DNA from: Pavona decussata
Lineage: Eukaryota
Length of the DNA: 64,000 bases
Direction: 5' to 3'
NCBI GenBank assembly: GCA_977016875.1
Contig: CDRNST010000205.1
Span: 62,001 to 126,000, forward strand
The notes under the pieces are model-generated. The model was given only the letters and a program-made list of their open reading frames with translations. It searched no databases and was not told the DNA's origin. The translations under genes and the position numbers were made by a program. Shown piece after piece: positions 1 through 64,000 of the stretch. Each line of letters opens with the position of its first letter. Positions within the stretch are counted from its first letter, which is position 1.

Positions 1-547
1 TGCAAGATCATTTGTGGCCAAGGAGAGAATTCCTCAAACATGTAAATACTGTATAGGGTATTTTCCATGCAGGCAATATTGTGTTAACAGAGAAGTTGTT
101 GAACTAAAACAAGGCCCTTCCTGGGAAATCTTAAAACGAAATGTATTAAAATGTTAATTGGCAAATCTTATACTGGACACTTGGAGTTTATTTGGCATCA
201 GCTAGGTCATCTGTGGCAAATTATCTTCAGATCATTGAAACATTGAATTCCAGTCTTCAGAGTCTTCAGCAGATCTAGCCTTACAAGTATTTGTAAATGA
301 TCAATATGAACACTGAGTGTGTCTTGTAATATTCAGAGCTCTCTCGGAACAGCTCAGAATGCTCCATGCATCAGCTAGCTGTTAGTGATTTGTAGATTAT
401 TTAATAAAATTAATGCATTTGAAGAGTTCTCAATGAAAATCGAATCTTACGTGGCTTGTGCTTTTCAATGATTCGTGTTTTTTTCGCTGGTGGATCCACA
501 GCTTCTTTCTCTCAAAGAGAACAGCTTTTTTACTGTGATTGTAATAC

Positions 548-930
548 AGGGTTCGTGCTACTCCTTGAAGTCCTCGAAAAGCTCTGAAATTTAACTTTAG
601 ATTTCAAGGGTGCTTGAAAAGCCCTTGAAAAGAAGATTTTTTTCTGAAAGTGCTTGAAAATGATGAAAGCTCCTTGAATTTTTGTTCGGATGGGAAATAA
701 TGTAGGATTATATCAAAGTAATTCAGGGATTGAGCACAATTTTCAAAATCAGGGACAGATTATATCCGGGGGAGCTTTTTTTAAAGTTAATTGCTTTTGA
801 CCAATGAAAACGTTTCGAAATAAACATAGTGCAAAACAAAGTAAAATTGCCTTGAATACTCCTTGAAAACTCAGTTTTTAGTGCTTGAAAGCTCATTGAA
901 TCTTATGTCCAAAAACCAGCATGGACTATG
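548..930. mobile_element. Degenerate non-autonomous DNA transposon (CAGGG terminus, hAT-like)
   Basis: Starts CAGGGTTCGT and has repeated (gtg/cc)cttgaaaa subterminal motifs at both ends. The right terminus is eroded. Confidence 0.4.
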
Positions 931-963
931 GTAATAATTACAAGGTTTTGCACTTGTCATTAG

Positions 964-1250
964 GTGCTCCCAACACCGTAGCTGATGGACTGAGAATCGG
1001 TCTTGGCAAAAGAACTTGGCCAATCATACGAGACAATGTGACTGATGTCATAACAGTGACGGAAGAAGAAATCATATCTGCAATGAGGCTGGTCTGGGAA
1101 CGAATGAAGCTCATGATTGAATCCTCTGCTGCAGTGGGTGTGGCTGCGGTATTGTCAGAGAAATTCAAAGCACTTCCAGCACAAGATCTAAAGAACGTTG
1201 GTGTTATATTTTGTGGTGGGAATGTTGACCTTGATAACCTGCCATGGTAA
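964..1250 (+). CDS. SRR: Terminal coding exon of an upstream serine racemase-family paralog (rest of gene lies 5' of the window)
   Basis: Acceptor AG at 962-963, phase 1, the same position as exon 5 of the downstream paralog. Encodes (G)APNTVADGLRIGLGKRTWPIIRDNVTDVITVTEEEIISAMRLVWERMKLMIESSAAVGVAAV...VIFCGGNVDLDNLPW*, a fold-type II PLP enzyme C-terminus. The ORF-track start at 921 is intronic. Confidence 0.88.
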
Positions 1251-1745
1251 AAATAGCAATAGTTGTAATGTTGACCTTGACAACCTGCCATGGAAAAAAT
1301 AGCAATAGCTGTAATGTTAATATTTAATATTCAACTGACAAAGTTATATAATAACAATAAATTATTATTATTTGTAGAACAGTTTTTAGGAACTGGTCAG
1401 AAATTAGTAGGGAAGGGGGGGGGGGGGGGGGAGGGTGGAGATTTTAAATTGAGCGATGAAAATTATGTGACCCTCCCTAGTGAGCTTTTATATATTGAAG
1501 GCCAAGACGGGTAAATTGGAGGCTAACTATACGTTAGTAATTGAAACCATTGCACCCCAACATGATTCACACCATAGTATAGAGCCCTTTTTGCTCCTTA
1601 GAACTCTATTCCGAAGGAATAAGTGGTGTATCAAAGAAACAGTTGCCATACATCGGTTTTGCCTTTGACAAGGGACTGTTTAAGTTATAAGCTATTGTGG
1701 TGTGCTTTTGAATATTGTATAGAAAAGGTGCAATATAAGTAATAA

Positions 1746-1746
<1 letters not shown>

Positions 1747-1798
<52 letters not shown>

Positions 1799-1883
1799 TA
1801 CTGTTTACCAAGGCAGTATAGTACTATGAAGCAGCACAAGAGCGCTATCAATCAATATCTACCCTTTACCGTGAATGAGAATG

Positions 1884-1930
<47 letters not shown>
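1747..1930. repeat. (TTA)n and (GAT)n microsatellites
   Basis: (TTA)n at 1747-1797 and (GAT)n at 1884-1930. Other tracts: (CATA)n 19671-19750; (TTA/TAA)n near 23243, 24596, 38703, 39108 and 61364. Confidence 0.95.
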
Positions 1931-1931
<1 letters not shown>

Positions 1932-2322
1932 CAAAATGATGTTGGTGATGATGCCAATAGCAAACTTGTCGATGGTGATGCTGAGGATAGTGACGAAAAT
2001 GATAGTTTAACTAAGTATTAACAACAAAAATTGTTCTGAGACATTTGGCAATTGATGTTTTGTTTGATATTGCTTATTTTTCCTTGACTCTCCCTTTTCA
2101 GGGGATCAAAATGTTATTACCGTCCCCCATTCCCCCGTCCTCCCCCACCCCCTGCTAATTTCTGACAAAAGTCCGCCAGGTGTCTGATATAGTTGTATAT
2201 TAATTTACGTGATGCTGGTAGTTCGTATTTAAGCGATTATATTGTTTGAAAAAGGGCTATCAGTAAAATTGAATAAAGTATGGATTTTATAGAAGAAGTT
2301 TGTGTGGGAAAATGTTTGGTTT

Positions 2323-3312
2323 CTATGCCATTGTTGGTGAGCCTCCGTAATTTAAAAGCCAAGTCAAATCATACAACGTTCCAACAATCATGATTTCGTA
2401 TTGAACAGAAAAAAGGGGACCACAGGAAGCAAAGAAAAAAAGTCTTCGCGGCCAGACGGGAACAACTCGTGAGTAGTTATGGCGGTAATTGGGGCAATGT
2501 GAATGTAAAGGGTACAACTGTATTACATGCCCAGCTAGCACTAAGGACACAAATGTTGGATCAAGGAGCCGCATGATTAAGATTCCTACTAAATCGAGCG
2601 GGCCAAACTTTAACACTTTAGCATGCACTGCAGAGTTAATTCCCTTAACCTCCTTCATTTGTGCTAGAGGCACAACATTCATTGTACCTTTCTTCAATCT
2701 TGTCAGAAACAGCTGGCGCTTTGAATCAAGATTTCTGCCCCACCCCCAACTCTCCCCCGGGACCTCCCCCTTCCCGACCTCCGAGCAGCTCTCCGCGCAA
2801 TGAAGCGTCGACATTTCAAAAATCTCCAGCCACACTGTCCCAAAGACTTGGCAAGTTGTTCCTCGTGTCCTTTTTCTAAGTTCGAATTCAATTCTTTTCC
2901 GTTGGCTCGACTTTTTCAAAATGCTACGCGCTGAATCCTCCAGAGATTGAGCCCACGGTATCAGTGGGTATTCAACATCAACACACAAACCTCATATACG
3001 GTGAACAAATCATGTTACTTGCTTCTCGAAGTTCTCGACAACTTGCTGGAAATTTGCGCTCACGGAAGGTGGTATTACAGGTTTTATGCAGGTAGCAATC
3101 ATTTTTTTTCTGTAGACTTGGAGATAGATCCGACAGTATTGCTTTGCCAGTTTAAAAGCATCCCAAAGTCATTTGTCATTCGTAGCACAAGCGAGGCAAG
3201 ATCCAACTTTTATTTTCCGACTGTTTTTCTTCTTTTTATGTCTTCTGGTTGTTATACTCGTTTACATAATGGTGTGCTAGTAGTGAACAGAAAGGTTAAC
3301 TAGTGCTGTCAT
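2323..3312 (-). pseudogene. Decayed intronless reading frame of unknown identity (330 codons)
   Basis: A 221-codon open stretch extends in frame to an ATG at 3312 through 5 stops (TAG, TAA, 3x TGA), each one C>T change from a sense codon. No domain recognised. Confidence 0.4.
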
Positions 3313-4733
3313 GTCCGGCCGGTTTGCAACATTTTTCATTGATCGCTTGATCAAGAGCCTGTCCACAGGACACCCAAGATAACACAATGCTTTCATAATA
3401 ACCCTTTAACATAACACAGACTAGGGATTCTAATGGGATGCCAAATCCAGGGGTTTATATGGCACAGGTTATCATGTTTTTATTTTCTTTATATGTGGGC
3501 TGTAGGATTTTTAGAATGTAAGCCTTTGTAAGGTGAATATTCCCCAATGCTTAGCACATTTTAGTATGCATATTTCCTAGGCTTATTTCCATTTCCTTCC
3601 TCAAATTTCTTATTTCCTAGTAGAACATAAATCTGAAACCAAGGCCTTCCCTCTGGTTCTGTTTTTTTTTTTGCTGTCTTCAGAGCCTACATCTTTGCCA
3701 AATTATCAAGAATGTCATCACCTTGGACTGGGTGATCCCTCTTCCTATCTGCCCAGACCTGGGTCCCTTTCAAGGGCTCTTTTGGCAATGGTTCCCTCTG
3801 GCTTTCTTAAAGTGTGCCCCCACCCACCTCAGACCTGCAATGCCCTGCACTTTAAATCTATCTCCAGAGCATTCTGGTCTGTCTGCCTGTCTGTTAGTCT
3901 GTCTAGAGTAGTACTGTCTAGACTGGTTAGAGAAGAAAGTCTTAAGCTGTGTCTTTTGTGATAGAGGCTGGTCTCGACATATCTAGTAAATGCCTACTTT
4001 GCCTTCCCCATGCAACTTTTTGTAAAAAACATCTTCATCTACCCTACCTGGGGTCAATTCAATAAAACTTTTATGCCTGTAGTTTACCAGCTGGGCAGTT
4101 AGTTTGACAAGCCTACAGGAAAACTAACCCAATGATTAGTTCAAAAACAAGTTCAAAACTCATTGGTAAAGACTTCTAACTAACAATGTAAAGTGGACTC
4201 ATGTTGTGCATGAGCGTGCAACAACAAGGGTCCAGATTGTAAGTTACAAGTGTAAACATTTTATTAAATTGGCTCCTGCATTACTAATAACACTCCCCAA
4301 GAACTGAACATTCCACCTCTTCCAACACCTCCTGACTAACTGTCAGTCCCCCTTCTTGTACAGTAATTACTTAAATCAACTTTTTGCCTAATTTTCCTCT
4401 CAGTCTCGATTGAAATTAAATGACATCCAGCACCATGAAAGTAGCTGATGTTCTTCGTTATCCTTGTCATACAGGCTCTGTTTGCTTTTTTGGGGGGGCT
4501 GGGGGTGGGGGAAGGAGGCAAGTTTTGGAATGCATTCATTATTTCTGCCTAGAAAACAGCCACCAACCCCACCCCGCCCCCACCCCCTAAAAAAGTACTG
4601 ACGGATAGACCTGCATCCGAGTCTTTAAGAATTTCCAGTGATCTTCCATGATCAGGTTGACATGGATATTTTCTGGAACCTGCACTTGATGTGATTAAGC
4701 TTATAATGTGCTATATTACTGATATTTAACAGA

Positions 4734-7700
4734 ATGGCTTCAGCTTCCAGCAGTGATGTTAAAATTACCATTCAGGATGTCAAAGAGGCAGCCAAAAGAA
4801 TTGAACCTTACATACATCAAACACCTGTAATGAGGAGCTCATCTCTTGATAGTATGGCCGGAAGAGCACTGCACTTCAAATGTGAGCTTTTCCAAAAAAT
4901 TGGAGCTTTTAAGGTGAGGAGTGAGAGTTTATAGAAATTCTTACTTTAGCTTGTGCCTCTATAATTTTATTTGAGAGGCTGGGGTATCAGATCATGTTTC
5001 ACAGAAAAAAACTGCCCTTTAATCCAAAATAAACCCCAATTCACATAAGAGCTCAAGTACTGTTATTCATTGTTGCTTCAAAATTAGTCAAGGCATGACA
5101 AAGCTCCTAGCCTCAGCAGTTACAAGGTTGAACCCTGGGCAAGGGGGTTGGGGGTTAATTACCCCTGTATAAGCTATGTAGGTATGTGCAACATCAAAGG
5201 CTATGGTTTTGGACGATTTTGGTCAGAAATAGGACATCGATTTTAACCACTTTGGTCTGAAAGTGCAAAAATGGGTATGTATTTACAGAATGGGTATGGA
5301 TTCTAGAAACCAGGTCTGGAAATGGGTATGAATTTTAGAGGCCTGGGATGAAAAAGCTACTACTGAAAAATTACATATTTTCGTCTGACACACACCCCCA
5401 CCAAAATTCCATGGAGCACCCCCCCCCCCCCTCCCTTCTGTAGTAATTTAATATTCAATATATATATAAAGTTGTTGATTTTGATTTGATTGTTATTGAT
5501 AGACACCATCATTCATATGCAAAGGGGTTCAGTCTACTGTCTCTTAAAAAGTTTTTTCTCTTAGATTAGGGGAGCAATGAATGCTGTTCTTCAGTTGCTG
5601 GATTCATTGCCTGCAGATCAGAAACCTGTTCTTGTCACACACAGCAGTGGAAACCATGCTCAAGCTCTTGCACTCTCAGCCAAAACTATGGGACTTCAAG
5701 CTTACATTGCCATGCCAAGAAATGCTCCCCCAGTAAAGAAGGCTGCCGTACGAGATTATGGAGCCACAATTGTCGAGTGTGGTATATCAGGAGAGGTGCT
5801 TACAGTGCGACTACTATTACTGGGGTCACTTAAAACTGGCCAATCAGATCTCATTATGATAGGAACAGTGAATAATTCCAAAATTCTAGGGTTTTAACTG
5901 TTGTTTTCCATCTACTCGTGATTGGTTCAATCAGCTTTCATGGAAATTCATTGTTCCTGTCCTGCAATCTGGTTGGCCAGTTTTGTTTAAGTGACCCCGG
6001 TAACAGTAGTCGCACTATAATATTTGTTAGTTTATGGGTAAGAATAAAGACATTTCCAATAGAGTATGAAAGTGTGATGTCATGGGATTTGATTATGTAT
6101 TTGGAAAGTGCATCATCAAAAATGTCTGCTAATATTGTTTAAATAAAAAGAAAACCTGCTCGTCAAAAATTTAAGCTCCCTGCTGAGATATCTCCACACG
6201 AATCTCTCTACTTTTGCATTAGTTCCTTTAGTTGGCAACTGGTGCAAAGTCAGAGATTTGAATGGAGACAGTGCCTTAATCTCACCCACAAATTGTAAAG
6301 ATGCTCTTTACAAGTGCCTATAATATCCTTTTATAATAGTAATAAATTATTAAGGAAATGGAAAAGAAGATGGCACTTTGGTAGTGAAGTGAGAATCTTT
6401 ATCTGGGAGTACAGTTGCAGGGCTAATCTACCCTGTGAGTAGACTTCCCTTTAATCTTCTTAGAAATCCCTTCCTCTTCTCAATTTTTCTAGGAAGATCT
6501 AGAAAGGGAAGGGAGAATCTTGCTCTGGTAAGAAATTTCAGACCAGTATCATGTCAACAAATTCAGAGACACCAGTAATAATACAAGTAATAGCTGCAGA
6601 ACCATGTAAACACCACCTCACAGGATTTATTTGCCAGGTTCTCAACTTTTTCAGCAACTAAGAATATTTCTACCCCCCCCCCCCCCCCCAACAAGAACAT
6701 CATAGAAGAGGATACCATTTGGAGGTGTAACTATGCATATATTCATCACCTCTAAAATTTACTCTTTCATTGCAGGAAAGAGAGGCAACTGCAAGGAAAA
6801 TCATAAAAGAGATGGATAATTCAGTTCTTATTCCACCATTTGATCACCCTCACATCATGGCCGGCCAGGGAACCGTTGGGCTTGAATTTCTCAAGCAGGT
6901 TTGTTAGTTTTCCTCTGTCAACTTGACATAATTTATTTGGTTTCCTCGCATCCCTATGGGAAGTTCCTCTCGAAACACTATCATGCCATCTGCAGATGGA
7001 ACTAGCAAAAGGAACCCCTCCACTGTCTGGACCACTTGCACTGAACTAGTAATCTCATCAAGTTGTCTTCTCCATTCCGCCATCCTTCAACAATTGCTAC
7101 ACAAGGATGGCCTCTAGAAACAGTGTGCAATACAAAGTGTCTGTATCTATGGACGTCTTTAAGACTAAACATATTTAACGTTGTTGACATTTGACTGCAG
7201 GTCCCAAACTTGGATGCAGTTGTTGTCCCTGTTAGCGGTGGTGGAATGCTCAGTGGAATTTGTATCCCAGCCAAAGCACTGAAACCTGATATAAAAATTT
7301 ATGCTGCTGAGCCTCTGAATGCAGATGATTGTGCAAAGTCATTTGCTGCCAAGAAAAGGACTCCTTTACCAGGTGACTACAGGGTTTATTATAGAAATTG
7401 TTTTTCTAAGGCAGAGTATGCCTCCTTCAGAGTTTTAAGCAGGTCTTTTTTTTTTTCACAAAAAGAGTCCAGGAGATTTCTAATAAAGCAAAAAAAATTA
7501 ACGATAAATTAGTGGCAGGGCTGTTATTAAGGCCGTCACATTTGAAGCACTTTTGCAAATGTTATGTGTATGCTCAATATTTTTTTATTTGAGGTTAATG
7601 TTATCCCACAATACTGCACCCTAGAATACACCCTGTGATTGTTTGGCAAAGAATAATATTGTCTAATTTGCCACGGGAGAATCAGTTTCTTAATCCTCCA

Positions 7701-8106
7701 ACTGAAGGTGCTTATACTTAGAGGATTTGATACATTTACTGTCATGAATTTATGACAAAAAGGTTAAGAATTATTAAATTGAAAAGTCAATTTACTCTAT
7801 TTCCGCTCTACAGGGCCACCTGATACTATCGCTGATGGTTTAAGGACAAGCGTTGGCCACTTAACCTGGCCAATCATACGAGATAACGTGACTGATGTCA
7901 TTACTGTAACAGAAGAAGAAATCATATCTGCAATGAGGCTGGTCTGGGAACGAATGAAGCTGTTGATAGAGGCTTCGGCAGCGGTGGGTGTAGCAGCAGT
8001 ATTGTCTGAGAAATTCAAAGCTCTTCCAACACAAGATCTAAAGAATGTTGGTGTTATATTATGTGGTGGGAACGTTGACCTTGATAATCTGCCATGGAAA
8101 AAATAG
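4734..8106 (+). CDS. SRR: Serine racemase / serine dehydratase (PLP-dependent), 332 aa, 5 coding exons
   Basis: Exons 4734-4913, 5565-5795, 6776-6898, 7201-7372 and 7814-8106, all GT-AG, total 999 nt in frame. Motifs: PLP-lysine FKCELFQKIGAFKIRGA, THSSGNHAQA with the racemase serine, AGQGT, VSGGGML phosphate loop, CGGNVD. An acceptor just before the ATG (4731-4732) implies a 5'UTR exon. AATAAA near 8171. Confidence 0.93.
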
Positions 8107-8753
8107 TGAATTTTGTATATAAAGAGAACAGTCCTCAATTAACAATTATTCAATAAGCATGGTGTCAAAGAATAAACTGAAAAAAAAAGAATACATTTCA
8201 CAATGTAAAGTTTAGTTCTAGGTGCAAAACTGTTTTTCGACTCTGGGTTAGCATACAGCAGTGCATACACCTGTTATTTCCTTTGCTATTAGCTGGAGAC
8301 GTCTACATGCAGGCTATTTCCAGTTTGAGAACAGTTACTGTGCACTGAGATTCTCCTACCTCAAACTTCTACTTAACGACCTCGTCATCTCTTTTATTCA
8401 CTGAAGTATAATGCTGGTGCAATTTTGCACCCGTAAGAACGGATCTTGAATTGTATATTTTATCATGTTTTTATTTGTTTTATTTGTGTTTAGGAAAGTA
8501 GTGTCATTTTGACCAGTTTTCAAACATGTAGTTAGTTTTTTAATCGTAATTAGATTAAGAATGACAGGTGCGTTTAATAGAATATGCAATACTGTGAAAA
8601 TAGTTGTCTTAATAAAACAATGTCGCTGTCGTTTTGGGTGGATATCAGAATCCTCGGCCCAGTCGTTTGATGCCTACCTAGTCTTGCCGAGATTTGATTG
8701 TGTTAGTTACGACCCGACTATATAAACTTGCATTTCTCTCTTTCCTAAAACGT

Positions 8754-11700
8754 TTAATCTTCGTCACTATCGTCGTTCCGCACGGCGCCTTTCGTTGCAT
8801 CACGTGCGTGTTTCCGCGCGAGATATCTCTCTTTTGCCGACATGACAGTTTCGCCCGTGCTGCGTTTTGCAAACTTGCTAACAGTCTCTTCGTTCAATTT
8901 TTCTTTAGCGTCTTTACTTTCTCGCACAACCTCTGTACTGTTGTCTTCATTCTTTTTTGTTGCGTCTTTCTTTTCATGATCCCGCTCTCCGCGGTGATCA
9001 CGTTTCCTGTCTCTTTCTCTACGATCATCGTGACTTGTTCGGCTACGATCCGAGTGCCGATGATCGTCGTGGCTTGATCGATGTCTCTCAGAGGGACTTG
9101 AACGTCTACGATGTTCTGTATCCTCGTGGTCTCTTTCGCTTTGCCGTCTGCGTTCCTTGTTGGGAGAATGTGATGATCGTCTCCGTTGTTCCTCATCACC
9201 CTCGCTGTCTCTTCGTTTCCGACTGGTATGTTCGTGATGTCTCGGATGTCGAGGTGAACTCTTCGTGTGTCTTCGGTCTTCGTGTGTTTCCTCCTCGTTT
9301 CTTGAATGCCTTCTGTCGTCTTTAAGGTTTTCACGTTTTCCGTCGTCACGGGTTTCTTGAGCATCCTTCGATTTATTCTCTTTACTGTCCTCATCTTCTT
9401 TGTCTCTGTTTGTTTTTGCTGCATCGTCCGCGGTGAAAGATCCTCCCAGTGAAACGTTTTGATTTAAAAGATTCCGATAAAATAAACTCAAGTCCTTCTG
9501 TTTCGTCACGTCATTGGCAGCTGAAAAATACGCAAAAAGAACATTAATTTAAATGAAAAGGTTTATACATTTGCACTGCCCTAAACAGCATATTTTTCTT
9601 CAGTTTTCGAAAATCGATGTTCTTTTTACATTACTTCCCATCATGTACAGAAAAGACTATAACCTTCCGAATCTTTTTCTTTCGGGAAAAATGAACGTTA
9701 AAATCCGGCGTCCATCATCGTTCCCAGGCTGCGTAACTTATTAAACGTCACGTGACAATAGCCTACGTGACAGCCAAAGGGGAAGTCACGCACGGGCGAA
9801 GCGCGAGCTCGCGCGTCGCGCGCGCCCCGGGCCGATTCCCCTTCTCCTTTCTAGCGCCTGCCACGCAGACTATCGGACAATTGTTCTTTGTCAAAAGGTG
9901 TTGAAATCGATACAGAAGTTGGACATTGGCTAAGACTCGAGAAGACTTGGACCTCACGTAAAAATTGGCCTTCTTTCTTTTCACGGCACAATTCAACGCT
10001 AAGACATTCAATACCTAATATAAACTTTAAAACTTTTTTAAAAATTATTATTATAAATTTTTAAAACGTTTAGACGTTACTTCACGTCATTATCAAGTCA
10101 AAAGTAGGAATGGCAAGTGGAAATATACAGATAATAAAACAATAAATTTTTTAAAAGGTTTTCAAAAGTTGTAACGTTTTTCTTCTGTATTTAGGAACGT
10201 CTTAGCGTTGAATTTTGCCCAAAAATGCTATCAAAATCTCTTTTTTTTTTCTTTTGTTTAGAAACTTTTTCTAGTGTATCAACGTACGATGTGCTCAGTC
10301 TCCTTTGGAGCTTTGACATGATTCAACGGGTCGCCATGGTAAAACGCTGCGTAATAACCGGAGCGTGTTAGCCTGTTGCAGCCTCTCGGATAGTAAAACC
10401 AGCGAAACGCTAAAAATATGAAAGGAACGTGAAAATTAAACGCGCACGTTCAATTTTTGCGTTCGCTTTTAAATTCATTAACCTATCGCCGTAGCCTAGA
10501 TCAGGTACTGGTTCTTCATGTTCTTCTACAACAATTCCTAAAGTATCCCTTATTCCCCAAAATCCTCTCAGTACACATGTGAGTAAAATAACAACTGACC
10601 ATCAATGGCCTCTTGTCGTTTGAGTCTCTCTTCCTCCTCAGCTTGTTCTTGCATTTTCTTGCGGTATCTGGTGTACATTAGTTAAGGTGTCTTTAAATAA
10701 TCAAGCTTCAACTGAAACTTCCAGACAGTGTTATTTACCAGTGAATAGAACCACACGAAAGCGACAGAAATGAACACTCCGCCATCGGTATATAGAGCCA
10801 CCTGCCACACTTGGGCGGCAAACAAACTGGACCTCCCCCCTCCTCCTTCTGAATGGAATGCTAGTCATGCTAGTGCCACCCCTAAGCAAGTGCTGTCTTT
10901 GCTCTGACATTAACCTGCGATTATACCTTCCCTCCCTACCCCTAAAAAATAAAAGACGCCTAATCACTGGTTACTCTCACTGACAGGAATTTAAAGGGTC
11001 ACAGTATTAGTTTTACTAGAGGTGCCCCTCTTCTCTCTTCCTCCTATTTGAAATGTATTTTTCAACTGCGTGTTATTCTATGTTTTTTAATCCTCCAATT
11101 TTTGTATTTTGCGGTTATGTAACAGTAAGAGTAGAGAGTATAAATTTAAAAAAAAGTCAAAAAATTGTCACTGACATCTGCAAATGGTTAGACTTTCTAG
11201 TCTTCTCGGATAAGGACGAAAACCGGTAGGCCACTTTCACGGATCACCGTTGTGGGACTAAAAAGAACCACTAAGAACCTATGAATCTCTGGCACTGACC
11301 ACCACGAGGGGGCTTTTTCAAGTTCGTTCATTCGCTTTATCCTGTTTCGCAATGTTCAATTAAAAGGAGTGGGACTAACAAATGGACTGATAGCAGCAGC
11401 CATCGGCGCCTGTATAAGCTGATCTACGGTCCTATTTCCTAGAAAGAATGTAAAACGGACACGTCTGTTGCCCGTTCGTCCAGGATCATCATCATCACAA
11501 ACACCAGTTTGTGGTTCAATGTGTGTGGGATTTTTTAACATAACTGTAATCCTAATTTAAGGTCCGTTTGCTAGATTCACATTTGGGGAATGACAACTGT
11601 AATTATTAAATGAAGGATACGCTTCTGTAACGAAGGCTTCTTTATCATTAAATTCACCCTGCTCGTTCTCCCTTTCTTTCTGCACTTGCCGCTCTACAGT

Positions 11701-14700
11701 CCGTTCAAACTCTCTCTTCCTGGCTGCAGCAGACTTTAGCAGGCTTTCAATGTACTTAGGCTAAAGGGATGATTCAAATGAAGAAAAACAGAAGGTTACC
11801 ATAGAAAACCACACCCAGCTGAGCTACAATCATAAATGCCAACTCTCATAAATTCTCACGAGTCTTCCACTGCAGACACAAAGCGAATCTCTTGGACTCC
11901 TGTAACTTTTGATCTTTCCTCTATTTTAACACCACATTTTCCAAAACCCAAAAAATTTGATTCAGTTTTTTAAATTTTTGTTATGGTTCCTGCTTGCATA
12001 TTTTGTGTATCTTTTACCCGATCTGTTACAGACATTTACAGCAACTAAAGGTAATGGATTGATTTTGTAGGAAAGTGGGAGAGGTCGATCTTTTATTTTA
12101 TTTTATTTTTTTTTTGGAGGGGGGGGGGTGGGATTGATTTGTGGGGGGTGGGATTGGTGATATGGAATTGACACAAACATAGAACTCTCAAGCTTCAGGA
12201 TCTCCAGAGATGGTATGAAATTCATGCATGCTCAGTTACCTTCCTGTCTTTCTCTGGAGCTTTGACATTGGCAGCTTTCTTTTTCTCTTCCATTTTATCA
12301 TAAACAGCATCATACTCGTACACTGTAGGATCCTCCTGCAAAGCTTTCTGGATTTCAATCTGTGTCTGAGTTCAAAGGAGAACATCATTTACTTCTAAAT
12401 TCTCATAGGAGACATTAAAAAAACCATACAAAAAGAAGTAAGAAGAATTTCTATTTTGATCTTGAGACTAAAAGGATAACATCGTTATAGTAACTACCTG
12501 CTTCATTTGTTTCTTCTTCTGAGCCTCTTGAATAAGAGACAAATTTACTTCTTTGTGGGCAGATTCCTAAACAACATTAAAACAAAGTGATGATGCCATA
12601 AGTTGTTAGAAAATATTTGATTTTTAAAAGCCTCCTGGTCAGGAATAAAAGTTTACACCCACCCTAGCAGCAGTTACATTGTTCAACCAGCCTCCTACGA
12701 GTGTCTATTTATTTGAGTGGTGTGGGGGTTAAATATATAGCATATCAGAGATGCCAACCTCTGAAGATCTGAAATCTGGAGATTTTTATCTTCTGAGCCC
12801 CCCCCCCCAAACAAAATTGATGCACTTAACTCCCCCCCCCCCCCCCCATTGGCACAAAATTCGCACGAAAGTAGAGTTTTTTTGTCCTGCTCTTTGGTTG
12901 TCCTGCTTTTTGGTTGAACGTTTATATCCAATCAAACAGTCGCTTATATTGCAATAATGATTAAATTAAAAGCATATTTTCTTTGGTTTCCGTCAGAGTT
13001 TGTGGAAGATTGGGTAAAAAAAGGTATGCAAATGCGCCCATGAGACGATATTTCTTAAATTTATGGAAAATTTAAGTTGAAATACTAGACTATTATACAA
13101 ATAAGACGCGAAGTAGATTTTATCCGGGAGGTTTAGTCACCCATACGGGAGACCGGGAGATTCGTTCCGTATCCGGGAGACTCCCGGATAATCCGGGAGA
13201 GTTGGGATGAATGCATATGAGTGCAGTTACAACAGTTTTTACTACATGTATAACTGAAAGTCTGTTTAAGAGCAGAGCCAGTGGGAGAACTCACATCCCA
13301 CCAATGTTCATAGTAATGTTAAAGAATGCAGTCAACATATACAAACAAGAAATGGGGCCTATCATCTGTGTTGTCAGGGTTTATGAGATGACATTTGAAT
13401 TGATGAATTTGTTTGTTTGTTTTTTTTTTTAACCTAAATTCAAATGTGAACTGCTAGTTGATATTTCTCTGTTGTCACATAAGTTCTCACTGCATTCACA
13501 AATCACAGAAGTTCATGCCTCTTGCTTGGCAATCTAATCACAGGTCTTGGTAAAATTTGAGCTGACTTAATGTCACATGACCTTACTTTAAAGGAAACCT
13601 CCACTCTTTAAATAAATTAACGTTAAATTGTTAAAGATACAATCTAATTTCATATTTCAATGGAAAACATGGAAATAATATTTCTGTGTCGGACAAAACA
13701 GAATTTGATTATCGCCTATTTTTCATTTTATATTTCCCGGGTGCCGCCATCTTGGATTTCATGACGTTATACGGTTGTTCTATTGTTTCACACAAAAGAA
13801 GTTCTGCTTGCTGACAATAGCGGCAACCGTATGACGTCATGAAATCCAAAATGGCGGCGCCCGGGAAATTTAAAATCGAAAATAGGCGATAATCATATCT
13901 AATTTTTAGCGCACTTGAATTTTATTTCTACTTTTTAAAATAAAATTTTAGAATTTAGACACTATTTCCGATAATTTACTGTCAATTTGTTTTCGGAGTG
14001 GAGGTTCCCTTTAAGAGTAACTGCGTGATACCCTACCACTTCTTACCAGATCACTATCATCTTCATGTTTGGGTATCCTTGAAAGATCAAGGCAGATAAC
14101 AATGTATCCTATTCTTACTCAATGACTTGCAATATGTGTAAGTGGCAGGGGTTAACCATTATTATGTTCAAAATGCTCATCATGCATAACCCCTTTACAA
14201 ACCTGTCTACTCCGCAGAAGGTGACTACTTATAAGGTAGTGGAAGTGTTCAGGAGAGATTTGCATGAAATGGTGTGTTGGCAGTAGGCTCAATTTTCACC
14301 ACCCCCTTGGGTCCAACCTTCCTCCCGGGTCATTTCCCGAACAGCAGCTAGTAATCAAGCCTACATGGACAGGTACATCTAAAATCACAAACATACCTCA
14401 TCATCACTGGAGTCATTATCAAAGACAGCCAGTTTCTTCCCAGGTTTGTTAGTCTTTTTATTTGGAATTATGAGCCCATACCTATACAACAAGGCAAGTC
14501 AGTGGCAAATATGATAAAGTAAAGCCCTGGTCAGACAGTGCACGATAGTCGATGATAGTTGATGATACTCAAAACTATCATCCACAATTATCAACTATCA
14601 AACGGGTCAGGGCTCAATGTTAGCGACCAGCTGGTCGCATATGCGACTAGATTTTTTATTTTGCGCCTGAAAAATCATATGTGATCGCACTCATGCGCCT

Positions 14701-16677
14701 ATAAACACTTAAGTTCAGTGCGCCTGAATTGGGGCCACTTTGATTCCTCACCTGACAATTATTGTGTACTCTGTCTGATTAAAAACGAAACAGAAGCTTG
14801 AAATAAATTCAAATGTGGATGTAGCGCAATTAGGTTCCACATAATAAAGTTACACTTTTTTTCTTGCATCAGTGTGTGTTTTATTTGTTGTTTTCCCAAG
14901 TCCATTTCTTGTCCGTGTTTCAACCCACCCCAGACTCTTCTCGGTTTTGTGACCACACCGCCGACACCTACGAGTGAAGGCAACCTTCTGAAACACGTGC
15001 TTCTCGCACAATTTAGTTCGCTTTGCCGATATCAAAGAGTCAAGCATGTCTAAAAAATCTGGGTCAAGAGACTTTTTTTCTTCAAGGCAAGCACAAGTGT
15101 TACGTATTTCCTGTGAATCAATGAATTTTATTTCAGTTAAGTCAATGCGCAGTCAACAATGTAATTTATTCTCTTTTTCGAAATGCTCATTTACAAAAAG
15201 ACAATTTATTCTCAAACAGCCAACTCAGTGCTGCCTTCCAACTCATTTGACCCAACTACAGCAGTTGTGAAGTGGATAAACAGTGGGCAGTCAGATCAAG
15301 GCGACCTAACCTTACCTACAGAAAGTGGCCACATGAATTAATTTCAGTTGGTGATCCTTGGGACTTGAAGGATTTCGTCTGATTGAAAGGATTCAATGAC
15401 GTTATTCCTTACCTTTGTTTTGTTTTGTCTTATTATCTTGTTTAACGTATCATAACATGTAATGTTCAAAAAAATGTAACAGTTTTTTTGCTATCGCAAA
15501 CGTACAGTAAGAGACTGAAAGAAACAAACACACGATTGAAATAAAACATTACTGTGCTGGTTAACGATCGGCAAGCAAAAATAAGCAAAAGAAATGAACA
15601 ACGTTTCGGTGTCGTCATGACACCATTATCAACGATCATTGATAAAATGTCTGAAGCTTCTGATTTGTCTTTTTGGTGCTACCAGTATTTTAAGTTGTGC
15701 TCCTAAAATTTTAAGCTGCGCGCCTAAAATTTCGGCAGTGCGCCTAGAAATTTACACCTGGTAGCACAGGTGCTCCCAAAGTCAAAAATAAACTTTGAGC
15801 CCTGCGGGTGGTCAAACGGCTCAAAGAAACTCGTGATAGGTGACTATAGTTTACCGTGAGGCACCTGCCGAGTGTCAACAGCGCAAACAAAACTTCGCAT
15901 GGATGAATTTTTTGCAGCGAAAGAGGGCGTCAGCCTGCTCTGTTTTCCTTCAGTTGTTGGAAGAACGAACGGAAAATGAATCTAGTGAGCGCTGGTAGAG
16001 AAGACAGCTCATCAAAAACTATCATTGACTATCATGCGCGTGATCAAACAGGAACAACTATCATCAACTATCATGAAGAATTTGAACATGCTCAAAGTGA
16101 ATGATAGTTGACGAAAGTCGATGCTAGCGCATGATAGTTGGTGGTCAAACAAGCGCGAGAGTTTTAACTATCATTGACTATCATGCGCCGTTGACTAGGG
16201 CTTAAAAACCAAGTCATTACTGCTTCAATACAGCTTACTATTAAATGGCCCACAGGTGAAAAGTGGCCCTGCTTTAGTTAAACGAACATAACATTAACGT
16301 AACATGCTGAGAACACAGAGAACATGTAAACTAGTTTGCCTTAGCAAGGGATGGAGTGAAAGCGAATGTTTGGATTTATCGACAGATTTGGTAAGGTAAT
16401 ATAATTCTGCCACCGTAAAGAGATTCGAGTGCGTTAGCCCATTCACTCTGACGAAGAGTTAACACTCGAAACTTCAGCACTCGAATATCTGTGCGGTGGC
16501 CAAATTATTAACTTAGCGACTCCGCTGATAAAACTAAACACGTTTCTTTAGTAGGTTGGTTGTATTTTAAAAGCGTTGAAACTACTGCCATTTTATGCTT
16601 CTTGCATACTTTTGAGAATACACACATTTTATAGAAAAACAAAGCAGTTGCCAGACTAACCTTTTGGGTTCTCCCAT
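8754..16677 (-). CDS. NSRP1: Nuclear speckle splicing regulatory protein 1 (NSRP1/CCDC55), 7 coding exons
   Basis: Exons (-): 16677-16661, 14481-14397, 12566-12498, 12365-12240, 11760-11621, 10667-10600, 9520-8754. GT-AG with consistent phases. Reads MGEPKRYGLIIPNKK...ALQEDPTVYEYDAVYDKM...PKYIESLLKSAAARKREFERTVERQVQKERENEQGEFNDKEAFVTEAYRKKM...DVTKQKDLSLFYRNLLNQ, then an R/S/D/H-rich region and SAKERYLARK. Confidence 0.93.
13592..14010. mobile_element. MITE with TTAA target duplication (Kolobok-like) in NSRP1 intron 2
   Basis: TTAA-AGGAAACCTCCACTC ... GAGTGGAGGTTCCCT-TTAA, with long internal inverted arms (about 13700-13776 vs 13824-13895). Confidence 0.8.
14523..16202. mobile_element. PIF/Harbinger-like MITE (TAA TSD), split by a nested element
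   Basis: TAA-AGCCCTGGTCA...gatagtcgatgatagtt on the left and aactatcattgactatca...TGACTAGGGCT-TAA on the right, with many tgatagt/actatca repeats. Confidence 0.65.
14608..15804. mobile_element. Non-autonomous hAT-like element with 5-bp TSD (CGGGT)
   Basis: CGGGT-CAGGGCTCAA ... TTGAGCCCTG-CGGGT, with gcgcct/gcgac subterminal repeats. Confidence 0.75.
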
Positions 16678-17856
16678 CTTGAATAATGCCCTTTCTGCTA
16701 TCAAACGTGCTAAAAACTTACTAACAACCTTCACATTCACAACAGAGTAAACTTGAGCCCGTTGGTCAGCGGAGCATTTATGGTGGACGATTTCGTACAT
16801 TTTTACGCGGGATGCCGTGAGGACAGACCGTGTCTAAAATTGGTGGGCCCGGTATCTGTTTTTTTTTTTTTTTTTTTTCTTCATGGTAGCTTCAAAGCTG
16901 CACACTAATTTATTCATTAAACTCCGCTTTATCCTAGAAGGGATCAATTGTTCTGGTTGTCTTCAACAAAAACGGCCCAATCAAAATCTATTATCGGCGC
17001 GTATATCACGAGGGAGGGGACCCCTTTATCCCTACCTGTGTGACGTCAAATCATCATTTGATTTATTCATTAAACCTGGATTAAAATTCTGCTCTCTCCT
17101 AGAAGGGATGTTTTTGTCCACGGCCATATTGTTTACATGTTTTAGACTCAACTATGCCGTTTTCAAAAAGAAAATAAACCCTTTTAAGCTGTAAATCGAA
17201 AGAATAACTTCTAAAAAGCACTCGACAGTTAAAACGGTGCAAGTTGAAAACGGTGGAAATTGAAGAGTTCCTGGCGAAGGAATCATGCTTTGTTTGACAG
17301 TTGTAGAACCACAACGAGAGGAGGAAAGGTCATCGATAAGCTAAAACACACATGACCAGAATAGTCCGGCATTACGTTATCGTAATGCAATTTCCGGTAT
17401 AACCATAGCTAGCATAACACAAGGAAATACTGAGACAACATCACGCTATCTTTGTGACTCAAACCATTTCATTAGCTAGGATAGTTTTAAAAATCTGCGA
17501 AGATACAATGGGAATATATGAGGCCACATCAAGCGTCCCGCGAAATCTCCATTAGGGGTATCTTGCATGTATATATAAAAAGACTACTACCCAACCGAGT
17601 GACGGTGGCGCAAGGGTGGTTCTCCCTTATATATGCTCCAGGGGCGGTATACCTGTAAGGTCCCAGTGGAAATGAATATTGAGAAGGTTAATTTCTAACA
17701 AAACTGCTGTGCTGCGTTGGTGAAGAATAGAAACGAATGTTTGGTTTATCAACACAGTTGATGAACAAAGGTAAATTGGCCACTGTAAAAGAGATTCGTC
17801 CGGTGCTGACGTCCCTTCGTCAGAGCGAAGGGCTAGCGCTCAGGACGAAGGGCTTA

Positions 17857-18366
17857 CCGTAAATGATCTAATAAACTCCCCGGCCCTCTCTTATGAACGC
17901 CTCCTATCTAATAAACGCCCCCCTAAGCTGACAAGTTTGCATTAAACGCCCCTCTCTAACAAACGCCCCCTGTCTAATAAACGCCCCCCTTCCCTGAAAA
18001 CCACACATAAACTAGAAACAGATTTACAATACAATCAATCAATTTGTTTGCGTTCTTGCTTAATTTACACCGGTGTGTGAGTCGCGTCTTGCTCAATTTC
18101 TAGTTCAAAGTGAGGATAGCGCTCTTCTCTGATGCTCTTGATCTCTGTGCTTAGGATATCAGCAATTTTCTGTCAGCTTGTCCTAGCATTGTAGCATCCC
18201 GGAATTACAAGGCCTACTTCACGTTTGACTTGATAGTCTGCTAAAGCACTGTCATTTAGGTTATTATAGATCCATATTTTTACAGTTAGCCTCCTATCTT
18301 TTAAACGCCCCCTTCGAACCCTTGAAATTCAATAAACGCCCCCGACGTTTATTAGATCATTTACGG
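17857..18366. mobile_element. Tc1/mariner(pogo)-type MITE, TA TSD
   Basis: TA-CCGTAAATGATCTAATAAAC ... GTTTATTAGATCATTTACGG-TA, with taaacgcccc repeats. Confidence 0.85.
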
Positions 18367-20485
18367 TACGCTCTAAACGTCAACACGTACTCGAATCTCT
18401 TCCAATGGCCAACTTACCTTTACTTATCAACTCTGTTGATAAATCAAACATTCCCAATGAAAATGGTTTTCGACCTGTTTTGGTCTGGAAATCGTATCAA
18501 GGGATTTATGGGAAAATGCTGAAAATGGGCATGGATTTGGTATTTAGGCTGAAAAATATGGACATCCGTTTGGGCGTCAGGTCTGAAAATCTTTAGTAAA
18601 AGGCACATATTTTAAGCTGCCATATTCATTTATTTATTCATAATTTTCAAACCAGTTCACCCTCAACGCTTTCAGCACCTGAGAGCGTTTTGGCGACCAA
18701 GTCCGAGTTTCAACTATTCATTTAATTCGTGCTGAATCCGATTCAAAACGCAAAAAAAACCTGACCGCCTTTGCGCCTATTGAGCTTTATTCAGGCTTTA
18801 TTGTTTCGTAAGTGGCAAAAATCTCAATATTTTAGATTATGCTAATCGATACTGAACTGAAAAACGCTCCAATGTAAAGTCGAGATATTTACTTACACAA
18901 TGGATATTCATGATTTTCGTGATAGATGAATTGTACCAAAAAATTATTCACACATGCGCACCTCAGCTCAAACTGGCTTTTAAAATCTTAACGGACATTT
19001 CGTTTGCTGCTTTACGTACCGAAAGAACTTAAATTTGAAACGAAAGTTGGTCTCTGAAAAGTTAGCCCATGCACAAGTTTCCCAAGCGTTTACCAGACTT
19101 TGCCTGGAACTTCAGCGGACAGTTTGAAAGATTAACCTGAAAGGTTTGAGTGATAGTACGTGAAGGCCGCGCGTAAATGCAAGTCCAAGAGTTGTACAGT
19201 TGAAACCCGCCTGAGAATATAGGAATAGATCATGGCAATGTCTATTTAACAAGGAAGAAGGCTTCGATTTGGTGGATTAATCCAATATAGAGGTAAGTTG
19301 CTAACGGCTGTCAACAGTTGGATTGCAAAGTTTGCTGCTGTCCAAAGCTCGTTTTAATTTTCTATCATCATGTGCTCTAAAGCCACGTAATTTGCTTCCC
19401 CCCTCCGTTTCTTCATTTATTTCTTCATGTTTCTTATAGGCATTTATTTACTCTTTGCTTTAGAATACGCTGCTGCAGAAATCGCGAATCAAACATCCTC
19501 TTCCACCTACGAAAGAATAAAAAGATAACGTGACTTTACACTCGGAAGAGACTTGAGTGATGGCAAATGTAAGTATTAGAACATTATTTACCTATTAAAT
19601 ATAATCGTAAACGTATCGGACTCTGGCTTGGGAAAACTTTAAAACACAACATTTATCAAAAACTTAGAAACATACATACATACATACATACATACATACA
19701 TACATACATACATACATACATACATACATACATACATACATACATACATAATCTTTATTTAAACACGATGATTTTTAAAGCTGTTAGTTTGTGGGGTCGT
19801 GTGTTTACTTCTAAACTAACCTAATCTACGTTACATTAGAAAAAGACTCTCCGGCGGAATATCTTCGGCCTTCGTCGGTTTCAAAAAGAGTAATAAGTGG
19901 GTGCTAAATGCACTGACAACATGTAATGAAAGATCACTGCCGAGCAGAGCGAGATAACGAAGATAACAGAGTCCGATAAGTTTAAGATTATATTATGTCC
20001 ATTCCTGGGTAAAATTTTATCATTTTTCTTATTTAGTTAAATAATTAATTCAGATTAATTAATTAATTAATTTATTTATTTATTTATTTATTTATTTACC
20101 GAACAAATCTTCACTTGTGCTAGAGCGTTACGGACTCTGTTACAATATAAAAAGTTGATAATAAGATATTCAACGCTTTTTGAAGTTTTTATGAAAAAAA
20201 GAAAAGAAACAAAATTAATAAGCACAACTGAACTACATATAGGCATCTATCAATATCGCGTTCTTTGGAGGGCAAGACAGATAGAGTTCTTTTCTGTTAA
20301 TTTGGGTGGTTTCAGTTGTTTGTTTATTTTTAACCAAGGAAAATGGCTTTTGCTAGGCCAGCTCCGAAAACTTTTTACTCCACGATGATTTCACTAACAG
20401 TATTTTAAAATCCATTCACTCCTCTGCCGCCTCTAACCGCTCGGGACCAGGCTTCTTGTGCTTTTGTGGCATCATCAAATTTAAC

Positions 20486-20629
20486 ATCCTCAAAGACTCA
20501 GGGGCAGCTAGTCGGGAGGAATAGATTTTCGTGGGCACAAGTTTACAAAAACAACAACCGTTGTTGTGTAAACTTTCGCCCACGGAAATCCCTTCCTGTC
20601 GACTAGCTGCCTCTGGGTCTCCGAGGATG
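20486..20629. mobile_element. Short inverted-repeat element
   Basis: CATCCTCaaAGACtCAGGGGCAGCTAGTCG ... CGACTAGCTGCCtCTGGGTCTccGAGGATG. A half copy occurs near 30950. Confidence 0.55.
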
Positions 20630-21196
20630 CAATTTTAACTACATGACCAACAAAGTTCAAGCCTGGAGTTTCTTAGGCTTTCTTTTCGCAACTGCTTAAT
20701 TTGCGTGCTAACTGCAAGGATCTTTCTTCTATTTGACGTTTCATCCGCAGTCCAAAAGATATGTTTCATATATTTACATTCAAAGTTGTTTATGATAACC
20801 AGCCGATGCATGAAGTGGGATAAGATCATAAAAACCATGCCTAGATGAGAATGATCATCGGATGGATTAGACCAGGACTACATCCGAAGAATTTTCCCCA
20901 CAAAATTGGAAGAACAATTTAGCTCCTCTATGGATCCCTTGTTCCTGCCAAAAATATACTCTTCCTTTTTGGACATAAGGGACATTTATGCGAGAGAATT
21001 AAATAACCTATGGCTCAGCTAAGTCGTAAAATTACCATAAAGAGGGTGTCAGTGGGGGAGAGAGGAGGTAGCTTTGACGGTTAAATTTTACCGATTTCGA
21101 CGGTTACAGGTTTAAGTTTGGGGAACATGAATTTGGGAACATGGAAATTGGAAATTTGGAGCCTGAAGTCCGGGATGAGCAACTAAAATAGTGATA

Positions 21197-21386
21197 CAGT
21201 CGGACCTCTATTAAGCGGCCACCTATTAAGCGGCCACCCTCCATTAAGCGGCCACTTTCCAAAGTCCCGAATTATTATTTTGTCAGTAAAGTGCTGTATT
21301 CGATACCTCTATTCAACGGCCAACCTCTATTAAGCGGCCAGTTTTCAAAGTCCCCAGGGTGGCCGCTTAACAAAGAGGTCCGATTG
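21197..21386. mobile_element. Tc1/pogo-type MITE, TA TSD
   Basis: TA-CAGTCGGACCTCT ... AGAGGTCCGAtTG-TA, with ttaagcggcca repeats. Confidence 0.8.
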
Positions 21387-22417
21387 TATTTAAAAAACCT
21401 TGAAACCATTTGATGGATAACAATATCTGCTTTTAAGTTGACGGTAAAAATTGCCCTTTTTGACGGTTGGCGGTTAAATTTTAGGTTGTTGAGGCCCTCC
21501 CTAAAAGCATCGAAAGAATAACATTTAGGCCATGGCTTATCTTAGAGTCGCTTTTGTGGGAAACGTCAAACGAGAGATTCGCGTTTATGTTTTCTTGGAA
21601 AAATGAGTACACCAATGAAAGGAGTGTAAAATATTTTGGCCTTTGATGCTAACGCAATCATTTTACTGAGAAACTGAAAATAGCGAGCGATAAATGTGAA
21701 CAAACATGGTCTCGTGGTCATTTCTGACGTAATTCTAACTCTCTCCATTACTACTATACTGCGCGTGTGAAATATTTACCGTGATGACCTGGTAACCAGT
21801 TTTCTTTTTTGGCGGGAAAAAGAGCGCGCCGCGCTGCTCGCGCTCCACAAAAAAGAAAAAAAAAAGAAACAACAACGACAAACGACCATTAACAACTCAT
21901 GTTTACCTCAACAACTAAGGGCTAATTAACGGCAAAGACAAGCCAATAGAACCAAATGTGTGCAAATGGTCTTTTCTGCCAAGAAAACGATACAATGTAA
22001 AATGTTCGACGATGCAAAAACATCTACAGTGGTAAGTTTTTTACGTATCTGAGACGGTGTCCTTTCCGTCGTTGTCTTGTAAACAATGACACATTTTGAT
22101 ATTCTTGGCGGCTTTAATAGCTTAATTTCTCTTATATAAATGGCCGAAATGAGCGTTTTATTGATACCCCGCAAAGATCCCAGCAAAAAGGAGAAAAAAG
22201 GCGAAACGGGAAACGCTACTGAGTACTAAAACTCGAACAGTAACTGTGGTGTCGCAGTTTTTGATATCCATAATTTAGCTCAAAAACTGGTTTGTGCGAA
22301 TACCCGAAAAACGAGAAGAAAACGGGAAGATGGCATTTGTACTTGAAAAGGAAAGGCTGTGCAGAGTTGAAATGAGCACCACGATTAGAACTGGAGAAAG
22401 TTCTGCCTTTGTAATGA

Positions 22418-22745
22418 CATCTACAAACGGCTGGACTTCTAGTCTTCTCGGATAAAGACGATAAACCGTAGGTCCCGTTACGTAACACTTGCTCCTAATG
22501 ATCTGTGGGACTTGAAGAACCCACACTCTGTTCAAAAAGAGTAAGGGACGTAGTCCCCGGTGTGGTGGTGGTCTATCTCTATATCTGATTTAATCTGTCT
22601 TTCACATTCACGCGTGGGTTGAGTGGGTGGATGAGATCAAAACGTGGATTAAGAGCAGCTGCCAGTGGCGCCTTTACACTCCACTCCACAGGAGAATTCT
22701 AAACCGCCATGAGAATATGTGATATATGCGGTATAAAAAACATTA
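22418..22745 (+). repeat. Dispersed SINE-like repeat (partial second copy at about 11176-11290)
   Basis: Shares the ct[ga]caaa[ct]gg..agact(t)tctagtcttctcggataa.gacga.aaaccg(g)taggcc-like block with 11176-11235; ends in short cattac repeats. Confidence 0.55.
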
Positions 22746-23242
22746 CCATTACCATCTCAGTTAGTCTGTTTGTATATAAATTTGAAGATTTGTTTATCAA
22801 AAGAGATGGAATCTGACTCAGATTTATCAAATCTTCAGTTTCCGTGGGTAGGGAAATACGCTATCAGAAACTGTCTCAGGAGTGACGCCCATCTTCCACT
22901 GATAATTCTGAAAAGGGTGTGCAGACGTGCTATTTTGAAACTGGGACTAAGCAATAAACTTTCATTGCTGATTTAATTATTTTTCTTTAGCTGAAAAGAA
23001 ATGCAGTACTTAACATCCAGTCAAAATGAGCAAAGGATTCCGGAATCTAAACTATGTTGACAGACGTGGAAAATGCATATACAAATGTAAGTCCTTTTTG
23101 CCTTTTTGCTAGACTGTTTATTGCCAGTCTTCATTCACTGCCTAAACCAGTGATAATGCTACATACCAGACTATGATCTAGATTTCTCTATTATGATTAT
23201 TAATATCCATGGTCTGCAAATGACTAGAATAAACTATATTAC

Positions 23243-23288
<46 letters not shown>

Positions 23289-23485
23289 GTTATTATTATT
23301 ATTAGGCTGGATAATGCAATGTAAACTGAGAATGTCTTGAGTTGTTATCCATTTCACGATATAAATAGTGTGCAAAAATTGATTTCCAATTATGTTATTG
23401 AATTTTATTGCATGCAACCATACTTGTACAGTACGCTTAGAGTCGTGTTGATTGATTGTAAAATTTATTTTATTATTCGTTATTC

Positions 23486-23645
23486 NNNNNNNNNNNNNNN
23501 NNNNNNNNNNNNNNNNNNNNNNNNNNNNNNNNNNNNNNNNNNNNNNNNNNNNNNNNNNNNNNNNNNNNNNNNNNNNNNNNNNNNNNNNNNNNNNNNNNNN
23601 NNNNNNNNNNNNNNNNNNNNNNNNNNNNNNNNNNNNNNNNNNNNN
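23486..23645. other. Assembly gap (160 N)
   Basis: Run of N. Confidence 1.
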
Positions 23646-23870
23646 TTGAACAATTATTCCAAGAGCGCGGGTTGCATTGGATGAGATGATAGACAACCAT
23701 TGAGGATCGTACGACCAAGTTGGCTATAATCATCTTCTGATATCCAACAAGCTGAACAAGCTCGAGTGAATTAATTTATTTTATTCAGAAAACAATAAAG
23801 AAATGTTGCTAGCTGTAGCTCTATTTCATTTTGCAAAGACGGCCAGGAGATGATATTTCAAGCATGGTAT
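23646..23870 (+). repeat. Dispersed ~225-bp repeat, near-identical copy at 39182-39410
   Basis: ttgaacaattattccaagagcgcgggttgcattggatgagatgatagacaacc...ccaggagatgatatttcaagcatggtatattgg occurs at both sites. Confidence 0.85.
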
Positions 23871-23929
23871 ATTGGTATATTTCAAGCATGGTAATATTAT
23901 TATTTTACATGTATACATACATATAGAGA

Positions 23930-24127
23930 GGCTGCGTTGCGTAGTGGTTAGGGCGCCGGACTTGTTATCCGGAGGTCCCGGGTTCAAGTCCCGCTCTGAC
24001 CGCTTGGATTTGTTTCACGGTAGCTCCGTTTTCAAATCCAAGACCACGCTTTGTAAATAGCCAACTGGTTTGCTTCCCGCCTGTTGGGATTCTTAACAAA
24101 TGTTATGTTCTGTTTGTGTATTTATTT
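23930..24127 (+). mobile_element. tRNA-derived SINE
   Basis: A box-like GCGTAGTGGTTAGGGC and B box-like GGTTCAAGTCC, followed by a non-tRNA body and a tattt tail. Confidence 0.75.
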
Positions 24128-24595
24128 AACAGACTTATAGCGTTAGTGCTGAATACTTCGACTCTTAAATTAATTAATTAATTAATTAATTAATTTGTTT
24201 ATTCATATTTCCCTAACACGTCGCCTTTTTGGTATCCTGTGGTCCTTATTGTGTCGTATCTCTAACCTGCACAACCACTTGTCCAAATTTGTCGTGAGCT
24301 TTACTGTGAGCATTTCGTCTATGATCATCTTGTGTGAGGAGGGGGATAGACTGCTTGCAGACCCCCTTCTTCTCTTAAGATCCCTCGAGGGTTAATCAAT
24401 CCATCGAAGGCGAGCTACAATAGGGGTGTGAACGAGTAGGGGGTGGGGCGAGACGCTATCGCCTGGTCCCAATCCTCCTTGTCCCAATTTTTCGATGCGT
24501 GTTTACCACAACACAAACTTCCAGAGTAGGAGGGAGAGAGAAACAGATTACAAGTAGGAGGGGGAAGAAATTATCATCATTACGATAATAACAAC

Positions 24596-24641
<46 letters not shown>

Positions 24642-26159
24642 GTAATAATTATCATCATCATCGTCACTAGCTATATATTGATTTATGTATTTATTCATTT
24701 ATTCTTTATTATTTTGCTTTTCGCAGGTACTCGAGTATTCACGCAAGAAAAACGAACTTGTGATGACGGATATATATCATAAGAAGAAACCAAGAATCCA
24801 TATGGATTAGCTACATATAAACCAGGATTCAAAACAGGTATACTATTCTTATTTTAGTGCTGCTTTCAACCGAGCCCGGGAAATTTAGACACCTCAGCTT
24901 AAACTAAGGCAACTAACAACCCCCAAGATCTTTATTAACCAATATTTTTTACCTTTTTAGGTTGACCTTCACGAAAATGGGCTACTTTCCACAACACTTT
25001 TAAGGTAAATATTAGAGGTCAGTATTAATATTTTGTGGAGAACAACCTCTAAATCACTGTATCGTAAGTGTCCAATACACTGCAGGAGGGAGGAATAACG
25101 AAAAGTCTTTTCAAAATAACCACTCGCGGCTGGACAGGCCAAACACTAAGCCAACGGCACGTATTTACCTAGCACAGTAAGTTTAAGACTGCAACATCTC
25201 TTTCGACAGAACCAAACTCTAAGCTATGACTAAAAAATACTATCAAATACGGAAAGGTGGCCAATAGTTGCCAACCACATGACCCCAAGCTGGGTGGAGG
25301 GTTTCGCGCGCTCCACTTGGTGCTTGTCTTACTTTCGCGCTTCCCGAGGCCCGTATAGTTGTGATGATCAACCCATCCCGGTCTGCCGTATGCACTCAGC
25401 AGGCATTGCACACAGGTACAGTAGTCAACTCTGTTGAATACAGGCCGGGTTATACCGGCAACTAACTGTACCGTGATCTGTTAGGGTGACAGGCAATATA
25501 CTGGGTCGCTGTGTGAGAGTTCATGGCTGGTTCCAGAGGACCGTCTGTAGTCAAGCGGGGGTCACAATTTTTTCAATTTTCGCGGAAACCAAATTACCTA
25601 AGCATTAGTTTTAAATTCATCTTGCGGTTCCTGAGAAGGAGATGTTGCTTTGCAGTAGAAGGGAATATTAAAACCATTATTTATGGAACACGGGATATGC
25701 AGAAAAATGTGATACAGTTCAAGTGGCTTCACTTAAAAAGCCAGGATGTTAACCAAAACGAGTTTCGTTATGACGTAGAAGCCGTTCTCGACTGACTGGG
25801 CTATGGAGCCCCATGTTTTACTAACAGCTGTGTTTACAGATTATAGATATGTTGAGGGATATCTAACGCTTCACAGGTATGTCTACCAAAATTAATAAAA
25901 CTAGTTAAGCAGCTGCAAGAGTCTTAATCAGTAATATTGAATTTCCTTTACAAGTTTCCTGGGTTAATGTCGACATAATCTTAGGAAATACGAATCACAT
26001 TAACTCCCAAAAATGAAATTGAACTACGGAAAATTATTGTACTATGCAAAAGAAAAAAAAAAAGAAAAAAAATTTAAAAAGATCAAATAGCTCAAGTAAA
26101 AAATAAAAGGCAACGTTATATTAAGAATTATGTATTATACAGTCAAAGACACAGAACTG

Positions 26160-29100
26160 TACTCGAAAAAAGGATACCCGAGGGGCCCTAGTAAGTCGGT
26201 CGACTCTAACACATTCCGATTTATAGTTCGATGCTCTACAACAGGGCTACGTGTGATTAAATCTGATGGTGTACTGTAATCCTGGTGAATGAAAGGCAAT
26301 GATATATTATTCAGTGAAAGACATCAACACTGACGTATACTCAGAAACAGGATATCCGAGTCCACCTGTAAGATTTCGAACTGAAGCCCTTCCGATTACT
26401 CAGGACACTGTGCTACACTCAGAAACAGGATATCCGAATCCTCCTATGAGGAATCGCACTTAAGCCCCTCCGATTACCTGTTCGGAAGCTCCACCAAAGA
26501 GCTACATATGACTAAATCTGATGGTATACCATAATCCTGGTGAATGAATAGCAATGATATATTATTCAGTGAAAGACATCCACACTGACCTATACTCGGA
26601 AAAAGGATATCCGAGTTCACCTGTATGGAGAGCACCAAAAGCCCTCCCGATTACTGACACAGAGGAACACTCGGAAATAGGATATCCGAGCCCTCCTATA
26701 AGGAGTCGAACAGAAGCCCTTCACATTACTGACACTGAGCAACACCCGAAAACAGGATATCCGAGTCCTCCTATATAAGGAATACAAATAAAGCCCCTCA
26801 GATTACTGACAATGAGCAACACTCGGAAATAGGATATCCGAGTCCTCTTTATAAGGAGTCGACCACAAGCCCTTCCGATTACCGACACTGACCAACACTC
26901 GGAAATAGGATGTCCAAGTCCTCCTATAAGGGATCGAACAGAAGCCCTTCACATTACTGACACTGAGCAACACTCGGAAACAGGATATCCGAGTTCTCCT
27001 ATATAAGAAATACAACTAAAGCCCTTCCGATTACTGACTCTGAGGAACACTCGGAAATAGGATATCCGAGTCCTCTTTCTAAGGAGTCGAACAGAAGCCC
27101 TTCAGATTACTGACACTGAGCAATACTCCGAAACAGGATATCTGAGTCCTCCTATAAGGAGTGGAAAAAAAGCCCTTCCGATTACTGACATGGACCAACA
27201 CTCCGAAACAGGTCATCCGAGTCCTCCTATACGGAGTCGAACAGAAGCCATTCCGATTACTGACACTGAGCAACACTCGGAAACAGGATATCCGAGTCCA
27301 CTTTAGAAGGAGTCGAAAAAAAGCCCTTCCGATTACTGACACGAAACAACACTCGGAAATAGGGTATCCGAGTCCTTCTATAAGAAGTCGTAAAAAAGCC
27401 CTTCAGATTACTGACACGAAGCAACCCTCGGAAATAGAATATCCGAGTCCTCCTATAAGGAGTCGAAAAAAGCCCTTCCTCTTACTGACAGGGAGCAACA
27501 CTTGGAAATAGAATATCCGAGTCCTCCTATCAGGAGTCAAAAAAAGCCATTCCGATTACTGACACGCAGCAACACTTGGAAATAGAATAACCGAGTCCTC
27601 CTATAAGGAGTCGAAAAAAAGTCCTTCCTATTACAGACACGGAGCAACACTTGGAAATAAGATATCCGAGTCCTCCTATAAGGAGTCGAGAAAAAGCCCT
27701 TGCGATTACTGACACGAAGGAACACTCGGAAGTAGGATATCCCTCTTACTGAAACGGAGCAACACTTGGAATTAGAATATCCGAGTCCTGCTATAAGGAG
27801 TCGAAAAAAGCCCTTCCGATTACTGACACGAAGCAACACTCAGAAATAGGATTTCCGAGTCCTCCTAGAAGGAGTCCAAAAGAAGCTCTTCCGATTATTG
27901 AAACGGAGCAACACTTTGAAATGGGATATCCGAGTCCTCCTATAAGGAGTCGAAAAAAAGCCCGTCCAATTACTGACACGGAGCAACACTTGGAAATAGG
28001 ATATCTGAGTCCTCCTATAAGGAGTGGAAAAAAGGCCTTTGCGATGGGTAGTTCGGACGCCAGTTTACAATTCAGCTACATGTGTTTAGATCTCATGGTA
28101 TACTTTAATCCTGGTGATTAAATGGCAATGATGTATTATTATTCAGCAAAATGACACTGAGATATAGGTTGAAGCGGAATATCCAAGTCCTCCTATGTGT
28201 TTAAATCTGATGATATACTAGATCCTGGTTAATGAATGAGAATAATGTGTTATTCAATGAAATGACACTGAGCTATACTCGGAAACAAGATAACCGCGAG
28301 CCCTCCTATAAGGAGTCTAACCTAAGCACTTCCAATTACTAATCCACATGCTTTACCACAGAGGTACATGTGATTAAATCTGATGTTTTTCTGTAATCCC
28401 GATGAATGAATGAGAATGAACTGTTCTTGGAATCAGAATATCCGAGTCCTTCTTTGAGGAGTCGAATTTAAGCCCATCCGACTACTTGTTCGGATACTCT
28501 ACCACAGAGCTCCATATCATTAAATCGTATAATTTAATCCTGGTGAATGATGTATTGTTCAGTGAATGACACTGAGCTATACTCGAAAATCCTCCTATGA
28601 GGATTCGAACCTAAGACCTTCCGATTACTAGTTCGGATGCTTTACTACTGAGCCACAAGAGACGTGTGGGAGCAAAAGGACATGATACTTCGTAGGTTCA
28701 TGGGACAAACCCCCTGCATACTGCTTGGTTTTGAATATTTTAAGCCTGGTGATTGAATGAGAATAATGTATTCTTTAGCGAATAATGTCCCTGAGGCACT
28801 TTCGGTAAAAGAAAATCCGAGTGCTCCTATGAGGAGTTGAACCTAAGACGATTACTAGTTCGGATGCTCTACCACAGAGCTAAATGTGAGTAAAGGTGAT
28901 GGTTTTCCATAAGCCTTGTGAATGAATGAAAATGATGTATTTATTCAGTGAAAGAGACTGAGGCATACTCTGAAAGAGAACATCTGAGTCCTCCTATGAG
29001 AAATGGAGCCGATTTCTACGTTGAAATTCTCTACTACTGAGCTATACAGGAGACGCGCAGGAGCTAAGGCTATTAAACTACTGTAGTAAAAGTTGGACAA

Positions 29101-29220
29101 ACAGCCTGTATACTGCTTTGGATTTGAATGTCAATGTGTGGCATATGCGCAATGGAATAAATATGATGGTATACTTTAAGCCGCGCTTGTGATTGAATAA
29201 GAATGATGTATTATCAGTGA
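26160..29220 (-). mobile_element. Cluster of tandem, degenerate tRNA-derived SINE copies enclosing the minisatellite
   Basis: Reverse complement at 28601-28655 reads GCTCAGTAGTAAAGCATCCGAACTAGTAATCGGAAGGTCTTAGGTTCGAATCC (A and B boxes). Similar copies occur near 26200, 26450, 28310, 28460, 28835 and 29000. Confidence 0.7.
26590..28040. repeat. Tandem minisatellite, about 75-76-bp unit, about 19 copies, SINE-derived
   Basis: Unit approximately ccttccgattactgacacggagcaacactcggaaataggatatccgagtcctcctataaggagtcgaaaaaaagc. The ttactgac motif recurs about every 75-76 nt. Confidence 0.92.
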
Positions 29221-29969
29221 GTGACTCATTTCGTCCGCATTCCAGCTTGGGACACAAGTATGGAAAGCCGTACTTTCGTTAGTCGATTACTTTGTAATTC
29301 TTGCATTCCTTTGCACTGTCACTAAGTACCCGAAATATTAAGGCAGCAGCAAGGCTTTTAATGGAAGGAAACGATAAACTGTAATAGCTAAATAGCATTA
29401 AATACGGGAAAGTGTAAAATAGTTGCCAATCACGTGACTTCAAACTGGGTAGATATATTCAAAAAAGAGTTTCAAACAGTTTCTTCACCCATCTGAGTTA
29501 TCAAGCCCGGAGCTGGTTAAACAGCACGTTTCTTGCTCTTTTTTCTTCTGCACCTCTTTTATTTGTTGCCATAGGAATGAAAGTCTGTTAACTGTTAACG
29601 ATCAAGTATACACACGTTCGTAATTTACTGACACAATTTTAGATTTGCAAGGTGTGTTGCTATGGTTTGCTGTCATCTTCCGGCCGTTGAGTTGACCATA
29701 GATCTGCGCTGTGTGCCCTGGACTTTCGTTTTCTGAGCGGTACATTTTCTTAGCTTGTTGAACTGGTTATTCAACCAAACAGTTTCTTGTAGTTCTTGAG
29801 TTGGTAGTTCCCATTCTGAAGTGTGATCAATGAATACAAGCCTATCAGTCTCATGGAATTTTTTTAAAAAAAGTATCAAATTCTCTTACTGTATTCACAG
29901 TATATCCTCACTTAATTCTTCTTTAACCGCCCTATTAAAATGGGAACTTTATTGGAAAAATATAGACTA

Positions 29970-30503
29970 CCGTATTTACTCGAATAAGCGCCGCCCCCGA
30001 ACAAGCGCCGCCCTCGATTAAGCGCCGCACATGAAGCGGAATGGTTAATAAGCGCCGCCCTCGAATAAGCGCCGCAGCACCGGTGCGGCGATTATTTGAG
30101 TATTTCCATAAGATGATAAAAATACACTGTAATCGCTGCAATGCGGTTCTAAGCCAACAATGGGGATTTATTTTCATCAATAGTGATGTTTTCAGTTGGA
30201 AGTGAGTATATCTTGATGCTCTTTCAGTTAGTTCTCTCTTCAAAATGTTCGCGTTCTTCAGTTCTTGCGTGAAGGCTGTAAACTTTGCCGGTAAGAGAAG
30301 CCCAACCTCCCTCTTTCTTTTCCCTGTAACTGTTGCAGTAAGGAGATTGTCAGCGTTTGCTTGTACAATCAAAATGTTTTGGCTTTGTGGTATGAGCCTT
30401 TTAATAAGCGCCGCCCTCAAATAAGCGCCGCCCTCGAATAAGCGCCGCACAGGAGACACGAAAAATTAAGTAAGCGCCGCGGCGCTTATTCGAGTAAATA
30501 CGG
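29970..30503. mobile_element. Tc1/pogo-type MITE, TA TSD
   Basis: TA-CCGTATTTACTCGAATAAGCGCCGC ... GCGGCGCTTATTCGAGTAAATACGG-TA: perfect 25-bp TIRs and taagcgccgc repeats. Confidence 0.9.
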
Positions 30504-30797
30504 TATTATCCTCCTTTTTAGGAAAGACTACTCCAGATAGACTACCTCAACTATCCGCGGAGTTACTATCATAGAAACACGAGGGAAAGCTGACGAAGGA
30601 TGGATGAATGTTTTCTTCTAATGTGAACTATCATGAAGGAGCAGTAGTAAGCGGTTATCGCCATCGGCTCTTTCTTGAAGGTTAGTTGGGGTAGTGTACT
30701 TCCTCACTTATTTAACTATAAGGCATGCGCAGCACAAAAGAGTCTGACTCTTGTTTCATTAGATTTTGAGAAGAGTATTATAGCAAGCCAGTAGATA

Positions 30798-31394
30798 CCG
30801 CGTATTTTCTCGATTAAAGGTCTCCGGTGTTTATTACGAAATCAGCAGTTTTGGTCCCGCCCTTGAAAACCGGCGTTCCTGAATCGAGGTCCGGCGTTTA
30901 TTGATAAAATGTAGTCTTCTGACATTTTTTCAGGCCAATTTCTTATTACCATCCTCGGAGACCCAGGGGCAGTTTGCCATGACGCAGACGGCGCGTTTAT
31001 GTTGCAATCAAGATTTGTAACAAACAGAATATAAACAAGAAGGACCTTCAAGGCACAGCTGTCTTGAAAGAACTTCGGCCTGGGAAAGCTTCCCAAAGGA
31101 CGCATATAACAAGAAGGGACGTTTTTAGTAATACGACACGAACGAGCATTGCTATGTTTTATTTTGTTGTACAACATCCATCCTAGCTATATTACGTCAG
31201 TTTTCTTTGAACGTTTATTGAAATTAATAAAGCAGCATGAAGTACTAGTATGTTGTAGCAGTGCTATTCAAGAGAATATACTAGACCGCAAATAAACGCA
31301 GGGACCTCGATCAAACGCTCCCGGTGTTTATTTAAAAATTAGCAGTTTTGACCCGACGTTTATACGAGGCCGGCGTTAAATTGAGAAAATACGG
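30798..31394. mobile_element. Degenerate pogo-like MITE
   Basis: CGTATTTTCTCgATT ... AATTGAGAAAATACG termini, with ccggcgttta/ccggtgttta repeats. Confidence 0.55.
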
Positions 31395-34300
31395 GGATAA
31401 TTTTAGTTTTAAAAGAGGTTTGTGTTCCATTGAGCTAGTATTGGAGTAGGGTAGAGACTTGTGCCGTTTTTCGTCTCAATTGGGAGAGGGTATGGAAAAT
31501 GGTCTAAAATAGTTTCATGGTTTGGCAGAACATGTTTGTAAGAAATGAGATGTTGTATTTGAAGCCTGGTGAATAAATGAATATTAATGTTTCAGTCAGT
31601 GACACAGGCCTACTATCAGTCTAAAAAAACTCTTGATTGTCTTACGCTCCTAAGCTGTAGCAATAAAGTTCAACGTTAATGGATGTACCAATGCATTAAT
31701 TATCAATCAACAATTATCAGACTTACAATCAATTCCGATTCTGCTTCTTTCCTTTTAGGGTGTTTTCTGTGGTTGAAGTCTCACGAAGTTTTAGTTTATC
31801 CGGGTGAAAACTGAACAGCAACATTCTTCAGCCAGCCTTCACTCTACATCCTTGGTTAAGAATCAACACCGAATGTCTTTAAATCTCAAGACGAAAATGG
31901 CGTAGCCTGAACTGAACAGGGACATTCCATAACCAGATTCCCATCACTGCGAAATAACATTGCGGAAAGACCACCGAGTGGTTATTACGACTGCTACGAT
32001 TACTTTTGCCGTGAGACGCGGTTTGGCTACAGCGACAGTGAGCAAACATTGATAAAGGGACTTTTTTTCCTCTTTGAAAATGAAACAACTTTAGTTACTT
32101 TACTATACAGTAGATCTATAGGTGAAACTTTTGGATGTAATACCGCGTCAGTGGCCTGACAACAGTTTGTGCCTCGATCATTCGTTAGCACCCTGAATTC
32201 GCGTAAGCATTTCGTGAATGTAAAAAGGAAGGCCCTTTTATTTGGCGGAATTAGTGTAATTTCCTGGACCCATTTTCCTGCATCTCACTGAACGTAGGAT
32301 TTAACGTTAACCCATGTTTTACAATGATCTCGTGAATCAATAAGCGTTTTCACCACTAGATTTAGTTCGTCTTAGGCCACCAATTTTTCGACTGAGATAA
32401 TTCAAAACATAAAATGAAGGGCAAGAAAATGTTTACAGGAATCCTCATTATTTAAGTTTAAACACTAAATTTTAAAGGAATTAAAATGAAATAAACATTA
32501 AATTAAAACTAAAACTGAAAAGTAAAATAAAATTAATAATTTAAAACTAATTTTAAAATTAAAATGCCCATTTATCCCGCGGAGCCTGGCACACCTTAGT
32601 ATATTAATGGTTCTTTTAAGTATGGGGTATTAAAGTTTATTAATGTGGATTCCTGTAAAATTTGGTTGTCCTTTGTCTTGCTGATTTTGCTAACTTGTTA
32701 AATGCTGCACCAGTTAAAAAATTAACTGCGCTGGCCTATTTCCGGAAAATTCAGTCAGCCTATGAACTCGTTGATTTCAGTTATAGTGACACTTCAAAGA
32801 GTTTCGGTTGTTGTTACTCACGAGAAATTATATGTACGTAGAGCTATACAACTAAAATAGAATAATGTACTTGTGAACTTTCGCGATATTATTCGGTGTA
32901 AGGTAGATGTGCAACATAGTAAATGAGAATGATTTTAAAATTAATAAAAATGTTTTCGACCACTGTAACTTGAGTAGCAGTCATTTCCGGGAGCACACAT
33001 GCGATCAGTCAATATCAAATAAAATGCAGCTATTTAGCAACAGTAGTCTGCTGAACAGGCGTTATTTATTTATTTATTTTAATTTTTTTGGCGTTTTTCA
33101 AGCGAACGGCAAGCTTGCCTCTGCTCGCTTGAATAACGCAAAACAAAAAACATTAGAATAAAATAACGCCCGTTTTGCAGACTATAGCTTGCCTGTGGAA
33201 CGTATTTTCCTGTGGATTCTTCTTGTGCCAGTTTTGAAATTAAATAGTCCATACGCCCTGGCTTCTGATCGCTTTCCTTTGCTCTCCGGAATGACTGTAA
33301 CGCAGGTTACACCAGCCTCGTCTTATGTTGTTCTATTATTTAATATCTTTAAAAATAACGACATTCGAAGGCCAGCGATGTTCAATTTTGATGTTGGACA
33401 AATTGTAAAGATTGGATGCAACGAGAGCAGAAATGAAAAGAGGTTGTGTTTGATCTAAGCCCTCGTCCAAGCTAAATGATTTGCCTCTGAGTCAATTATA
33501 GTTAGTGGACGTCCAACACCAAATTCTAACACGTTCCCATTCGGACAATCTGTTGATCTATTTAACGGGATATGTCGCCTGGGATTTAAATTTAAAGTGT
33601 TTTTCAGCGGAAAGTAAATACTTCTTCTCATTTGCGAAATGCTTGTAGAACACAAATGGAGACAAATCAAGTGATTTTCTCAAAGGGAGGACAAACCATT
33701 ATCCGCTTTTTATCAACTGCTCAAAACACAGGGGAAGGACTAAAAAAATTGGCCTTTTTTATGTTGCAATCTCACTTAAATATACGTTTTAGTACACTAG
33801 TATGATAACTTTTTTCCATCGGTGTAAGAGTTTATTAGTTATAAATCTCACAAAACTAAAATTGAAAACGACGCAACAAACGTTTTTAACCATCCGAAAG
33901 CAACGGCTACCCTATAGTAGCGACCCCTTTGGCCTACTAAATCCGTTACTTTCAGAATTCTGTGGTATTATGCAATGATTTTTGCAGATATTGCATAATA
34001 GTTTCAGTCTTGTAATTGTTTTAATAAGTGTTTCCCACCTACCTTCAGTTCCACTTGTCAAATGAGTTTGAGAAGCTGCAGGGAAAGGACGCTGACTGTA
34101 ACTTGCTACTGAAGACTGACTTCCACCAAGATTGAAGGGTGTAAAATGCTTTTTCGACAGGTATATTGGGGGGGGGGGGGGGGGGGGTATCCCCCGGCTT
34201 TGTTCCTCATACATGAGCCAGACAAAGGGATTAGTTCCCTTCCATATAAGGTTCCTGGGTTTCTTTTTCATCTTGCGTTTATAACATTGAAAACACTCTT

Positions 34301-35984
34301 TTAATTAAAGTAGCGACACAAACTATAACAATCCGGACTATGCCTGTTTATTCATTTATATATTTATCTTTTTCTTACTTTCGCTATATACATTAGGTAA
34401 TTACTACTGAGACGACAAACACTTACAACGTGTCGCTAATATCTCATTGTAATAAGAAAATGCAAGATGATTCAGTTAAACCTTGCGTTTTTTACTTCTG
34501 AGAATTTGAAGATGCGTAGTGCAGATGCCTCAAATTTCCAAGGCCGAAAAGCCCTGGGAACAAGGTTGCAACAATACTGGCTAATAAATACGTACTTTTA
34601 CTGTAACTAGCTTCAACATTACAGTATGCTTATTAGTATACAAGCATTATGTCAATCAGAAGGTAAAAACTACTACCGTATGTAGTTTCGCTTGAATGAC
34701 AAATGCGTTTTAATGGGGGAAGGTAGGAAACTAGTTAACATTACCGGCCCCAAGTAACGTCATAGTCTGGATTCCCAAGAGCAAATTAAACTGAGGAATA
34801 ATGATCGAAATCAATACATGGTGTGGATGGGGCATTAAGTATCTTTTAGCTGAGATAAACAAAAAGGATAATTTCTAAGGAAAAGACAAACGAACTCTTT
34901 CAAAAACAAGAACTTTAAATATATAGTTCAGAAATTCATCGGCGGGTTATAAAGTAGATAAACCCCTCGCTGTCTTGTTGTTACGTCAAATGATGCTGTC
35001 CACGGCTGAAGGTGTCTTCAAATTTCACAGTGGCCCTTGAAGCTTTGCTTATCGGCCAACTGGTCATTTTTTTTTTTTTTTTTTTTGCAATATCATCCGA
35101 GGTTCTAGTGGCCTGCAGGTTGTATCCACTATTTAATTCAATTCAATTCTAATCTGAATTTGAAACTAAGACTACTCATTTCAACCACAATAATGCCTTT
35201 TTAACGTGATCTTCTGAAATATAGCTGCACTCCTGTTGATTCAAACATGCATAGCGTTCACATTTACAGCTCGTTTTCCTCCTGTAAATGAGTAGAGCTG
35301 AAATTTTCAGGTTTGTACTGTCCAGAAGTTAACTTGACACGTTGTGTAATGCATCGATTGTGTAGTCATTATTTCATATCATCTCCTCTCGAGTCACGTC
35401 AATGATGAACAAATTATGAATCAACACTCCTAAGTCCCACATGTCTTGTGTTGCTCCTTTCTGCACTCTTAGAGAGAAATGGTGCACATCTGGAATAGCA
35501 AGAATGAAACATTTTTAAAATGGAAATGAATCATAGAAAGTGATGCCCTGGTATAAGATAGCAATGGCGTGCTTGTAAATCTCTTTCTCTATTGCTTTCG
35601 ATTTCCTACAAAGTTTTTTGAATTGCTGTGTTTAAATCATACTGTACTGCGTACAAACTGCCTAAAATTAAAGCAAAAGAAAGTCTTCCTGCTTCCTGGT
35701 AAACTTAGTAAGCCAGCTGGTCTGTTCGAGGGCTACGAGTTCATGTCTCATCTACGAGTAGTTGTTTTCTTTATTTACCCTACAATGTTTTTAAAACTCA
35801 AACGTGCAAGGGGATATCTTTCATTATGCGCCTTAACTCAGTTAAGTGGAGTGAGGTTATCGATCAGTCAAGTCTCTCTACGGGCCACTTATCTCACTGG
35901 CATCATGCCGGAGCCTATCTTTGGTTTCCATAATCTTTAATCTTTAATCGGTATACTTCTAAAACAGTAAAATACAATACTAGA

Positions 35985-35987
35985 AGT

Positions 35988-36023
<36 letters not shown>

Positions 36024-36420
36024 ATGAATGAATAAATAAATAAATAATTCTGAAAGAAAACAGTAAATAATATACTAAAAAGATATAAGCTAAAATCCAC
36101 ATACATATATATACATCAATCGTTTCTACATTTCTGAAATAAAAGCTTTAAAACCATTCAACGAGTCAGGAATCACATGCAGGCAATGTTAAATTGTTCC
36201 AGATCCTAATTGACCTGGGGTAAAAGGAGAATTTAAATGTATCATTCAACGTGCAAGAAAGAATGGAGCGCAGTTAAGGAAGACGTGAAGCTCTTTTTAT
36301 GGGTGAGATCTCCACTGGTAAGGAGATGCCAACAAGACCTTTGTAGATAGAGCGGACTGACAAGGAGTATTACTAGTCCTCCCTTAATGGTATATCACAA
36401 CCTGTCGATACACCTTGAAA
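35985..36420 (-). mobile_element. 3' remnant of a LINE with (TTTA)n tail
   Basis: The minus strand encodes FKFSFYPRSIRIWNNL, a typical LINE ORF2 C-terminal motif, followed downstream by a (TATT)n tract at about 35990-36045. Confidence 0.65.
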
Positions 36421-37299
36421 TAATGTGAAAAAATGAGCCATGATCCGAGGACAGGAGTCGGGGTTGCCTCCCTGAATGTTGGTTGAGGATAAGTGTCACC
36501 CCAGCAAACCCAAACATAGTGCGCTCCGACTCAGTGATTTCCCTCCATGCAGTATCTAGTTTGCCCTAGGATTATCACTTTTTTTGTTTGTTTGTTGTTG
36601 TTTTTTGTCCAAGGGATCCAGAACGCCAAATAGCTTTACCCTATTTTACACTAGCAAGCAAAAGATATCTTAATCAGTTAACGGGAAGGGCATGAAGAAA
36701 AGAAAGCGCCTCACTAAACGACATTCGCCTCCCACCAATTGTTGCCGCGCGGGTTCGAATCCCAGGCTCGCCATGACATATGGAAGGAATTTCCTTAGGA
36801 GTTTTTGTTAGTTCTCTCTCCTTTTCGCGCCTCAAGGAATTTTACTTGAGCTCCTGGCTCTCCAGTTTTCCATCCCTCCCAAAACCTAACTTTTCCAAAT
36901 TCAATTATGAAGGACACCTATATATACCTTCTTCGATGCATTTCAGCGATAACTCCTCATAGATGTCCTGCAGATGTGCCTGTAGCACATTTAGGACAAC
37001 AGACCCTATTTGGTCATTTGATTTCCCCAGGAAGTAATCACTTGCTCGCGCGAAATGTTGCAGATCCTGCATAACTTGCACCTCAACAATCACTGACACA
37101 GAAGCACGTCTCCCTCGCGCTGTCCTCACGTTCCTGAAAACGTGTTTAAATGTTAACACGTCCAGCGTTAACCTGTGGAAATACTGCTGTTAGATTTCAA
37201 GGAATGTGTGGTTTCATTTATTAAATTCAACAGTTGTATATCAAGTCCAAAAGAACCGAAGGTATTACCAAGACCAAAAAGTTTCGTTAGCATAAACGC

Positions 37300-38160
37300 A
37301 CTTTTAGGATGACTCATACAGCAGCATAGCTGTAGGAACTGAAAAAAATGATTCCAAAAGTAGTAATACAACTACACCCATATTATTGGATGGACGAACT
37401 GTCTAGAAATACAGAGGAGTATTTCCAAAACTCACGTTTCCCTCGTCATATACTGATGATATCCCTCAAAACCTTCCAAAACAATCTCATATGGACCGGC
37501 GGTGTTTCTCAACAGAAGTTTTATAAAGACATACCGGGTAAGTTCAGTTTACCACCATCTGATCAGTAAAAAGCGGATTTGGAAAATACTTATTGGACTT
37601 AAAAGTTGTCGAGACTTTTGAGAGACGTGTCCCTGGGTCCTGAAGAAATGGATAGAGCTCTACGGAAACGTTTTGTTTCTTCAGAAGAATATAAAGGCCC
37701 TCCTTATTTTCTCTAGGTTTCTTTGGATTCTTGGTATTCGTGCCTACCATACTCGAGGCCGAAGGCCTTGGGGTCCCATGACAAAAGTCTTCCTGTTCCA
37801 GCAATAGAAGCTCGAAAAACCTCATTGCTTGTAAATATGATATGTTATAGGTTATTGACCGCAATGACAATCCGTCGCAATCAGCGTTTCTTGAGGCTTT
37901 CTATATTAAGAATTTAAAGTCTAGCATTAATGAGGGAATCAAAGCCTCTAAAGAATAAGACCTGGATTTTCTTTAATTGTATCATGTTCGTCTTTTAAAT
38001 TACTTCACCAGATCAATTCATTTCCTTGTTAATATGCCTGATTAGTCTTGATATATCAGCTGCCCATTTTTCAATATAATTATATGACTATGATTCTGTG
38101 ATAGAGCCGAAATATTGTAAAATTGTTCTCATTGTAATAAACCAAAACTTGGTTTTAAAA
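37300..38160 (+). mobile_element. Penelope-like retroelement remnant (RT C-terminus / GIY-YIG end)
   Basis: CFSTEVYK near 37500. VIDRNDNPSQSAFLEAFYIKNLKSSINEGIKASKE* at about 37851-37958 resembles the PLE endonuclease C-terminus. A degenerate ...tga...ccGAAATATTG motif follows near 38100. Confidence 0.6.
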
Positions 38161-50860: not shown

Positions 50861-52961
50861 AAAAATTGCGAAGAGGAAAATGTTCTTAATTAGACTAAAA
50901 ATAAAAATAAAAAATAAAAAAACCTCGAAAGTCATTTGGATGCTCTGAAAATAGAGTTCTGTCATTTAGATCAGGTATCACGACACAGTCGCGTCACAGA
51001 AAGCGAAAAGTATCTTTATACATTTCCTTTTCATTTTGAATTTGTTTTCGCGTTTTACACTTTTGCGAGATGAGTTTTGTGACTCTTTAACGATACAAGG
51101 TAATAACGCACAGGAAACCTAAATGAAAGACTTGTCATGGATACAGGATCATCAAGACGAACGTGACGTCAATATTTGCGATTTCATGGCAATTATTCAC
51201 ACATTAAAGACATTAAACACTCAAACTTCCTTCGTCATAACTTAAGGATTTCGCATTATTCACACACATAAAAAAATTAAAAAAAATTCTTTTTCCTCGC
51301 ACCGGTTATGAAAATGTAGTTACTTTTCTTTTCATATTTTTTTCAGGCTTAATGTTCCCTAAAACGTACCGATGTAACCCTTGTGGTGGTCATATTAGGG
51401 TCCAGCACCATAAGCGGAACTAAGCTACTTATTTTGACCCCTAAAAGGTACAGGCTACCACCCCCGTTATATTGATATAGAATTCTTTTCTCTACCCATT
51501 CACCCACCCAGTCCCCGGGAAATGAGGACCGCCCCTTCCCCTGCAAGGTTATTTAAGGGTGGAGCGCCTATTGTAGTAAGCAATCGGCGCTAGACAAATG
51601 CGGCAACGGTCAGATCAACCCGGAGTGTCCATGAAAAATTTTAACTTTCACTGAAACTTTTTTGAGCCTTTTCGACAAAATATAAAGTATATATAATTAA
51701 ATACAAAACAATTTTAAGACAATTTGACTATAATATTTACACACCTATAACTTTTATCAAGGTCGTTCCTTTGGTTACTCTGATCTGCAACCGAAAAGAC
51801 GCCTAATAAATTGCAAGACCCAGAAAAAACAACGTGAAGGTATGATGGCCTTGTTTGTTTGAATCGCAGGGATGTGTAGTCAGCGCAGTCCACACAGCAC
51901 TTTCCATTTGTTTTAACTAGTTCTATCTAAGGTTTCACGATTGTACTCCAAGAGACAAATCTGTAGACATTGTAGCTAGACATGCTGGAGGCTTCTAATA
52001 ACCTGTTTTTATCTTAACAGCTACTGATTCCACTTCCACAAGGGAACTATTCGCCCATTGTTTTGAAAGAGGCAAACAAATATTCTTCAATAACAAGTTA
52101 TTTTTAGGACACTCAAAGTCTGAACCGGAATTCATTTGCCACAAAACACCAAAAACATGTAAATCTTCACGTCATCCAAGAGATGAATTTGTCTGCCGAA
52201 AGAGTACTTAAAATTGAGTGCAGGAAGGTCTTTAGTCTTTTGACGTTCTTTTAGCTTGTTTTTGAGTTTTGTCTCAAAGTCCTTTTAATATGACGTAGTT
52301 TCAAACGATCGAAATTAAATGATCAGATACTACAGCTCAAAAACTAAAGCTAGTGTCAGCACTTCTATAATTGCCCAACCTGTACGCCAATTTTAATTTC
52401 ATCACAAAGTAAGCTGTAAAACACTTACTGAGGAAGCGGTAAATTACGAAGCAGCAGATGGATATCACCAACAGGATCTTGAGCTAGATGTGTTCTCTGC
52501 CGATGCTAAAGTATAGAAAATTGACGGGTAATTTTAACTGTCTGCACATTATTTATCACAGAACCACCTGTATGTAAATTAAACTGAATTACTTGGTCAA
52601 AGGTCAGTCCATGAAACAAACAGCTTTATTGGTTCTGTTCGTAAAACCACTTCACTGATACATTACATGACAATAACGGATTTTCGTCATAACCAGCCTT
52701 CCTAATTCCATGGTATATTTAGCTTTCTTTCCAGCCTGTGCTTGAAATAGTTTGCTGAAATCTTTAAAAGGAATTAATTTTGATTTCGCCCCCACAAACA
52801 GACAAAATGGTTTCCTGATTCACCAGCCTTCCGCTAGCTATTTAGTGGCATGAAACACGTCACACGAGTGGGCTTTTCAATCAAGAGTTATAAGAAGCTG
52901 TCGTTTGCAATCTTGTGTCATTTATCCTTTGTTTCGTTCAGCGTCAGCTTCAAGAAGCACG

Positions 52962-53915
52962 ATGAAAAGTCTGGTCCTGTTTCTTCTCCAAGCATCGCTG
53001 TTGTATTTCCTTATCACAGTCCACAGCACAGAAGGGCAGCTATCTTGGAATTCTTTTAGAATTAGAGGAAGATCGTTTAACAATGTAAGTATAGAAGAAA
53101 CAGTATTTCTAAGCTTGACTTGGGAATCAAGAAGTCTGAACTGAATCAAAACCAACCGCTCACCCCAACAGAATGCTCCGAACGAAAGCGCAAAGTAAGA
53201 AATACGCCTCAATGGTACTCATCCGAGAGAACAGAGTATATTTATACGTTTATATTTTCCTCCCGGAGAGCAAAGGTGTGCCGGATTGTGTTTTAATTTT
53301 TGAGTGGATGTGGAGAAAACCCAAACACAACAACAACAACTAGCATAATTTACTGGGTGTCTTGATCAAAACCAGGCCAACTTTAATGTCTAAGTTTCTG
53401 GAATGAGTACAGTATATGAATAGCCCTCTTCAGCCACCGAGTTCTTTAAGGGCAAACATTTTTGGCGCGAAATCAAGTTTTTCTGTGGTAAAAATCCAAT
53501 TTCAAATAATTTCCGACCTGATTTTCGACCAGTTCTGTCAACACCGCATTCAAATTCTGATGTTGTAGATATCTTGAGTTGATAAGCCGTAAATAAACTA
53601 ATCAGAAATCCATGTTTGCCGAAATATTTTGTCGACAAATAACCGTAAAGTTTGCACCTATTATCATATTTTAATTCATAATTCTTTGTTAAGAAAAAGG
53701 TTTTGTTGATACTACGACTTCCTCAGAGAAATAAAAGGCACTATGATTGTAAAATTTTCACGCTAATTCAGTGGGCTTTTTCCTAGGGACACGCTAAGAA
53801 AATTGCTTTGAATCACAATGCAAGAATGGAAGGGTATGAAAGCAGACAGTTGGAAACAAATCACCTCACACGACGTAAGGATGGAGCACGCCAGAAAGTT
53901 TCGCATTATACCTAA
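52962..53915 (+). CDS. Putative amidated pyroGlu peptide precursor B (83 aa, 2 coding exons)
   Basis: Exon 52962-53084: MKSLVLFLLQASLLYFLITVHSTEG|QLSWNSFRIR-G-R-SFNN, donor GTAAGT. Exon 53787-53915 after ctttttcctAG: GHAKKIALNHNARMEGYESRQLETNHLTRRKDGARQKVSHYT*. AATAAA at 54058. Confidence 0.75.
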
Positions 53916-55646
53916 GCCTTGGAAATAACAACTCAAGAATACTAAAAACAGTGAGATTGAGATATTTTATGTTGATCTAATGAACAAAAGACGACAACTG
54001 GTATCGTTGTATCTTCATTATAATTAAACATTGTAACATCAAAACATTAAAACATTAAATAAAAGTCAAATATTTGACTCGTTTGTTTGCCTCACAATTT
54101 CCCTTTACAGAAAAAAAAAATCACATCAATTATCTGTCGCTTCCTTCAGCCAACTGCAAATAGGCCCAAAAAAGGTAATTACACCGGCTGAGGCCATGCT
54201 GTTCTGATGGCTTTCAAAACACCACAGATTTCTTGTATACAATTCCAGAGAAATGCACTGGTGTATTGTGTGTCAATACGTGCCGATATCGATTACGACA
54301 ATCGACGTGAAGACCACGTTTAACAAGACAAACCAAGCGCTGCCCGCCAACGATCTTTCGTTTGATTGCTGGTCTGGATACAATTTAGCAGTTCCCATAT
54401 ATTTTTACAATTTGGAAATACAGGATGCTAGGCAATTGTAGCTGTTTGCTTGATTGTGTCACCAGAAGTTTGTTTAAGGTAGGAAAAGCAGGACATTATG
54501 AGAAGAGGTCTTATTGATGTTTATATAACAGTATGAAAAGCAGACAAAACCATCAGTAATCAGTTTGTATTCATAGTAATTACTTGCGTGTCGGTATTAT
54601 GATTTATTACACGATTGAGGCAGTCAGATGACCAATAACTAAAATCAACCATTCAGATCGCTCTAATTACGTCATATTAAGAAATGAATTCCATTACCAG
54701 AAAGATCATATAATCAAGTTTGGTTATGTTTTACCCCAAAGTAACCAGACGCCCAAACTCCATACAAAATGTCTTTAAAACTGAGATGGCGTCCCCCCAA
54801 ATCCATGCAAAGTATCCAATTTTTCCGATTTTTGAAATCCTTCTATTGTACATGGTTGCAATCTAACAACATAACCTCAGACTTGATAAACTGACTAGTT
54901 CTAATGCGATTTTTCTTGTGATGAACTCCAATTTCTTATTACAGTAAATGGACATTTAAAAACTGGTCCCTAGTCTCCATTTAACTTCGGTGGGCGCAAA
55001 TTTCCTTTTTTGTACGGAACTCGCGACATTCGGTTCATACTGTCAAGACTTCGACCCCATAGTCTCCCAGTTATGTGGCGATCTGCAATTTCCTGTTTTT
55101 GTAGCTGCGCATGTGCGTGACGTTAGCAGACTGACAGCCCGATTAAATTTGTTGACATTGAAGTTCAATATAAGGGTGTACTTCCTTTCAACTATCTTCG
55201 CTCTTTCATACTAAGTCGGTCAACGTCACTTTGGTAGGACGCTCAACGAATCACCTCTGCCCAAAGTTTTTGTGGAAAACCTTACTTCTCTAAAATTGGG
55301 ATATTTAAAAATTTAATTTCTGACGACAACTAAAGTTTTCCTCCGATTAAATGACTCCATAAACTTTCATAACACCGGAAATTAATTTATTTTGTTTTTA
55401 GGAGCCAAAACATTGTTTGCAATACAAAGTAAGGCTGAACATGATTGTCGAAACTTAACAGCAGCTCGAAAAGTCGGGCAAGATTTTCTCCCCTACGGAA
55501 ATGTAAAATTTTCGGCAAACAAACCAAGCTGTATTAGTTCACACAAAAACATCACCATAAAAGCTCCCAAAAACGATACGGGAATAGGAAAAAATCCCGA
55601 ACCTTTAAGTAATTTTATCGGTCGGGTAAGCCCTGATTTTTGTGGA

Positions 55647-56027
55647 GGGGCTGTTTGCATGGGGGGAGGAAGATCCTAAAAGACGGATCATCCTAGCGCC
55701 ATATGTTTTCTGTAATCAATTTACATGCAAAAAATTGTACTTGGCCCTAGCGCTAGGATCTTTCTAGCTATAGGATCTTCCCTACTGGGAGACAGGAAGA
55801 TCTTAACCCCATGTAAAATACCTTCGCTCGGAAGGTCCCAGTTTCATGACTAGGAACAAAAACAAACATGGCGGCGACGGCACGTTCAGCTGCTAAAGGC
55901 CGACAATTTTTCTACTCTTTCTTCTCCACGTGGTGACCACCCCAACCGAAATTTCTGCATGTAATATAAGCTAAACGAAAAGTTGTTTCGCCTTCAAGGA
56001 TCTTTCTCCCTCCATGTAAAAAGGGCC
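55647..56027. mobile_element. MITE-like element with imperfect TIRs
   Basis: GGGGCTGTTTGCATGGGGGGAGGAAGATCCT ... AGGATCTTTCTCCCTCCATGTAAAAAGGGCC. Confidence 0.6.
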
Positions 56028-59000
56028 TACGTGCCAGATGCCACATGTGGATTGAGTTCACTTCGTGCCTTGCTCCAGTGATGTGGTATCTGTGTATTTG
56101 TCGGTTAACCTCGCCGCATAAAAGCAATCAGTACTAAACTGCAATTAAACTCGACCCGGAATCAAGCTTGCCAGTCGCAAGGGCGTTTCGATAGATTCGG
56201 TAGATTTAATATTGTTCATGCTAATTAATATATTTTTAAGACTTCTTAAACGAAAAAACTAGAACTTCAGTTGACGATTTCATTGTCGAGCGAATTATAA
56301 AATTTGGGACCTTGAAAAAGACAAAATTTGTTTATGTTAGTTTGACAACTGATGTTTGCATCTGACGTCATGGCAGCCATGTTGGTGGACAGGAACAATA
56401 AGATTTTTCTCCTCTGGGAGTTCACTACCATTTTTACGCAAACGTTGTGAACAAATTTTCTTTGGTTTTGTCAACCAACATGGCGGCAATGCAAACCTGT
56501 CCACCTTTAGGGTACGCAGAAGGCATACAAGTTTCTAGAATTGTAAGTGCGGTTTGGTTGCTTTGAAGGAGATTGTTATATATACCTTGATGTCAAGGGT
56601 GAGTTTTTGCAAGAATACATGCTTTGACCAAGTTGTAGCAAGTGGATGTCATTGAATGTTAATTTCATCTTGTGATATCGGATTTTATTCCTTTGAAAAC
56701 TAAATAAGTCATAATTATGCAAAGTATTAAAATATTTAGAAAAAACACATTGACAATGATAACCTCAAAATTACTCATAGTTATCAGTTACAACAGTTTT
56801 GAAATTTTTGATTGCAAAAAAAATTGCCAGCAATAAGAAAAGGCGTTACAAAACGACCGCAAAATCTGGCCTACACAGAATAAAATGATGCGTATCGTCC
56901 AAAGGCCTTTTAATTAATTACTTAATAAGACAATTGCACCTCCAACACAAAGGTTCGCCAACACAGTACATCGCCAAAGGCGTAGACCCGGCGAAATCAA
57001 TCAAGTTTCATATAATGTGGTAGCTTGTGGTCTTGAGACCATTGTGGCTGATAACCGTTATCAGTTTTTTGTATGAGCGTGGGTCGCGGGGCGCTGAGGC
57101 AAAAAGAAAAACAATGAATAATCGGAATTGTGAGAGCCTGTATCATTGATATTCTCCACGACTTTCAGTTACTTAAAAAGATGCTTGCAGACGACAGAAT
57201 CGAATGAATAAAACCTAAGATACCCGGCCAAAGGATAATGGAAATGATTGGGAAGAGAAACATTTTTGCCATATATGATCTAATGACTTTCACCCTCACG
57301 ATCTGACGAAGGCTCGAGGAAGTTGGGCACCTTTTGCTTTTATTCGCGCTTAAATCAACTTTCACATTGCTTTAATTGTGCCAATTGCAATGCATGTGGG
57401 CGCTTAATTAAGTTGAACAGTAGTCTTCAAGCAGAAATAAGACCCAATAATGTTCAGAAAAAAAAATTGATCTAGGTTGATGGATTTAATTATTAAAGCA
57501 AACAGATGACTGGAAAACCTTTATAGAAGTGACTATTAAAGTATTTCAGTTTTGAAGTGGAGCATAAAATCGCCCCGAATATACGGATTTAGATTTTGTG
57601 ATGAAAAAAAAAAGAGATTTCTTTAATGAAGCTTCACCTCTCTTACTTTCATACTATAGAAAATGAAAAAACATAAAACGAAATTTTTAGTATTTTGCCA
57701 AATTTCCTTGTAGCATGGGCGATGTTTTAGCCTATATTGCATTGTATAATTTTCTTTTCCGATACTGTATTGTATTGTAATTTTCTTTTCGTTTTTCTGC
57801 TTTTGAAAGTCTTGATGTTTTAATCTTTTTGTTCCCGCCCGACTCGATTAGCTTCGCTACTTTCGGGTGGGAATTGTACTGTACTTCAACTGTTTGTTAA
57901 TATTATAATAAATGATTGATTGAAAATGAAATGATTGATTTTAGCGATGGCGTAGTCAAGAGCGCGCGCCTGCCGTACACGTGTTCTGTGTTCAATATAA
58001 CACGCCAGATGCCGTATGTGGGGTTGCGTTTGTTGTTGTCTCTTGCTTCAGTGGTGTCTCATCTGCTTTGTCGGTTAAATTTCCTCTCAAAAATAATCAA
58101 TTCTAAATTAAAATTAAATTCATTCCGGCCAGAGAGCCGCAGTTGAGGCCTTTTCGTGATAGCCATCAATGCTTCATATACTGCAACTAAAGGCTATTGA
58201 CGTTACAATCATCAAAACTGTATCTCGTGCTATTTCTTGTGTTGAATGAGTGATTATTCTGAACAACGAAACATTAATAATCTTGATAACCCATTGATAG
58301 CCTTAAAATAACTCTTTGGATGGGCGATGGGAAGGTGAGCACTTTTGGTACCTGCGGCACCCGAACGTGGGCATGAGAAAGCTGGGTGCCTGCTGTCCAA
58401 ATATGCGATAAAATAAAACTTTGTGTCACATCCCGACCCTTTCCCACCAAACAACAATCTGTTGCAATATATGAGGCCGCATAATGGCCCACGTTTACCA
58501 ATGTTGACCAAGGAAATTTCCACGCTAAAACAATCTTCAGGAAAGAACGCTGGAACCAACGAAAAATCCTCATTTATTTAATTCAACTCAGCTAGCGGCC
58601 GAGTGATTTAAATGAGTAAAGATTTTAAAAACACTTACAAAGATGTCAGTTTGTGCTGCTACAATAGGCCTTAGCTACCTTTGTTCAACGTTTTCAAGGT
58701 AATATGTGATTCCTGAAATTATGTTGAAATAAACATATTAAATCTTCCTCGCCGAAACATTTTATTGTCATACCCAAAAATACCTCGGAAAATGGCCTTA
58801 AATGATTTCGGTATATACCTAACTGCGTGGGTAGTGTTTTTTCGCGCTCTCTGATTGGATAGTGAATATCGCATGTATTTGCTATGATTGTTGTAAACTG
58901 TTAAGGAGAAAAAAGAAACTAAGAACAAAGTATATTTAGGTGCAGAAAATCTTGCACTTTACCACATCGTTTATAGGCATACGAAGGTGTAATCTGCTGT

Positions 59001-59175
59001 TTAGTAATAGAACTACGGTGATTTCTACATTGTTTTATTTATCACAATGCAAGTTGCCAGTGTTTTTTTTTTGTTTTGTTTTAAAAAAAAGTTGTCCGAT
59101 TCCAGTGCAAACTTCTGTCCCAAAGTCCGCAACGTCTTTAAATTGTCTCCAACGGAACCGGGGCTAACGTTACTA

Positions 59176-59544
59176 AGGGCGCGTCCATTTCGGACTATTC
59201 TGGAATAGGAATACTCAGAATAGACGGTATTTGTGTTCTTTTGGGAGCTATTCCGTTTTCGGAACGAACGGAATATCATTCTGTTCATTCTGCTCCCGAT
59301 AGCAGAATGAACAGAATGGAAGGAATACGGTACGGTTTACTCGGAATAGACAGAATACGCGTTCCTTTGGAAAATTTTACGCAGCCGCTCGCGCGCGCAG
59401 ACATAGTAATCTCCTAGGACACCTCCGCCATGGCTATTTCGTTTCCAGATTTTAGGAGCGTTCTTTTCGAAATTGAAATTCCGTGTATTCTGTTATTCCT
59501 AAACCGCAGTAAGAATAACTAAAATAGCCCCAAAAGAATGTACC
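59176..59544. mobile_element. Harbinger-like MITE (TAA flanks)
   Basis: TAA-GGGCGCGTCC ... GAATGTACCC-TAA, with ggaata/tattcc repeats. Confidence 0.45.
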
Positions 59545-60374
59545 CTAAACTTGACCAAAGAGACAATTTAAAAACCTACACGAGCTTCAGAGAAACATTT
59601 TTTTCTGTCATGTCGTCCCTATACTGAAGACATTGATTTTTTTACTCCAGAAAACATCAGATAACTGAATTTTATTTCCGTGTGTACAAGCTGCTACTGA
59701 CCATCAGGCTAGGATAGTAGCTTTCCGAAAATCTTTTCTGACCTGTCGTTTTTGTTCCCGAAGAAGATATTTTTATCTATTTGAAAACAAAACATTTTCA
59801 TTAACTTTCTTTATACTATGGAAGTAAAAGGTGACATTTAATCAAAGAAAACTCTAGTTTTTCACCGCAAAAGTCTAAATCCGGACATCTGAGACGACTG
59901 AGGCGGCTAAGAACAGAAATGTTATTGAAACGATCGATTACTTTCCCCTGATAATTACCTTACAACTGTTTATTCACTGAAGTGGGGGTGGCAAGTTGTG
60001 GATCACTATTCATTTACACTCGGGTGAATAAAAAAAAAATACACTGAACCAGTGGATAACCAGCGCGGAATAGAGGACAATGCTGGAAGATGAATAGGTG
60101 ATATGTTACAACAGCCATTCAATATTTATGTCTATGACTTCTTTTAAAAATAAGTGGCACATTTCACGGATCTCAGTAATTACATGCAAGGCTGCTAATG
60201 TACCATTAGTGAGCTTATCGAGAGAGTGGTTGAGATTGTTCTTTGAATTGAAAGTGACAAACGCGAAGAAACATTCTTCATGTTCTTAATTAATTAGCGT
60301 GTGTAAAGAGACAGAAAAACAGAGTCTTTGTTTTTGATTTTGCAGTCTCGTGTCAGCTGCTAGAGGGACTCAGG

Positions 60375-61363
60375 ATGAGAAGGTTTGGCTTGTTGTTTTT
60401 TCAAGCGATCTTTCTTGGCTTCCTCGTCGTTACTCCCCGTAACCGAGGCACAGAGGGACAACTATCGCTAGGTAAACCGCCTCCTACACAAAACGTAGGA
60501 CGAGGGATACACCCTGATTATCATCATAAAGTAAGTATATTACACAGCTTTCTTGTAAAATTATTATTTTTTTTTTTTGCTTCTTGTATGTTTTAACGTA
60601 AATTCCGAATATTAGCCGATATTAATAAATCCCAGAGCTAAAATCATTTGTTCAAACGGAGATCTTATCTTTTAGGCGCTTGTTTTCGGTGAGGAGCCGG
60701 TGTAATATTATTGAAAGGGGGAATTTTTGCGTTTCAAAATGGGCGTTATAAAAGAGACCGTTAATTAATACAGCTTGAATTACAAAGCTAATGGTCTAAA
60801 ACAACTAACCCTCAAAGAAACTTTTGAATGCAGGGGACCACACGTCGCACAAATAAACTGTTCTGAATGTTTCTCGTTGCCGGATCTCTTGTAGTAGAAA
60901 TTCACGTGTCAGACGTCACACTACGGCAAAGAAGACTACAGGTACTAGTTGAAAAATTGGCCCAAATAAGATTGTCCGTTGCCGTAGTGTCCTCACAGTC
61001 CATAGGCTAATATTCATAAGTCATATATCGAGTAGCATTTGGGAGGCTTACTTTGACTCGGGTCGCTAATGAATTTAACACCTGGCTTTGGTGTTGTATA
61101 TAAACTCAGGCTGGTGTTTTATTTTGTGCCTGCACGAGAAGAAAGTGGAGGATGGTTGTCTGAGCCTTCAGAGCGTACGAGACTCGGTGGTGATGTCAAG
61201 CGAGTGAGAGTTGCCGCTCCAAAGATTATCAACACCAACAATAACACTACTAAAAATATTTTATTATAATTATCATTATTATTGTGATTATTATTATATA
61301 TAAGATATACTAATGTAATTGCGAGTGATTTTCTCTCTCAACATCCGAGTCCAACCCATGGAC

Positions 61364-61420
<57 letters not shown>

Positions 61421-61817
61421 TTATTATTATAATCTATTTTCACATCATTGCACAATTTAACTAAATTACGATGTGTCCACAAGTAAATAACGATTTATAT
61501 AAAAATATTTGGGAAAAATACAGTGAGTCTAAGACTACATAGTTTAACTTAAACTTCAAAATTAAAAAAAAATAATGTGTAAATAGAAAAACATCATCAT
61601 TATTACCATCATTATCATCATCATCATCATTATCACTATCATTCTTATTGTCGCTATTACTAATTGCCCGTCATTTATATAGCAGCGTTACACAAGAAAG
61701 AAAACTGGTCAACAGGATGGTCATCAGAAGGAAGACCTACGCCGTGAAGAGAGAAATCAAGCGATGAGAAGAAGTCATATGAAGCTGACTAAGAAGTTTC
61801 GCTTTCCTTTTATCTAA
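60375..61817 (+). CDS. Putative amidated pyroGlu peptide precursor C (96 aa, 2 coding exons)
   Basis: Exon 60375-60530: MRRFGLLFFQAIFLGFLVVTPRNRGTEG|QLSLGKPPPTQNV-G-R-GIHPDYHHK, donor GTAAGT; upstream acceptor ttttgattttgcAG at 60345. Exon 61683-61817 (NAGNAG acceptor): QRYTRKKTGQQDGHQKEDLRREERNQAMRRSHMKLTKKFRFPFI*. AATAAA at 61826 and 61919. Confidence 0.72.
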
Positions 61818-64000
61818 CCCTTGGCAATAAAAACGCTTACCTGAGCCGATAACGCAATTTAGAAACTGTACTTGCATAATGGACAAACTCGACAAAAGGC
61901 AGACCATGTATAATTAGCAATAAAATACTGTGATTCTTCAACCTTTTGCTGGTTTTATCAGCTAGACACGATTTCGCTCTTTTTCACTTCCCAGCAACAA
62001 TCAGCGCTGTCTTGAAACATAATTGTTACTAGATTATACCTGCTTATTATTTTTGGTAGTTTGTCACCGCTTGGGGTGATTACACTGCAGTCCAGTTAAA
62101 TCGAATCCTATGTGGACCAGGAAAAAGGTTTGGGATAACGAAGTCGGTGTCAAATTAAAAATAAATTAACCAACCATGCTTGTAACTATATCAATGTAAT
62201 AAAACCTGCTATACTAATTACATGCGTACTGTATCAAGTCTTTCCTAGATGGACGAAGAGGCTAAATTTTTTCTCTCTTTGCAGTGACCAATGACATACA
62301 CCTGTATGTGATACAGAATAAGCTAACGTATTTACAAGACAATACAATTGATTTCTCAATGAATATGAATATATGAAGCATATATTTGAACTTCGCGTGA
62401 AAGATTTAATAGAGGAAAGACCCTCGCAGTTATTTACGTTACTAAAAAAGGCGAGGAAAGAAAGCCGCAAAAAAATATGCAATGCAGATGCGAAATGAAA
62501 ATTGAAATGCTGAAGTCTGTCGTAGTGATTTAGGAAAAGAGATGGGAAGCGGGGCCGAGGAGGAGGGTGGGTTTGAAAATTGTGCGTAGCTATAAAAATA
62601 TCCTCGCTAAGCCCCTGCCTTGGAGGTGATTATAATTAATTAAAATGAACCATCGAAATATATCGGCGGTATCAACTGCTAGGTTTATTCTGCCATGATC
62701 TTTGATTTTGAGTGCTGAGATTATTATACTTTTGTGGGTGAGTGCGATGGTTTTTAGTCAAGCAATCTTTACATTTGCACTGAGCTCGTGGAATTTCTTA
62801 TCAGAAACCCCAAATCGACTACAGTCGATGGTAATCTAAGGAATTTTGTCAGGTAAGATCACGGGTGTACCGATACTAACAGGCTCGAAACCCTAACGTA
62901 CCTGAATTCCGCAAACTATGTTTATTTCGTTCCTAAATCTTCTTGTTTGTGCCAGCTAAAATAGAAATAAATCATATTCTGTTTCTGATCAATCAGGGCA
63001 AAACACACCCTTTCCCCCACCAACATCGATCAAAATAATTGCCTTACTTTTCGGCGCGAAGGTTAAAAAATACAAAATTAAGCCATGATCTTTGGAGCTG
63101 TACGAATACACCTGACTGGAGACTACATGGATTGACTAGCAAATTAATAACCCGCAAAAAAAAAAAAAAAAAAATAGGGTGACCACACTTGAGTGCTAGT
63201 TTGGTTGCTAAGCTTGTTAGTTATTAATACAATTCATTGCGAAATTGTGTGATTCGCTATAAAAAAGTTTAGTATAAGGAAATGTACCTTTATATTGTAA
63301 GTTTGAGGAAGCTTCTTTTGAAAAAAAAAATGATCGTGAATCTGCAGGATTTAAAAAATAAATAGGCTTCTAGCTGGCTCGGAGTCCTTTTCCACTGAAG
63401 TAGTCAAGCGGCTCTCCATACGAGAAAGCGGGAAAAAACCGAATTGGAGCCACTCTCTTAGCTCTACTGCTCGACTCTAAGAAATAAACTGTAAAATACA
63501 AAAAAAAAAAGCTGAATAAATCTAGTCTCATTCAATTATTTTGTAAGAACCATACTGTTTATTTCCAAAGGTTAACCTCTTAGCCGTTTTTTAATATAAG
63601 GCTGAAGGATTGTCGCAGAGACATTGCCAAACCTTTCACAAGCGCGCTCGCTGAATTCCCAAAAATGTTTTTTAAAACATAGAGAAACGAACAGTATACT
63701 GCTGAAGAACTTAGATTCGTCTGCACAGTCACAATTTAAAGTTTCATCCAATGAACAACTTGTATAACGTGATAAAGAATTAAAAGCAAAATCAAGCGTT
63801 TGTGCGTCGGTTACGTAAAAAAAATACTTTCTTCTCAACAGAAAGCTCCAGTATCAGTGTATAGCACGATAAAACACCACAGAACAGCACCGTCCGTCTG
63901 TCAGTTTTTATCAGTGAGTGGGCACACTGGTCTGACACTTCGCTAGCAGCCCTGCATGACTGATTATTCCCCGTAGGCAGTTCAATGCACAATAATGAGC

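Follow-up and report, generated by a model that had tools for sequence, protein, structure and literature searches.

What does the short open reading frame that begins at position 52962 of this DNA from the coral Pavona decussata encode, and could the peptide QLSWNSFRIR contained in it be a signalling molecule? Few neuropeptides are known from corals, most of these were found through repeated peptide copies, and precursors that carry a single copy are easily missed. In what follows, the window is the whole stretch of 64,000 nucleotides that was analysed, which includes a run of N at 23486-23645, and the gene to which the frame belongs is called gene B. From the comparisons set out below we propose, with slightly less than even confidence, that gene B is a lineage-restricted candidate for a prohormone-like precursor, from which an N-terminal pGlu peptide would be released at a Gly-Arg site.

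Orthologues identify gene B as a conserved two-exon gene

Coding exon 1 of gene B occupies 52962..53084 on the + strand and consists of 41 codons, read from the ATG at 52962 and ending in phase 0. Its first 25 residues (52962..53036, +) form a predicted signal peptide ending ...HSTEG, for which a rule-based check found an MK n-region, a hydrophobic core whose Kyte-Doolittle mean over 12 residues peaks at 2.2, and a T at -3 and a G at -1, in agreement with the -3/-1 rule. The predicted peptide QLSWNSFRIR is encoded directly behind this leader (53037..53066, +) and is followed by Gly-Arg (53067..53072, +), a putative amidation donor together with a cleavage site that in the window species has a single basic residue after the Gly. 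The letters and coordinates that the preliminary description of the window had reported for QLSWNSFRIR-G-R, at 53037-53072, are exact. Beyond the G-R, exon 1 continues for four codons, SFNN, up to a consensus GTAAGT donor at 53085, in phase 0.

Two orthologues were compared with the window. The nearer one, L006, is the locus of protein P0001, a read-through open reading frame on an ENA metagenome contig with a prokaryote-style gene call; P0001 was retrieved by a protein search with exon 1 inside its 96-residue open frame. L006 is colinear with the window over 51011-62745, and 8.1% of aligned sites differ, a value that serves as the background below. The more distant copy, L021, was found in a scan of JGI metagenomes and has 56% identity; when its exon 1 was searched back against the window genome, gene B was the sole match (E 2.2e-7). 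Common to the window, L006 and L021 are the TATA box, the start codon, a first exon of exactly 41 codons with the same start and end, the residues STEG/QLSW (the slash marks the predicted signal cleavage point), the Gly-basic site and the GTAAGT donor. Beyond the donor, the DNA resembles L021 for only another 7 nt, and the tails obtained by reading through are unrelated; the donor thus marks a true exon boundary, and the reading of the frame through it as a 60-residue single-exon protein was rejected.

The conserved elements extend to both sides of exon 1. Upstream, the promoter motif CACGAGTGGGC (52863..52873, +) is identical in L006 and recurs in L021 equally far from the TATA box, and a TATA-like box, TATAAGA (52889..52895, +), lies about 70 nt 5' of the start codon, is conserved in L006 and reads TATAAAA in L021. 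Downstream, intron 1 (53085..53786, +) runs from the GTAAGT donor, kept in L006 and L021, past a branch-like CTAAT at about 53763 to the acceptor TTTTTCCTAG, which aligns with its pyrimidine tract in the three species at 53786/53787; within the intron, the block 53499-53595 is conserved across all three. Read from this acceptor, coding exon 2 (53787..53915, +) comprises 42 codons and a TAA. Its phase-0 frame has 42 open codons in both the window and L006 and 43 in L021, and the stop codons align. Gene B as a whole (52962-53084 and 53787-53915) thereby has two coding exons and 83 codons. Other possible terminal exons, at 53442, 53694 and elsewhere, were discarded, their acceptors or frames not being kept in L021. 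A probable 3' untranslated region follows at 53916..54075 (+); it contains ATTAAA at 54023, 54046 and 54054 and lies inside a block (53485-54100) that shows 3.8% substitutions between the window and L006 against the background of 8.1%. The block occurs once in the genome, which rules out a repeat, and Rfam yields nothing for it as a known RNA except a sub-threshold match to U1A_PIE (E 0.23). Judged by these alignments, gene B is a real, conserved gene rather than a chance frame.

Gene B belongs to a tandem family of three genes

Gene B is accompanied in the window by two paralogues on the same strand. Coding exon 1 of paralogue A (44709..44852, +) has 48 codons, which specify a signal peptide and then QLTFNYK..., and ends at a GTGAGG donor in phase 0; it lacks a Gly-basic (amidation) site. 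Its promoter and exon 1 show weak colinear similarity to those of gene B (tblastx E 0.014), with TATAAAAA at the position colinear with the TATA-like box of gene B. Coding exon 1 of paralogue C (60375..60530, +; 52 codons) specifies a signal peptide and then QLSLGKPPPTQNV-G-R..., and ends at a GTAAGT donor, again in phase 0, while coding exon 2 of the same gene (61686..61817, +) contributes 43 codons and a TAA and ends ...KKFRFPFI. L006 contains an orthologue of gene C in which the frame and the G-R are kept and 9 nt (PTQ) are deleted. Exon 2 of gene C differs from L006 by 2.3% substitutions, and gene C looks to be under more constraint than gene B, as far as these sequences allow a comparison.

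The 3' ends of exon 2 of genes B and C align in DNA (pairwise blastn E 1e-5), and exon 2 of gene C is 41% identical to the corresponding exon of the L021 gene B, which ends ...RKFIRFPLI. Because of this exon 2 homology, genes B and C form a true gene family, with a C-terminal motif, KF(x)RFP[LF]I, common to gene C and the L021 orthologue of gene B. Strict blastn and tblastx comparisons of regions A, B and C with one another returned no shared downstream exons; the paralogy of the three becomes visible only with relaxed settings and via the L021 orthologue. Around the predicted signal cleavage point, [TV]EG/QL[ST] is invariant across the three gene B orthologues and paralogues A and C. The pattern of a Met, a hydrophobic leader and [EG]GQ[LIVMF][ST] occurs three times on both strands of the 149-kb contig, every time on the + strand and within a span of at most 16 kb, and no further copies of the A, B or C exons were found in the 602-Mb genome (1180 contigs, 38% G+C). 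The cluster mentioned in the preliminary description is in this respect a genuine three-gene tandem family restricted to one locus.

The precursors of the family have about 80-95 residues and are basic and free of cysteine, with post-signal net charges, exon by exon, of +3 and +5 for gene B and +2 and +9 for gene C. Such strongly basic, cysteine-free post-signal parts, and a lineage-restricted tandem family with no other copy in the 602 Mb, would also suit a family of small cationic secreted effectors with a host-defence or antimicrobial-like function or another extracellular role, and with no amidated decapeptide serving as a receptor ligand. The Gln would then merely cap the secreted protein, and the G-R(R) would either stay uncut or be an ordinary convertase site that frees the basic C-terminal part. 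That the C-terminal part also matters is suggested by the KF(x)RFP[LF]I motif in gene C and the L021 gene B. We regard an effector family as rather unlikely, for reasons that emerge from the evolution of the peptide and of exon 2.

The putative amidation site is retained while the peptide varies

After STEG, the orthologues read QLSW NSFRIR G R SFNN in the window, QLSW NSIRM G RR SFNN in L006 and QLSW TPIKT G RR SLHN in L021. QLSW is invariant and residues 5-10 are variable, with predicted peptide lengths of 10, 9 and 9 and with R, M and T, respectively, as the residue that would be amidated. The G-R-R of the two relatives stands one codon earlier than the Gly-Arg of the window: codons 35-37 are AGA GGA AGA in the window, GGA CGA AGA in L006 and GGG AGA AGA in L021. 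As both relatives read G-R-R at these codons, G-R-R is the ancestral site and R-G-R is derived, and we infer that the ancestral form of the peptide was a 9-mer before G-R-R, the Arg-amide 10-mer having arisen in the window lineage only. The pGlu- and amide-capped 10-mer of the preliminary description can be upheld in part: the signal-like leader, the Gln that the predicted cleavage would expose and the Gly-basic site all favour such capping, and the length of ten residues is specific to the window lineage.

The exchange of Gly and Arg in the window lineage took two first-position substitutions in adjacent codons and preserved the Gly-Arg pair. Retention of the pair through this exchange, a single event, hints that selection favours a signal for amidation and cleavage. 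Loss of the GR among orthologues, which the preliminary description had seen as telling against the peptide, is not observed, with Gly and then Arg kept in all three gene B sequences (RGR, GRR, GRR). The point also bears on a family of cationic effectors, since a Gly held directly before the basic residue or residues despite codon turnover would be unnecessary for simple cleavage.

The peptide had further been expected to be more conserved than its flanks, and here the result is the reverse. Compared column by column with L021, the peptide and site are identical at 5/12 positions and the signal peptide at 16/25, and between the window and L006 the 36 nt that encode the peptide and GR carry five substitutions (13.9% against the background of 8.1%), four of the five being non-synonymous and falling within five codons. 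A 'mature peptide' that evolves fast and tolerates in-frame indels is a further feature that would fit secreted effectors. The amidated C-terminus is not conserved between species (-FRIR, -SIRM, -PIKT), and the candidate for the constrained part of the peptide is instead its N-terminal pGlu-Leu-Ser-Trp together with the amidation site. By the same alignment, the GnRH-like length and the IRamide end of the decapeptide are derived in the window lineage and have no comparative weight.

Long-range constraint on exon 1 and signs of relaxed constraint in the window lineage

A known neuropeptide gene of the same genome provided a control. The degenerate pattern QGLRWG[KR] led to an open frame on another contig (G000:C123, L019) that encodes a signal peptide and ...PASS/QGLRWGR and that, by its sequence, is a single-copy Antho-RWamide-2 preprohormone as described for Hexacorallia in PMC7523074; its presence marks the genome as that of a hexacoral, very likely a scleractinian. 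The core of this precursor, SQG[LI]RWGR, is essentially invariant: across 15 sequences, whose overall identity falls as low as 63%, a single Leu is replaced by Ile, and the control peptide is essentially unchanged at evolutionary distances where the gene B peptide varies. Exon 1 of gene B compared with L021 gives dN 0.26 and dS 1.30 (dN/dS about 0.20), and the Antho-RWamide-2 exon compared with Ga0126336, the same metagenome as that of L021, gives dN 0.19 and dS 1.21 (dN/dS 0.16). Because the two ratios are similar, the long-range constraint on exon 1 resembles that on a bona fide neuropeptide precursor exon.

Exon 2 has had another history in the window lineage. Its identity to L021 is 9% in the phase-0 frame that is in use and 36% in the +1 frame, both in the window and in L006. 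The +1 frame carries the C-terminal region of the family (...HARKF...); a TGA at 53809-53811 closes it, and it lacks a plausible acceptor. Relative to L021, exon 2 contains indels of about +4 nt and -7 nt, after which the aligned stop is restored and the most conserved stretch of DNA stands in a different frame. On this alignment, exon 2 of gene B carries a compensated frameshift, and the C-terminal motif of the family is lost in the window lineage. For a family of effectors acting through a basic C-terminal part, this is an awkward outcome, as the C-terminal part of gene B is frameshifted and exon 1 is kept, which points to the N-terminal part as the more important one.

Substitutions between the window and L006 are in line with relaxed constraint. 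In the frame used, each of the five exon 2 differences is non-synonymous. The complete coding sequence of gene B has 11 non-synonymous and 4 synonymous differences; this equals the neutral expectation, and the count is marginally above that expected at a dN/dS of 0.3 (P about 0.05, with small counts). Exon 1 as a whole changes at the background rate of 8.1%. These observations, the 13.9% in the peptide, the reading of exon 2 in a non-ancestral frame and the reduction of the dibasic site to a single Arg would all be expected if gene B were drifting towards loss in the window species and its close relative, the decapeptide being functionless there; the older 9-mer may or may not function in other corals. 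We consider such a drift quite unlikely. In both species the frame is intact, as are the start codon, donor, acceptor and stop position, the lengths of the two exon 2 indels add up to a multiple of three and restore the aligned stop, the gene B promoter (5%) and the block of exon 2 and the untranslated region lie below the 8.1% background, and the counts that suggest neutrality are small. Relaxed constraint and the frameshifted exon 2 in the window lineage nevertheless make it doubtful that the decapeptide is the 'cleanest ligand candidate', as the preliminary description had ranked it.

Database and literature searches

A protein query with the 41 residues of exon 1 gave no candidate. Neither word-index searches over 22-72 and 53-168 residues nor an exhaustive search of cluster representatives returned a transcript-derived or annotated gene B protein, and no gene call for the window genome's own gene B open frame was among the matches. 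Apart from P0001, which was the sole match of the query widened to the 96-residue open frame, the exhaustive search gave four repeat proteins; these were set aside as chance matches, as exemplified by the repeated 'SWESFRINGR' in P0004. The precursor of Antho-RWamide-2, on the other hand, is represented by 21 protein clusters (ENA, Logan, JGI, NCBI) from many corals, and the closest of its named relatives there belongs to the stony coral Oculina patagonica. Genes are called haphazardly on open frames of this small size, and the contrast in protein matches between the two genes is weak evidence on the expression of gene B. The gene B family was found in near relatives only.

Pfam searches with exon 1 of A, B and C gave nothing beyond a meaningless match at E 0.19, and for exon 1 of gene B neither a GnRH/AKH family nor a defence family appeared up to E 10; the lack of Pfam similarity to a defence family is a further point against effectors. 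Strings of the QLSW type and -RIRamide names are absent from the paper texts searched and from the supplements of PMC7523074.

A candidate processing route and its consequences

Our preferred reading, a prohormone-like precursor, can be cast as the following route. Gene B, driven by its TATA box as one of three tandem + strand paralogues, would give rise to a small, basic, cysteine-free secreted precursor. Signal peptidase would cut after ...STEG and leave Gln as the new N-terminus, and a prohormone convertase would cut after the Arg that follows the Gly. A carboxypeptidase and the amidating enzyme would then leave the C-terminus amidated, and the Gln at the N-terminus would cyclise. The predicted products are pGlu-LSWNSFRIR-amide in the window species, for which a monoisotopic mass of about 1287.68 Da ([M+2H]2+ about 644.85) was calculated, and pGlu-LSWNSIRM-amide and pGlu-LSWTPIKT-amide in the two relatives. 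Processing of this kind has been proposed for the known hexacoral preprohormones with one peptide behind the signal sequence.

If the three genes form a signalling family, its ligands would be restricted to one coral lineage, and it would present the unusual case of a peptide in which the N-terminus is constrained instead of the amidated C-terminus. If they encode defence peptides or other effectors, the locus would be a young, fast-evolving source of secreted peptides in a reef-builder. The exact decapeptide is lineage-specific, and target lists for synthesis and mass spectrometry therefore need the orthologous 9-mers and non-amidated forms.

Comparison with known peptide systems

The -IRamide end had led the preliminary description to a resemblance with the HIRamides of anthozoans. 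The likeness consists of an Ile before the Arg-amide end and is confined to the window species. FHIRamide precursors contain 4-10 copies of peptides of 14-19 residues that end in FHIR- or YHIR-amide (PMC7523074), whereas gene B has a single copy of 9-10 residues and no His-Ile-Arg, and its orthologues end in -IRM and -IKT. Membership in this family was rejected, every one of its defining features failing in gene B.

The other resemblance that had been drawn, from the length of ten residues and the aromatic residue at position 4, is with GnRH and AKH. Gene B shares with the GnRH/AKH/corazonin precursors the order of a signal sequence, a pGlu peptide of 8-12 residues, a Gly-basic site and an associated peptide, as well as an aromatic residue near the peptide's N-terminus. 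AKH peptides are marked by an aromatic residue at position 4 and a Trp at position 8, and GnRH by pQHWS...PG-amide. In gene B, Trp4 is present and conserved, the three orthologues have R, R and K at position 8, and the GnRH signature is absent; there is, moreover, no detectable homology of the precursors, and the length of the gene B peptide varies among orthologues. The L021 form QLSWTPIKT and the QLTF... of paralogue A seem to resemble the starts of AKH peptides.

We give almost no credence to true homology, in which the family would be a cnidarian branch of the bilaterian GnRH/AKH/corazonin superfamily. In its favour are the layout with a pGlu peptide of 9-10 residues, the conserved Trp at position 4 and the AKH-like starts just mentioned. 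It is opposed by the missing Trp8 and GnRH signature, by the Pfam result for exon 1 and by the occurrence of the family in close coral relatives only. Because unrelated hexacoral precursors have the same layout (PMC7523074), the layout does not discriminate, and a comparison that rested on this layout and the aromatic residue at position 4 is left unsupported. Ligand sequences are in any case unreliable and receptor orthology is decisive (reviewed in PMC9545775), and a large deorphanisation study (PMC11087051) concludes that the peptidergic systems of cnidarians and those of bilaterians underwent independent expansions, which also speaks against homology. A broader version, in which the three-gene locus would be an undescribed coral peptide-hormone family with an N-terminal pGlu-Leu-Ser/Thr-aromatic pharmacophore like that of AKH-type peptides, either as an ancient and highly diverged GnRH/AKH relative or by striking convergence, strikes us as very unlikely. 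GnRH-like immunoreactivity was reported long ago from anthozoans, and a hormone family of this kind might account for it.

Taxon-restricted families of cationic secreted peptides also occur in cnidarians, for example the arminins of Hydra. The gene B family is similar to these in being small, secreted, cysteine-free, basic, fast-evolving, arranged in tandem and lineage-restricted. Arminins have an acidic N-terminal part and are not known to have a conserved pGlu start followed by a Gly-basic site.

The prohormone-like precursor that we favour finds its nearest counterparts among the single-copy preprohormones of hexacorals, in which a single peptide follows the signal sequence immediately (Antho-RWamide, -RIamide, -KAamide and -RNamide; Koch and Grimmelikhuijzen 2020, PMC7523074). 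Gene B has in common with this class a short precursor, a peptide that starts at the predicted signal cleavage site, a Gly-basic site after the peptide and the presence of several paralogous genes in one species. Its N-terminal Gln, predicted to become pGlu, recalls the RWamides, for instance pQLLGIRWamide. Membership in the Antho-RWamides themselves was rejected, there being no RW before the Gly in any gene B orthologue, and the genes also differ in their introns: that of Antho-RWamide-2 is in phase 1 after 65 codons, that of gene B in phase 0, four codons past the site. With the class as a whole gene B has no sequence similarity, and it is conserved at the peptide's N-terminus, unlike the class members, which are conserved at the amidated C-terminus; the established amidated neuropeptides of cnidarians in PMC7523074 are all defined by their C-terminus. 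By analogy of architecture, we therefore put gene B forward as a candidate addition to the hexacoral preprohormones that place one peptide after the signal sequence.

Conservation of gene B beyond the predicted peptide

Comparison of gene B exon 2 (window 53787-53915) with L021:3930-4061, a distant coral orthologue from a JGI metagenome, revealed a compensated frameshift that is common to the window and L006, the colinear metagenome locus of a close relative. The most conserved DNA stretch of this exon, GCACGCCAGAAAGTT, is identical in three species and is read in the window in a frame that differs from the one used in L021 and gene C, the paralogue downstream of gene B. Conservation of the stretch is at the DNA level and independent of frame.

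In L021, exon 2 (L021:3930-4058) runs through a PRKR site, 12 residues, GKR and a 13-residue C-terminal peptide ending in FIRFPLI, a layout that, judged from the sequence, possibly represents a second amidated peptide followed by a C-terminal peptide. Both the PRKR and the GKR site are absent from the reading frame used in the window.

Intron 1 of gene B also contains conserved sequence. Its first 76 nt (window 53085-53160) differ from L006 by just one substitution, for which P is about 0.01 given a background divergence of 8.1%, and a block at window 53499-53595 aligns even with L021 at 73% identity. Indels rule out this block as coding sequence; it may be a regulatory element.

Paralogous genes A and C

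The predicted gene C peptide QLSLGKPPPTQNV (window 60459-60503) was compared with its L006 orthologue, in which an in-frame 9-nt deletion shortens the peptide by three residues, PTQ, while the G-R-G that follows and the remainder of the exon are unchanged. With substitutions relative to L006 at 2.3% in its exon 2 (window 61686-61817), gene C looks to be under stronger constraint than gene B.

For gene A, a candidate second exon was identified at window 46943-47086, featuring a phase-0 acceptor whose pyrimidine tract is strong, followed by a basic open reading frame of 47 codons that starts VHARK. Its first 15 nt weakly match (E 4.3) GCACGCCAGAAA, the element conserved in exon 2 of gene B, and assignment of this segment to gene A is possible.

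Other features of the window

Three Rfam tRNA matches, which may represent genuine tRNA genes or else repeats derived from tRNAs, are found at 50700-50772 (minus strand, 54.8 bits; between genes A and B), 28590-28662 (minus strand, 39.3 bits) and 23930-24002 (plus strand, 31.2 bits). A 251-codon open frame on the minus strand (8754-9509) has a very high content of Arg, Ser, Glu, Asp and His and resembles an RS-type splicing-factor tail; it probably belongs to an unrelated gene as one of its exons. A run of 160 N (23486-23645) marks an assembly gap or masked sequence.

RWamide-type sequences elsewhere in the genome

The control in the gene B comparisons was the single-copy Antho-RWamide-2 preprohormone gene of the same coral (G000:C123:4547339-4547533; L019:1423-1617), in which a start codon just behind an acceptor opens a frame of 65 codons that runs to a phase-1 donor. 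On another contig of this assembly, two minus-strand strings encoding QGFRWGRI-stop (G000:C45:940678-940697 and 944135-944154; L016 and L017) lie 3.4 kb apart, each immediately preceded by an in-frame stop codon. The pair could be a repeat, or each copy could be the short terminal exon of one member of an RWamide-like gene pair.
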